A stretch of DNA of 64,000 nt. It comes from a virus. Its lineage: Duplodnaviria; Caudoviricetes. Below the pieces are notes generated by a model. It saw only the letters and a list, made by a program, of their open reading frames with translations. It made no database searches and had not been told where the DNA came from. The position numbers and the translations under genes were made by a program. This document shows positions 1 to 64,000 of the stretch, piece by piece (the first letter of the stretch is position 1; the number at the start of each line of letters is the position of its first letter). The DNA lies in the IMG/VR virus record IMGVR_UViG_3300028738_000008. The stretch is one strand, 5' to 3'.

Positions 1-2
1 AT

Positions 3-278
3 CCTGTCTATCCGTCGTATCCCGTTTATCCGTATACGTCGCCATATATTTGGAATCCAAATAGTCCTGTGGTAACATTACCTTGGCTATATACTGGCGG
101 AACTTGTAATGATACTGTTACTTGTAATGGTACAGTGACTAGTTCCAGTTCGAATTATACAATTGGTATGGATGCTGCTGTTACTGGAAATAATGCCACC
201 ATTAATATTCTTAAAAAAAGCATTTTGAATGAAGGCGTATACGAAATTGTTTTAATGCCTGAAAACGAAACTAAATAA
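3..278 (+). CDS. hypothetical protein, 5'-truncated (Pro/Tyr-rich)
   Basis: Frame is open from the window edge (PVYPSYPVYPYTSPYIW...) through the ORF-track 69..278 call. Confidence 0.6.
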   Translation, partial: PVYPSYPVYPYTSPYIWNPNSPVVTLPWLYTGGTCNDTVTCNGTVTSSSSNYTIGMDAAVTGNNATINILKKSILNEGVYEIVLMPENETK

Positions 279-286
279 TTTTACGA

Positions 287-294
287 GTATTTAT
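287..294 (+). promoter_or_regulatory. putative late promoter motif GTATTTAT
   Basis: Recurrent motif, 23 nt upstream of the ORF at 318. Confidence 0.45.
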
Positions 295-317
295 CATTGT
301 GGGGATAAAGCCTTACA

Positions 318-1199
318 ATGATAAATATGAAAAGTACCACACATGATGAATTTGCAAAAATGCTGCATGATCATAATTCTGAACTTACAATTATGTCTAA
401 ATTTACAGGATTACGCAATAAAATTATAGTAAAAGACATTGACAATATTACATATAATGTCGTAGCTAATAGTTTACTGATTAATATTCAACCGAGAATA
501 GTTTCAGCTATTAATAGAATAGAGGCTTTTAATATAAAAATGCATAAAATATTTCCAAATCTACGCATAATCGACGAATATATAGCAGGTAATGTGAAAA
601 TGCGGATTATTGATGATTTAGGCATTGAATATTTCGTTAAGCCTGAAAGTGTTTTATTGGGACGTTATCCATCTATTGAAACAGCGATAGATAAAAATAA
701 AGCATTTGCGTTAAAAGCAAAGGTAATTCATGGCGACAGATATGACTATAGCCAAAGCATTTATTTTAGAGATAAGGTAAAACTTAAGATAATTTGCAAA
801 GATCATGGCGCATTCGAACAGCAGCCAAATGCTCACATAAAATGCAAAGCTGGGTGTCCAGTTTGTAACATTGCAAGAGGGTGGAGTAAAACTCAATGGC
901 TTAATTATGGTAAGGACAAAGATTGTTTAGTTTATATTATTAAATGCTTTAATAATGATGAAGAATTTATTAAAATCGGAATGACAACTCAAACAACAAA
1001 AAAGCGATTTAATGATATTAGAAGTATGCCATATAATTACGAAGTCATTAAAGAGCATTTGTGTTCAGCAGAAGAAGCTTGGAGTTTAGAGAAGGAATAT
1101 CATCAAAAATTCAAAGAATATAAATATTTGCCAAAAATAACATTTCATGGAATACAAGAATGCTTTAATATTAACACACTTAAAAATTTTAATTTATGA
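318..1199 (+). CDS. free-standing homing endonuclease (DUF723-like Zn repeat + C-terminal GIY-YIG/T5orf172-like domain)
   Basis: RYDYSQ...IICKDHGAFEQQPNAH...GCPVC repeat; VYIIKC...FIKIGMT...KRF...E nuclease motif. Confidence 0.8.
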   Translation: MINMKSTTHDEFAKMLHDHNSELTIMSKFTGLRNKIIVKDIDNITYNVVANSLLINIQPRIVSAINRIEAFNIKMHKIFPNLRIIDEYIAGNVKMRIIDDLGIEYFVKPESVLLGRYPSIETAIDKNKAFALKAKVIHGDRYDYSQSIYFRDKVKLKIICKDHGAFEQQPNAHIKCKAGCPVCNIARGWSKTQWLNYGKDKDCLVYIIKCFNNDEEFIKIGMTTQTTKKRFNDIRSMPYNYEVIKEHLCSAEEAWSLEKEYHQKFKEYKYLPKITFHGIQECFNINTLKNFNL

Positions 1200-2047
1200 T
1201 TATAGTTTACCACCGAAAGGATAATGATGGCTTCTGCAGTGCCGCCATTATTAGAAAAAAATATCCCGATGCCGAATTTATTGGCTGGAATTATGGCGAC
1301 GAGTGTAAACAATTTCTTGACTTCATTGACGAAGAAATAATTGTCGTAGACATTTCATTTCCGATGAATATAATGTATAATATTGCTAGCCGCAATAAGC
1401 TTACATGGATTGATCATCACGCATCGAAAATTGCGGACTATATTGCTTTCGAGCATTCTTTTGATAATAATATTAATGTTGTTCTTGAAGTTGGTAGAGC
1501 CGCTTGCGAATTGACATGGGAATATATCTTCCCAGATAAAATGATGCCAGCATCTGTTGAATATCTTGGAATGTATGATACATGGCGTGGATACGGCTCA
1601 GACGAATGGAATCATAATACATTGCCATTTGAATATGGTATGAGATCGATTTGCTCAAGTCTTGAAACATTTCCGAAATTTATTCTCAATTATGATGAAG
1701 ACGGTGCTATTGATAGCATAATTAATAATGGCAGAATCGTAATTGGCTACCAAAATGTTGTCGATTCAAAACTATGTTCAGCAAATTCATTTATACGCAG
1801 TTTTAAAGGTTATAGAGCACTTTGTTTAAATGTTCCTTACATTGACTCGAATACAATGCAAAGTGTTTTTAACGCCTCTGAACACGATTTAATGCTATCA
1901 TTTGTTTATACTGGTAAACATTGGAGTTGTAGTCTGCGTAGCGTCGGAGATTTAGATGTTAGTGCTATTGCTAAATCAATGGGCGGCGGTGGACATAAAA
2001 ATGCCGCTGGATTCGAAGTTAAAAGCTTTGAGGACATCTTTGACTAA
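1196..2047 (+). CDS. DHH/DHHA1 family phosphoesterase (NrnA-like)
   Basis: YHRKDNDG, WIDHH, GGGGHKNAAGF motifs; ATGA overlap with the upstream gene. Confidence 0.9.
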   Translation: MIIVYHRKDNDGFCSAAIIRKKYPDAEFIGWNYGDECKQFLDFIDEEIIVVDISFPMNIMYNIASRNKLTWIDHHASKIADYIAFEHSFDNNINVVLEVGRAACELTWEYIFPDKMMPASVEYLGMYDTWRGYGSDEWNHNTLPFEYGMRSICSSLETFPKFILNYDEDGAIDSIINNGRIVIGYQNVVDSKLCSANSFIRSFKGYRALCLNVPYIDSNTMQSVFNASEHDLMLSFVYTGKHWSCSLRSVGDLDVSAIAKSMGGGGHKNAAGFEVKSFEDIFD

Positions 2048-2069
2048 CTAAATACTAGAAATATTTTTT

Positions 2070-2106
2070 AAAATCGCCAATCGGATTAATTTCGGTTGGC
2101 GATTTT
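2070..2106 (+). terminator. intrinsic terminator
   Basis: AAAATCGCCAATCG / CGGTTGGCGATTTT hairpin. Confidence 0.75.
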
Positions 2107-2117
2107 GCTTTATATTC

Positions 2118-2125
2118 GTATTTAT
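2118..2125 (+). promoter_or_regulatory. putative late promoter motif GTATTTAT
   Basis: Upstream of the tail fibre operon. Confidence 0.5.
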
Positions 2126-2141
2126 GTATAAATATTTTACT

Positions 2142-2381
2142 ATGTCAAATCTATCCGAATCAACATTCATTAGTTATGAGCCAGTCAAACTGATTGACGA
2201 AGTATCAACACAGCTTTATTATATTGGAACATCAAATTTTGGAAATGCATCAAATTCAGCTGTATGGAAAATAAAAAAAATTGAGAAAATTGGCAACGTG
2301 TGGAGTCTTGCTGCATATCCTGACGGAAATCAAGATTATAAATTCGTTTGGGATGAAAGAGGAAATTATAACTATATTTAA
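2142..2381 (+). CDS. small virion-associated hypothetical protein
   Basis: ORF precedes the tail fibre; the ATG at 2142 is preferred because 2124 overlaps the late motif. Confidence 0.65.
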   Translation: MSNLSESTFISYEPVKLIDEVSTQLYYIGTSNFGNASNSAVWKIKKIEKIGNVWSLAAYPDGNQDYKFVWDERGNYNYI

Positions 2382-2393
2382 TACCAATTAAAA

Positions 2394-5300
2394 ATGGCAA
2401 AACTAACCACAGACTTATTAACAGGCGTTCAATTCTTATTGAATATTGATTTACCTGTAAGCGGTTCGTCAATAATCGAAACCGATCCGACCGTTCCAAA
2501 TTATATTAAGCAAATATCATCAGGTGATATTGCTAACTGGAATTCTAAACAGCCTGCTGGAAATTATCAGTCGGCTTCGGGATTTACTGCCCATGCTACT
2601 GACTTAAATATTCATTATGCTCAGTCTGGCATCACTATAACTGAAAGTCAGGTAACTAATCTATCTACAGATTTAGCGAATAGATCACTAACAGGACACA
2701 CTCATTCACAATATTTAACGACCGAAAATGACCCGACAGTACCTGATAATGTTAAGGCTATAACTACTGGCGATACAGCTAACTGGAATTCTAAACAGCC
2801 TGCTGGCGATTATGTGCTTACGCCTACTTTTACAGGACATACTAGCGATTTGACAATTCACTATCAGCAATCTGGTATAACTATTACCGAAAATCAGGTG
2901 ACTAATCTTGTTAACGATTTAGCTGGCAAGTCATCTACTGGACATACACATACTGGCGTATATCAGCCTATTGGAGCATATTTAGTCACTGCTGATATTG
3001 CTGGCAAAGAAGACTCTAGCAATAAAGTGACAATTATAACATCAGGTTCTACAAATACTCAATACCCAAGTGCTAAGCTTCTTTATGATCAATTAGCAAC
3101 TAAACAGCCAACAGGGGCTTATTTAACGTCATTCACTGAAACCGATCCCACTGTTCCAGCTAATGTTAAGGCAATAACTACAGGCGACACCACCAACTGG
3201 AATTCAAAGCAAGCTTCTGGCGATTATGTGCTTACGCCTACATTTACAGGACATACCGCCAATGCTACTATACACTATGCACAGTCTGGTATAACTATTA
3301 CCGAAAGTCAAGTGACAAACCTTGTTAATGACTTAGCTGGTAAGTCATCTACAGGGCATACGCATACAGGCGTTTATCAGCCTGTTGGCAGTTATTTAGT
3401 CGCTGCTGATATTACAGGCAAAGAAGATAGTTCTAACAAAGTAACAATTATAACATCAGGTTCTACTAACACTCAATATCCAAGTGCTAAATTGCTTTAT
3501 GACCAATTAGCAACCAAACAGCCAACAGGAGCTTATTTATTGCCTGCTGATATTACAGGTAAAATGAATTTAAATCAAGCTAGCCGCCAGACAATTATAA
3601 ATGGCGCACCCACATTCAGCGAAGGCTTGACATTAGGAACTAATCCAACAGGAACAACTTTTGAAGCAGGTAAAATTTATTATGATGCCCCTAATAAAAC
3701 TTTGGGAATTTGCATTGATACTGATGTTACAATACAATTAGGTCAGGAGGAACTTGTTTTATGTTATAACAATACTGGCGCAGATATTCCTAACGGTATG
3801 ATGGTATACCCAACAGGCGCAAATGGCGATATGCCTACGATAGCTTTAGCTAGAGCTGATAACACTGTTTTAGGATCATTCCTAGACATTGGTATGACTA
3901 CACAGGTTATACCGAATGGACAAAGTGGATTTGTTACAAACAGAGGAATTGTTCATAACATAGATACGTCTGCTTTTGTTGCTGGCGATACATTATATCT
4001 TAGCACATCTGTTTGGGGTGGCGTAACCAAAGTGCCGCCTACCAGCATTGACGACTTCTTGGTAAAAGTAGGTGTGGCATTAATGATAAGTCCAACTGTA
4101 GGTTCAATATATGTTAGACAAATTCTAAATAATAGAATAACTGACCTTGTTGATGTTGCCATTGATACGCCTATCGTTGATCAAACTTTAGTATGGAATG
4201 GCTTGAACTGGATCAACAAAAACTTGGCATCAGTAAATGCTGGTATTGGAGTTAATTTCTATCTTGATGATACTCAGATTATAACAGGCGGAACGCAATC
4301 AGTCGCATTACATACACTATCAAAAGTGCCAGTAACAACAACCGAAGTTATTGATCAGGTCACGCTTGTAACAGGAAATTTAACACAAATATTAGACAGA
4401 TACTTGTATGACGTGGCATTGGGCGGAACGCAAATAGACGCTGGCGCATGGGGTTTTAACACATACTGTATGGTCAATAACTCTGGAGGTATTGCCACAA
4501 TTCCTGTGACAATGCGTAAAGTTGTTGCTGGTACAGGCACTGTGACGATTACAGGCACTGGAACATCAAGAACAGCCACAGTATCAGGCGGAACGCCATT
4601 TGTTGCTGGCGACGTAAATGCAAATATGACGCTTTCTGGTCTACTTAGAACTTCAACTGCTATATTTAGAATCATTGCTTATACCAGTACTTCTGTAGTT
4701 ACTGTTGAGACATTGACAACATATGTTAATGAGGCTAATGTCGCATACAGCAATCATAAATTTTTATTTACTGATAATATAACCGAAATTAATCAAACAA
4801 CTGTTGGCTTAACCACAACAAATTCATTTCAGCCTGCTTTTAGCATAAATGCTACTGATAAATTGGGCGTGACTTATTATGGTCAGAGTGACACAAATAA
4901 CAGAACTGTTACACTTTATCATAATGGAACAACCCATTATACTAATTTCACGACGCCTTTAGTTATTAGACATAATGACTTATCTGGATTACAAGGCGGT
5001 ACGTCAACAGAAAGATACCATGTACCAGCCGCTACTGCAACGTTGCTAGCTGCTTTAACATCAACTTCTGATGAATTAAATGCGTTGCATGGCATTCCAT
5101 CGGGCTTAACCGCCACTGAATTAGGATATGTTGATGGCGTAACATCGTCTATTCAAACGCAATTAAATGCTAAACTCGGTAAAGTTAGAACTACATATTC
5201 TATAACAGGCGCAACGACCTTATCATCAACGCATGCAGGTGCAACCATTGAATGTAACGGAACATTTGCACTAACATTGGGTAATGCTACGCAGCAGGGC

Positions 5301-7274
5301 ACAATTATTGATATTGTAAATGTTGGCACTGGTATTATTACATTGGCAGCGTCTACAACGATTTTGAGTAGAGATGGACTATTAACATTGAGCAAGCAGT
5401 ATTCTAAAGTAACTGCTTATCATCAAGGATCGAATATATGGATCATATATGATATATTACCATCTGAATTAATTTATTTATCAGGAACTACCTCAAATGT
5501 TCAAACTCAATTAAATGCTAAATTATCAGCTACTAATAACAAGTTGATACCATCAGATTTCGTGTGGACAGGCACATTAACAGGCTCGAATCTAACATGG
5601 GTTATAACATACAGTCATACAATTAGTGGAAATGTTACGATTCCATCTGGTGTAACTCTCGTCTTTATGGGTGGATCATTAAATGGCATCACAACGTTAA
5701 CAGGTACTAATACAAAAATAATTGCTGATGACGCCAATATCATTTCAGCAACAACAATTGATGGAACATGGTATTCTGATCATGTATGGTTTAAATGGTT
5801 TGGGGCAAAGGGCGATGCTGTCACCGATGATTATGTTAAAGGTCAGCAATTACTAGATTGGGCTTATTCTAATCACTCTATGAAAGTTTACATGGGTGTC
5901 GGACGTTTTAATGTGACTGCAAGCGGTTTCACAATAAAAACTGACTTTGAAGGCGAAGGCAATAGAACGTATGGATACAATAGTGAGATATATAATCGTA
6001 CAACCGCAGGCTATGGCGTAAAAATTGCTGAAAGATATATAGCATTGGCAAACTTCACTGTATATGGCAATGCAACAGCAAATTACGGTGTTGGTGCAAC
6101 CTGTGGAGACGGCGTTCTGTTCGATGGCACAATTTATACAGGAATTCAATATGTCACGCTAAGAAATGTTGTATCTATTAGAAATTCTTATGGATTTAGA
6201 TTCACAGGCGGCGCATGGTTAATAAATATTTATGATAGCTATGCGATTGAAAATCTTTACGACGGATTCAATTGCGATAGTGCTGAAAGTGCCCCGACAA
6301 ATACAGGTCAAAAAAATGATATAAACTACTACTCTTGCACATCAACAGGTAATGGACGTAATGGTTGGACTATTTGGGGTATGAGCTTACATTTTTATGG
6401 TTGTGACGCCGAATTAAATTATGGTTCTGGTGTTGATATTACAAGTGTCTTATCTCCAAACAGAACCTTTGATGTTGACAATTACAATACATTAATAAGT
6501 GGCATGCATTTCGAAGGAAATGGTCGTGGATCAATCCACGTTGCTGCTGGTATTTATAATGGACATTATTTCTACTGTAGAGGTTTGATTGTTGAAGGCT
6601 GCTATTCATATGAGGATACCGCTTTATTTAAAGGAGGCTGGGTTAATTCAATATTATTTGAATCTTATGGTAGTGTAAACGAAGGAACTGGAGCAATTAG
6701 AACGATTAGAATTGAAAAAAATACATTTACAGGCTCACATGCTGTTTATTGTAATTTCAACGGTTTATTAGATGCTCAATCGTCAATAGACTTGCCAACA
6801 GATACTCATTATGTTGGATTCGGTAGAGCAGCGAATCCTAATCAGTATAGAACGCTTGTTGTTTCAGGGTATTTTTATGCTAAAGGTGTTACATGGACAA
6901 ACGTTTTACGTTCTGAAACTGTTGCCACTGGAACAGTTGTGGCATTTCCATTAACGCTTCCAACAAACTGTAACATACAGCAATACAAGATTTGGGTTCA
7001 AACAGACGCCACCAATTATACGGTGACATTCAATACCATTTCAAGGGATGCTCTAGCTGGTATTGGTGCTTATAGTAATTCATTAATATATTCAGATGCA
7101 ATCACTGGAAACTCTGGAAGCAAATTAGTGAATTCATCAACAACAGGAAATTATACAGCATCAAATCGTGTTGTTGAGGCAAGTAATGATATGTATCTCA
7201 CAATTACCATAACCATCATAACGCCAGGCACATACCTATACTTAGGCAATCCTGTTATATTGTATAAACCTTAA
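2394..7274 (+). CDS. tail fibre/tailspike: N-terminal tandem repeats, C-terminal pectate-lyase-like beta-helix
   Basis: 1626 aa, Thr/Gly-rich; GHTH knot repeats; WFGAKGDAVTDD followed by beta-helix-like repeats. Confidence 0.8.
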   Translation: MAKLTTDLLTGVQFLLNIDLPVSGSSIIETDPTVPNYIKQISSGDIANWNSKQPAGNYQSASGFTAHATDLNIHYAQSGITITESQVTNLSTDLANRSLTGHTHSQYLTTENDPTVPDNVKAITTGDTANWNSKQPAGDYVLTPTFTGHTSDLTIHYQQSGITITENQVTNLVNDLAGKSSTGHTHTGVYQPIGAYLVTADIAGKEDSSNKVTIITSGSTNTQYPSAKLLYDQLATKQPTGAYLTSFTETDPTVPANVKAITTGDTTNWNSKQASGDYVLTPTFTGHTANATIHYAQSGITITESQVTNLVNDLAGKSSTGHTHTGVYQPVGSYLVAADITGKEDSSNKVTIITSGSTNTQYPSAKLLYDQLATKQPTGAYLLPADITGKMNLNQASRQTIINGAPTFSEGLTLGTNPTGTTFEAGKIYYDAPNKTLGICIDTDVTIQLGQEELVLCYNNTGADIPNGMMVYPTGANGDMPTIALARADNTVLGSFLDIGMTTQVIPNGQSGFVTNRGIVHNIDTSAFVAGDTLYLSTSVWGGVTKVPPTSIDDFLVKVGVALMISPTVGSIYVRQILNNRITDLVDVAIDTPIVDQTLVWNGLNWINKNLASVNAGIGVNFYLDDTQIITGGTQSVALHTLSKVPVTTTEVIDQVTLVTGNLTQILDRYLYDVALGGTQIDAGAWGFNTYCMVNNSGGIATIPVTMRKVVAGTGTVTITGTGTSRTATVSGGTPFVAGDVNANMTLSGLLRTSTAIFRIIAYTSTSVVTVETLTTYVNEANVAYSNHKFLFTDNITEINQTTVGLTTTNSFQPAFSINATDKLGVTYYGQSDTNNRTVTLYHNGTTHYTNFTTPLVIRHNDLSGLQGGTSTERYHVPAATATLLAALTSTSDELNALHGIPSGLTATELGYVDGVTSSIQTQLNAKLGKVRTTYSITGATTLSSTHAGATIECNGTFALTLGNATQQGTIIDIVNVGTGIITLAASTTILSRDGLLTLSKQYSKVTAYHQGSNIWIIYDILPSELIYLSGTTSNVQTQLNAKLSATNNKLIPSDFVWTGTLTGSNLTWVITYSHTISGNVTIPSGVTLVFMGGSLNGITTLTGTNTKIIADDANIISATTIDGTWYSDHVWFKWFGAKGDAVTDDYVKGQQLLDWAYSNHSMKVYMGVGRFNVTASGFTIKTDFEGEGNRTYGYNSEIYNRTTAGYGVKIAERYIALANFTVYGNATANYGVGATCGDGVLFDGTIYTGIQYVTLRNVVSIRNSYGFRFTGGAWLINIYDSYAIENLYDGFNCDSAESAPTNTGQKNDINYYSCTSTGNGRNGWTIWGMSLHFYGCDAELNYGSGVDITSVLSPNRTFDVDNYNTLISGMHFEGNGRGSIHVAAGIYNGHYFYCRGLIVEGCYSYEDTALFKGGWVNSILFESYGSVNEGTGAIRTIRIEKNTFTGSHAVYCNFNGLLDAQSSIDLPTDTHYVGFGRAANPNQYRTLVVSGYFYAKGVTWTNVLRSETVATGTVVAFPLTLPTNCNIQQYKIWVQTDATNYTVTFNTISRDALAGIGAYSNSLIYSDAITGNSGSKLVNSSTTGNYTASNRVVEASNDMYLTITITIITPGTYLYLGNPVILYKP
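2478..3545 (+). repeat. intragenic tandem repeats (82-aa partial unit + two 138-aa units)
   Basis: E(T/N)DPTVP starts at 2478, 2724 and 3138; near-identical NWNSKQ...QSGITITE.QVTNL...GHTH blocks. Confidence 0.9.
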
Positions 7275-7287
7275 GTCTTATCACTAT

Positions 7288-7325
7288 AAAAATCCGTAAA
7301 TTAGAAATGATTTACGGATTTTTTA
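7288..7325 (+). terminator. intrinsic terminator
   Basis: AAAATCCGTAAAT / ATTTACGGATTTT + T-run. Confidence 0.8.
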
Positions 7326-7344
7326 TTTAATAACTATCAAAATC

Positions 7345-7373
7345 TGTAACAAACAAAAAGTTTGCTCGTATAA
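7345..7373 (+). promoter_or_regulatory. ECF-type promoter 1
   Basis: TGTAAC-N16-CGTATAA. Confidence 0.85.
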
Positions 7374-7394
7374 GCGAGAAAATAATACGAACGA

Positions 7395-8279
7395 ATGACA
7401 GATTTAGAAGTTATTAACAAATTGCTTGCTTCGAAAAAGCCAAGCGATATTTTTGAGGCTGATTGGAAGAAAACATACATTACGTATTCCAAGCTAATTC
7501 ATCCAGACTATAGTTCATTATCCAAAGCAAGCGAAGCAATGGCAATCCTCAACGGTTATAAGGATTTAAAGGAAAATGGCGCAGAGTATGAGGATGAAGC
7601 TGGTAAGTTTCGTGTCTTTGACGATAAGATAGTCTACGCAGTGACTGCGGCGAATAAAGCTTTAATCACCGCTTCGTACAATAACTATCGAATCTTCAAA
7701 CAAAAAACAGATGCTGCTTCAAAGAACTTTCAGAAATACATGCCTGAAAGCATGGAATTAACTGCCGATAAACTTACCGTACATTTATTGAATCGAGCAG
7801 TACCTCTTACAAATCAAAAATTGTCACAAGAGCATGTTAATTGGATATTCAGCAGACTGTTTGAATACTCATTATATATTCAAAGTCAAGGTTATTCCCA
7901 TTTAGGCTTTAATCCGACATCTGTATTCGTCGTGCCAGTTAATCATGGCATTATATGCACGACTTTTTATCACATGGCAAAACTGGACGGCAAAGCTAAG
8001 ACAATTTCAGCAAAATACAAAATGTGGTATCCAGCAACGCTTTTTACAAAGAAAATTGCGACAGATGATATTGATCTCGAATTAGCAAAGAAGATATCCT
8101 TATACTTGCTTGGCGACAAATCAGCCGCTGGTATGAAGCTAAAGACTGATAACTCCATTCACAAGGAGATATTAAGTTTCCTGATCACAAAACACGAATG
8201 CTCTTTAGATACCTATGCCAAGTACAGGGAACTATTGAAGAAGCATTTTCCGCCAAAATTTTTTGATTTGAATTTGTAA
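7395..8279 (+). CDS. J-domain (HPD) + degenerate protein-kinase-like domain
   Basis: WKKTY...LIHPD...AMAILN; kinase catalytic-loop position reads HLGFNPTS. Confidence 0.6.
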   Translation: MTDLEVINKLLASKKPSDIFEADWKKTYITYSKLIHPDYSSLSKASEAMAILNGYKDLKENGAEYEDEAGKFRVFDDKIVYAVTAANKALITASYNNYRIFKQKTDAASKNFQKYMPESMELTADKLTVHLLNRAVPLTNQKLSQEHVNWIFSRLFEYSLYIQSQGYSHLGFNPTSVFVVPVNHGIICTTFYHMAKLDGKAKTISAKYKMWYPATLFTKKIATDDIDLELAKKISLYLLGDKSAAGMKLKTDNSIHKEILSFLITKHECSLDTYAKYRELLKKHFPPKFFDLNL

Positions 8280-8296
8280 AAATAATTGCAAAATTT

Positions 8297-8325
8297 TGTA
8301 ACATTTTTAAAGTTCATACGTATAA
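8297..8325 (+). promoter_or_regulatory. ECF-type promoter 2
   Basis: TGTAAC-N16-CGTATAA. Confidence 0.85.
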
Positions 8326-8377
8326 GTTATTTTAAGTATCAATATAAACATCAATTTTTAATTTAAATTTTATTATC

Positions 8378-8503
8378 ATGGGAAATCCAGTACATTCAGA
8401 ATTCAAGTCTTTCGAAGAGGAAGCAGCAGCATCAGAAAATGCAACAGTGGTAGCACCAGCAGAAGAAGTTGCTAACGTTGTAACACCTGAGCCAGAAGCA
8501 TAA
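8378..8503 (+). CDS. 41-aa acidic peptide (not in ORF track)
   Basis: MGNPVHSEFKSFEEEAAASENATVVAPAEEVANVVTPEPEA; its TAA overlaps the vWA ATG (TAATG); first ORF after promoter 2. Confidence 0.6.
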   Translation: MGNPVHSEFKSFEEEAAASENATVVAPAEEVANVVTPEPEA

Positions 8504-9426
8504 TGGGCGGTGGAAAATGGACGGAAGATGCGTTTGCAACCATAAGCGCATCCAAAAGAGGTAAATCGGCTTCGGAAATCTTCGCAAGCGAAGAATCAGT
8601 TGATATGACCCCAAAGATTCTTGTTGACAAGAACAGAGAATCAAGGGATAGCGACGAGCATCCAGAATCTTTAGCCGTAATGGTATTTGTCGATGTTACA
8701 GGCAGCATGGGAATGGTTCCTGAAAATATCGTAAAAAACAATCTTGGTGGACTGATGAACACCATCATCGACAATGGCATCAAAGACCCACAGGTCATGT
8801 TTGGAGCAATTGGAGATCATATCAGCGACGACTCTCCGCTTCAATTAGGTCAATTTGAATCAGAGACAACTTTGATTGACAGCTGGCTTACAAAAATGTA
8901 CATCGAAAGAGGCGGTGGCGGTGGTAATCACGAAAGCTACCTGTTAGCTTGGCTTACTGCTGGAAGGCACACTTCGATTGACTGTTTCGAAAAAAGAAGC
9001 GTAAAAGGTTTCTTATTCACAATCGGCGACGAACGTAGCTGGACTGAAATCAATTCTAATTATCTGAAAAAGGTAATGGGGTATACTCAATCCGAAGACG
9101 TTACTGACGTACAGTTGCTTGCAGAAGCACAGCGAATGTATAATGTATACCACATTCATGTAAATGAAACTGGTTACAGAAACGACTCGCTCGTATTCAA
9201 CTACTGGAAAGATTTGATGGGACAGAATTTCATTGTTCTTGAAGACTACACCACGATTTGCGAAACTATCGCCACCGTTATTGCCATGCAGAATGGTATT
9301 GACATGGAAAAAGTAACTAGCAAATTTAGTGCAAAAACATCCAGCACAGTTACCAATGCTTTAATGGTATTGTCTAAATCAGGCGATTCTATTTCAAAGA
9401 ACGATACAGGGGTTATTGAACTATAA
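8503..9426 (+). CDS. von Willebrand factor A (vWA) domain protein
   Basis: VFVDVTGSMG MIDAS-like motif, GGGGNHESY, FLFTIGDE. Confidence 0.85.
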   Translation: MGGGKWTEDAFATISASKRGKSASEIFASEESVDMTPKILVDKNRESRDSDEHPESLAVMVFVDVTGSMGMVPENIVKNNLGGLMNTIIDNGIKDPQVMFGAIGDHISDDSPLQLGQFESETTLIDSWLTKMYIERGGGGGNHESYLLAWLTAGRHTSIDCFEKRSVKGFLFTIGDERSWTEINSNYLKKVMGYTQSEDVTDVQLLAEAQRMYNVYHIHVNETGYRNDSLVFNYWKDLMGQNFIVLEDYTTICETIATVIAMQNGIDMEKVTSKFSAKTSSTVTNALMVLSKSGDSISKNDTGVIEL

Positions 9427-9442
9427 CAACTGACACGAATAT

Positions 9443-9478
9443 AAAAGGCGATGATATTAAATTATTATCGCCTTTTTT
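9443..9478 (+). terminator. intrinsic terminator abutting promoter 3
   Basis: AAAAGGCGATGAT / ATTATCGCCTTTT. Confidence 0.8.
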
Positions 9479-9506
9479 GTAACCTTTTATATTTTATACC
9501 GTATAA
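9478..9506 (+). promoter_or_regulatory. ECF-type promoter 3
   Basis: TGTAAC-N16-CGTATAA. Confidence 0.85.
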
Positions 9507-9524
9507 ATTATAAACAATCACAAT

Positions 9525-10040
9525 ATGAATAACGGAAAAGACTATAGTGACGAAGACAAGCAAGCTTCAAAAGACTTCGGCGACACAGGCATCAATTATG
9601 GTAACGAGATCAGTTTAGCATATGACTACAATTGTCGTAAAATAGAAGCGGATGCCGAGGCAGAAACAGCGTTGGCTGAGTTCGAAGCTGAAATGAGATA
9701 TGTGCAAAGAGGTATTGTTCGAAAAAATAATGCCGCTGTAATGTTTGTCAAAGATAATATCTCATATGATTTCGATCTAATTGAATTAGACGATCTTGAT
9801 TGGCAACATATCGGATATGTTGAAGTCGAAGAAACTGACGAAAAGGAATCAGGATATTCGGACTATAAATTTTACTATGAAAAGGGTGATCGTAAGTTAA
9901 AATATATGCGTCAGGACGATGAAGGCGACTATCATAACTTAGTATGGCAAACCGTAGGATATCTCGGTGACGATTACTCAGGCTATTTGCTTTTTCCATT
10001 AAAAGATGGAAGATACTGGAAAATATTGTATTCTTGTTAA
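9525..10040 (+). CDS. hypothetical acidic protein
   Basis: 171-aa ORF after promoter 3. Confidence 0.7.
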   Translation: MNNGKDYSDEDKQASKDFGDTGINYGNEISLAYDYNCRKIEADAEAETALAEFEAEMRYVQRGIVRKNNAAVMFVKDNISYDFDLIELDDLDWQHIGYVEVEETDEKESGYSDYKFYYEKGDRKLKYMRQDDEGDYHNLVWQTVGYLGDDYSGYLLFPLKDGRYWKILYSC

Positions 10041-10071
10041 TTAACTGTTGTTTTAGGTTTTGATTATGCTG

Positions 10072-19121: not shown

Positions 19122-20180
19122 ATGAAAAATTTACTACAAATCACATCTTTTAGAAATATTACGACACAAATAATAGTACCACTTCAAAAAGACGGTCTTT
19201 ATCATACTAATCCTGTTTGCCAGAAAAAGCACTCTAAATATTATACCGTTGAGGCGTATTTAAACAATATTGAAGCTGAGATATTTAGCGTTCTAAGACT
19301 TTCAGATGGCGTTGAATTTCATATTGGCGATAATTTCATTTGGAATGATGAAACCATTTTCGAAATCAGTAAAATTAATTGGGAAGCTGGACAAATGAAT
19401 TGTGTGCATAAATCGTCTAATGGTATGGGGTATGGGCAAAGCTTATTGATAGCGAAAAAGATCAATATCGTCAGTATGCGAAGATTTAAACTAATCAAGC
19501 TATATCCAAATAGTCCTGAAATTGATTCAATTGGGTATGTTGGCTTTAGAGGCATGAAACTCGAATCATATACCATGTTTCCCGAATACTGGAAAGAACT
19601 TTCGAAGCCTTTTACGGTTATACGTTATTCCGATGGTTTCAATGACTATTACATGAAAAGGAACGGCATGTATACCATCAATGGCGTACATGAATATAAT
19701 TATGCGGATTTGACTCGTCTCGACAAAGCAAATTTACACATAAAAACCGTTCGCAGAGAGTCTGATGGAGAAAAATTTTCTATTGGCGATAAAGTTACCG
19801 ACGATCTTGGCGTTATCTCAACAATAAAAAAATTTATGATTTCATCAAATTACTCATGCATTAAAATATATCCGTCAGAGCCTGGAAACCTCATTCTGCT
19901 TGACGACGCAACGATCATCGACACATTATTTACGACCACTGATGCCGTTCAAGTAACTGAAAAATCATTTCATCGTTATGACTTTTATCATGTTGACGAA
20001 TATTTTAACAAGGTAAGGCTTTGTTATCCTATGGATTACGATTATGATAAGTATATTAACAGGCTATTTTCTTCGGCAAAAGCTGCTAATGAATTTATTT
20101 ACAATCACAAGCCTGTATACTCTGAAAAACAATATCAACAAGCATTAGCTCCCAAAGGTGGCGACGGAATGAATGATTAA
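19122..20180 (+). CDS. hypothetical protein with repeated I..V.R.SDG..F.IGD module
   Basis: IFSVLRLSDGVEFHIGD and IKTVRRESDGEKFSIGD. Confidence 0.7.
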   Translation: MKNLLQITSFRNITTQIIVPLQKDGLYHTNPVCQKKHSKYYTVEAYLNNIEAEIFSVLRLSDGVEFHIGDNFIWNDETIFEISKINWEAGQMNCVHKSSNGMGYGQSLLIAKKINIVSMRRFKLIKLYPNSPEIDSIGYVGFRGMKLESYTMFPEYWKELSKPFTVIRYSDGFNDYYMKRNGMYTINGVHEYNYADLTRLDKANLHIKTVRRESDGEKFSIGDKVTDDLGVISTIKKFMISSNYSCIKIYPSEPGNLILLDDATIIDTLFTTTDAVQVTEKSFHRYDFYHVDEYFNKVRLCYPMDYDYDKYINRLFSSAKAANEFIYNHKPVYSEKQYQQALAPKGGDGMND

Positions 20181-20191
20181 AACTGACCGAT

Positions 20192-20569
20192 ATGATTAAC
20201 GAAGACAAATTAAAAGAAAAAATTGAACAAGAATATCGTTTTTATTTGGATAATCTTGAATATCAGGATAGAAAGATATTTATATACATGAAGCAATTAA
20301 TGCTTTCATGGGTAGACGAATGTACTTTTATGCCTACAGGTAGAATGCCTCATATACCAGACTATACGGCTGGTCATAAGTACCGTAAGGATGTATTCTC
20401 TCCGACAGCAATGTATGAAGCAGCATATCTTGAAACAAAGCCTGAACCACCAAAATCGCAGGTTATACGTGAAGCTCATTTCAATATTCCTAAGAAATTT
20501 AAAACTTTCTGGGGCAAAGTTGTAACCTTTCGCAATTCTTCACGTATAATCAATAAAAATAAGTTTTGA
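20192..20569 (+). CDS. hypothetical protein
   Basis: ORF. Confidence 0.6.
   Translation: MINEDKLKEKIEQEYRFYLDNLEYQDRKIFIYMKQLMLSWVDECTFMPTGRMPHIPDYTAGHKYRKDVFSPTAMYEAAYLETKPEPPKSQVIREAHFNIPKKFKTFWGKVVTFRNSSRIINKNKF
20521..20549 (+). promoter_or_regulatory. ECF-type promoter 7 (inside the 3' end of the upstream CDS)
   Basis: TGTAAC-N16-CGTATAA. Confidence 0.8.
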
Positions 20570-20571
20570 CG

Positions 20572-21111
20572 ATGAATTATACAAGCAAGTGCCTTGAAGG
20601 CCCGATATTTTCAAGAGTTTGGGAAATGCCTAACAGCAACACCTTTGATATTAGGTGCATTAAGAAATTAATACACAAATACATCACAGATGATATGTTA
20701 AGTATTGACCCTTTTGCTAATACCAATAAAATTGCAAAGATTACAAATGACTTAGACCCTGATATGGGAACTGATTTCAATCTTGATGCAATGGACTTTT
20801 TAAAGACATTTGCCGACGAAAGCGTTGATTTTGTACTCTATGACCCACCTTACTCTACTCGTCAGGTATCTGAGTGTTACAAAAGATTCGGTAGGACTGT
20901 TAATATGCAGACAACTCAGGCAAGCTTCTGGGGTAATCTGAAAAAGGAAATTGCTAGAGTTTTAAAACCAAATGGAATGGCTATTTCATTTGGCTGGAAT
21001 TCAAATGGCATTGGTAAAACTTTAAACTTTGAGCAACTAGAAATATTAATAGTTGCTCATGGCGGAATACATAATGACACAATTTGCACAGTTGAACGTA
21101 AAACAAAATAA
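20572..21111 (+). CDS. amino-DNA methyltransferase (N6-adenine/N4-cytosine type)
   Basis: SIDPFAN SAM-binding motif; LYDPPY catalytic motif. Confidence 0.8.
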   Translation: MNYTSKCLEGPIFSRVWEMPNSNTFDIRCIKKLIHKYITDDMLSIDPFANTNKIAKITNDLDPDMGTDFNLDAMDFLKTFADESVDFVLYDPPYSTRQVSECYKRFGRTVNMQTTQASFWGNLKKEIARVLKPNGMAISFGWNSNGIGKTLNFEQLEILIVAHGGIHNDTICTVERKTK

Positions 21112-21112
21112 T

Positions 21113-21715
21113 ATGAACTTCACATTATACGATAAAGCACTTTCTGATAAGATTACTGTACAAGGTACAGCAACCATGAAAAAAATGTTGGCAAACGAAA
21201 ATAGACTCATGGTATCGAATGCTAAAAAATATGGCATTAAATGTCATAGAGATACCAACCACCGATATGATGGCAGGTCATACCGTTATCATCTTACGAT
21301 GGTACATGATTTTTTCAACAAATACTCGTATCTTATTAAAGATCATGAGGACTTCTTTTATGCAAAAGCGAGTTGCTTCACCCATGATACAATTGAAGAT
21401 GCTCGGCAAACATTGAATGACGTGATAAAAGCTTGTGGCGTTAAAATAGGCGAACTATCATATGCTCTTTCGAATGAAAAGGGTAGAGTTCGTGACGAAA
21501 GGGCAAATGCAAAATATTATGCCGACATGCGTAAAGTACCTCTAGCACCTTTTGTAAAAATATGTGACAGACTTGCAAATGCCGCTTATTCGAGCATGAA
21601 AAAGGGAAAAATGTATGACGGTTACGCAAAAGAACTTGATCATTTTGAAGAAGAACTATTTGACGAAAAATACGCCATTATGTTCGATGAATTACGCAAA
21701 ATTTTAAACAAATAA
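21113..21715 (+). CDS. HD-domain (p)ppGpp hydrolase-like protein (SpoT/Mesh1-type)
   Basis: RYDGRSYRYHL, HDTIED, VKICDRLAN. Confidence 0.8.
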   Translation: MNFTLYDKALSDKITVQGTATMKKMLANENRLMVSNAKKYGIKCHRDTNHRYDGRSYRYHLTMVHDFFNKYSYLIKDHEDFFYAKASCFTHDTIEDARQTLNDVIKACGVKIGELSYALSNEKGRVRDERANAKYYADMRKVPLAPFVKICDRLANAAYSSMKKGKMYDGYAKELDHFEEELFDEKYAIMFDELRKILNK

Positions 21716-21717
21716 TC

Positions 21718-22485
21718 ATGCACAAGAATATTACGACAATTGTTTTTAAGGATATCATTTCCTTTCCATGCATATCTAGCGATTTATCTGGCAGCGATTG
21801 GTGTGTCGCTACGTCATTGTTCCGAAGCCCTAGAAATTATTATCAATTGGCACTGTTATCAGATGAAAGCTTTGTGCCTAAAAACTCGCCTGTGTACGAT
21901 GATGGTCAGATACGTCCAGCTACTAATAATGAGCCAGATGTAATGATCGTTGCAATATATCCAAAAATGTATGAGTTGCCAACATTTACAGACGAATTTA
22001 TAGCTCAATGGATGATAACACGTCCAAATGGCGTTGATGTTACATACAATCAGGAATGTGGTCAAGACTTTCATAAAACAAAATTATTCGTATTCAACGG
22101 TTATGTTTATTGTAATATTATTAAGCCATTATTCAATGCCGAAGAACTAATCGAATTTCATAAGAAAAACAATATTCCCACAAACATAACCACAAAAGTC
22201 TTACAGGATATGGGAGAGAGTCTTGACAAAGCACTTGAAGATGAAAGCGAAGAAACCCTCACTGCTTGGGTTAAGGAACAGCGTGAAAGCGACGAAACAT
22301 TATGTAAGCTTATTCCAAAAACGGTGGCATTTGAATTTGCCGACTGGTGCGGCGAAGGCTACATAAAATGTGGCGGTGGCTGGATGCTTAAATATGCGTC
22401 GCAAATCAAAGCAGATATTTACACTACATCGGATTTATACAATGCATTCACAAGTTTGAGAAAGGTTTTTGGCTATGGAAGATAG
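21718..22485 (+). CDS. hypothetical protein
   Basis: 255-aa ORF. Confidence 0.65.
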   Translation: MHKNITTIVFKDIISFPCISSDLSGSDWCVATSLFRSPRNYYQLALLSDESFVPKNSPVYDDGQIRPATNNEPDVMIVAIYPKMYELPTFTDEFIAQWMITRPNGVDVTYNQECGQDFHKTKLFVFNGYVYCNIIKPLFNAEELIEFHKKNNIPTNITTKVLQDMGESLDKALEDESEETLTAWVKEQRESDETLCKLIPKTVAFEFADWCGEGYIKCGGGWMLKYASQIKADIYTTSDLYNAFTSLRKVFGYGR

Positions 22486-22579
22486 ACGTGTAAAATGCTT
22501 AAGCTGTGGCATTGTTCACTACAACATTATTTGCCCAAATTGCGGCTCGGTTGTTTGTACCGATGCCGTTGATAAATAA
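22475..22579 (+). CDS. 34-aa Zn-ribbon peptide (not in ORF track)
   Basis: MEDRRVKCLSCGIVHYNIICPNCGSVVCTDAVDK, with two CxxC pairs. Confidence 0.5.
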   Translation: MEDRRVKCLSCGIVHYNIICPNCGSVVCTDAVDK

Positions 22580-22592
22580 ATGTTACGATAAT

Positions 22593-22621
22593 TGTAACAA
22601 AATCAAAAATTCAACGTATAA
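22593..22621 (+). promoter_or_regulatory. ECF-type promoter 8
   Basis: TGTAAC-N16-CGTATAA. Confidence 0.85.
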
Positions 22622-22637
22622 CTAAAAAAATATTACT

Positions 22638-22919
22638 ATGGAATTAAATGATCTTAAACTAGGCAACGAACTTCATGAGAAAATCAGGAAATCTGGTGAC
22701 GTATTAGACTGTTTTGAATGGACTTACTATAATGAAAAAGACGAATTGGTTCACGAAGGAAGCCGAGAGCCTACACTGATCATTGAATTCGATAGCAATG
22801 AAGGCGGCAGAGACACTTTGCCGATTCCATTTGTTATGAATCCTGTCTTAATCGAATTGATCAAAGACTTCGTTATTAATGAACGATTTAAATTGGAGAA
22901 AGAATTTAAGGAATTATAA
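22638..22919 (+). CDS. hypothetical protein
   Basis: ORF after promoter 8. Confidence 0.65.
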   Translation: MELNDLKLGNELHEKIRKSGDVLDCFEWTYYNEKDELVHEGSREPTLIIEFDSNEGGRDTLPIPFVMNPVLIELIKDFVINERFKLEKEFKEL

Positions 22920-22920
22920 T

Positions 22921-23139
22921 ATGAGCAAGCGCACCAATAAACAGATTCTCGACAGGTTTCATTATCATGAAGCTATGGACAGAACCTACATGATTCAGAG
23001 CAATGTTGAAACATTCTTAGTTGAGCATCCAGTATATGATGCTAACAAAAAACTGAGAAAGAAAGCTGAAAAGGTAAGTACCCTACTTGCCGAACTGTAT
23101 CAAGAAATAAGCACGAAAGAATATAAAAAATTTAAGTAA
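22921..23139 (+). CDS. hypothetical protein
   Basis: ORF (MSKRTNK...). Confidence 0.6.
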   Translation: MSKRTNKQILDRFHYHEAMDRTYMIQSNVETFLVEHPVYDANKKLRKKAEKVSTLLAELYQEISTKEYKKFK

Positions 23140-23352
23140 ATGGGAAAAGTGAAAATTATTGGAGTAATCGAAAACACTACGCCAACGCCAGAGCCTGAAA
23201 TAATGGAGTTTGACGACTGGTTAGAATATCATGTTGACGAAATCGACATTGAATTAGCCGAAAGCGGCGCAGACAGAGAATTAGATTTCGACTCAGAAAA
23301 GGAATACGAAACAAGATATTTCAAGTACTTGGATAATCCCTTCAATAAATAA
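23140..23352 (+). CDS. hypothetical acidic protein
   Basis: ORF. Confidence 0.55.
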   Translation: MGKVKIIGVIENTTPTPEPEIMEFDDWLEYHVDEIDIELAESGADRELDFDSEKEYETRYFKYLDNPFNK

Positions 23353-23501
23353 TGAAAATAGCCAATCCAAAAACGGCTATAGCTTATTGGGAAGAAGGAC
23401 AGAAACATTGCTTTCCTTGGTATAAGAAAGGATTTTTCAAAAAGTATCTACGAAATAAATTCATAAGAAAACGATTTACCGAAGATGGTAAGTGCAATTA
23501 A
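23352..23501 (+). CDS. 49-aa basic peptide (not in ORF track)
   Basis: TAATG overlap; fills the gap between neighbouring genes. Confidence 0.4.
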   Translation: MKIANPKTAIAYWEEGQKHCFPWYKKGFFKKYLRNKFIRKRFTEDGKCN

Positions 23502-23513
23502 AATTAAATTAAG

Positions 23514-23843
23514 ATGAATACAGAAAACGAAGTAAAGGGAACTACTGTCTTAAAATATGACGGCGAGGTAATTGATAACCAGAATGATAATGTTGACGAA
23601 GTCTATAATTATTTCTGGGTTGTCAAAGAATTAATGAAAGCTCAGATTTTGCTGATGCGTAAAGCGTTTCCTTCAAGCGATGCATGGTATTGCGGCTCAG
23701 CCGTAATTGGTGATCTAAGTAATTGCAAAAATGTAAGTTTTGTATTTGGGTCGGAAGAAGATTTGGAATGGATTAAGGAAGACTCAGACGTTTTCGTTGA
23801 ACTCCCTTATGGCGCAACAATAGACTCAGATGAATTGGATTAA
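23514..23843 (+). CDS. hypothetical protein
   Basis: ORF. Confidence 0.6.
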   Translation: MNTENEVKGTTVLKYDGEVIDNQNDNVDEVYNYFWVVKELMKAQILLMRKAFPSSDAWYCGSAVIGDLSNCKNVSFVFGSEEDLEWIKEDSDVFVELPYGATIDSDELD

Positions 23844-24045
23844 ATTAGAGAAACAATTTCCAGCAAATGGTCAAGAGGTCATTTGCTGGAATGGTGTATC
23901 TAGCGTAATGGCTATTTACGAAGAAGGCATTGGTGGCGGCTTTAGAGTTCAACGCTATGCTACTATTGGAGACAGAATTTCTGTTTTATATTGGAGTAAC
24001 GTTACGCATTGGATGCCAAAACCCTTAAAACCAGAGGAATTATGA
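23830..24045 (+). CDS. DUF551-like protein
   Basis: MNWIK...P...EVICW...VTHWMPKP..P. Confidence 0.7.
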   Translation: MNWIKLEKQFPANGQEVICWNGVSSVMAIYEEGIGGGFRVQRYATIGDRISVLYWSNVTHWMPKPLKPEEL

Positions 24046-24350
24046 AACACGCCAGAAAAAAAGATGATACTATCATTACTCATGAGTATTTGGATTCCTT
24101 GAACTTCGGTTCAAATCCAGTTAACACTATTTCTAATATCAGTCTCGCATATCGTGTTAAAAATTGTATATGCTTATTCTATAATGATCCATTTTCAGGG
24201 TCATGGCTGATTGGTCATGGTAATATGTATGAGGGTAAATATTATGCCTCAACATTTCGCTGGATTACAAAAAAAGAAGATTTGGTGAAAATCTATGAAT
24301 CAATTATTGGTAAGCCAATTGCCGAAACCCCTTTTAGATCGAATTTATGA
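24042..24350 (+). CDS. hypothetical protein
   Basis: ATGA overlap. Confidence 0.6.
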   Translation: MKHARKKDDTIITHEYLDSLNFGSNPVNTISNISLAYRVKNCICLFYNDPFSGSWLIGHGNMYEGKYYASTFRWITKKEDLVKIYESIIGKPIAETPFRSNL

Positions 24351-24613
24351 GTATACTACAAGATATCATCGAATCATATTGCGATGAAACATTTTTAAAA
24401 GCTGATGGTTTCGATGAAGCAATCATAGGCGTCGAAGAAGTATCAATGAGGCTAATATATTCTGTTTCAAAGTGCATTGACATTTTAATTGCACGTGATG
24501 GAATGTCATGGGAAGCAGCGGCAGAATTTTTCAATTTTAATGTAAGTGGCTCATATATGGGAGCGAAGACACCTATCTGGTGTGAAGATCAGTTCGAATC
24601 TTTTAGGGATTAA
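24347..24613 (+). CDS. conserved phage hypothetical protein
   Basis: ADGFDEAIIG...IYS..KCI..L...M..E.A.EFF.FN..G.YMG..TPI. Confidence 0.7.
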   Translation: MSILQDIIESYCDETFLKADGFDEAIIGVEEVSMRLIYSVSKCIDILIARDGMSWEAAAEFFNFNVSGSYMGAKTPIWCEDQFESFRD

Positions 24614-24641
24614 AAATAATTTAAAAATAATCACCGATTTT

Positions 24642-24670
24642 TGTAACATTTAGAAAGTTTCAACGTATAA
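24642..24670 (+). promoter_or_regulatory. ECF-type promoter 9
   Basis: TGTAAC-N16-CGTATAA. Confidence 0.85.
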
Positions 24671-24676
24671 GTAGTC

Positions 24677-26296
24677 ATGGAAAGAATATATAACGATATT
24701 ACAGTCGATAATGTAAATTACAAATGGTTCGTAAAGCATTATAACAGCGTTGGCGATTTTGTCTATATTCAATTAGACGGCAAAGTAGTTTTCCTCGACA
24801 AAGTAGCGTCATTACCTGTTCAACCCGAAACTATAAAAATAATTATTGCTAAATTAAATAAAGCTATGAGTAAAGTGAACCCTAATTTGAAGAGTGGTGT
24901 ATCTGATTTAAAATCGGATGAAAGACTTGCTGGTGGATTTGGAACCAGATCGGCTAAACAAGAAGATTTAGCTCTGCTACGTAGAGTTGTGTTAGCGAAC
25001 CTTTTATGGGAAAATATTGCGTATGCAAACGGTGAAGACGTTTCAAAGCAGATTAGCATGCTGATCCCAAAATGCGATCCTACCGAAGTGGCTAATCTTG
25101 CTGTCGAAGCGAGATTGGAACAGAAACTTCGTCACACGCCGTTATTTATCTGCGTTGAAATGCTTAAGTATCCAGAACATGCTGCATTGGTTGCCGATAT
25201 CTTACCAAAGATTATCACCAGAGCCGACATGATCACCGACTTTCTTGCTATCTACAAGAAAATGAATGGTGGCAAGCTTAAACCGCTTGCAGCAGCTGCA
25301 AAGAAAGGTTTATCGAAAGCATTTTATAACTTTAACGAGTATCAGTTTGCCAAGTATGATCGCAATGCTGAAATTAAACTGAGAGACGCTATGTTCTTGG
25401 TTCACCCAAAACCTGCACAAGGCAAGGCTGAACTTTACAAAAAAATCGCTGATCGTAATCTTAAGACTCCTGACACATGGGAAGTTGCCTTATCGACAGG
25501 TAAGGATAAGAAAGCCACATGGGAGAGACTGATTGACGAAAAGAAAATCGGTGGTTTAGCAATGCTGCGTAATGTACGTAACATGGTACAGGCTAGTGTT
25601 AATTCAAATAGCATTAGAAAAGGCTTAAAGAACTTGAACAGTTCAATGTTATTGCCTTTGAACTACTTAACAGCTTCGAGATTCGCACCTGAATATTCGA
25701 GAGATATTGAGGACGCTATGGTTGAATCTTACGAGAATCTTCCAAAGCTTTCTGGTAAGACGCTATTCATTGTTGACGTATCAGGGTCAATGGGTTCAGT
25801 AACAAGTGGTCAATCGCAAATGAACCGAATGGATCATGCATGTGCTATGGCGATGCTTGCAATCAATCAGTGCGAAAGCTATGAAATTGTTGCAACTGCT
25901 GGTAGCGACGGAATGCACAAAGGTGCTCACGAGCATATCAAAAATCCTAAGAAAGGCTTCGATGTCTTTCAGCAGATTATGGACACGAGAAGTCGAATCG
26001 GCGGTGGTGGTATTTTCACCAGACAGTGTATCGAATGGTGTAAAGCCAACGTATCAGATAATTTCGACAGAATTATCATATTCTCCGACTCTCAGGATTG
26101 CGATTTACCAAATCAGAGAATTCCTGCACCTTATGGTAAGTTCAACTACATCTGCGATGTGTCCTCAGAAAAACGAGGCGTAAACTTCAAGAATGTGTGG
26201 ACTGCTGAAATCACTGGTTTCTCTGAGAATTTCTTGACATACATCGCTGCTCACGAAGGTCTTACTAACAAGTTTGACGAGCAGAACGAAATTTAA
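24677..26296 (+). CDS. rsr: Ro60/Rsr (TROVE + vWA) RNA-binding protein
   Basis: LRHTP, TRADM..DF, QFAKYDR, LRDAMFL.HPKP, TWE..LS, AMLRN.RN, VDVSGSM, IIFSD; TROVE core likely starts at ATG 24866. Confidence 0.92.
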   Translation: MERIYNDITVDNVNYKWFVKHYNSVGDFVYIQLDGKVVFLDKVASLPVQPETIKIIIAKLNKAMSKVNPNLKSGVSDLKSDERLAGGFGTRSAKQEDLALLRRVVLANLLWENIAYANGEDVSKQISMLIPKCDPTEVANLAVEARLEQKLRHTPLFICVEMLKYPEHAALVADILPKIITRADMITDFLAIYKKMNGGKLKPLAAAAKKGLSKAFYNFNEYQFAKYDRNAEIKLRDAMFLVHPKPAQGKAELYKKIADRNLKTPDTWEVALSTGKDKKATWERLIDEKKIGGLAMLRNVRNMVQASVNSNSIRKGLKNLNSSMLLPLNYLTASRFAPEYSRDIEDAMVESYENLPKLSGKTLFIVDVSGSMGSVTSGQSQMNRMDHACAMAMLAINQCESYEIVATAGSDGMHKGAHEHIKNPKKGFDVFQQIMDTRSRIGGGGIFTRQCIEWCKANVSDNFDRIIIFSDSQDCDLPNQRIPAPYGKFNYICDVSSEKRGVNFKNVWTAEITGFSENFLTYIAAHEGLTNKFDEQNEI

Positions 26297-26301
26297 TTAA
26301 T

Positions 26302-26347
26302 AAAGGTACTATTTATACTTGCATATTTAGAATTAAATAGTACCTTT
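26302..26347 (+). terminator. 14-bp inverted repeat after rsr, overlapping the ncRNA promoter
   Basis: AAAGGTACTATTTA / TAAATAGTACCTTT. Confidence 0.6.
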
Positions 26348-26348
26348 G
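26318..26348 (+). promoter_or_regulatory. Bacteroidota sigma-A-type promoter for the ncRNA array
   Basis: (C)TTG ... TACCTTTG matches TTTG-N19-TAnnTTTG. Confidence 0.65.
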
Positions 26349-26358
26349 TAAAAAATAT

Positions 26359-26430
26359 TAAGCAATGGTGACTGGCATGGTTACTTCCACCATACATGAA
26401 AATCCACCATGCCACCTAGTTCTTTGCTTA
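26359..26430 (+). ncRNA. Y-RNA-like hairpin unit 1
   Basis: TAAGCAA/TTGCTTA outer stem; TGGTGACT; GGCATGG/CCATGCC inner stem; TTACTTC. Confidence 0.7.
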
Positions 26431-26438
26431 CAATCATT

Positions 26439-26511
26439 TAGATAATGGCGTCTTATACGGTTACTTCACACTTAATGGAAAAACACACCGTATTACCTTT
26501 TTCCTTATCTA
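26439..26511 (+). ncRNA. Y-RNA-like hairpin unit 2
   Basis: TAGATAA/TTATCTA; TGGCGTCT; ATACGG/CCGTAT; TTACTTC; AAAAACAC. Confidence 0.7.
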
Positions 26512-26520
26512 TTTATCAAA

Positions 26521-26587
26521 TCGGAGTGTGTCATGGCTTGTAGACAGTGCACTGAACCTATATAAGGATCGTTCCCTTGCACCCCGA
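26521..26587 (+). ncRNA. degenerate tRNA-like element
   Basis: TCGGAGTG/CACCCCGA closing stem, TGTC/GACA D-like arm, AAGG-ATCGTTC-CCTT T-like arm. Confidence 0.4.
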
Positions 26588-26590
26588 CTA

Positions 26591-26677
26591 ATGAATAATG
26601 GCGACTGAAACAGTTTCATCAACTATAAAAAAAGACAAGTTAATAAAAAACTCTGTTTCGAAACATTCCTTATTCAT
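26591..26677 (+). ncRNA. Y-RNA-like hairpin unit 3
   Basis: ATGAATAA/TTATTCAT; TGGCGACT; GAAACAG/CTGTTTC; TTTCATC. Confidence 0.7.
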
Positions 26678-26686
26678 TTACATTAC

Positions 26687-26810
26687 AGGGCGTTAGCTCA
26701 GTTGGTAGAGCACGAAAAACACTTTTACTCCTTTTCCCTTAATTGTGGCGTTCGTAAAAGTTACTTCAATCCTAATGACGTGGTCAGCGGTTCGAGTCCG
26801 TTACGCCCTA
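26687..26810 (+). ncRNA. tRNA-shaped RNA with the anticodon arm replaced by a permuted Y-like module
   Basis: AGGGCGT/ACGCCCT acceptor, GCTC-AGTTGGTA-GAGC D-arm, TGGTC, AGCGG-TTCGAGT-CCGTT T-arm; 64 nt between positions 28 and 42. Confidence 0.8.
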
Positions 26811-26812
26811 CG

Positions 26813-26897
26813 AAAAACAATAGTGTTAGAGACAGTTTCATCAAAAAAAATCGAAATTTTTCTACAAAAAACTCTGTCTCGACTGTTCTTTGTTTTT
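26813..26897 (+). ncRNA. Y-RNA-like hairpin unit 5
   Basis: AAAAACAA/TTGTTTTT; GAGACAG/CTGTCTC; TTTCATC; AAAAAACT. Confidence 0.7.
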
Positions 26898-26904
26898 AGA
26901 ATAT

Positions 26905-26942
26905 AAAAAAGTCAACATACACAAAATATGTTGACTTTTTTT
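26905..26942 (+). terminator. intrinsic terminator ending the ncRNA array
   Basis: AAAAAAGTCAACATA / TATGTTGACTTTTTT. Confidence 0.85.
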
Positions 26943-36400: not shown

Positions 36401-36715
36401 ATGATAAACGAAGAAAATTATAGCCGATTTGTCTTTTTTAAGAATGAACATATGCGTGACGGCGGCAAATTTCCATTAGAAACTGCTTTAACTGAATTAG
36501 TGAAAATATGTATTATGACTAAAGAGTATAAGCTTTATTATGGTGGTGGCTGTGAATATGAGACAATAAATCCCATAAGCGTATATGATGTTGTCTGCTA
36601 TTTTGGAATAACAGGAGACCCCTACTTTATGGTGTGTATGGATAATGAGCAAGGTGATTGCTGCGACTTATATCGTTGCAATGCTAACTGCAAGATTGAG
36701 AATAAATTAATATAA
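36401..36715 (+). CDS. hypothetical protein
   Basis: ORF. Confidence 0.55.
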   Translation: MINEENYSRFVFFKNEHMRDGGKFPLETALTELVKICIMTKEYKLYYGGGCEYETINPISVYDVVCYFGITGDPYFMVCMDNEQGDCCDLYRCNANCKIENKLI

Positions 36716-36723
36716 TAAATCAT

Positions 36724-37053
36724 ATGAGAACAAAATTAATAACTGGTCACGTGGAGCATTATTCTCCAGAAGACCCTAGCAAAGAGCTTGGTGTCTTTAT
36801 CAACTATAACATCGATGGAACTAATTTAAAATTCGAAGCCTCTATTCCATACATTTTTAAAAACGGAAATTATATCTTCTTTGAAACATTGATGGTGATG
36901 TTTGACTACTTCCTAAATGGCAACGTTTATTTGAAACGAGCCTATTTGCCAGAAGATGAATTCGACGCATTGTATGACGCTAAATTCATTGACGGCTTAT
37001 TTGTCGATAAGCTAGACTGGATAGACGGTTCAAGTGCCGAAAATCCGAACTAA
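36724..37053 (+). CDS. hypothetical protein
   Basis: ORF. Confidence 0.6.
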   Translation: MRTKLITGHVEHYSPEDPSKELGVFINYNIDGTNLKFEASIPYIFKNGNYIFFETLMVMFDYFLNGNVYLKRAYLPEDEFDALYDAKFIDGLFVDKLDWIDGSSAENPN

Positions 37054-37088
37054 AAAAAGGGAAGCAAATTAAATTTGCTTCCCTTTTT
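37052..37088. terminator. bidirectional terminator at the strand switch
   Basis: AAAAAAAGGGAAGCAAAT / ATTTGCTTCCCTTTTT between convergent gene blocks. Confidence 0.9.
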
Positions 37089-37108
37089 CATTTGTACAAT
37101 GTACCGAA

Positions 37109-37858
37109 TTATAATTGACTAAGTTCATTCATAATTCGCAATGCAACATTAACCTTTGTCATGGATTGCATTGCCACCCATTTAATAGTTTTATCATGAT
37201 CTATAGCAATGTTTCCCCAAAAATGCTTTGATAAGTCCTGATCATCATAGATTTCAACCGTGTTCTTTAAACCTAAGAATTCTGAAATTACAGAGACTGT
37301 GCTTGTAGCACTTCCACCGAACTTCCAAACTTCCTCAACGTCAATAACCAAATCGCCTTCCCAAGGTTTTGACGACAACATTTCCTTTATGACTACTGGC
37401 AATTTAACAGGCTTGCTAAACGTAGCCTTGTTAACTAGATATCGTTTGATTAGAAGCGGAATCTTATGTTTAGACAAACCGAATCCGCATAATATCGGTG
37501 CTTTATTGCCTGTAGCTTCTAAATCATTCAAATAAGTTAAAAATGTTTCAATGATCAAATCTTCACCAGAACCTGCAATTTTTTGGAAGTTTCTTTTTAT
37601 CTCTCCGTTAACCATTCCCATTGTGCCATAAGATATGGCGACAATTTTACAAAATTCAGGATACTTCACAGCAGATGTTTCGTAGGGAAAACTGAATTCA
37701 TCCCTGTAGCCACTCCTGATCTGCATCCACTGATCATACATGCCTTTGTTGCCACTTTCAAGGGCATCTAGCGTGGGATACTCTAACACACTATCTATCG
37801 ATACAAATAACATCTGATAGATGTTTGCACGATTAAAAACCGTTTTAATTAAGTCCAT
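37109..37858 (-). CDS. PolB-like 3'-5' exonuclease homologue, catalytic residues degenerate
   Basis: EFCKIVAISYG, KPWE...IDVEEVWKFG family motifs; ExoI/II/III acidic residues missing. Confidence 0.7.
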   Translation of the reverse strand: MDLIKTVFNRANIYQMLFVSIDSVLEYPTLDALESGNKGMYDQWMQIRSGYRDEFSFPYETSAVKYPEFCKIVAISYGTMGMVNGEIKRNFQKIAGSGEDLIIETFLTYLNDLEATGNKAPILCGFGLSKHKIPLLIKRYLVNKATFSKPVKLPVVIKEMLSSKPWEGDLVIDVEEVWKFGGSATSTVSVISEFLGLKNTVEIYDDQDLSKHFWGNIAIDHDKTIKWVAMQSMTKVNVALRIMNELSQL

Positions 37859-37884
37859 ATTATTACAATTATTTATATTTTTTA

Positions 37885-37915
37885 CAAAGATAGGGTATTT
37901 ATATGAAATGGACAA
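37885..37915 (-). promoter_or_regulatory. Bacteroidota sigma-A-type promoter
   Basis: TTGT-N19-TATCTTTG. Confidence 0.55.
37895..37902 (+). promoter_or_regulatory. putative late promoter motif GTATTTAT
   Basis: Upstream of 37908; overlaps the divergent host-type promoter. Confidence 0.45.
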
Positions 37916-38372
37916 GAAAATTACGCCTACACCGACAAATATTTCCAAAGGTTTTTGGAATGATATTATGACAGATAATAATTCAACTAGATATAGCATG
38001 ACTAAGGTTGGATCATTGATGGGTATGCTTATGATGTTTATCGTCATAATGGCATCTACGATAATCATGGTTGGTAAGCAAGAGATTGATCACGTGTTAA
38101 TCGTAGAGATAATCGGGTTTACTCTAACAGCGGTTGGCTATAAAAACGGCTTTGGGTTTAATGTTAGTAATAAAATTGGTAGTATGGACGCCGAAACCAT
38201 AAATGCCATCAATGCTATAAATAATAACAATAATGGCGTAGCAGGTGTCAACAACGTGATGCCAAAAATGCCTGATGTTCCAGCAATGCCTACGATAGCA
38301 ACGATACCAGTTGTGGCAGTTGCAGATATGCCGCCATCAAATTCACAGATAGAAGAAAATCCCCAGAATTAA
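37908..38372 (+). CDS. 2-TM holin-like membrane protein
   Basis: YSMTKV...two TM helices; Pro/Asn-rich tail. Confidence 0.55.
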   Translation: MDKKITPTPTNISKGFWNDIMTDNNSTRYSMTKVGSLMGMLMMFIVIMASTIIMVGKQEIDHVLIVEIIGFTLTAVGYKNGFGFNVSNKIGSMDAETINAINAINNNNNGVAGVNNVMPKMPDVPAMPTIATIPVVAVADMPPSNSQIEENPQN

Positions 38373-38785
38373 CCAAGTATAAACTTGATTAATTTGAGGA
38401 TTATTGACTTGTTTTGCTCCTTTACTTTTGCGTATATCTCACTGATTTCAATAAGATCATAATTAAGTAAACTATATTCCTGATAATCCTTTGAATGCTT
38501 TAGAATGTATTCAATACATTCCATGCGTTTCTGTTCGCTTAATTGACGTTTAAGTTCCATGTTTTTAACCAAGTCATCGCCATAGCCTTCAATATCTCTG
38601 GCAAACATCGTCATAGACCTCTCATTTTCGCTTTTTATTTGCTTAATCTCGGCAACGTACATGCTTTTTGAAACTGGCTTGTCTGCGCCAATTTCTATGA
38701 CTTCTTCCAATAATTCCCTATCTTCGTCGCTTAAGGTATTAGACTTCTGGTTTTGGTTTAACTGGTTTTGGTTTTTTTGTGTCAT
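38369..38785 (-). CDS. hypothetical protein
   Basis: ORF. Confidence 0.65.
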   Translation of the reverse strand: MTQKNQNQLNQNQKSNTLSDEDRELLEEVIEIGADKPVSKSMYVAEIKQIKSENERSMTMFARDIEGYGDDLVKNMELKRQLSEQKRMECIEYILKHSKDYQEYSLLNYDLIEISEIYAKVKEQNKSIILKLIKFILG

Positions 38786-39164
38786 CGGCTTTAAATGAAT
38801 TTTCTCTCATTTCGTCTAATTCTCTATAAAATTGCGATGCTTCCTCTTGTAAGTCCTTTTTTATGTTTGCCATTTTTGCTGCGAACAATGCTTCCTTTTC
38901 AGCAATCTTTTTATTTGTTTTTATAAGCATCTTAACAAAATCAACAAGCGTATCGAGTCCTATGTCTTGCTTGGTCGGTGAAACAACAATAAGCTTGCCT
39001 TCTTCTGACTCGCCCACAATCTCACAATTCACCATTGGGTTTCCAACGATAGCCCATTTAGCTGGAACGCCTATTTCTAATTCGTACCATCCCTCGACAG
39101 TATTTCTACTTATTGTAATAAGGACGCCTTCCAAAGGTTCTAATAACTTTTCTAGTCTATCCAT
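38739..39164 (-). CDS. hypothetical coiled-coil protein
   Basis: MDRLEKLL... Confidence 0.7.
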   Translation of the reverse strand: MDRLEKLLEPLEGVLITISRNTVEGWYELEIGVPAKWAIVGNPMVNCEIVGESEEGKLIVVSPTKQDIGLDTLVDFVKMLIKTNKKIAEKEALFAAKMANIKKDLQEEASQFYRELDEMRENSFKADDTKKPKPVKPKPEV

Positions 39165-39166
39165 AA

Positions 39167-39367
39167 TTAAAATATATAGCTTAGGAAAATTCCAATGGAA
39201 AACCATAGAATTAATTTTTCGTATACAGATAAAATAAACTTGGTATCATTGCCCATTTTAATTTTACTATATGCTTTAACGGAAATGTCAATAACGATAT
39301 GCACTAAAAAAATAATTGACATAATAAATGCCAATTGATATGCCTCTTTCAAAATTTGTATAATCAT
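39167..39367 (-). CDS. small 2-TM protein
   Basis: Hydrophobic ORF. Confidence 0.6.
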   Translation of the reverse strand: MIIQILKEAYQLAFIMSIIFLVHIVIDISVKAYSKIKMGNDTKFILSVYEKLILWFSIGIFLSYIF

Positions 39368-39383
39368 TTTATATATTTTTAAT

Positions 39384-39611
39384 TTATTTTTGGTCTTCTT
39401 GATAATTTTCTGGTTCGTTTTCCAAAAAATACTGATCTACCATTCCGATTTTTGAATTTATTAAAATAATTTCGCCAATAATGTGTAAAATGTTTTCAAG
39501 TTTTGCACGATAGCTAAGAGTTTGCGAATTTGCGCACTCATTTAATTCGATTTCTGCTAAATATTTTTCAGAAGATAGCTTACTTAGTAAATCATATTTT
39601 AAATTATCCAT
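39384..39611 (-). CDS. hypothetical protein
   Basis: ORF. Confidence 0.6.
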   Translation of the reverse strand: MDNLKYDLLSKLSSEKYLAEIELNECANSQTLSYRAKLENILHIIGEIILINSKIGMVDQYFLENEPENYQEDQK

Positions 39612-39619
39612 TTTTTTTG

Positions 39620-39650
39620 TAAAAGTATAAATAATTTATAACAATTGCAA
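39620..39650 (-). promoter_or_regulatory. Bacteroidota sigma-A-type promoter (1 mismatch)
   Basis: TTGC-N19-TACTTTTA. Confidence 0.45.
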
Positions 39651-39656
39651 GTTGTT

Positions 39657-40088
39657 TTAAACTTTTTCAAGAATTTCTTTTTTTGGATTTAGAGATTTGT
39701 TAAAAATATTATAAATTTCGATCAAAATATTCATATCATTGCTATTTTTTTGATTTTTATAATTAAAAATGCCTCGCCAAAATTTATCTAACTTATGAAT
39801 GTCAATAGAATCCTTATCGGTTCGACCATCTGTTTTATAAACATGATGAATATAGAACGAATAGAAGTAGGACTTTAAATCAGCATTGTCCGAAAAAATG
39901 ATTTTCTCTTTTTCGAAACCTTTACACACTTCGTTATAGCACCAATTATAATGATTACACATATCGTCGCTATTACTTAGAGTTTTTACGTCTAAATAAT
40001 AATCATATATTTTATGTAATAAATTTATTGTGAAGTCACGATAAAGTTCCGCCCTAATTATTACGATTTTTACTTTCTGATCTGCCAT
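39657..40088 (-). CDS. hypothetical protein
   Basis: MADQKV... Confidence 0.7.
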   Translation of the reverse strand: MADQKVKIVIIRAELYRDFTINLLHKIYDYYLDVKTLSNSDDMCNHYNWCYNEVCKGFEKEKIIFSDNADLKSYFYSFYIHHVYKTDGRTDKDSIDIHKLDKFWRGIFNYKNQKNSNDMNILIEIYNIFNKSLNPKKEILEKV

Positions 40089-40118
40089 TGTTCTTATAGT
40101 TATTAAAATATTCTGATG

Positions 40119-40149
40119 CAAATATACTACAAATATCGATACCACCAAA
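40119..40149 (-). promoter_or_regulatory. Bacteroidota sigma-A-type promoter
   Basis: TTTG-N19-TATATTTG perfect match. Confidence 0.75.
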
Positions 40150-40180
40150 TTTTATATTCTAAAAAATGTTTTGTATAAAA

Positions 40181-40226
40181 AAACAGGATATCTAAGTATA
40201 AATAGTCATACTTAAATATCCTGTTT
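40181..40226 (-). terminator. long hairpin downstream of the 985-aa gene
   Basis: AAACAGGATATCTAAGTAT / ATACTTAAATATCCTGTTT. Confidence 0.65.
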
Positions 40227-40250
40227 CAAATAAAGTTTATGCGACAATTA

Positions 40251-43208
40251 TTAAATTCTCGTATTGTTTTTAACGTTTACGAAGTCAGACGCTTTGTATT
40301 CGAATAAATGTTTCATTTTATCGAAATCACCGTTAACGACTTCCTTACCCACAGTGTTTTCGCTAAGCATTTTTTTGCTTTTCTCTACAGTGAAGATATT
40401 CTTGTTAGCGTCAACGTAGTACTCAAACAATGAAATGATTTCAGAAATGCCTTCGTTAATGCCAATTTTATGAGTGGTTGTATCAAGTTTATTGGTATAA
40501 GCATTTCCAAGTCCGTTTAAATTTAATGGAAACCATGCTTCGTCAATCTTTGTCATTTCCTTGGCTTCGCTTAATGTAAAGTCAATGATATGTGATTTGC
40601 CGAATTCATCAAAGAATTTGCCGCTAATATAAGATTCATTAACCTTTTTAGCATTAGCTGTAGGCTGAGTGTCTTTGTTATACATCGGTTGATTGTGACG
40701 CATATCCAATTTACGTAATCTCATTGCATAATTCTTATCGCCCATATCCTTTTTCATTCTGTCTTCGAACTTCTGATCAGGTTTGATTGAATAGTCATAG
40801 TCGCCAAGTCCTAGTCTGTAGCTGTCAACCTCGTCTTGTTCCTCAGTGCTCAAGTTTCTCTTAGGTACTTCATCGCCACTTTCATTAGCTGAATTACCAA
40901 CGTTCTTCAAAGCAACACCCTTAGTTTTCTTAAGTTCTTCTTTTTCAATGTCTGAACTAAGTTTCTTAGGGTCTTTGATTTCGGTTTGCTGATCTTTCCA
41001 CTGCAATTCTTTCTCAACGTCGATAATTTCCTTTGTTCCGCTGTGCTGCATATCCTGTTTAAAGTTTTTGCTATTGTCGTTACCCAATCTGTCAACATTT
41101 ATAAGCGATGGAGTTCTCTTGTCCTCTGAAATGCTTTTCAAATTTGATTGTAAGTCTGATAGTTGTTTCAACTCCTCATTTAATTCTGAGAATATCTTAT
41201 TTTCTTCCATATTGTCCTCTCTGTTATCTCTATCCATTTGTCTTTGCTGATCACGTGGATGGTTCTTAATCGCCTTGCGATACTGTGTTGCTAGCGTTCT
41301 CAATGTGGGAATACCATCATATTCCATGTTACGTTTAAGAATAACTTCAACCTCTGGTTTGCTGTTATAAACGCTATGACTTGTTATTTTTAACTGACCG
41401 TTTCTATATTCAATTGGCTCATAAATATAAGGTTCTTGCCAAGTGCTCTGACTATCGACAACGCCAATAGGGTCACCATCGGAATCCTTTGCCATGTTTA
41501 TCAGGGCATTAACGATATTAACCAGTTTCTGAACTCTAGGATCAGCCTTAATTATTCCGCCTTCGCTCATATCGCCTTCACTCATGCCACTTGAATTCAT
41601 TGTATCATCCATTTCGCCACCCGAACTCATGCCAGTATCCATTCCGCCACCGCTACCAGCTTTTACTGACATACTTGCTGGGTTATCATCTATCATTGAT
41701 GTTTCTTCGATATTTTTCATATTATTTTCTTTTACTTTTTCAGGTAATTTATTGGTTTTTGTCGATGCAAAATCCTTTACATCGTTAGGCTTCATAGAAC
41801 TAGCCGCTTTTTCAACTGACGAACCAACTTTACTTGGTTCAATTTCGCCAGTCTGTACGGCTCTAACCATGCCCATAAAACGTTGCTGTGCTTTTGAAAC
41901 AGCCTTTTCATCCATTATACTTTCTTCCAAGTCTCTTAGATTATATCCGTCAGCGGCTAAACGTTTGTTTACTGCTCTTTTAACGGCTTTCATCAGACTA
42001 TCAAAAGTCATTCCGCCATTTGGTTTAAGATAATCATACATCGAATTAACATCAGATAAATCATCCCAGCTTATAGGCAACATTTTATTAGCTAAAGTCA
42101 TGGCAACGCTATATAAAGCTTCGCCAGTTAAGTTTGGAATATCTTCTTTAGTTAATTTTCTACCCAAAGCCTTAACATCTTCTCTGGTACTAAGTTTTTT
42201 ACCCATTGGTGCAACAGATTCCGTTTCAATGTTTGCTGTATCGAACTTATGTGACTTCATTTGATTGTCAATCACATTAAGATCAGAATTGCTCATGTTT
42301 TTTGTCTCATTTCCATAAGCATCTGACTTATCGGATATATCGGATAATTCGGCTTCTCTATCGAGTTGTTCATTTTTTACACCTGATATTCCGTCCTCTG
42401 GTAAATTTTTGTTTTCAGGATGTGGAAAGTATGAATGAGGTTGAGTCATATCATTGTGTAATAAGTCAACGTCTTTGGGTCTCATTCTCGCAATATCTTG
42501 ACCAACATATAATGGCGAATTGTCATCAATATTTTTTATTTTTTCATTTGTTTTTTTTGATGCTGGTAATTCGCTAACACCAATACCGTGATTACTTCCT
42601 GTATGCGATGCTTTATAGTCTTTGTTCAATTTATCATACATTGAGAAATCCTGTTCTTCATTCAACTGGTCATAAACTTTTGCAAAATAATCAGCCTCTG
42701 CCAAGTAGTTTTCCTGAATCACTGTACCCTGCGGAAAGATAGGTTTACGAATTGGTGATTTAGATGAATTTCCTAATAGATCGCCGTTAGCTGCCCAAGC
42801 CGAGGGGCCCGCATATGCTCCAGAACTAGATGAATTTGTTTCTTCGTCAAGTTCGGTGGCTGTTTTGCCTGCTTTATCTGCTACCTTTTCAATTGCATCG
42901 TTTTTCAGTTTATTTATACCTGATTTGTCACGACGTTTCTTTTCTTTTGGTCTAGCCATTTTATATTTCTGGAGAAACTTAGGACTGTTAAGAATATAGT
43001 CATTGAAGATGATATTCATAATGGTTTCATTATAATGATAGCCGTAACGCTCCTCTCCATTGATAGCCATATCGTTATAGAGATTTGTTAGCTTGGGGTC
43101 TGAAAAAACTAGAGTCTCCATTTTACCTAATTTAAAGATTTTTTTCTTTAAGGATATCTCTCTTTCATTTAGTAAATTGTCAACCTCATTTAAATTAGTT
43201 ACACTCAT
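40251..43208 (-). CDS. large acidic, probably virion-associated protein with an embedded DUF3008-like motif
   Basis: 985 aa; AVSKAQQRFMG...MKPNDVKDFASTK...LPEKV. Confidence 0.7.
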   Translation of the reverse strand: MSVTNLNEVDNLLNEREISLKKKIFKLGKMETLVFSDPKLTNLYNDMAINGEERYGYHYNETIMNIIFNDYILNSPKFLQKYKMARPKEKKRRDKSGINKLKNDAIEKVADKAGKTATELDEETNSSSSGAYAGPSAWAANGDLLGNSSKSPIRKPIFPQGTVIQENYLAEADYFAKVYDQLNEEQDFSMYDKLNKDYKASHTGSNHGIGVSELPASKKTNEKIKNIDDNSPLYVGQDIARMRPKDVDLLHNDMTQPHSYFPHPENKNLPEDGISGVKNEQLDREAELSDISDKSDAYGNETKNMSNSDLNVIDNQMKSHKFDTANIETESVAPMGKKLSTREDVKALGRKLTKEDIPNLTGEALYSVAMTLANKMLPISWDDLSDVNSMYDYLKPNGGMTFDSLMKAVKRAVNKRLAADGYNLRDLEESIMDEKAVSKAQQRFMGMVRAVQTGEIEPSKVGSSVEKAASSMKPNDVKDFASTKTNKLPEKVKENNMKNIEETSMIDDNPASMSVKAGSGGGMDTGMSSGGEMDDTMNSSGMSEGDMSEGGIIKADPRVQKLVNIVNALINMAKDSDGDPIGVVDSQSTWQEPYIYEPIEYRNGQLKITSHSVYNSKPEVEVILKRNMEYDGIPTLRTLATQYRKAIKNHPRDQQRQMDRDNREDNMEENKIFSELNEELKQLSDLQSNLKSISEDKRTPSLINVDRLGNDNSKNFKQDMQHSGTKEIIDVEKELQWKDQQTEIKDPKKLSSDIEKEELKKTKGVALKNVGNSANESGDEVPKRNLSTEEQDEVDSYRLGLGDYDYSIKPDQKFEDRMKKDMGDKNYAMRLRKLDMRHNQPMYNKDTQPTANAKKVNESYISGKFFDEFGKSHIIDFTLSEAKEMTKIDEAWFPLNLNGLGNAYTNKLDTTTHKIGINEGISEIISLFEYYVDANKNIFTVEKSKKMLSENTVGKEVVNGDFDKMKHLFEYKASDFVNVKNNTRI

Positions 43209-43211
43209 GAT

Positions 43212-43379
43212 TTATATTTTTATTAAATTTTGCTTAGGATAAAATTCATCAAGCCATCCATTTTCCCATGAATTATTATACGCAGATACACATGTAGATC
43301 GAAATTCCATTCTTGTATCACAAGTCAACGAAATTTCCTTACAGCGTTCCTTAGTCCAATAATTTGGTGCTTTTCTCAT
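43212..43379 (-). CDS. 55-aa stand-alone homing-endonuclease-type repeat (not in ORF track)
   Basis: YWTKERCKE...RMEF...AY...GWLDE. Confidence 0.5.
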   Translation of the reverse strand: MRKAPNYWTKERCKEISLTCDTRMEFRSTCVSAYNNSWENGWLDEFYPKQNLIKI

Positions 43380-43404
43380 TATTTTATAATTTATTCATTA
43401 TCAA

Positions 43405-43617
43405 TTAGTTAATTCCAGTTTTCCAAAACTCTTTCTTCTGCCATAATACCTTGAATATCTGCTCCATAGAGTCTTTAATAGTCCTTATCAACTCGCTTCT
43501 AGCAGCACCGCTTTTATTGCTGAGAGCCTTGCCAACTTCTTTATTCAGAGATTCTTCTGAGAATTTGCGCAATTCGTCTTTTACAATTTTCTTTATATCG
43601 TTTTCGGTAAATTCCAT
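43405..43617 (-). CDS. hypothetical protein
   Basis: ORF; late motif upstream. Confidence 0.7.
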   Translation of the reverse strand: MEFTENDIKKIVKDELRKFSEESLNKEVGKALSNKSGAARSELIRTIKDSMEQIFKVLWQKKEFWKTGIN

Positions 43618-43629
43618 AATTTATAAGTA

Positions 43630-43678
43630 TTCAATATATAAATACGTTAATAATGAATAAACGTATTTATATATTGAA
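43630..43678. repeat. 19-bp perfect inverted repeat carrying the late motif in both arms
   Basis: TTCAATATATAAATACGTT-N11-AACGTATTTATATATTGAA. Confidence 0.85.
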
Positions 43679-43696
43679 TTTAAATGCTATGTGATA

Positions 43697-44482
43697 TTAC
43701 TTTAGTGCTCTGCCTATAAAGTATCCACCCACAAGTGCTGTTGGCGTTATAATGAGCATCTTATTCTTTCCAATGGATATACCCACTCGCTGAATGAAGT
43801 TAGGTTTTACGGTTACTTTATCTAACTGAGGTATGGCATAACTGGAAATATCAAATGTTTTAAAATATGGATTACTATTTGACACACTAAATGCCACTGG
43901 AAATCCTTCCTTGCGATTATCCTTCCAAAAGAAGTCTACAAACTGAGTGTTGATTAAATCGAACTGATTAAACATGATTGCAGGCTTAACTGTGCCCTTT
44001 AAAGCCGTCACATTCTTCACATCAATGTTGAACTTAAGATAGTTCGTGCTATCCTTAAAATTGACTGTATTATGCAGAGAATCGACTGTCACTTTTGGAT
44101 TGCTAAGAGAGTCTATTATTACATGTGTTTCAATCAATGCTGCTGTGATCACAGTATTTTCCTTCTCAGCTTTCTTTACCCTTGCAAGCAAATTCTTTTC
44201 ATTTGATGATAGATTATTGTTCTTATCGGTCAAGTCCTTTACTTTGCCTTGTAATGTTAATTTCTCTGCTACTATCTCATTATATGCGTTCGTTGTAAAG
44301 GAAATGCTGTCAACCAAGGCATTTTTCAGCTTAGTTTCATTTTCCAGTTTATCCTTTAGATTTCCGACCTTATTGGAGTATAGCATCCAGCCACCGCCAA
44401 TTAATACTATGAGAGCAATGACAATTATAATTATCTGCCCTATGTTTATCGTGATTACACGTGTTGTTCCTGATTCTGCCAT
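43697..44482 (-). CDS. TM-anchored coiled-coil protein (Rz/spanin-like, tentative)
   Basis: N-terminal TM, coiled coil, C-terminal hydrophobic helix; near the amidase-like gene. Confidence 0.55.
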   Translation of the reverse strand: MAESGTTRVITINIGQIIIIVIALIVLIGGGWMLYSNKVGNLKDKLENETKLKNALVDSISFTTNAYNEIVAEKLTLQGKVKDLTDKNNNLSSNEKNLLARVKKAEKENTVITAALIETHVIIDSLSNPKVTVDSLHNTVNFKDSTNYLKFNIDVKNVTALKGTVKPAIMFNQFDLINTQFVDFFWKDNRKEGFPVAFSVSNSNPYFKTFDISSYAIPQLDKVTVKPNFIQRVGISIGKNKMLIITPTALVGGYFIGRALK

Positions 44483-44493
44483 GATATTGATTT

Positions 44494-44967
44494 TTATTGA
44501 TTGTTGTTGGTATCGCCTAAATTTTCGATCCAATATTTATTAAATTCGTCGTAATTTGCTTCGAGCCTACTTGTTATCTCGCTATTTTCCTCATTATCCT
44601 TGTTAAAGTTTTCAGAGTATTTGAATTCCACACCAGTTGAATTATTCACTGGTGGTACAGTGTAAGTGAATTCCAATTCATTGTTCACAACTCCGCCCCA
44701 GAATACGAAATCGTCATAGACTTCGAGATCATAATATTCGATATTCACATTTATGTCTTGAAATAAGCCATTTATAATACCTTCCTCACGCTCCTGATCA
44801 TTTTGAGTTGCTTTATTAATCCTATCATTGTCGCTGGTGCTAATTTCAACGTCCTCATTAAGCTTTCTGGTTATTTTAAGCATTTCACGCATGGTCATGT
44901 CTGATTTTTCAACCTTGTGAAAGTGTTGCATTATTCTGGAAATTTTGTCTGTATTAAAAGAGTTCAT
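44494..44967 (-). CDS. hypothetical protein
   Basis: ORF; GTATTTAT at 44981-44988 (-). Confidence 0.7.
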   Translation of the reverse strand: MNSFNTDKISRIMQHFHKVEKSDMTMREMLKITRKLNEDVEISTSDNDRINKATQNDQEREEGIINGLFQDINVNIEYYDLEVYDDFVFWGGVVNNELEFTYTVPPVNNSTGVEFKYSENFNKDNEENSEITSRLEANYDEFNKYWIENLGDTNNNQ

Positions 44968-44980
44968 ATTATTTTTTTAT

Positions 44981-44988
44981 ATAAATAC
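44981..44988 (-). promoter_or_regulatory. putative late promoter motif GTATTTAT
   Basis: 13 nt upstream of 44967. Confidence 0.5.
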
Positions 44989-45588
44989 TTATATTGTAAT
45001 TTGTTTTATAAACCTTGGTATGTTGAAATGTGGTACGCAGAAGGTGTCCACGTCGTAATAGTTGCTCATGAAAACGATTCCGCCACTCTTATTAATGTCC
45101 TTATGATAAAAATCAAATTCGACACATTTAAGATTTATTCCATATTTTTCACATAAATGCTTTGAAAGTTCTGCCAGCGAGTCCATTTGTTGGTCTGTTA
45201 TAGTTTCCCAATAATAATAACCATAATACTTCATTTCGGTTATTTCGCCTTCACAGACTTCGTTAAGTTGGTTATTAAAGATATGATCGCCTTTCATTAA
45301 AGCACCCATATTTTCTAACACAATACTTATGTTATTCTTATTATAAGCATCAATACCAAGATACTTGCTATAATATTTAGGGTCATAATGCTCAAATATT
45401 TCGCCATTTCTAGCGATTGTATAGGTATTCCATTCTTTACAAACGCCATTATCCTTATTAGCAAGTCTGATAAGATGGTTGTGATCTTTACGATTGGAGA
45501 TATTCACAATTATTTGAGTCTTTTTAGTTTCGGTGCTGATATAATTTTTGCACGTCGCAGGGTAGTCTTCAATATTTATATTAATCAT
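44989..45588 (-). CDS. N-acetylmuramoyl-L-alanine amidase (Amidase_2)-like protein, degenerate
   Basis: YTIARNGEI, NKNNISIVLEN, TDQQMDSLAEL...LCEKYGI. Confidence 0.65.
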   Translation of the reverse strand: MININIEDYPATCKNYISTETKKTQIIVNISNRKDHNHLIRLANKDNGVCKEWNTYTIARNGEIFEHYDPKYYSKYLGIDAYNKNNISIVLENMGALMKGDHIFNNQLNEVCEGEITEMKYYGYYYWETITDQQMDSLAELSKHLCEKYGINLKCVEFDFYHKDINKSGGIVFMSNYYDVDTFCVPHFNIPRFIKQITI

Positions 45589-45590
45589 AG

Positions 45591-45848
45591 TTAGCCTCTT
45601 TCTTTATAGAATTTTAGTATTGATTCATAAACTGATATATCATCCGATCCGCCAGATATCCATATAATATCTGTGTATTTTAATTCGTATCTCGGAGTTT
45701 CAAAAGGTATAACCACTGTATCAATGCTGCCGCCCATTAAATAGCTAGGCTTTTTACGACCTATCACATATCCAGTCTTCTCTTGAAAATGGTCGTGGTA
45801 GACATCAATACCGTCCACCACGCCAATTTTATTTAGTTCTGTTTCCAT
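45591..45848 (-). CDS. hypothetical protein
   Basis: ORF. Confidence 0.55.
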   Translation of the reverse strand: METELNKIGVVDGIDVYHDHFQEKTGYVIGRKKPSYLMGGSIDTVVIPFETPRYELKYTDIIWISGGSDDISVYESILKFYKERG

Positions 45849-48800
45849 TATAATGCATTTATTGTTAATGACGATATATCGTTCTCGTCTAATTGAACGT
45901 CGATAATATAGTCTGGATTAATCTCATGATTATGCTCTATAACTAAAACCTTTCGCATATTGCTCTTAATCAGCTGTAGAATCTCGTTAAATTCCTCAAT
46001 GCTATCGGCACTCAATTTACCCATAACTTCATCGAGCATGAATATAGTTGGCTTTACCTTAGCATTTATTTGATTTAAAGCGAATTTTAAAACAATCGCT
46101 GAAAATGTGCGTTCCTTTCCAGATGCGCTAATACAGTCAATGATAGACAACGGACGGCTATTATAAGCCAACTTCGGTCTCAAATCATCCAAATCAAGCC
46201 ACACTTTAAACGTTGATACTGATAGTATATTCGCTAGAGTATTATTTATTTTTGGTATGATATAATTCACAAGCATTTGTCTTGGAATACCGTCTCTGTG
46301 AACGCATTTAATATATAAAGCATATACATTATCAACATGTTCCTGTGCCTTAAATTGTTTAACAAGCAATTCAATTGAAGCTATTTTACCATTAGCTTCG
46401 CTAATGCTTAATCGTTTACTATATATTGAGGCTTGCTTGATCTTAAGATCGTCAGCATATTTAGCTATCTTGGCGTCAGCCTGTACAATTCGTTCAGACA
46501 GCTTACGATTTTCTTCGATCTGACTAATACTTTCGCCGTATCTAACTATCTTTAAATTGATAATATCTAATTCCAATTCACTTGCGTGAATATGTAATGG
46601 GATTGTTTGAAGTTCGGCGGCAAATTTTTGACGTAACAAAAAGTCATTTTTCTCGTTTGCCAAAACGCCAATTTCATCAAGAATTCCGACCATTTGAAGA
46701 TTAAGGTCTTTAATGGTTTCTCTGATTACGTCAATATCTTTGTTATAATCAGCAATTGAAGCCTTAAGCAAAACAATATCATTCTTTTCATATATATTAA
46801 TCTGATCAGCTATAGCATACATATCTGTTTTCAATTCAGACATTTTTAATTTAATGTGTTCATTGTTATCATCAACATGCTGCTGACATAACGGACATGT
46901 GTGACCGCTTGTCCCTTTATTAAAGGCTAGTAATTCGTTCTTTTTCTGTGAACCGTCTTTTTTTAGATTATGTATTTTACCATTAATTATTTCAATCTCG
47001 TGATCTTTTTTACTAATATTTCCATCGATGTCCCTAATTTTTAGATTTAAAGCATATTCATTGGTTCTATGAGCATCTTTCATGGCGATTAATTCGTCAT
47101 ATCTTTTTTCGTCGTAAGTATCTTTCAACACTGACATACTGGTTGTAACAGTGTCGATTCTTTTCTGATAGTCCGCAATATTGATTTTATGCTTATCGAC
47201 AGTTCTATTAGCCTGTTCAATATTCATATTATATATTTCATCGTCTATCTTATGCATGTCCTTATGTAAAGTATCGACATACTTTCTGCCCTCTACCATA
47301 GATTTCTCAATACCAGCAACTTCAATGTTTTCAAGCTCCTCGATCTGTAGAGTTAATTCGTCAATCAAATTCTTTAGTCTAATTGTTTCATTCTCAGAAT
47401 TTTCGACATTACAATTAACACGACCTTTTTCGGCGAGTCGTTTTTGATTCTTTTTACATGCGTCCAGTTTCTTATCAAATATATCCAAGCCGCTATCAAA
47501 TAACAGGGAATCAATGAATGTTGCCATATCATTCGACAGAATCTTATTCAGGGTATCGGCTGTTGTAACGACTATACGCATAAAGTTGTCATAGCTTCCG
47601 ATTAAGGATTCAATGATTTTCTGGGTCTTTGATCTTTGTTCGTCGCTCATTTTATCCAATGAATTCTGATCGTCCATTTCATCGTCAGGATTTTGCATTA
47701 AATAATAATTCAATGTCGTTGGAGCACCATTAATCGAACCGTCTTTAGCTTTGGTGATAGTGGTTCTTTTCTTTATACCGTAATATTCTGAATTGTATTC
47801 GAATACCATATAGCCATCACAGAATGTCGCACCGTTTCTATTATTAACATATCTTGAGTCGCCATATTTAACACGACCCTCGGTCTCAATGGATTTATTA
47901 TATAAAAGATATGATATGAGCTTTATAAGAGTTGTCTTTCCAGCTGTATTCTTGCCTGTGATCTGAAATAGACCATCTAGTTGTCGCCAGTCAATTTCAA
48001 TCTGTTCATATGATGCAAAGTTTGTACCGCCGAATTTAATAATATTAAAGTTACCACCGATATCATCCGTATGATCTATCTCCAAAGATATTTCATCATC
48101 TAAAGCTATTACATCAGCAATTGTGGCATTCTCTACGCCCATAGCGTCCAAATGCTCAGTGAAAATGGTTTGCTGTACGTTTGTGTCATTCACATTTAAT
48201 AGTGTCACATCTTCACCCACATTGATTTTACTATCAACAATAAATTCGTTTTTATTGGAGATTGATGTAACGCTTGGGTACTTAGTCTTAATGAATGCTA
48301 CCAGTTTATTTTCATTGACAGTATTTCTCACATATGGTAATGTTTTCCATATGAATCGAACTTTCATGAATTTTGTCGGTTCGTCTATGTCGATATCAAT
48401 ATCATCAAAGTCAATGAATGACGATATGTCGATATTTTTGAAAGAATAGTCGTTAGCCAGCGGCTTTTCAATGATTGTACCAGTTTCAATATTCCACTGC
48501 AAATAACCATGAAAGTTATCATCGCCTTCGCCAAAATTCTGTGCAATTGGCGAAGAAGGATATGCTCCAAATAATTTTGAACCTGAAACAGTATCCTTAT
48601 AGAAATATTGTTTCTTATGAATATCGCCTGCCATTAAGAAGTCGCCATTAAAGTCTCCGATGTTTCTTAATGACTTCTTAGTCATTTCAAAGCCAGCGAA
48701 TGTTTGCGAGCCGCTGATAGGGTCGTGGAAAAGATCGATATATGTTCTGCCAGCAATTTTTTTACCAGCAAGTTCAATACCTTTTTTACTTAGCCAAGGC

Positions 48801-49210
48801 GAGTTCTTGAATCCGCCATGATGCCAAACGCACCATGTGACATTTTCATCGTCATAGAAGTCAGTGGTATCGTAATATATAATGTTTTTATTGTGAAGAG
48901 TCTCCACAATAGCTTTAACCGAATCAATTCTATTAATATTTACTTTACGAAAATCGTGATTACCTCTGGTAATTCTAACTGGTGCGATAGCTGCTAGTTT
49001 ATCCAAAAAATCAGATGCTAATATCAGCTGTTCGCCCTGCAAATCAAGGTAATCATGAACTAAGTCGCCGCCAATCAAAATACGATCAGGGACGTCAGCC
49101 ATCAAAGCGATATATAAATTGTTGAATACGTTTATATATTCCTCATTTCTGGTCGGCAACTTTCTAAGATGTATATCCGCAAGGTGTGCAATCGTTTTTA
49201 TTTTACTCAT
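45848..49210 (-). CDS. fused SbcD/Mre11 nuclease - SbcC/Rad50 ABC-ATPase
   Basis: HLADIH, GGDLVH, RGNHD, AGDIHK; GKNTAGKTT Walker A, CPLC hook, ASGKE signature, FMLDE Walker B, IEH. Confidence 0.9.
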   Translation of the reverse strand: MSKIKTIAHLADIHLRKLPTRNEEYINVFNNLYIALMADVPDRILIGGDLVHDYLDLQGEQLILASDFLDKLAAIAPVRITRGNHDFRKVNINRIDSVKAIVETLHNKNIIYYDTTDFYDDENVTWCVWHHGGFKNSPWLSKKGIELAGKKIAGRTYIDLFHDPISGSQTFAGFEMTKKSLRNIGDFNGDFLMAGDIHKKQYFYKDTVSGSKLFGAYPSSPIAQNFGEGDDNFHGYLQWNIETGTIIEKPLANDYSFKNIDISSFIDFDDIDIDIDEPTKFMKVRFIWKTLPYVRNTVNENKLVAFIKTKYPSVTSISNKNEFIVDSKINVGEDVTLLNVNDTNVQQTIFTEHLDAMGVENATIADVIALDDEISLEIDHTDDIGGNFNIIKFGGTNFASYEQIEIDWRQLDGLFQITGKNTAGKTTLIKLISYLLYNKSIETEGRVKYGDSRYVNNRNGATFCDGYMVFEYNSEYYGIKKRTTITKAKDGSINGAPTTLNYYLMQNPDDEMDDQNSLDKMSDEQRSKTQKIIESLIGSYDNFMRIVVTTADTLNKILSNDMATFIDSLLFDSGLDIFDKKLDACKKNQKRLAEKGRVNCNVENSENETIRLKNLIDELTLQIEELENIEVAGIEKSMVEGRKYVDTLHKDMHKIDDEIYNMNIEQANRTVDKHKINIADYQKRIDTVTTSMSVLKDTYDEKRYDELIAMKDAHRTNEYALNLKIRDIDGNISKKDHEIEIINGKIHNLKKDGSQKKNELLAFNKGTSGHTCPLCQQHVDDNNEHIKLKMSELKTDMYAIADQINIYEKNDIVLLKASIADYNKDIDVIRETIKDLNLQMVGILDEIGVLANEKNDFLLRQKFAAELQTIPLHIHASELELDIINLKIVRYGESISQIEENRKLSERIVQADAKIAKYADDLKIKQASIYSKRLSISEANGKIASIELLVKQFKAQEHVDNVYALYIKCVHRDGIPRQMLVNYIIPKINNTLANILSVSTFKVWLDLDDLRPKLAYNSRPLSIIDCISASGKERTFSAIVLKFALNQINAKVKPTIFMLDEVMGKLSADSIEEFNEILQLIKSNMRKVLVIEHNHEINPDYIIDVQLDENDISSLTINAL

Positions 49211-49228
49211 TATTAAATATATATTTTG

Positions 49229-49259
49229 CAAATATATGCAATTAATGCGAAATAATCAA
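49229..49259 (-). promoter_or_regulatory. Bacteroidota sigma-A-type promoter
   Basis: TTGA-N19-TATATTTG. Confidence 0.6.
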
Positions 49260-49270
49260 TGATTTTTTTG

Positions 49271-49816
49271 CTAATCGTATATTAAATGCTTATTAGCTCT
49301 CAATCTGGTCTTTATATAATTAATCTTGTTTGAAATGCGGGTACTTGTGGTATTAAACTCTTTGCCTATTTCGTTATAATTATAGCCGTCCATATATTTC
49401 ATGCTAAGCATTATGAAGTCCTCATTAGAAATTTGCTTTGATAGAAAATCTAAAGTATTATTTGTCTCGTATGCAATAGATGCATTTGTGCTCGTGCAAT
49501 TTACATATCTATCCTCACTATTTGCTTTTCGAGTACAATTACTTTTAATTACATTTTTCATATAATTATTGGCAATGTTATAAACCCATGTGCTAAAGTC
49601 TGATTTTTTATCATCAAATTTACTTAGATTGACGAATATGCTTACCATTATGTCTGCAACATAATCATCAATATTGTCATCGGATTGATTATATCGATCA
49701 TACTTGACGTGAATCAATTTTTTAATAAGCTTCTTGTACTTAAAATAAATATGTTGTTCTGAATTCTTATTTCCTTTTAAAATATTTTGTATATGGATCG
49801 TATCTGTCTGATTCAT
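49271..49816 (-). CDS. ECF-family RNA polymerase sigma factor
   Basis: Region 2 DDYVAD...F...FSTWVYNIANN; region 4 GYNYNEIG...RISNKI..IKTRL; 181 aa, no region 1 or 3. Confidence 0.85.
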   Translation of the reverse strand: MNQTDTIHIQNILKGNKNSEQHIYFKYKKLIKKLIHVKYDRYNQSDDNIDDYVADIMVSIFVNLSKFDDKKSDFSTWVYNIANNYMKNVIKSNCTRKANSEDRYVNCTSTNASIAYETNNTLDFLSKQISNEDFIMLSMKYMDGYNYNEIGKEFNTTSTRISNKINYIKTRLRANKHLIYD

Positions 49817-50801
49817 GCATTCTAGTTATAAAATAGTCATCAATAGTTAATGCTCTCAATGTAAATAAGGCTTCAACTACTCTTTCATCACCTTCATACC
49901 TACGCAACTCGTCCAAATCATCGTTATTTGGCAATGCAATTATTTTAACACGTTCCTCACAGTCAATATATATAGATTGTAATTTATAAAATAATTCCAC
50001 GCTGTTTTTATAGGCATCGGGGTCTAGCAATATTACAATATTTGGTTTCAGTTCTTTTATTTTAAAGAATAATGCCTCGGAAATTGTTTTTCCAAGCATT
50101 GGTATTGTGTTTATAGGCAAACTTAGCATTTCAAATGCACCTTCTACAAGGTATACGGTCATATCCCAATTTATTAAACCCTCATTGAAAATGATCCTAG
50201 ATTTATCGGATTTAGGATTATCGTAAGGCTTAATTTTTTTATTACCTATGTCATAATTTCTTGCAACAAAATAGTTTACTATACCATTTTTATCATATGA
50301 CGGGATTATAATTCTTTTTTTGTATTTACCTTCAATGCAAAATCCTATGTTATATTTGATCAATAGTTCTCTACCAATTTTTCGAACATTAATCATATAG
50401 TTGTATGCTTCAAAATGAGCAACATTTCCAGCTTCCATCTGGGAAAATAGTATCATTTCTTTGGGCAACTCAACTGGAACATATTCAATTTCTTCTTCAT
50501 ATTCGTCAAAACCATCATATGACGCATTATAAATTTGAAACATTTCGTAATCAATTTTCGATCCGTATAAGTATATAAGTTTACCGAGGCTTCCACTAAA
50601 TTTTGGGTCGTCGCACTTCCAGCATCTAAACATACGCTTAGCGGTGTTTATTTCAAGGTTGCTCTTTCCGTCAGAGTGTGACAGACCTTCGTTTTCCTGA
50701 CAGCGTGGGCAATTCACCTGAACTTGTTCAGATACATTTAAGCCTTGGGCGTCAGGGAATACGTTTTGTATTAAACTATGAAATTCTTGACCTCTAATCA
50801 T
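49767..50801 (-). CDS. DNA primase (Zn finger + TOPRIM)
   Basis: VNCPRC...FRCWKC; RIIIPSYD...YFVAR; VYLVEGAFE; LLDPDA. Confidence 0.85.
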   Translation of the reverse strand: MIRGQEFHSLIQNVFPDAQGLNVSEQVQVNCPRCQENEGLSHSDGKSNLEINTAKRMFRCWKCDDPKFSGSLGKLIYLYGSKIDYEMFQIYNASYDGFDEYEEEIEYVPVELPKEMILFSQMEAGNVAHFEAYNYMINVRKIGRELLIKYNIGFCIEGKYKKRIIIPSYDKNGIVNYFVARNYDIGNKKIKPYDNPKSDKSRIIFNEGLINWDMTVYLVEGAFEMLSLPINTIPMLGKTISEALFFKIKELKPNIVILLDPDAYKNSVELFYKLQSIYIDCEERVKIIALPNNDDLDELRRYEGDERVVEALFTLRALTIDDYFITRMHESDRYDPYTKYFKRK

Positions 50802-50805
50802 GCCA

Positions 50806-50836
50806 CAAACTTAAACAAAAAATGCCGAAAAACAAA
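50806..50836 (-). promoter_or_regulatory. Bacteroidota sigma-A-type promoter for the primase-ECF sigma operon
   Basis: TTTG-N19-TAAGTTTG perfect match. Confidence 0.75.
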
Positions 50837-50864
50837 ACGAATTCCAGCATTTTTATCTCTTATC

Positions 50865-51458
50865 CTACATATCGCTAAATGTCTTATAATCTTTTAAATA
50901 CGGAAAAATTTCGATCAATCTGTTCATAAATCCGACTGGATATATTTTAAAGTTAACCCCCCATCGTTGATGCATGTCCTGTAATTCCGAAAATAGCTCA
51001 ATAGTTTTCTGCTTTAGTCCATCTGAATCGTCGGAAACATTGTAATCATTGTAAGTAATACCGTCGCTATTGACAACTGGTTGCGGCGCATTTGGTAAAC
51101 CTGCTAACTGTGCTCTTAACTGCTCTGATTCTTCCGTCAATCTTGCTACCTGTTCTTCAAGCCATAATTTATTATCATTGCTTTTGTTTATGATTTTCGA
51201 TTCGTCTGGCGTGTTAATGGATGTTTCCTTTACTACTTTAACATCAATATCTGCTAGTAGGTCTTCCACCATATCAATTGCCTTTTTCTGACGTTCATGT
51301 TCAGCATCTATTACTACTGGCTTAGCAACTGTCTTAATAACTGGTTTAGTCACTGCTGCCTTAGACACTTTCACTTCTTCCTTTTTTACAGGCTTATTGT
51401 CTGTTTTTGGCTTAGCTAATTTTAATAAATTTTTATTACTGGTAATTCCTGTCTTCAT
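50865..51458 (-). CDS. hypothetical protein
   Basis: ORF; GTATTTAT at 51476-51483 (-). Confidence 0.7.
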   Translation of the reverse strand: MKTGITSNKNLLKLAKPKTDNKPVKKEEVKVSKAAVTKPVIKTVAKPVVIDAEHERQKKAIDMVEDLLADIDVKVVKETSINTPDESKIINKSNDNKLWLEEQVARLTEESEQLRAQLAGLPNAPQPVVNSDGITYNDYNVSDDSDGLKQKTIELFSELQDMHQRWGVNFKIYPVGFMNRLIEIFPYLKDYKTFSDM

Positions 51459-51475
51459 TTTTATATAATTTTATA

Positions 51476-51483
51476 ATAAATAC
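51476..51483 (-). promoter_or_regulatory. putative late promoter motif GTATTTAT
   Basis: 17 nt upstream of 51458. Confidence 0.5.
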
Positions 51484-51515
51484 TATAAAAGTATAAAAAG
51501 TGTATTGTTAGCAAT

Positions 51516-51551
51516 AAAAAACCCATCATATATCTCTACATGATGGGTTTT
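51516..51551 (-). terminator. intrinsic terminator
   Basis: AAAACCCATCAT / ATGATGGGTTTT. Confidence 0.8.
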
Positions 51552-51576
51552 GGTTTGGGGATAAATCTACGAATAT

Positions 51577-53112
51577 TTATTCTGGTATGTTTGCGTTTAA
51601 GTGAGCAGTCATACCTAACTTGTCATTCCAAATAAAGGCATCAGCAGCTTTAACAGCCCCAATAAATCCTTTCTTGTGATGCCATTCCTCTGTGCCTGTT
51701 AAAGACGAAAGATATCTTATGATAACACCGTTTTCTTCATTGATAAGAGTGTCCTTATTAAAATCAACATTATGTCTATAAGACTTTTTTCTGTGTTGGT
51801 GACCCAAATGCCATTCATGGAATCTGGTTTGACTCCATAATTGTTTCGATTCGATATCATTAGCCATTATAAGCGGTAACGATGTTTCCTTTTCTTCGCT
51901 ACCATGCGTGAATCCAAGTAGAACCTCATGGTATCTATAGTATTTCCTTGGAGAAGCACCATTGTCAATAGTGACTTGTGGATCATTATTGAACCAAGCA
52001 CTAAGCACTGAACCTAAGTAAAAACTTCTCTCAAAGTCATGATTTCCAGGAATTACCAATACATCAACTGGAACATTCTCCAATTTCAGTAAATTAATGG
52101 CATCGGCAAGCAATGCTACACCAACCTCAAATGTTTTCTGCCAGCGTAAGTCTTCATCCTGTGGTGTGCCATGCGTTGTAGTATTATTCATATTATCGGA
52201 ATTGAAGAAGTCATTTCCAATTGGAAATAATATCCTCTCGTAATTGAACGATGATGCCCTTTTTAGAAGGGTTGTTAATGCCGTTACAAATCGATCACGT
52301 GCGATCTTTGTGTCGTAATTTTCGCCTGTTTCGCCATTCCAGCCCAACTTACCGATATGTAAGTCAAATAGTGAAAGCTCTAATAAGTTATGTTCGCCAT
52401 GTACGTTTTTTTCAAATAAACTTGGTTGAACTTGTGGTAACTTGTAGCTTTTAACAATGTTTTCAAGAATTTCGCCAAGGTTTACAGCTTCAAATAAGGG
52501 ATTGTTTCTTTCGAGTTCCAGCTTTACCTGAAAGTTTTGAATAGTTATAGGATCAACAGACTTAAACGATGTAACGTCCCATTTATTTACTATCTGCTTT
52601 TTGATCTTCCACATCGCATTGTCGATCTCCGCTGCCAGTAGTAATTGCTCAGCAGTTTTGATGTGACCATTTGGGTAATTACTGCCGTTTTTCCATTCGA
52701 TATTAGCTACTTTACCCTGTATTTCGAATTTAAGCTGCTCGTTTTGAGACTGGTTGAATTGTGCTGTTTCTGGTGGATTTGCTTGAACCCTTATCTGAGA
52801 ATTATCTGTAAACGTGACTGTTTGTGCGCCAGCATATACTTTATCCGCACATATTTTAGAATTAGCCAAGCTTATAACAATCGGTTCTTGTTTGGTGCAT
52901 TTGGATAAATATTCATCGTATTTATCCATAAACAACACATAATCCTTAATATCTATAGTTTTTTTATTGAATTTGTCAACGACTTTACGCTTTACGTTTT
53001 TAACGTATGTGTCAGCATATCCTGATTTAACCGATGCTATTGTTAGTGACGTGTTATTATCGATAGCGTAATCGATAACTTGCATTCCCTTTAATATTCT
53101 ATCTCTAATCAT
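51577..53112 (-). CDS. calcineurin-like metallophosphoesterase with N-terminal extension
   Basis: DLHIGK, GNDFFNSD, PGNHD, FTHG, HLGHQH. Confidence 0.85.
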   Translation of the reverse strand: MIRDRILKGMQVIDYAIDNNTSLTIASVKSGYADTYVKNVKRKVVDKFNKKTIDIKDYVLFMDKYDEYLSKCTKQEPIVISLANSKICADKVYAGAQTVTFTDNSQIRVQANPPETAQFNQSQNEQLKFEIQGKVANIEWKNGSNYPNGHIKTAEQLLLAAEIDNAMWKIKKQIVNKWDVTSFKSVDPITIQNFQVKLELERNNPLFEAVNLGEILENIVKSYKLPQVQPSLFEKNVHGEHNLLELSLFDLHIGKLGWNGETGENYDTKIARDRFVTALTTLLKRASSFNYERILFPIGNDFFNSDNMNNTTTHGTPQDEDLRWQKTFEVGVALLADAINLLKLENVPVDVLVIPGNHDFERSFYLGSVLSAWFNNDPQVTIDNGASPRKYYRYHEVLLGFTHGSEEKETSLPLIMANDIESKQLWSQTRFHEWHLGHQHRKKSYRHNVDFNKDTLINEENGVIIRYLSSLTGTEEWHHKKGFIGAVKAADAFIWNDKLGMTAHLNANIPE

Positions 53113-53128
53113 TCTAATTAATTTTTCG

Positions 53129-53159
53129 CAAAAATAACTTATTTATTTGTATAATGCAA
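53129..53159 (-). promoter_or_regulatory. Bacteroidota sigma-A-type promoter
   Basis: TTGC-N19-TATTTTTG. Confidence 0.6.
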
Positions 53160-53173
53160 GTGAATATTAATAC

Positions 53174-53479
53174 TCATATAAATATGTTTCCCATAGACTT
53201 TAAAATATTTATAGCTTTATCAATAATCTTACAATTTGTTAAAAAGTCAACTTCCTCAGATATGGACAGATCAAACCACTCGCCGTTTTGTCGGGCATAC
53301 ATATATCTATTATGCAAACTCGTTTCTATTTTAGACGCATTAACAGATTCATATGATTCGATTAGTTCTAATTTCTCTGGGTTGCCAGTGTTTAACTGAT
53401 CAATCCGTTTACTAGGATTGATAGATATACCTATTTTGTACTTACCATCGTTAGACCTTATTAAGTATACCTTTTTCAT
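53174..53479 (-). CDS. small GIY-YIG (T5orf172/MUG113-like) protein
   Basis: VYLI...YKIGIS.NP.KR..QL.TGNP...E..LH...GEWF. Confidence 0.85.
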   Translation of the reverse strand: MKKVYLIRSNDGKYKIGISINPSKRIDQLNTGNPEKLELIESYESVNASKIETSLHNRYMYARQNGEWFDLSISEEVDFLTNCKIIDKAINILKSMGNIFI

Positions 53480-53482
53480 AGA

Positions 53483-54091
53483 TTATTTAATAATTCCCAA
53501 TAATTTTAATCCAGCATATCCAACACAATAGGAGTCACTTAAGTCAAAATTGGTATCCTTTAGCTTACCATTTTTGTCTACCATCCACTCAATATGTGGT
53601 TCAAGTTTTGCTACCTTTTTTCTAATAGCTTCTTTTTTATTATCCTTTAATTCAGCAGGCCATGACATGACTTCAACAAGGATACCTTTCTTTTTCTCGG
53701 TGTGCACGAATTCAGATAGAAATGATTTTCTACTATCGCTAACAGAAATCTTTATAGGAAAAACATCGAAAATCTCGTGTAGAATGAAACGTGCCATACC
53801 ATTAAATGCATGTAGTAAAGCCACTGTGAAAGCATTATTACTTCCACCGATAGGTTCTTCAATAATTATATTGGTAATAACGCCATTCAACTCGGTTTCA
53901 ATTCGTTGTTTGTATTGAATGCAGTAATTCTTAAAATTATTGGCTTTATGAATGTCTCTGGTTTCTTTAGGCACATCCTTGTTAGCAGTTAAGGCTAAAT
54001 GCTTCATTTCGATTAACTTGCCTTCTGAGTTCCATAATGAAGACCCGACGTTTGTAGTTGACAAATCTAATGACCATATATATTTTTCCAT
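53483..54091 (-). CDS. RuvC-like Holliday junction resolvase
   Basis: SLDLST, IIIEEP, FDLSDS. Confidence 0.75.
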   Translation of the reverse strand: MEKYIWSLDLSTTNVGSSLWNSEGKLIEMKHLALTANKDVPKETRDIHKANNFKNYCIQYKQRIETELNGVITNIIIEEPIGGSNNAFTVALLHAFNGMARFILHEIFDVFPIKISVSDSRKSFLSEFVHTEKKKGILVEVMSWPAELKDNKKEAIRKKVAKLEPHIEWMVDKNGKLKDTNFDLSDSYCVGYAGLKLLGIIK

Positions 54092-54093
54092 GT

Positions 54094-54294
54094 TTAGATT
54101 TTTTTAGTTTTGTCTAGTCCGTCAATCAACTCATTACAGTGTTTCGGGTTATTTATGTATACAGCTATCAAATCAGTAACAACTGATCCGATTTTTAAGC
54201 CCTTTCCAAGGCAATAAAGCTTTAACTTACTGTGTAGCTTACCATCAATAATAATTGACTTCTGCTTGCCTTTATCGTCGTTTACAATGCTCAT
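54094..54294 (-). CDS. small ribbon-helix-helix-like DNA-binding protein
   Basis: KSIIID.KLH.KLK.YC...V.DLI. Confidence 0.55.
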   Translation of the reverse strand: MSIVNDDKGKQKSIIIDGKLHSKLKLYCLGKGLKIGSVVTDLIAVYINNPKHCNELIDGLDKTKKI

Positions 54295-54310
54295 CTTTTA
54301 TATTTTTTTT

Positions 54311-54318
54311 ATAAATAC
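54311..54318 (-). promoter_or_regulatory. putative late promoter motif GTATTTAT
   Basis: 16 nt upstream of 54294. Confidence 0.45.
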
Positions 54319-54353
54319 TATCACTTTTATAAAAAAATATAAAAATTTACAAT

Positions 54354-54896
54354 TTATTTCAAATATAATAATTTTCTTAATTTCCTTTCCACCTCTGGAC
54401 AACGATTATATGCGTCTATCTCGTATTTACGTTCCTCATAAGGCACTTCAAATAATTTAACGGTATCATTCATCCATATGTTATACTTATAGCCGACAGC
54501 TGGCTGTACCAGTAAACCCTTTTGCATTTGATCAAAATGAATGAATTCATGCGAAAGCAATGTAAATAAATTATATGAATCATTCTTTGCTATAAACAGG
54601 TTATATGAATTAGACTCAAATTCGTTTTTTGTTATAAAGCCAAATATTTGCGTATCATTCTTATCAAAAGATAGCGGCATATAATATATATTAATTCTGG
54701 CTGTATCATATCCAAAAATACGATTAATCAAAACCTTTATAATCGTATCGGCATCATCTATACTAGTATAATTATTAACTATAATCGTTTCTGGAAATCT
54801 AAAGGAATTCATTTTTTTAGGCTTATGCGTAAAAATTAAGAAAAAAACAATAATCACTATTACGACTGCGATTATCACATACCAAATTTTCTTCAT
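54354..54896 (-). CDS. TM-anchored zincin-like metallopeptidase
   Basis: N-terminal TM; LLSHEFIHFDQ (HExxH) ... YEIDAY. Confidence 0.7.
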   Translation of the reverse strand: MKKIWYVIIAVVIVIIVFFLIFTHKPKKMNSFRFPETIIVNNYTSIDDADTIIKVLINRIFGYDTARINIYYMPLSFDKNDTQIFGFITKNEFESNSYNLFIAKNDSYNLFTLLSHEFIHFDQMQKGLLVQPAVGYKYNIWMNDTVKLFEVPYEERKYEIDAYNRCPEVERKLRKLLYLK

Positions 54897-54905
54897 GCTT
54901 CAATA

Positions 54906-55613
54906 TTAAAAGTCAATTCCAAATACCAAAGTTCTAGCAAGTGTTGAGTCCTTAGATATCGGGTTATTTAATTTAGCAATTGCCACAAGCTCGTGATCAG
55001 CATTATAAATTCCAATTTCTGAAATCATTAACGGTGCTAATCCGTCCCATGTCTTATTTGTTGATGTATTGAATTCATCTAAGGGTAGATGAATATCAAT
55101 TTCTGTTGAGTGTGCAATGGCTTCAATGCTTGTAGTCACATTCCCCAGAAATACTTCTTCGTCACCGAAATTCAATGTGCTATCATTTTTTAAAGGTGCT
55201 GAGTAGTTCATATACTCCAAGTTATAGTTTGCTTTGGAGTTATATATATTCAATGGTAGCTTAAAAACAGTTGCTACAAGATTTATACCTGTTATTTGAA
55301 TTCCAGCGACATAATTTCTAATTTGATCAGTAACATCATATATTTTCCATTCATCGGATATTGGCGTTACACTTGTCAGATCATTATAGGTTGAATTATC
55401 AATAACCTGTAGAAGTATTTGCATCTTAGTTGCCCCATACACAGATGCTAAGAATTTGAAATCATTAACACTTGTAAAGTATAGATTAACTTCATTATTT
55501 AGCACAGACGGTATCTGTAAGCTATTAATATAGTTACAATGAACTGCATCGCTGTAACCAAAGCTAGTGTCAGTCAGAAATCTATATGTGAAAAATACTG
55601 TATATCCTATCAT
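54906..55613 (-). CDS. virion tail/baseplate protein
   Basis: C-terminal ISEIGIYN...LVAIAKL..P..K, typical of tail-collar/fibre attachment domains. Confidence 0.7.
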   Translation of the reverse strand: MIGYTVFFTYRFLTDTSFGYSDAVHCNYINSLQIPSVLNNEVNLYFTSVNDFKFLASVYGATKMQILLQVIDNSTYNDLTSVTPISDEWKIYDVTDQIRNYVAGIQITGINLVATVFKLPLNIYNSKANYNLEYMNYSAPLKNDSTLNFGDEEVFLGNVTTSIEAIAHSTEIDIHLPLDEFNTSTNKTWDGLAPLMISEIGIYNADHELVAIAKLNNPISKDSTLARTLVFGIDF

Positions 55614-55627
55614 TTTTATTTAATTTA

Positions 55628-57628
55628 TTAAGAATTAATTGCAAGTGTTATATTTAACGGATATATAACTGGTACTGGTAATGTAATGTATACAGGCGCA
55701 TCGCTTGTATAGTACGGTGTTCTCGATGTTGTTGGTGTCGGCAATGTGTCAATTGTCATATCAACATATATAGGAAAAGCTGGTAATGTACCTGATAATG
55801 TTACATTTAGCGTTCCACCTGATACCACTGGCGTATACATTGATGTCCCGCTTAATACAGGGAATGTGAAGGCAGGTACACCAGATGCTCCGCTAACGTC
55901 ACTGAATGACATTCCATATGCTGGACTCAAAATGAAATTATTTGAAAATGGTGGCAATGTTGTCGTGGTCGTAGTACTTGTAGTGGTCGGCGGCAATGTT
56001 GTTGTCGTGGTCGTAGTACTTGTAGTGGTCGGCGGCAATGTTGTTGTCGTGGTCGTAGTTGTAGTGGTTGTAGGCTGGATAATTGTAATTGTATTGCCTG
56101 TAGCTACGCAATTAGGTGCTCCAAGGTCATATAAACGTGTACTATATGTTCCGCCTGATAGTCCACTGACAGTTATACCAGCGTCGGTTATTGGCTGATA
56201 ATATACTCTATCAGTACCATTTAATATCTCAAGAATAAGCGTAGACCCCAATATATTATTAGCAATATCATATATGGTTATTTGACCATCGTTATATATT
56301 GTCGGCGTATTACCGCTAGCACTGAATGTGAGTGTACATATAGGACAATCGGTTAATGCATTATTAACGCCAATACTATAATTTGGTAATGTCCATGATC
56401 TATTTGCCTTGTATGACATGGCAAATAGTAATTCCTGATCTTCAATTATGAACATTTTTAGCTCATTTAATATTTTTCCGACTATATTACCACTCTCGTC
56501 AGCTAAGTCATAGTATAACGTGTTTAATCCAGCTAAATGTTTTTGTACGCCTAACGCTGTCAATTTCACGCCCAATGTAGTTCCGCTTGATTTATGCCAC
56601 ATTATTGTTGGGATAAATAACTCAGGAGTATTATTATAAAAACCCTCACCATATCGGTTTGACGGCGATGAATTTGTGTAATGAATTGCTCCGACTTTTC
56701 TTAGTACTGCACTTTGACTTTGAATATATGATACAAAACCAGCATATTCGGCAGTCTTAAACTCAGGGTATTTAGTATCGCCAGCAATTGTACCAGCAAT
56801 ATCTTCGGTGTATAATATAGACATTTTCCAAAAAGGAAATATAGGCATATCACACTGACTATTACTATAGAATGATAAAACGGCGTCAGATAAATAATCA
56901 ACAGAGTCATATACAGTTGTGCCACTATAGTTACTATAAAATGTTAATGCTGCTGCATAATCGCTTGTAACACCTGTTATGCATGGCAAGAATTTATCAA
57001 CAGTGACTTGTAAATTATTTGCAGCCAATGTTCCGCCGATAATACTTTCAATTTTATAAAAAATATATGGCTTAGGACTGTTAATGTCTATAACATCATT
57101 TAATGTGTCGCCACTATAGCCATTCCATTTAATCAAAACTATGTCATTAACGGATGGCTCATACGATCCAGTGGCATAATTAATAGATTGATATAAATTA
57201 AGCGTTGTGTTGCCTGTTGTTGTCATTTCAGATAGACTTACTTTAGCATTAGGCTGCTTCATATATTCGAGTCCTGTGTTAATAGTAACAGTTCCGCCGC
57301 TATTAATAATAAAAAATCCTAATGAAGATATATCATTCTGTATAACCATTGGTATAGACGGTACGCTAGTTATTGGGTTATATTCAGTTCCGCCACTAAC
57401 ACTTTTTATAAAAGATATTAGTTTTGGGTTCTTATCGGCAGGTCTTAGAATTATTGGCGAATAATTTGGATCGAAACTAGTCACAGCTTTGATTAAATTA
57501 TAATCGATCTCGCTATCGCCAATTGCAAAATAGTTAAATGTCAACTGTCCCTTAGACAATAGCTCTCTACCCTTTGTTGTTATCTTTATGTTTAAAACTG
57601 TTGGATCGTTCTTTTCGATGAATGCCAT
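55628..57628 (-). CDS. virion tail/baseplate protein with mucin-like Thr/Pro linker
   Basis: N-terminal KITTKGRELL...FAIGDSEIDY; PTTTTTTTTTTTLPPTTTSTTTTTTTLPP repeats. Confidence 0.75.
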   Translation of the reverse strand: MAFIEKNDPTVLNIKITTKGRELLSKGQLTFNYFAIGDSEIDYNLIKAVTSFDPNYSPIILRPADKNPKLISFIKSVSGGTEYNPITSVPSIPMVIQNDISSLGFFIINSGGTVTINTGLEYMKQPNAKVSLSEMTTTGNTTLNLYQSINYATGSYEPSVNDIVLIKWNGYSGDTLNDVIDINSPKPYIFYKIESIIGGTLAANNLQVTVDKFLPCITGVTSDYAAALTFYSNYSGTTVYDSVDYLSDAVLSFYSNSQCDMPIFPFWKMSILYTEDIAGTIAGDTKYPEFKTAEYAGFVSYIQSQSAVLRKVGAIHYTNSSPSNRYGEGFYNNTPELFIPTIMWHKSSGTTLGVKLTALGVQKHLAGLNTLYYDLADESGNIVGKILNELKMFIIEDQELLFAMSYKANRSWTLPNYSIGVNNALTDCPICTLTFSASGNTPTIYNDGQITIYDIANNILGSTLILEILNGTDRVYYQPITDAGITVSGLSGGTYSTRLYDLGAPNCVATGNTITIIQPTTTTTTTTTTTLPPTTTSTTTTTTTLPPTTTSTTTTTTLPPFSNNFILSPAYGMSFSDVSGASGVPAFTFPVLSGTSMYTPVVSGGTLNVTLSGTLPAFPIYVDMTIDTLPTPTTSRTPYYTSDAPVYITLPVPVIYPLNITLAINS
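55950..56074. repeat. 39-42 bp tandem repeat encoding Thr-rich LPP(T/S)n units
   Basis: GGCGGCAATGTTGTTGTCGTGGTCGTAGTACTTGTAGTGGTC x about 3. Confidence 0.9.
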
Positions 57629-57643
57629 AAATTCTATTTTTTA

Positions 57644-57651
57644 ATAAATAC
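57644..57651 (-). promoter_or_regulatory. putative late promoter motif GTATTTAT
   Basis: 15 nt upstream of 57628. Confidence 0.5.
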
Positions 57652-57691
57652 TATAAAATTTAATAGTGTTAAAAAACTATTAACTATGATA

Positions 57692-57946
57692 TTAAGTTAT
57701 AACATCAGCAACCAATGAATCAATAATAGCTTGAGACTCGATGCCCAGAAACATTAGGAATTTAATGCATCTATTTTCGTATTCTAAATCTGATAAATTA
57801 TACGCCACTTCCTCTGTTATCTGAGCATATGTTATTTCGTTATATGTAAATTCATTCAATAAGTTGTAGGTGTTATCATTATGATTGCTTCCCACACCGT
57901 AACTACGTGCATCAGTTATTCGTAATAAGTATTTTCTATTTGACAT
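57692..57946 (-). CDS. hypothetical protein
   Basis: ORF. Confidence 0.6.
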   Translation of the reverse strand: MSNRKYLLRITDARSYGVGSNHNDNTYNLLNEFTYNEITYAQITEEVAYNLSDLEYENRCIKFLMFLGIESQAIIDSLVADVIT

Positions 57947-57951
57947 TTTTA

Positions 57952-58872
57952 TTAAAATATTAAATTTTTCAATGATATCTCAGTTTCTTTTATTTCTTTT
58001 ACATAATTATATGAACAAAATTTATCACTATACTCAATTGACTTGTTAAAGGGAGACAACTGATGTGCCGTTTTCATAAATAATATGCCATTATTTTCCG
58101 TAACGCCAGCATTATGAAATATTTGACATTCTCCCCATCTATTAATGCTATCAGTAGCCCATGCAAAATCGAGTCCCTTATCAATTTTAACTTCATGATT
58201 AAAATAAATTGCATTCCATAAAACCGCCCACATATCTGCCGTCCAAGACTGTATAGGAAATTTTGGACAATATATATTAGATGTTGATACCATGTATTCA
58301 TATAGCAATTCTGAGTCCTTTTCGCATTTTCGCCAAAATGTAGCATCAACATTTTTCATTATATACTGTGCTCCACCAGCGTTTTCATCATTTTGCTCAA
58401 TAACAGAAGGCGAAACGCCAACAATATTACACATTCCTTTGAATAATTCAACGCCCTTACTTTTTATATAATCACTGTTAATATATGATCGTGTGTCACT
58501 AAGATACCATATATTATCATTCTCGTACTTAGTAAAATCCATTTTTTTCGTAAAAATAACATCTGGGTCAGTGAATAAGAATGTTTCCTTATTTAAAAAC
58601 GGATATTTATCAAAAAATTGAGCCAAAATATTATGCCTGAATGATACGCCATATTTCAAATTTTTGCGTTGATCCTCAAAAAAATGAAAATTACATTTAA
58701 TTGATCGATCAGCAGCTATTTTTAATATATTACTATTATATTGACACCCTCGATGCTTTCCGACCACATATATAACGTCATTCTCAATTCCCATTTTTCT
58801 GAAATTGTTTATCTGAACCATGATTTGCCAAACATAGTAATTATTATCGGGTAATGCTATTAATATTTTCAT
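57952..58872 (-). CDS. GT-A fold glycosyltransferase
   Basis: FLFTDPDVIF (DxD), GGAQY, WTADMWAVLWN, IFHNAG. Confidence 0.7.
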   Translation of the reverse strand: MKILIALPDNNYYVWQIMVQINNFRKMGIENDVIYVVGKHRGCQYNSNILKIAADRSIKCNFHFFEDQRKNLKYGVSFRHNILAQFFDKYPFLNKETFLFTDPDVIFTKKMDFTKYENDNIWYLSDTRSYINSDYIKSKGVELFKGMCNIVGVSPSVIEQNDENAGGAQYIMKNVDATFWRKCEKDSELLYEYMVSTSNIYCPKFPIQSWTADMWAVLWNAIYFNHEVKIDKGLDFAWATDSINRWGECQIFHNAGVTENNGILFMKTAHQLSPFNKSIEYSDKFCSYNYVKEIKETEISLKNLIF

Positions 58873-58882
58873 AAATTATATG

Positions 58883-61800
58883 CTATAAAGGTAATGGCGG
58901 TATCGTATTAATGCCGTCTATGATTCCAACGCCTGTTGAAATCGTATATGTTAGGGTAGCAACTCCTTCGCCACTACTTAAATTTTTCGCGCCACGTTCT
59001 AACCCTACAGACGTTATTATTGTTGAAGCCGATGTAATGTTTAAGGTACTTGTATATCCAGTATTTATAAAATTATATCCACTACCCAAATCCGCTTCTC
59101 GGATCATTGTGCCGCCTTTATATAAGGTAGCAGCAACATTAACTGGAAGCACTCCCAACGTCGAGAACCAGAAAGCTCTTGCATCCATTACAATTGTATC
59201 TTCTAAAGGATACAATGTTTTAAAATTTGTTAAATTAATCAATACAGCCTCATAACCGTTTCCTGTATTATCGCCACCCCATGTCAATATTGGAGCACCT
59301 GACGGTGGATAATTCGTTATCGAGCTACCTGACGGTATTCCCCATCCAAGATATTGTTGTTGGGATATTTGACCGATATTTGGAGTTTCCATTCGTGTTC
59401 TTGTATCCAAATCTATACCGTCATTAAATTGGTATGTTAGAACTATGTAATCAGCGTCGAATGTAAATTCGCCGACAACTGTTGAACCTGTTATGACGCA
59501 CCCCATATCATCTGCAATCATTATGGAAATATTTGTCCCACCAGATAAGCCTGTAGCCGTATTACCAGTTAATACACTATTTAAAGTATATTGTCCGTTG
59601 CTCCATATATAATCATAAGGGACAACGCCGCCAGTAACACTCACTGTAGCAGTTCCATCCGTAGAATCTACTGCAGTGGCATTTGTAGATGTAAATACCA
59701 ACGTCATAGGATTACTCAGACACGGATATATTGTGGTCGTAGTGGTCGTAGTTAAATTGTTATCAAGCCAAGCATATGTCGGCAGTGGCTGGAGCTTCTT
59801 TATAATGCTACCATCATCACCTAAATACATTAGATTATCATTAGTTGTAAAATCTGTCGAAGTATCAGTTCCACCATATGTATTTATCTTTCCCATATAA
59901 ACGCCACGTTTGTATGCAAATTTTTGCTTTGTAAACATAGTATTTCTAATAATCATGCCGCTTTTTCTCAATATAATTGTTGGCGATAATAATGTATCTA
60001 TAAACTTATTAAAGAATGCATTATACTTATTCAGGAACGGATATAAGTTTACAAAGGTGTAACCATTTGAGTGCGAAGGGTCATTATCAGGTAATAAGCC
60101 ATTTTTCAAATAATCTAAATACACTTTTAATAACGTTGGATACCATCCGCCTCTACCATCCGTAATAGTTTTTCTGTTCTTAGCGTTTATCAATTTCCTT
60201 TGAGCAATATCTATAAATTCTAAGAATGATAAACTGGATACATTATCAATTCCGAAAATGGTGTATGATTTCAGATAGTATACGCTTAAAACACTGTAAT
60301 TCGGCATCGCCACCGATAGAACAATCTTATAAGGATCAACCAAGTCCAGATAATAATCGCTAACAGGATTCAGACTAATACCATTTATTAACATTTTTAC
60401 TTCATTTGCATTGGCAACTCTGGTATTAAGCATCGCAACATATTTCCCAATATTCACATCATAATATATTTTTGCGTTATCAGTTGTGTTACGATATAAT
60501 AGCTCATTTGTCATATTCAACGTATTTTTTGAAACAACAACAAACGACACCTGTACAATTGGGTCAACTATAAGATATTCGGCAAACACCTCGTTAAGAA
60601 TTATTAACTGTGTAGGGTCTGTCGGATTCAATCTAAAGTCGCCGTCAATACCATTTCCAGCATTAACAAGTTCGATACCATTTACTGTTAGCTGAACATC
60701 ACCATTCGGTGCGGCAGGTAGTTGTATATATGTTCCGTCAAGACTAGCTGATACTCTAGTTGAAACGTATCTCACAAGTAAATCACCTGTAGCCGTACCG
60801 TCAGCATAAATGTATGTGATCTCAATAATGTCATTACTTCCGCTTACAGCGTTATTTAGCGTAATAACATTTCCAGTTAAAGAATAATCAACCTCATACG
60901 ATGTTGTGCCAGTATCGCCGCTTCTATTAGTGCTTAACAGTATTCCATTAAATCTCACTTCAACATCACCCTCTGGGGCATATGGTAAAGTATATGTTGT
61001 CGTCATTGAGCTATGATCCATAGACAAATTAATATAGAAATGCGATTCTATGTTAACATTATTTGCTTTAGCGTAATTGAAGGCGTCGATTTCAATGGCT
61101 TGAGCTATATCAAGACCCACATCAACCTCTTTAGTATTTAGAACTAGTCTACTATCCTCTTGATAATAAGATGGACTTGATTCAGATATTCTTGTTGTAG
61201 CACCTGATTGAACCCATGATTTTTTATTGTCAACGGTTTGATATAAGTCGAAACCAGCTTGTCTAAAGACATTCATATATTCCTGACCACTATCAGTGTT
61301 TCCAGATACTTGAAAATAAAATGCATTCGTTTCTAAAGGTGCTTGCGGATAACCATTTGCGTCATATGGAAATGAATTTGTGGGGTAATCAATTGCTGTT
61401 AAAACGTCCTCAGCTGGATTTATTTTACCATCAACAGTGTAGACATATTCCGTTATATTTATAAATTGCTCTGGAATGCCTATCAGCATAAATATTGACT
61501 TAATTGCATCCCTTGTACCCTTCGACTTCCAATAGTAATTTGTGTTTATAAGTATTCTTCTCCAAACCTCAATATCAATCTCCAAAGGAAGCAAATCTGT
61601 AGATAAGTTTCTCTCGATACCATCTGTGGATAATAAGTTACTCATTAAGTCATTTTCATCGGTAACTGGAAAGTAATCCCATCCGAATGTATTTGCAAGA
61701 TTTGCCACAAATGCATCTGGAACATTATCTTTTTTATCATATGAAATGCTATTAACGTATTGTAGAGAATCTATAAAAATTCTAAGTTGGTCAAACTCAT

Positions 61801-62851
61801 AGCCATAAATTCTTAAAAGCTTTGTGATCTTACTATTCTCAGTTAAGTCATAAGCCTTTAATGATGATGTTGTTAAAAATCTGGCGATTAAATCGGTTTT
61901 TATAACGTCAAATTTGTTACCTATGTTTAGCAATGCTTCCAAGAACTGCTTATACATCATGTTCCCGAAGTCAATATTATAGCCATCGAGTGTGGGCCAT
62001 ATCATTATGCTATTTATATACTCAATTTCTCCGTCATCATTTACCGAAGGATTTTTTATAACGAATCTAAATCCTTTATCAATTCTCTCAGAAATCATAT
62101 ACCTTTCATAATCCCTTAAACCCATTCTAAATTCTTCGAATATTGATGCATTAGGCTTTATGTGAAAATCGAAAGCACCCGTTACAGAGCCATTGGTAAA
62201 TGGAAATGGATTACCCTCAACAGCAATCGATACATAGTTTGTCGTGGCATTATAACCTGTGAAACCCTTTAAAACGTATGCATTATTTGAGTCAAACGAT
62301 GACCATATAACATATTTATCAAAGGATAAATTAATGTTATTCAATTCATTAACACCAAATAGAGTTGTATAGTCGCTATTAAATACCAGATTAAATTTAT
62401 TATCAATAAATGACGCAGGTATTTTAAATGTGGAAGTATTTGTAAAAGAATCATATACGAAATCATAATATGTTGTGTTTCCAGCTATAATCTTATGAGA
62501 ATTAACGTATAAACTGCCTGGAAAACTGGTTATTATATTTTGTATTGCGAATCTAAAATAGTCGTAGGCTGACCCGAATCTAAGGTATTTATTTAAATCC
62601 GACTTTTCTAAATTTAATTTAATCTCATTTGTGCTAGAGTAAATTAAATCTGATTGAGGTTTAGTAATACCCAATGAATTCAAGCTGATTGGCGCAACAA
62701 ATGAGCTTAGTTTATTGACATGATCAACCGATCTTTTATTATCAAAGTTGGTTGTTACATTGAATTTACCAAATGAAAAAATGGTCTCAGAAGTAACGTT
62801 TTTAAAATTACTTCTGCCAATACTGTTTTTAATTACGATTTCTTTAGCCAC
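58883..62851 (-). CDS. baseplate wedge/tail protein (P2 gpI-like domain)
   Basis: VPDAFVANLANTFGW...YWKSKGTRDAIK; 1322 aa; short Thr run. Confidence 0.7.
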   Translation of the reverse strand: MAKEIVIKNSIGRSNFKNVTSETIFSFGKFNVTTNFDNKRSVDHVNKLSSFVAPISLNSLGITKPQSDLIYSSTNEIKLNLEKSDLNKYLRFGSAYDYFRFAIQNIITSFPGSLYVNSHKIIAGNTTYYDFVYDSFTNTSTFKIPASFIDNKFNLVFNSDYTTLFGVNELNNINLSFDKYVIWSSFDSNNAYVLKGFTGYNATTNYVSIAVEGNPFPFTNGSVTGAFDFHIKPNASIFEEFRMGLRDYERYMISERIDKGFRFVIKNPSVNDDGEIEYINSIMIWPTLDGYNIDFGNMMYKQFLEALLNIGNKFDVIKTDLIARFLTTSSLKAYDLTENSKITKLLRIYGYEFDQLRIFIDSLQYVNSISYDKKDNVPDAFVANLANTFGWDYFPVTDENDLMSNLLSTDGIERNLSTDLLPLEIDIEVWRRILINTNYYWKSKGTRDAIKSIFMLIGIPEQFINITEYVYTVDGKINPAEDVLTAIDYPTNSFPYDANGYPQAPLETNAFYFQVSGNTDSGQEYMNVFRQAGFDLYQTVDNKKSWVQSGATTRISESSPSYYQEDSRLVLNTKEVDVGLDIAQAIEIDAFNYAKANNVNIESHFYINLSMDHSSMTTTYTLPYAPEGDVEVRFNGILLSTNRSGDTGTTSYEVDYSLTGNVITLNNAVSGSNDIIEITYIYADGTATGDLLVRYVSTRVSASLDGTYIQLPAAPNGDVQLTVNGIELVNAGNGIDGDFRLNPTDPTQLIILNEVFAEYLIVDPIVQVSFVVVSKNTLNMTNELLYRNTTDNAKIYYDVNIGKYVAMLNTRVANANEVKMLINGISLNPVSDYYLDLVDPYKIVLSVAMPNYSVLSVYYLKSYTIFGIDNVSSLSFLEFIDIAQRKLINAKNRKTITDGRGGWYPTLLKVYLDYLKNGLLPDNDPSHSNGYTFVNLYPFLNKYNAFFNKFIDTLLSPTIILRKSGMIIRNTMFTKQKFAYKRGVYMGKINTYGGTDTSTDFTTNDNLMYLGDDGSIIKKLQPLPTYAWLDNNLTTTTTTTIYPCLSNPMTLVFTSTNATAVDSTDGTATVSVTGGVVPYDYIWSNGQYTLNSVLTGNTATGLSGGTNISIMIADDMGCVITGSTVVGEFTFDADYIVLTYQFNDGIDLDTRTRMETPNIGQISQQQYLGWGIPSGSSITNYPPSGAPILTWGGDNTGNGYEAVLINLTNFKTLYPLEDTIVMDARAFWFSTLGVLPVNVAATLYKGGTMIREADLGSGYNFINTGYTSTLNITSASTIITSVGLERGAKNLSSGEGVATLTYTISTGVGIIDGINTIPPLPL

Positions 62852-62866
62852 AAGTTTTGCTTTTAA

Positions 62867-62874
62867 ATAAATAC
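62867..62874 (-). promoter_or_regulatory. putative late promoter motif in the loop of a 13-bp hairpin
   Basis: AAGTTTTGCTTTT..ATAAATAC..AAAAGCAAAACTT. Confidence 0.5.
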
Positions 62875-62906
62875 ATAAAAAAGCAAAACTTTATGGCAGG
62901 TATCTC

Positions 62907-63818
62907 TTAAGAATTAGGGTCTTTAGCATTAGCGATTGTTTGAGTAATATCGATATCAGTTCTCTTTTCCTTAACTTCGAATAATTGAGTGCCTGTGATG
63001 CTATCTTTGATCTGGTATACATCATACTGCTCTCTGATCTTTTCATTGCTGTCAAACAACGTTAAAATGCCATTGTCAGCATCTTTTAACTGGTTGCCGA
63101 TTAAAACGTCCGCAAGTGTTTGAACGGTATCCTTTACAAACTCAACCTCAATAGCCAATGGTGTGAAATTAGTATTGGATAGTATTATTTGTTGTGTTGG
63201 TATACCAATAAACGGAAGAACATTTGGCTTAACCTCTGATGCACTGCTTGGAGTTAATTGTAGAAAGATTAGTGATCCAGAATCGTCAAGACGGTATCTA
63301 ATTGCTTTTTGGGATGTATTACCAACATTTTCCTGAACTGGAACAACCTTATTAGATGTTATAACAAATCTAACAACATTGCGCATTTTTGTGTTATCCT
63401 GATTAATATACTCTATTTTATATCCCTGCATAGCATTATTTGATCTTAGCGATTGTGGTAATAGATTTGAATCAAGTATTATTCCTTTGGTCGTTGGCAT
63501 TGCTGATAATACTCCGCAGTCTAAAATGGTTGTTGTATGTCCAGTTGGCTTAATATAAATGGTGTAAAATCCTATCTGATTAAACGTTGTGGCTGGAAGG
63601 GTTAAATTATATAATCCTTCAAGTATATTTTTGTCTGTACCAATTTCAACCAACTGTTCATCAGCTGGCAAATAACAATAGGTTAGAACATCACTAGCTT
63701 TTATATTGATCATTGCTGTGCTGCTAGTCTCTCTATCCTTTGCATAATTATAATAAACGCAAATGTCGTCAATTTTAACGTCTGATGGTCTTACTGTTCC
63801 GACTATACCTATACTCAT
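62907..63818 (-). CDS. probable virion structural protein
   Basis: 303-aa ORF in the baseplate cluster; late motif at 63836-63843. Confidence 0.7.
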   Translation of the reverse strand: MSIGIVGTVRPSDVKIDDICVYYNYAKDRETSSTAMINIKASDVLTYCYLPADEQLVEIGTDKNILEGLYNLTLPATTFNQIGFYTIYIKPTGHTTTILDCGVLSAMPTTKGIILDSNLLPQSLRSNNAMQGYKIEYINQDNTKMRNVVRFVITSNKVVPVQENVGNTSQKAIRYRLDDSGSLIFLQLTPSSASEVKPNVLPFIGIPTQQIILSNTNFTPLAIEVEFVKDTVQTLADVLIGNQLKDADNGILTLFDSNEKIREQYDVYQIKDSITGTQLFEVKEKRTDIDITQTIANAKDPNS

Positions 63819-63835
63819 AAATTATTCCTTTTTTA

Positions 63836-63843
63836 ATAAATAC
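63836..63843 (-). promoter_or_regulatory. putative late promoter motif GTATTTAT
   Basis: 17 nt upstream of 63818. Confidence 0.5.
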
Positions 63844-63851
63844 GTTAATTA

Positions 63852-63998
63852 TTATATATTGTTGACAATATTAAAGAATCCTCCACCAGCATAGGTCTCT
63901 AATTGTAGAATGCTATCCATGTGTTCAAGTCGAAAAACAGTATCAAAAACACTAATAGCTTGTCTATCGATGAAAATATCCTCAACGAATCGAACGTT
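63852..63998 (-). CDS. C-terminal fragment of a structural protein (5'-truncated by the window)
   Basis: ...VEDIFIDRQAISVFD...ETYAGGGFFNIVNNI*. Confidence 0.6.
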   Translation of the reverse strand, partial: NVRFVEDIFIDRQAISVFDTVFRLEHMDSILQLETYAGGGFFNIVNNI

Positions 63999-64000
63999 TT

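What the first reader, a model, noticed from the sequence alone, without database searches (positions are those of the whole stretch)
26687..26810. tRNA whose anticodon arm is replaced by a circularly permuted copy of the Y-like unit
Seen: canonical acceptor (AGGGCGT/ACGCCCT, discriminator A, no encoded CCA), D-arm with G18G19, variable loop TGGTC and T-arm TTCGAGT. Between positions 28 and 42 lie 64 nt containing the array unit's halves in reverse order. The 3' half comes first (AAAAACA-CTTTTAC-TCCTTTTCCC), then the 5' half (TGGCGTTC-GTAAAAG-TTACTTC), and CTTTTAC/GTAAAAG still pair. Known: YrlA Y RNAs are tRNA mimics in which the Ro stem replaces the anticodon stem, but with permuted order (free ends in the Ro stem, closed acceptor). 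Inference: this is the opposite topology, a real tRNA body with free acceptor ends carrying an internal Ro-binding module. It could be an evolutionary intermediate between tRNA and YrlA, an anticodon-less decoy for tRNA nucleases, or a precursor converted to YrlA topology by cleavage and ligation (RtcB is in the same window).
Basis: partly seen in the sequence, partly recalled or inferred. Interest (0 to 1): 0.92.

Follow-up and report, generated by a model that had tools for sequence, protein, structure and literature searches.

The report
Unpermuted, tRNA-shaped phage Y RNA
Next to the Ro60 gene of a crAss-like phage lies a conserved small RNA gene that is a complete tRNA body with open acceptor ends, whose anticodon arm is replaced by the Ro60-binding module of bacterial YrlA Y RNAs. 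It has the same parts as YrlA but cut open at a different place, a gene arrangement I could not find described.

Summary
Window 26687-26810 scores as a tRNA (Rfam 43.7 bits) with 64 nt in place of the anticodon stem-loop. That insert holds the motifs of the neighbouring Y-like hairpins in swapped order.

It is a homologue of YrlA (Rfam RF02553):
- A profile built only from ordinary YrlAs of other Ro60 phages matches the window element end to end once it is rotated (52.9 bits). In native order it matches only as two swapped pieces.
- About 75 distinct relatives lie beside the Ro60 gene in crAss-like phages, including the cultured crAss001.
- Compensatory changes occur in all seven acceptor pairs and in six of eight pairs of the insert's inner stem.
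- The base after the discriminator is C in 46 of 46 elements, as in the phages' own tRNA genes. Two distant relatives encode a full CCA.

So the ends are tRNA ends. The likely product is a CCA-tailed, anticodon-less Y RNA cut out by tRNA-processing enzymes.

The intron reading is rejected. RtcB re-permutation is disfavoured: RtcB is absent from crAss001, and its chemistry does not fit the ends. On the Ro60 tree the tRNA order appears derived, not ancestral.

Expression and Ro60 binding are untested. The scan noted ordinary phage YrlAs before, none among the notes retrieved in this topology. Verdict: a new variant of a known kind.

The parts
24677..26296 (+). Ro60 (TROVE + vWA) gene, the presumed protein partner
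   Evidence: Pfam TROVE 4.3e-14 and vWA_Ro60. Matches the Thermus phage phiRo60 structures 9KOP and 9L5Y at E = 4e-17. The MIDAS DxSGS motif is invariant in 10 relatives. About 65% identical to crAss001 gp96.
26318..26350 (+). Candidate Bacteroidota-type promoter (TTG, 19 nt, TACCTTTG) for the RNA array
   Evidence: Read from the sequence. It matches the known TAnnTTTG -7 consensus (own knowledge). The sigma-70 scan finds nothing here. This is an inference.
26359..26430 (+). Y-like hairpin unit 1 in ordinary topology (ends in the outer stem)
   Evidence: Folds as an outer plus inner stem with TGGTG and TTACTTC motifs, z = -2.6.
26439..26511 (+). Y-like hairpin unit 2: the same motifs as the tRNA-order element but without the tRNA body
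   Evidence: Fold. Aligns with the rotated insert at score 70, against 32 +/- 4.6 for shuffles.
26591..26677 (+). Y-like hairpin unit 3 (variant motif GTTTCATC). It ends 9 nt before the tRNA-like 5' end.
   Evidence: Fold with outer and inner stems, z = -2.2.
26687..26810 (+). tRNA-order YrlA-type Y RNA: the whole element, from acceptor 5' end to discriminator
   Evidence: Rfam tRNA 43.7 bits. Model R1 123 bits. The rotated sequence matches a canonical-YrlA profile at 52.9 bits, E = 2.4e-16.
26687..26693 (+). Acceptor stem 5' strand. Pairs with 26803-26809; discriminator A at 26810.
   Evidence: 7 of 7 pairs. All seven pairs show compensatory changes across 46 distinct relatives.
26696..26711 (+). 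D arm (GCTCAGTTGGTAGAGC) with G18 G19
   Evidence: The same sequence is found in canonical phage YrlAs.
26714..26778 (+). The insert that replaces the anticodon arm. In order: A-run, inner stem 5' strand (26722-26728), TCCTTTTCCC (26729-26738), apical loop (26739-26745), TGGCGTTC (26746-26753; corresponds to the Ro60-contacting 5' strand of YrlA), inner stem 3' strand (26754-26760), TTACTTCA (26761-26768), TAAT junction (26769-26778).
   Evidence: Coordinates. Inner stem: 6 of 8 pairs with compensatory changes, and the CC/GG pairs covary. The same motifs occur in canonical YrlAs of Xanthomonas phage Tenjo and others.
26781..26802 (+). Variable loop TGGTC and T arm (AGCGG TTCGAGT CCGTT)
   Evidence: T stem 100% paired, with 4 of 5 pairs covarying.
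26811..26811 (+). C74, the first trailer base
   Evidence: C in 46 of 46 distinct relatives and in 39 of 40 further elements. It is C in 64 of 84 bona fide tRNA genes of the same loci.
26813..26897 (+). Y-like hairpin unit 4. It starts 3 nt after the tRNA-like 3' end.
   Evidence: Fold.
26911..26942 (+). A+T-rich hairpin (GTCAACATA...TATGTTGAC) followed by a run of T: the likely terminator of the array
   Evidence: Read from the sequence. Not called by the scan because the stem lacks G-C pairs.

Best explanation
This is a Y RNA of the YrlA family whose gene is arranged in native tRNA order.

Shown:
- It carries every YrlA module: the TGGYG strand, inner stem, TTACTTC/TAAT junction, variable loop, T arm, acceptor stem, D arm, A-run and TTCC strand. 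The chain is opened in the acceptor stem and closed by a short hairpin at the tip of the Ro60 module.
- This architecture is conserved, with covariation, beside the Ro60 gene of crAss-like phages.

Inferred mechanism:
- The array 26350-26940 is made as one transcript.
- Host RNase P cuts at 26686/26687.
- The tRNA 3'-end pathway trims to C74, and the CCA-adding enzyme completes the CCA.
- These cuts release a roughly 127-nt L-shaped RNA with no anticodon, and also free the flanking Y-like hairpins.
- Phage Ro60 binds the bulged TGGCG/TTTTCC helix at the end of the extended 'anticodon' arm.
- The tRNA body, now with a genuine CCA end, serves as the effector handle. It tethers Ro60 to, or competes for, a host tRNA-binding factor early in infection.

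The identity of that factor is unknown.
For: Identity and topology:
- Rfam tRNA, full-length match.
- A canonical-YrlA HMM matches the rotated element over positions 1-110 (52.9 bits, E = 2.4e-16). The native order matches only as hmm 1-55 to nt 60-114 and hmm 76-111 to nt 6-41. The best of 260 shuffles scores 1.7 bits.
- Genuine canonical YrlAs in other Ro60 phages share the TGGYG, GTTACTTC, TAAT, GGTC, D-arm, AAAA and TGTTCC motifs. Rfam RF02553 recognises them at 30-56 bits.

Conservation:
- R1 hits of 75 bits or more lie next to the Ro60 gene in about 50 of 92 phage loci, including crAss001 (L001:4471-4614), and in MAG contigs.
- Across 46 distinct sequences, 97.4% of cells are paired and 22 of 26 pairs show compensatory changes. 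None of 500 shuffles reaches this, and slid controls give 37-53%.

Free tRNA-type ends:
- A 7-bp acceptor stem, with compensatory changes at 7 of 7 pairs.
- C74 in 46 of 46 and 39 of 40 elements, with CAA and CTA trailers like the phages' real tRNA genes (64 of 84 have C74).
- L117:710-834 and L125:2605-2728 encode discriminator plus CCA.
- The apical cap is only 25-33 nt, with short hairpins often capped by GUAA or GAAG.

Precedent and context:
- M. smegmatis YrlA is cut by RNase P and receives CCA in vivo while bound to Rsr, and is processed from a precursor that also holds YrlB (PMC4201824).
- A phage Ro60 binds phage Y-like RNAs and host PNPase (PMC12135203).
- The crAss001 TROVE gene is an early gene (PMC8375218).
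Against: - No expression, end-mapping or binding data exist for this or any related element.
- The element's own MFE is not better than shuffles (z = -1.0).
- The strand corresponding to the Ro60 contact reads GGCGUUCG, or RGYG across the family. It is not the published GNCGAA(N)G.
- In all characterised Y RNAs the Ro60-binding stem is formed by the 5' and 3' ends (10.1101/312249). Binding to a version capped by a loop is therefore unproven.
- A66-nt stretch of conserved sequence could also serve another protein.
- The covariation alignment was fitted to the model, which favours the model structure.
Confidence: 0.62

Rival explanations
1. Processing punctuation only. The tRNA-shaped body is mainly a cleavage signal, like mascRNA in MALAT1 or tRNAs in mitochondrial transcripts. 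It lets RNase P and RNase Z dice the polycistronic array into single Y-like hairpins. The excised tRNA-like piece is a by-product with no function of its own.
For: The element is flanked within 3-9 nt by Y-like hairpins (units 3 and 4). Related loci have several tRNA-order elements interleaved with hairpins. Variants that keep only the acceptor stem and T arm, the minimal RNase P/Z/CCA substrate, are common.
Against: The insert inside the 'by-product' is its most conserved part and carries the complete Ro60-type module. Canonical YrlAs keep the same tRNA body without usable ends, so the body is selected for more than cleavage (PMC4201824; 10.1101/312249). The D arm and tertiary-contact bases are conserved in type A elements.
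Confidence: 0.15
2. Decoy or competitive inhibitor. The anticodon-less, CCA-ended tRNA mimic, with or without Ro60, soaks up host tRNA-directed defence enzymes or toxins that recognise the elbow or acceptor end. This would protect host and phage tRNAs during infection.
For: Hughes et al. proposed that the YrlA tRNA-like domain, which is not cut by the anticodon nuclease, may act as a competitive inhibitor (PMC7790460). The window also encodes RtcB and a HAD_SAK_2 RNA-repair-type phosphatase, so tRNA damage appears to be an issue for this phage. The crAss001 Ro60 gene is early. Several tRNA-order copies per phage would suit a stoichiometric sponge.
Against: No defence nuclease or toxin partner has been identified. 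The RNA-repair genes are not conserved with the element. A decoy needs no Ro60-binding module, yet that module is the best-conserved part.
Confidence: 0.13
3. Precursor that is re-permuted. After transcription the acceptor ends are ligated and the apical loop is cut, by RtcB or a host ligase. The product would be an ordinary YrlA with ends in the Ro60 stem.
For: RtcB is encoded in the window (15176-16501) and in its closest relative. Bacteroides hosts have their own RtcB (control row). Permuted tRNA genes of Cyanidioschyzon mature through circular intermediates (own knowledge).
Against: RtcB is absent from complete genomes carrying the element: crAss001, cr106_1 and the L012 phage. RtcB needs 3'-P or cyclic-P plus 5'-OH ends (PMC7790460), whereas tRNA processing gives 5'-P and 3'-OH (established enzymology). 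C74 is conserved, and CCA is encoded in L117 and L125, which argues for a functional free 3' end. The apical caps are short, stable-looking hairpins with no conserved cleavage motif.
Confidence: 0.04
4. Intron-containing decoding tRNA. The 50-64-nt insert is spliced out to give a normal tRNA.
Against: The calls are not conserved. 46 relatives give more than 20 different 'anticodons', with intron positions 31-41 and lengths 34-72. Near-identical elements differ, for example L001 Asn-GTT against L039 Phe-GAA. In the window, 457 of 871 arbitrary internal deletions are also called tRNA, with 10 or more anticodons, so the call is uninformative. The residual anticodon stem has 3 of 5 pairs (sequence). 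The 'intron' is the conserved, YrlA-homologous part. No known bacterial mechanism splices 50-70-nt tRNA introns (own knowledge).
Confidence: 0.02

Closest known systems
YrlA Y RNAs (Rfam RF02553; Salmonella rsr-yrlBA-rtcBA operon, many bacteria and phages; Chen et al. 2014, PMC4201824; Wang et al. 2018, 10.1101/312249)
   Same: Encoded beside Ro60 on the same strand. Same modules and conserved motifs: Ro60-type bulged helix, junction, and a tRNA-like D arm, T arm and acceptor domain with tertiary-contact bases. The Ro60 module sits where the anticodon stem would be. Sequence homology is shown after rotation.
   Different: YrlA has its 5' and 3' ends in the Ro60 stem and a closed acceptor hairpin, with the T arm before the D arm. 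Here the ends are in a 7-bp acceptor stem with a discriminator and C74, the Ro60 module is capped by a loop, and the D arm precedes the T arm. Rfam's YrlA model does not detect the element.
[quoted passage not shown]
   Same: A Ro60-bound Y RNA whose tRNA-like domain has a 7-bp acceptor stem, a free 5' end made by RNase P and a CCA tail. It is processed from a multi-RNA precursor.
   Different: The mycobacterial RNA becomes a two-piece (82 + 65 nt) molecule that also keeps free ends in the Ro60 stem. The phage element would be a single chain with only tRNA-type ends, fixed at gene level.
D. radiodurans Yrn1
   Same: A Y RNA whose tRNA-like parts run in D-then-T order relative to the 5' end (PMC4201824).
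   Different: In Yrn1 the Ro60 stem takes the place of the acceptor stem and an anticodon-like arm is present. Here the acceptor is genuine and the Ro60 module takes the place of the anticodon arm.
Thermus phage phiLo Yrl1/Yrl2 with phiRo60 (PMC12135203)
   Same: Phage-encoded Ro60 with phage-encoded Y-like RNAs next to the gene. The window's Ro60 matches this structure.
   Different: Yrl1 and Yrl2 are stem-bulge-stem RNAs with ends in the stem and a CGAA motif. No tRNA body is reported.
tmRNA tRNA-like domain and viral 3' tRNA-like structures
   Same: tRNA mimics with a free CCA end that lack a normal anticodon arm. The type B and C relatives (acceptor stem plus T arm only) resemble the tmRNA TLD.
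   Different: Those are aminoacylated through defined identity elements (G3:U70 in tmRNA) and act in translation or replication. No such identity element is visible here, and the partner is Ro60, not SmpB.
Circularly permuted tRNA genes (Cyanidioschyzon merolae)
   Same: An example of gene-level circular permutation of a tRNA-type RNA.
   Different: Those yield normal decoding tRNAs after circularisation and processing. Here the two gene orders (YrlA and this element) are expected to give different mature topologies.

Membership tests
YrlA (Rfam RF02553) | Encoded within about 4 kb of a Ro60/TROVE gene, on the same strand | tested here: met
   The element starts 391 nt after the TROVE stop codon, on the same strand. 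The same holds in about 50 related loci.
YrlA (Rfam RF02553) | tRNA-like effector domain: D arm, T arm, acceptor-type stem and conserved tertiary-contact bases | tested here: met
   Rfam tRNA 43.7 bits. U8, A14, G18 G19, the T-loop TTCGAGT and the G15:C48 pair are present.
YrlA (Rfam RF02553) | Ro60-binding helix with the conserved 5'-strand motif GNCGAA(N)G | tested here: inconclusive
   The window has GGCGTTCG and the family consensus is RGYG(N3-4). GNCG is kept but AA is not. The canonical phage YrlAs used for comparison show the same TGGYG form.
YrlA (Rfam RF02553) | Sequence homology across all modules | tested here: met
   A canonical-YrlA HMM matches the rotated element at 52.9 bits, E = 2.4e-16, over hmm positions 1-110. 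Shuffles reach at most 1.7 bits.
YrlA (Rfam RF02553) | Topology: 5' and 3' ends pair to form the Ro60 stem, the acceptor stem is closed by a loop, and the T arm precedes the D arm | tested here: not met
   The order is acceptor 5' strand, D arm, Ro60 module, T arm, acceptor 3' strand. The acceptor is open and the Ro60 module is loop-capped. The canonical model R2 gives only a 34.8-bit straddling hit, against 123 bits for R1.
YrlA (Rfam RF02553) | Reaches the Rfam gathering score (69 bits) | tested here: not met
   No RF02553 hit in 26200-27000 even at E <= 10. Canonical phage YrlAs reach 30-56 bits.
YrlA (Rfam RF02553) | Bound by Ro60/Rsr | not testable with these tools
   Needs a pull-down or EMSA.
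tRNA (RF00005), as a decoding tRNA | Cloverleaf with a 7-bp acceptor stem, D arm, T arm and discriminator | tested here: met
tRNA (RF00005), as a decoding tRNA | A 5-bp anticodon stem with a 7-nt loop presenting a conserved anticodon | tested here: not met
   Only 2 stem pairs remain, and 64 nt replace the rest. Default ARAGORN finds nothing. Intron-mode calls give more than 20 inconsistent anticodons among relatives.
tRNA (RF00005), as a decoding tRNA | tRNA-type 3' end (CCA encoded or added) | tested here: inconclusive
   C74 is universal and CCA is encoded in L117 and L125. Addition of CA in vivo has not been shown.

The most novel reading that the evidence does not exclude
The CCA-ended, anticodon-less tRNA body is a working tRNA end. 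It is charged, or is recognised by EF-Tu, the ribosome, an aminoacyl-tRNA synthetase, or a defence toxin that targets the acceptor end. The phage Ro60 particle is thereby delivered to, or shields, the host's tRNA and translation machinery. This would be a Y RNA function that requires a free acceptor end, and it would explain why M. smegmatis opens its YrlA with RNase P.
Probability: 0.15. Interest if true: 0.9.

Novelty: new variant of a known kind. Interest (0 to 1): 0.66.

Why it matters
Y RNAs are the obligate partners of Ro60 from bacteria to humans, yet nobody knows what the tRNA-like domain of bacterial YrlA binds. All described YrlAs are 'circularly permuted tRNAs' with a closed acceptor stem, and the lack of a free CCA end has been treated as a family trait. 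This element shows that a large group of phages keeps the same RNA in native tRNA order with real tRNA ends. The group includes crAss-like phages, among the most abundant viruses of the human gut.

- It says the acceptor end can be part of the functional surface.
- It gives a natural contrast pair (open against closed acceptor) for finding the effector.
- It suggests how the two forms interconvert: tandem YrlA copies already mimic the other order.
- It makes the question testable in a cultured system, crAss001 on Bacteroides intestinalis, where two such genes sit unannotated after gp96.
- It shows that tRNA and YrlA search tools both mis-handle these genes.

Tried and rejected
- RNA-seq evidence. 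The look-up of sequencing runs listed 24 DNA holders (peat metagenomes) and no RNA holder for 24700-27000. No RNA run was listed for 26300-26950. Expression could therefore not be examined. The crAss001 loci came from the fetch of an annotated region and cannot be used for that tool.
- Intron reading. ARAGORN -i and brute-force deletions gave inconsistent, uninformative anticodon calls. Rejected.
- RtcB linkage. PF01139 was found only in the window and its closest relative, not in crAss001, cr106_1, L007 or L012. It is not a conserved partner.
- Rfam YrlA on the window: no hit.
- The sigma-70 promoter and terminator scan found nothing useful in the A+T-rich array.
- My first regex census of topologies was noisy or buggy. 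It was replaced by two covariance models.
- R1 hits in loci with tandem canonical YrlAs (L010, L059, L074, L082, L110, L104) are straddling artefacts with 3-5 of 7 acceptor pairs. They are not counted.
- About 23 Ro60 loci have no Y-type RNA within the fetched flanks. These include a jumbo-phage group (L064-L076), L054-56/61 and L006/L009.
- Two reviews (PMC10870794, PMC6047535) and Burroughs & Aravind 2016 are not held. A prior description there cannot be excluded.
- No whole genome is held for the window.

Full report
**What is in the window.** The window is part of a crAss-like phage from peat metagenomes. Its TROVE/vWA gene (24677-26296) is about 65% identical to gp96 of Bacteroides phage crAss001 and matches the solved Thermus-phage Ro60. 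Downstream lie about 600 nt without ORFs. Rfam's tRNA model matches 26687-26810 over its full length (43.7 bits), with 64 nt between the first two pairs of the anticodon stem. Default ARAGORN finds nothing.

**The swapped motif order.** The four neighbouring hairpins fold as outer stem, TGGYG bulge, inner stem, then TTACTTC (or GTTTCATC). The insert carries the same motifs in swapped order. Rotated at its apical loop, it aligns to unit 2 at score 70. In native order the score is 40, and shuffles give 32 +/- 4.6. In that alignment the tRNA body sits exactly between TAATGA and GAAAAACA, which are adjacent in unit 2.

**It is a YrlA homologue.** Other Ro60-encoding phages carry ordinary YrlAs next to the gene. 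Examples are Xanthomonas phage Tenjo, Caulobacter CcrPW, Rhizobium and Gordonia phages, and several IMG/VR contigs.
- Their order is TGGYG, stem, GTTACTTC, TAAT...GGTC, T arm, closed acceptor hairpin, TAGCTCAGTTGGTAGAGC, AAAA, stem, TGTTCC.
- Rfam RF02553 recognises them at 30-56 bits.
- A profile HMM built only from twelve of these matches the rotated window element end to end (hmm 1-110, 52.9 bits, E = 2.4e-16).
- The native sequence matches only as two pieces in reversed order, and 260 shuffles score at most 1.7 bits. That is the signature of a circular permutation.
- Rfam's YrlA model gives no hit on the window itself.

**It is a conserved family.** A covariance model (R1) built from eight elements finds full-length matches of 75 bits or more directly beside the Ro60 gene in about 50 of 92 phage loci. 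These include crAss001, cr106_1, cr112_1 and the PhiCrAssBcn isolates, where nothing is annotated.
- Most loci have a second or third copy that keeps the acceptor stem and T arm but has a degenerate D region.
- About 77 distinct elements were collected in all.
- On 46 distinct sequences, 97.4% of cells are paired and 22 of 26 pairs show compensatory changes. This covers 7 of 7 acceptor pairs, 6 of 8 inner-stem pairs and 4 of 5 T-stem pairs. None of 500 shuffles reaches this, and slid controls give 37-53% paired.
- The alignment was fitted to the model, which favours it, but the margin is large.
- A canonical-YrlA model (R2) scores 57-115 bits in 15 other phage loci and 22 MAG loci. In crAss-like loci it gives only 30-45-bit straddling hits.

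**The ends are tRNA ends.**
- The base after the discriminator is C in 46 of 46 and 39 of 40 distinct elements, usually as CAA or CTA.
- Real tRNA genes in the same loci show the same habit: C74 in 64 of 84, and full CCA in only 17.
- Two divergent relatives, L117:710-834 and L125:2605-2728, encode discriminator plus CCA.
- The apical cap of the Ro60 module is only 25-33 nt, with short hairpins often closed by GUAA or GAAG.
- Precedent exists. M. smegmatis YrlA, the one YrlA with a 7-bp acceptor stem, is cut by RNase P and CCA-tailed in vivo while bound to Rsr (PMC4201824).
- I therefore infer maturation by RNase P and the tRNA 3' pathway. Because unit 3 ends 9 nt upstream and unit 4 starts 3 nt downstream, the same cuts would release the neighbouring hairpins.

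**Rejected or weakened readings.**
- Intron. ARAGORN -i calls Arg-CCT in the window, but more than 20 different anticodons and intron positions among relatives. Near-identical sequences differ, and half of all arbitrary deletions are also 'tRNAs'.
- RtcB re-permutation. RtcB is present in the window but absent from complete crAss001, cr106_1 and L012 genomes. Its substrate chemistry (PMC7790460) does not fit RNase P and tRNA 3'-processing products.
- Evolutionary intermediate. On a quick, midpoint-rooted Ro60 tree, canonical-YrlA loci form the basal grade and tRNA-order loci the nested crown. L012 falls elsewhere, and at least 4 changes are needed. Distant lineages (L012, L117, L125) also have the tRNA order.
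- Route between the forms. Tandem canonical YrlAs (for example L113) already present D half, 3' strand, 5' strand, T half in tRNA order, with matching acceptor sequences. Permutation by duplication is thus a plausible route. The direction is not proven.

**What remains open.** There are no data on expression, ends, Ro60 binding or the effector. The Ro60-contact strand is RGYG rather than the published GNCGAA. All characterised Y RNAs bind Ro60 through a stem formed by the RNA's ends, so binding to a loop-capped helix is an inference from conservation.

**Novelty.** I found no paper linking crAss-like phages to Y RNAs or describing a YrlA in tRNA order. Two reviews could not be read. Earlier notes of this scan describe ordinary, permuted phage YrlA-like RNAs; none of the notes retrieved shows this topology.

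Noticed in passing
L001:4726-4864 (crAss001); L037:4332-4470 and 4675-4802; L004:5154-5291: A second and third class of tRNA-order Y RNAs per phage. They have a perfect 7-bp acceptor stem, a T arm and the swapped Y module, but a degenerate D region and an extra hairpin before the T arm, which resembles the tmRNA TLD or a long variable arm. C74 is present in 39 of 40.
   Followed up: partly
L117:710-834 and L125:2605-2728: tRNA-order Y RNAs from contigs with only 38-41% Ro60 identity encode a full CCA after the discriminator. Their RNA sequence is closer to the window's than crAss001's is, so RNA similarity and Ro60 similarity do not track each other.
   Followed up: partly
L113:2644-2949: Two tandem canonical YrlAs share the same acceptor-stem sequence. 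The D half of copy 1 plus the T half of copy 2 therefore forms a perfect pseudo-tRNA-order element. This is a possible permutation-by-duplication intermediate.
   Followed up: partly
L004:890-979, L002:305-390, L024:1467-1552: Phage genes annotated as tRNA-Ile carry 14-23 extra nt inside the anticodon loop (total length 86-91 nt). They could hold a small intron or be an unusual tRNA.
   Followed up: no
L002:401-705, L007:5022-5329, L063:1933-2286: Phage-encoded tmRNA genes lie close to the Ro60 / Y RNA locus in several of these phages.
   Followed up: no
window 26591-26677 and 26813-26897: Units 3 and 4 of the array replace the family motif GTTACTTC with GTTTCATC, and have long A-rich loops. 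They may be a distinct Y-like subclass.
   Followed up: no
window 26521-26587: The stretch between units 2 and 3, which another note calls a degenerate tRNA-like element, does not fold better than shuffles (z = +0.36) and matches neither model.
   Followed up: partly
window 15176-16501, 33097-33642, 29798-30400, 30477-31892: The window also encodes RtcB, a HAD_SAK_2 'Swiss Army Knife' RNA-repair-type phosphatase, DHFR and an SF1 helicase. The RNA-repair genes are not conserved in crAss001.
   Followed up: partly
L064-L076, L054-L056, L061, L006, L009: About 23 Ro60 loci, including a group of 150-435-kb phage contigs, have neither a tRNA-order nor a canonical YrlA within 2.5 kb of the gene. Their partner RNAs, if any, lie elsewhere or are of another kind.
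   Followed up: partly
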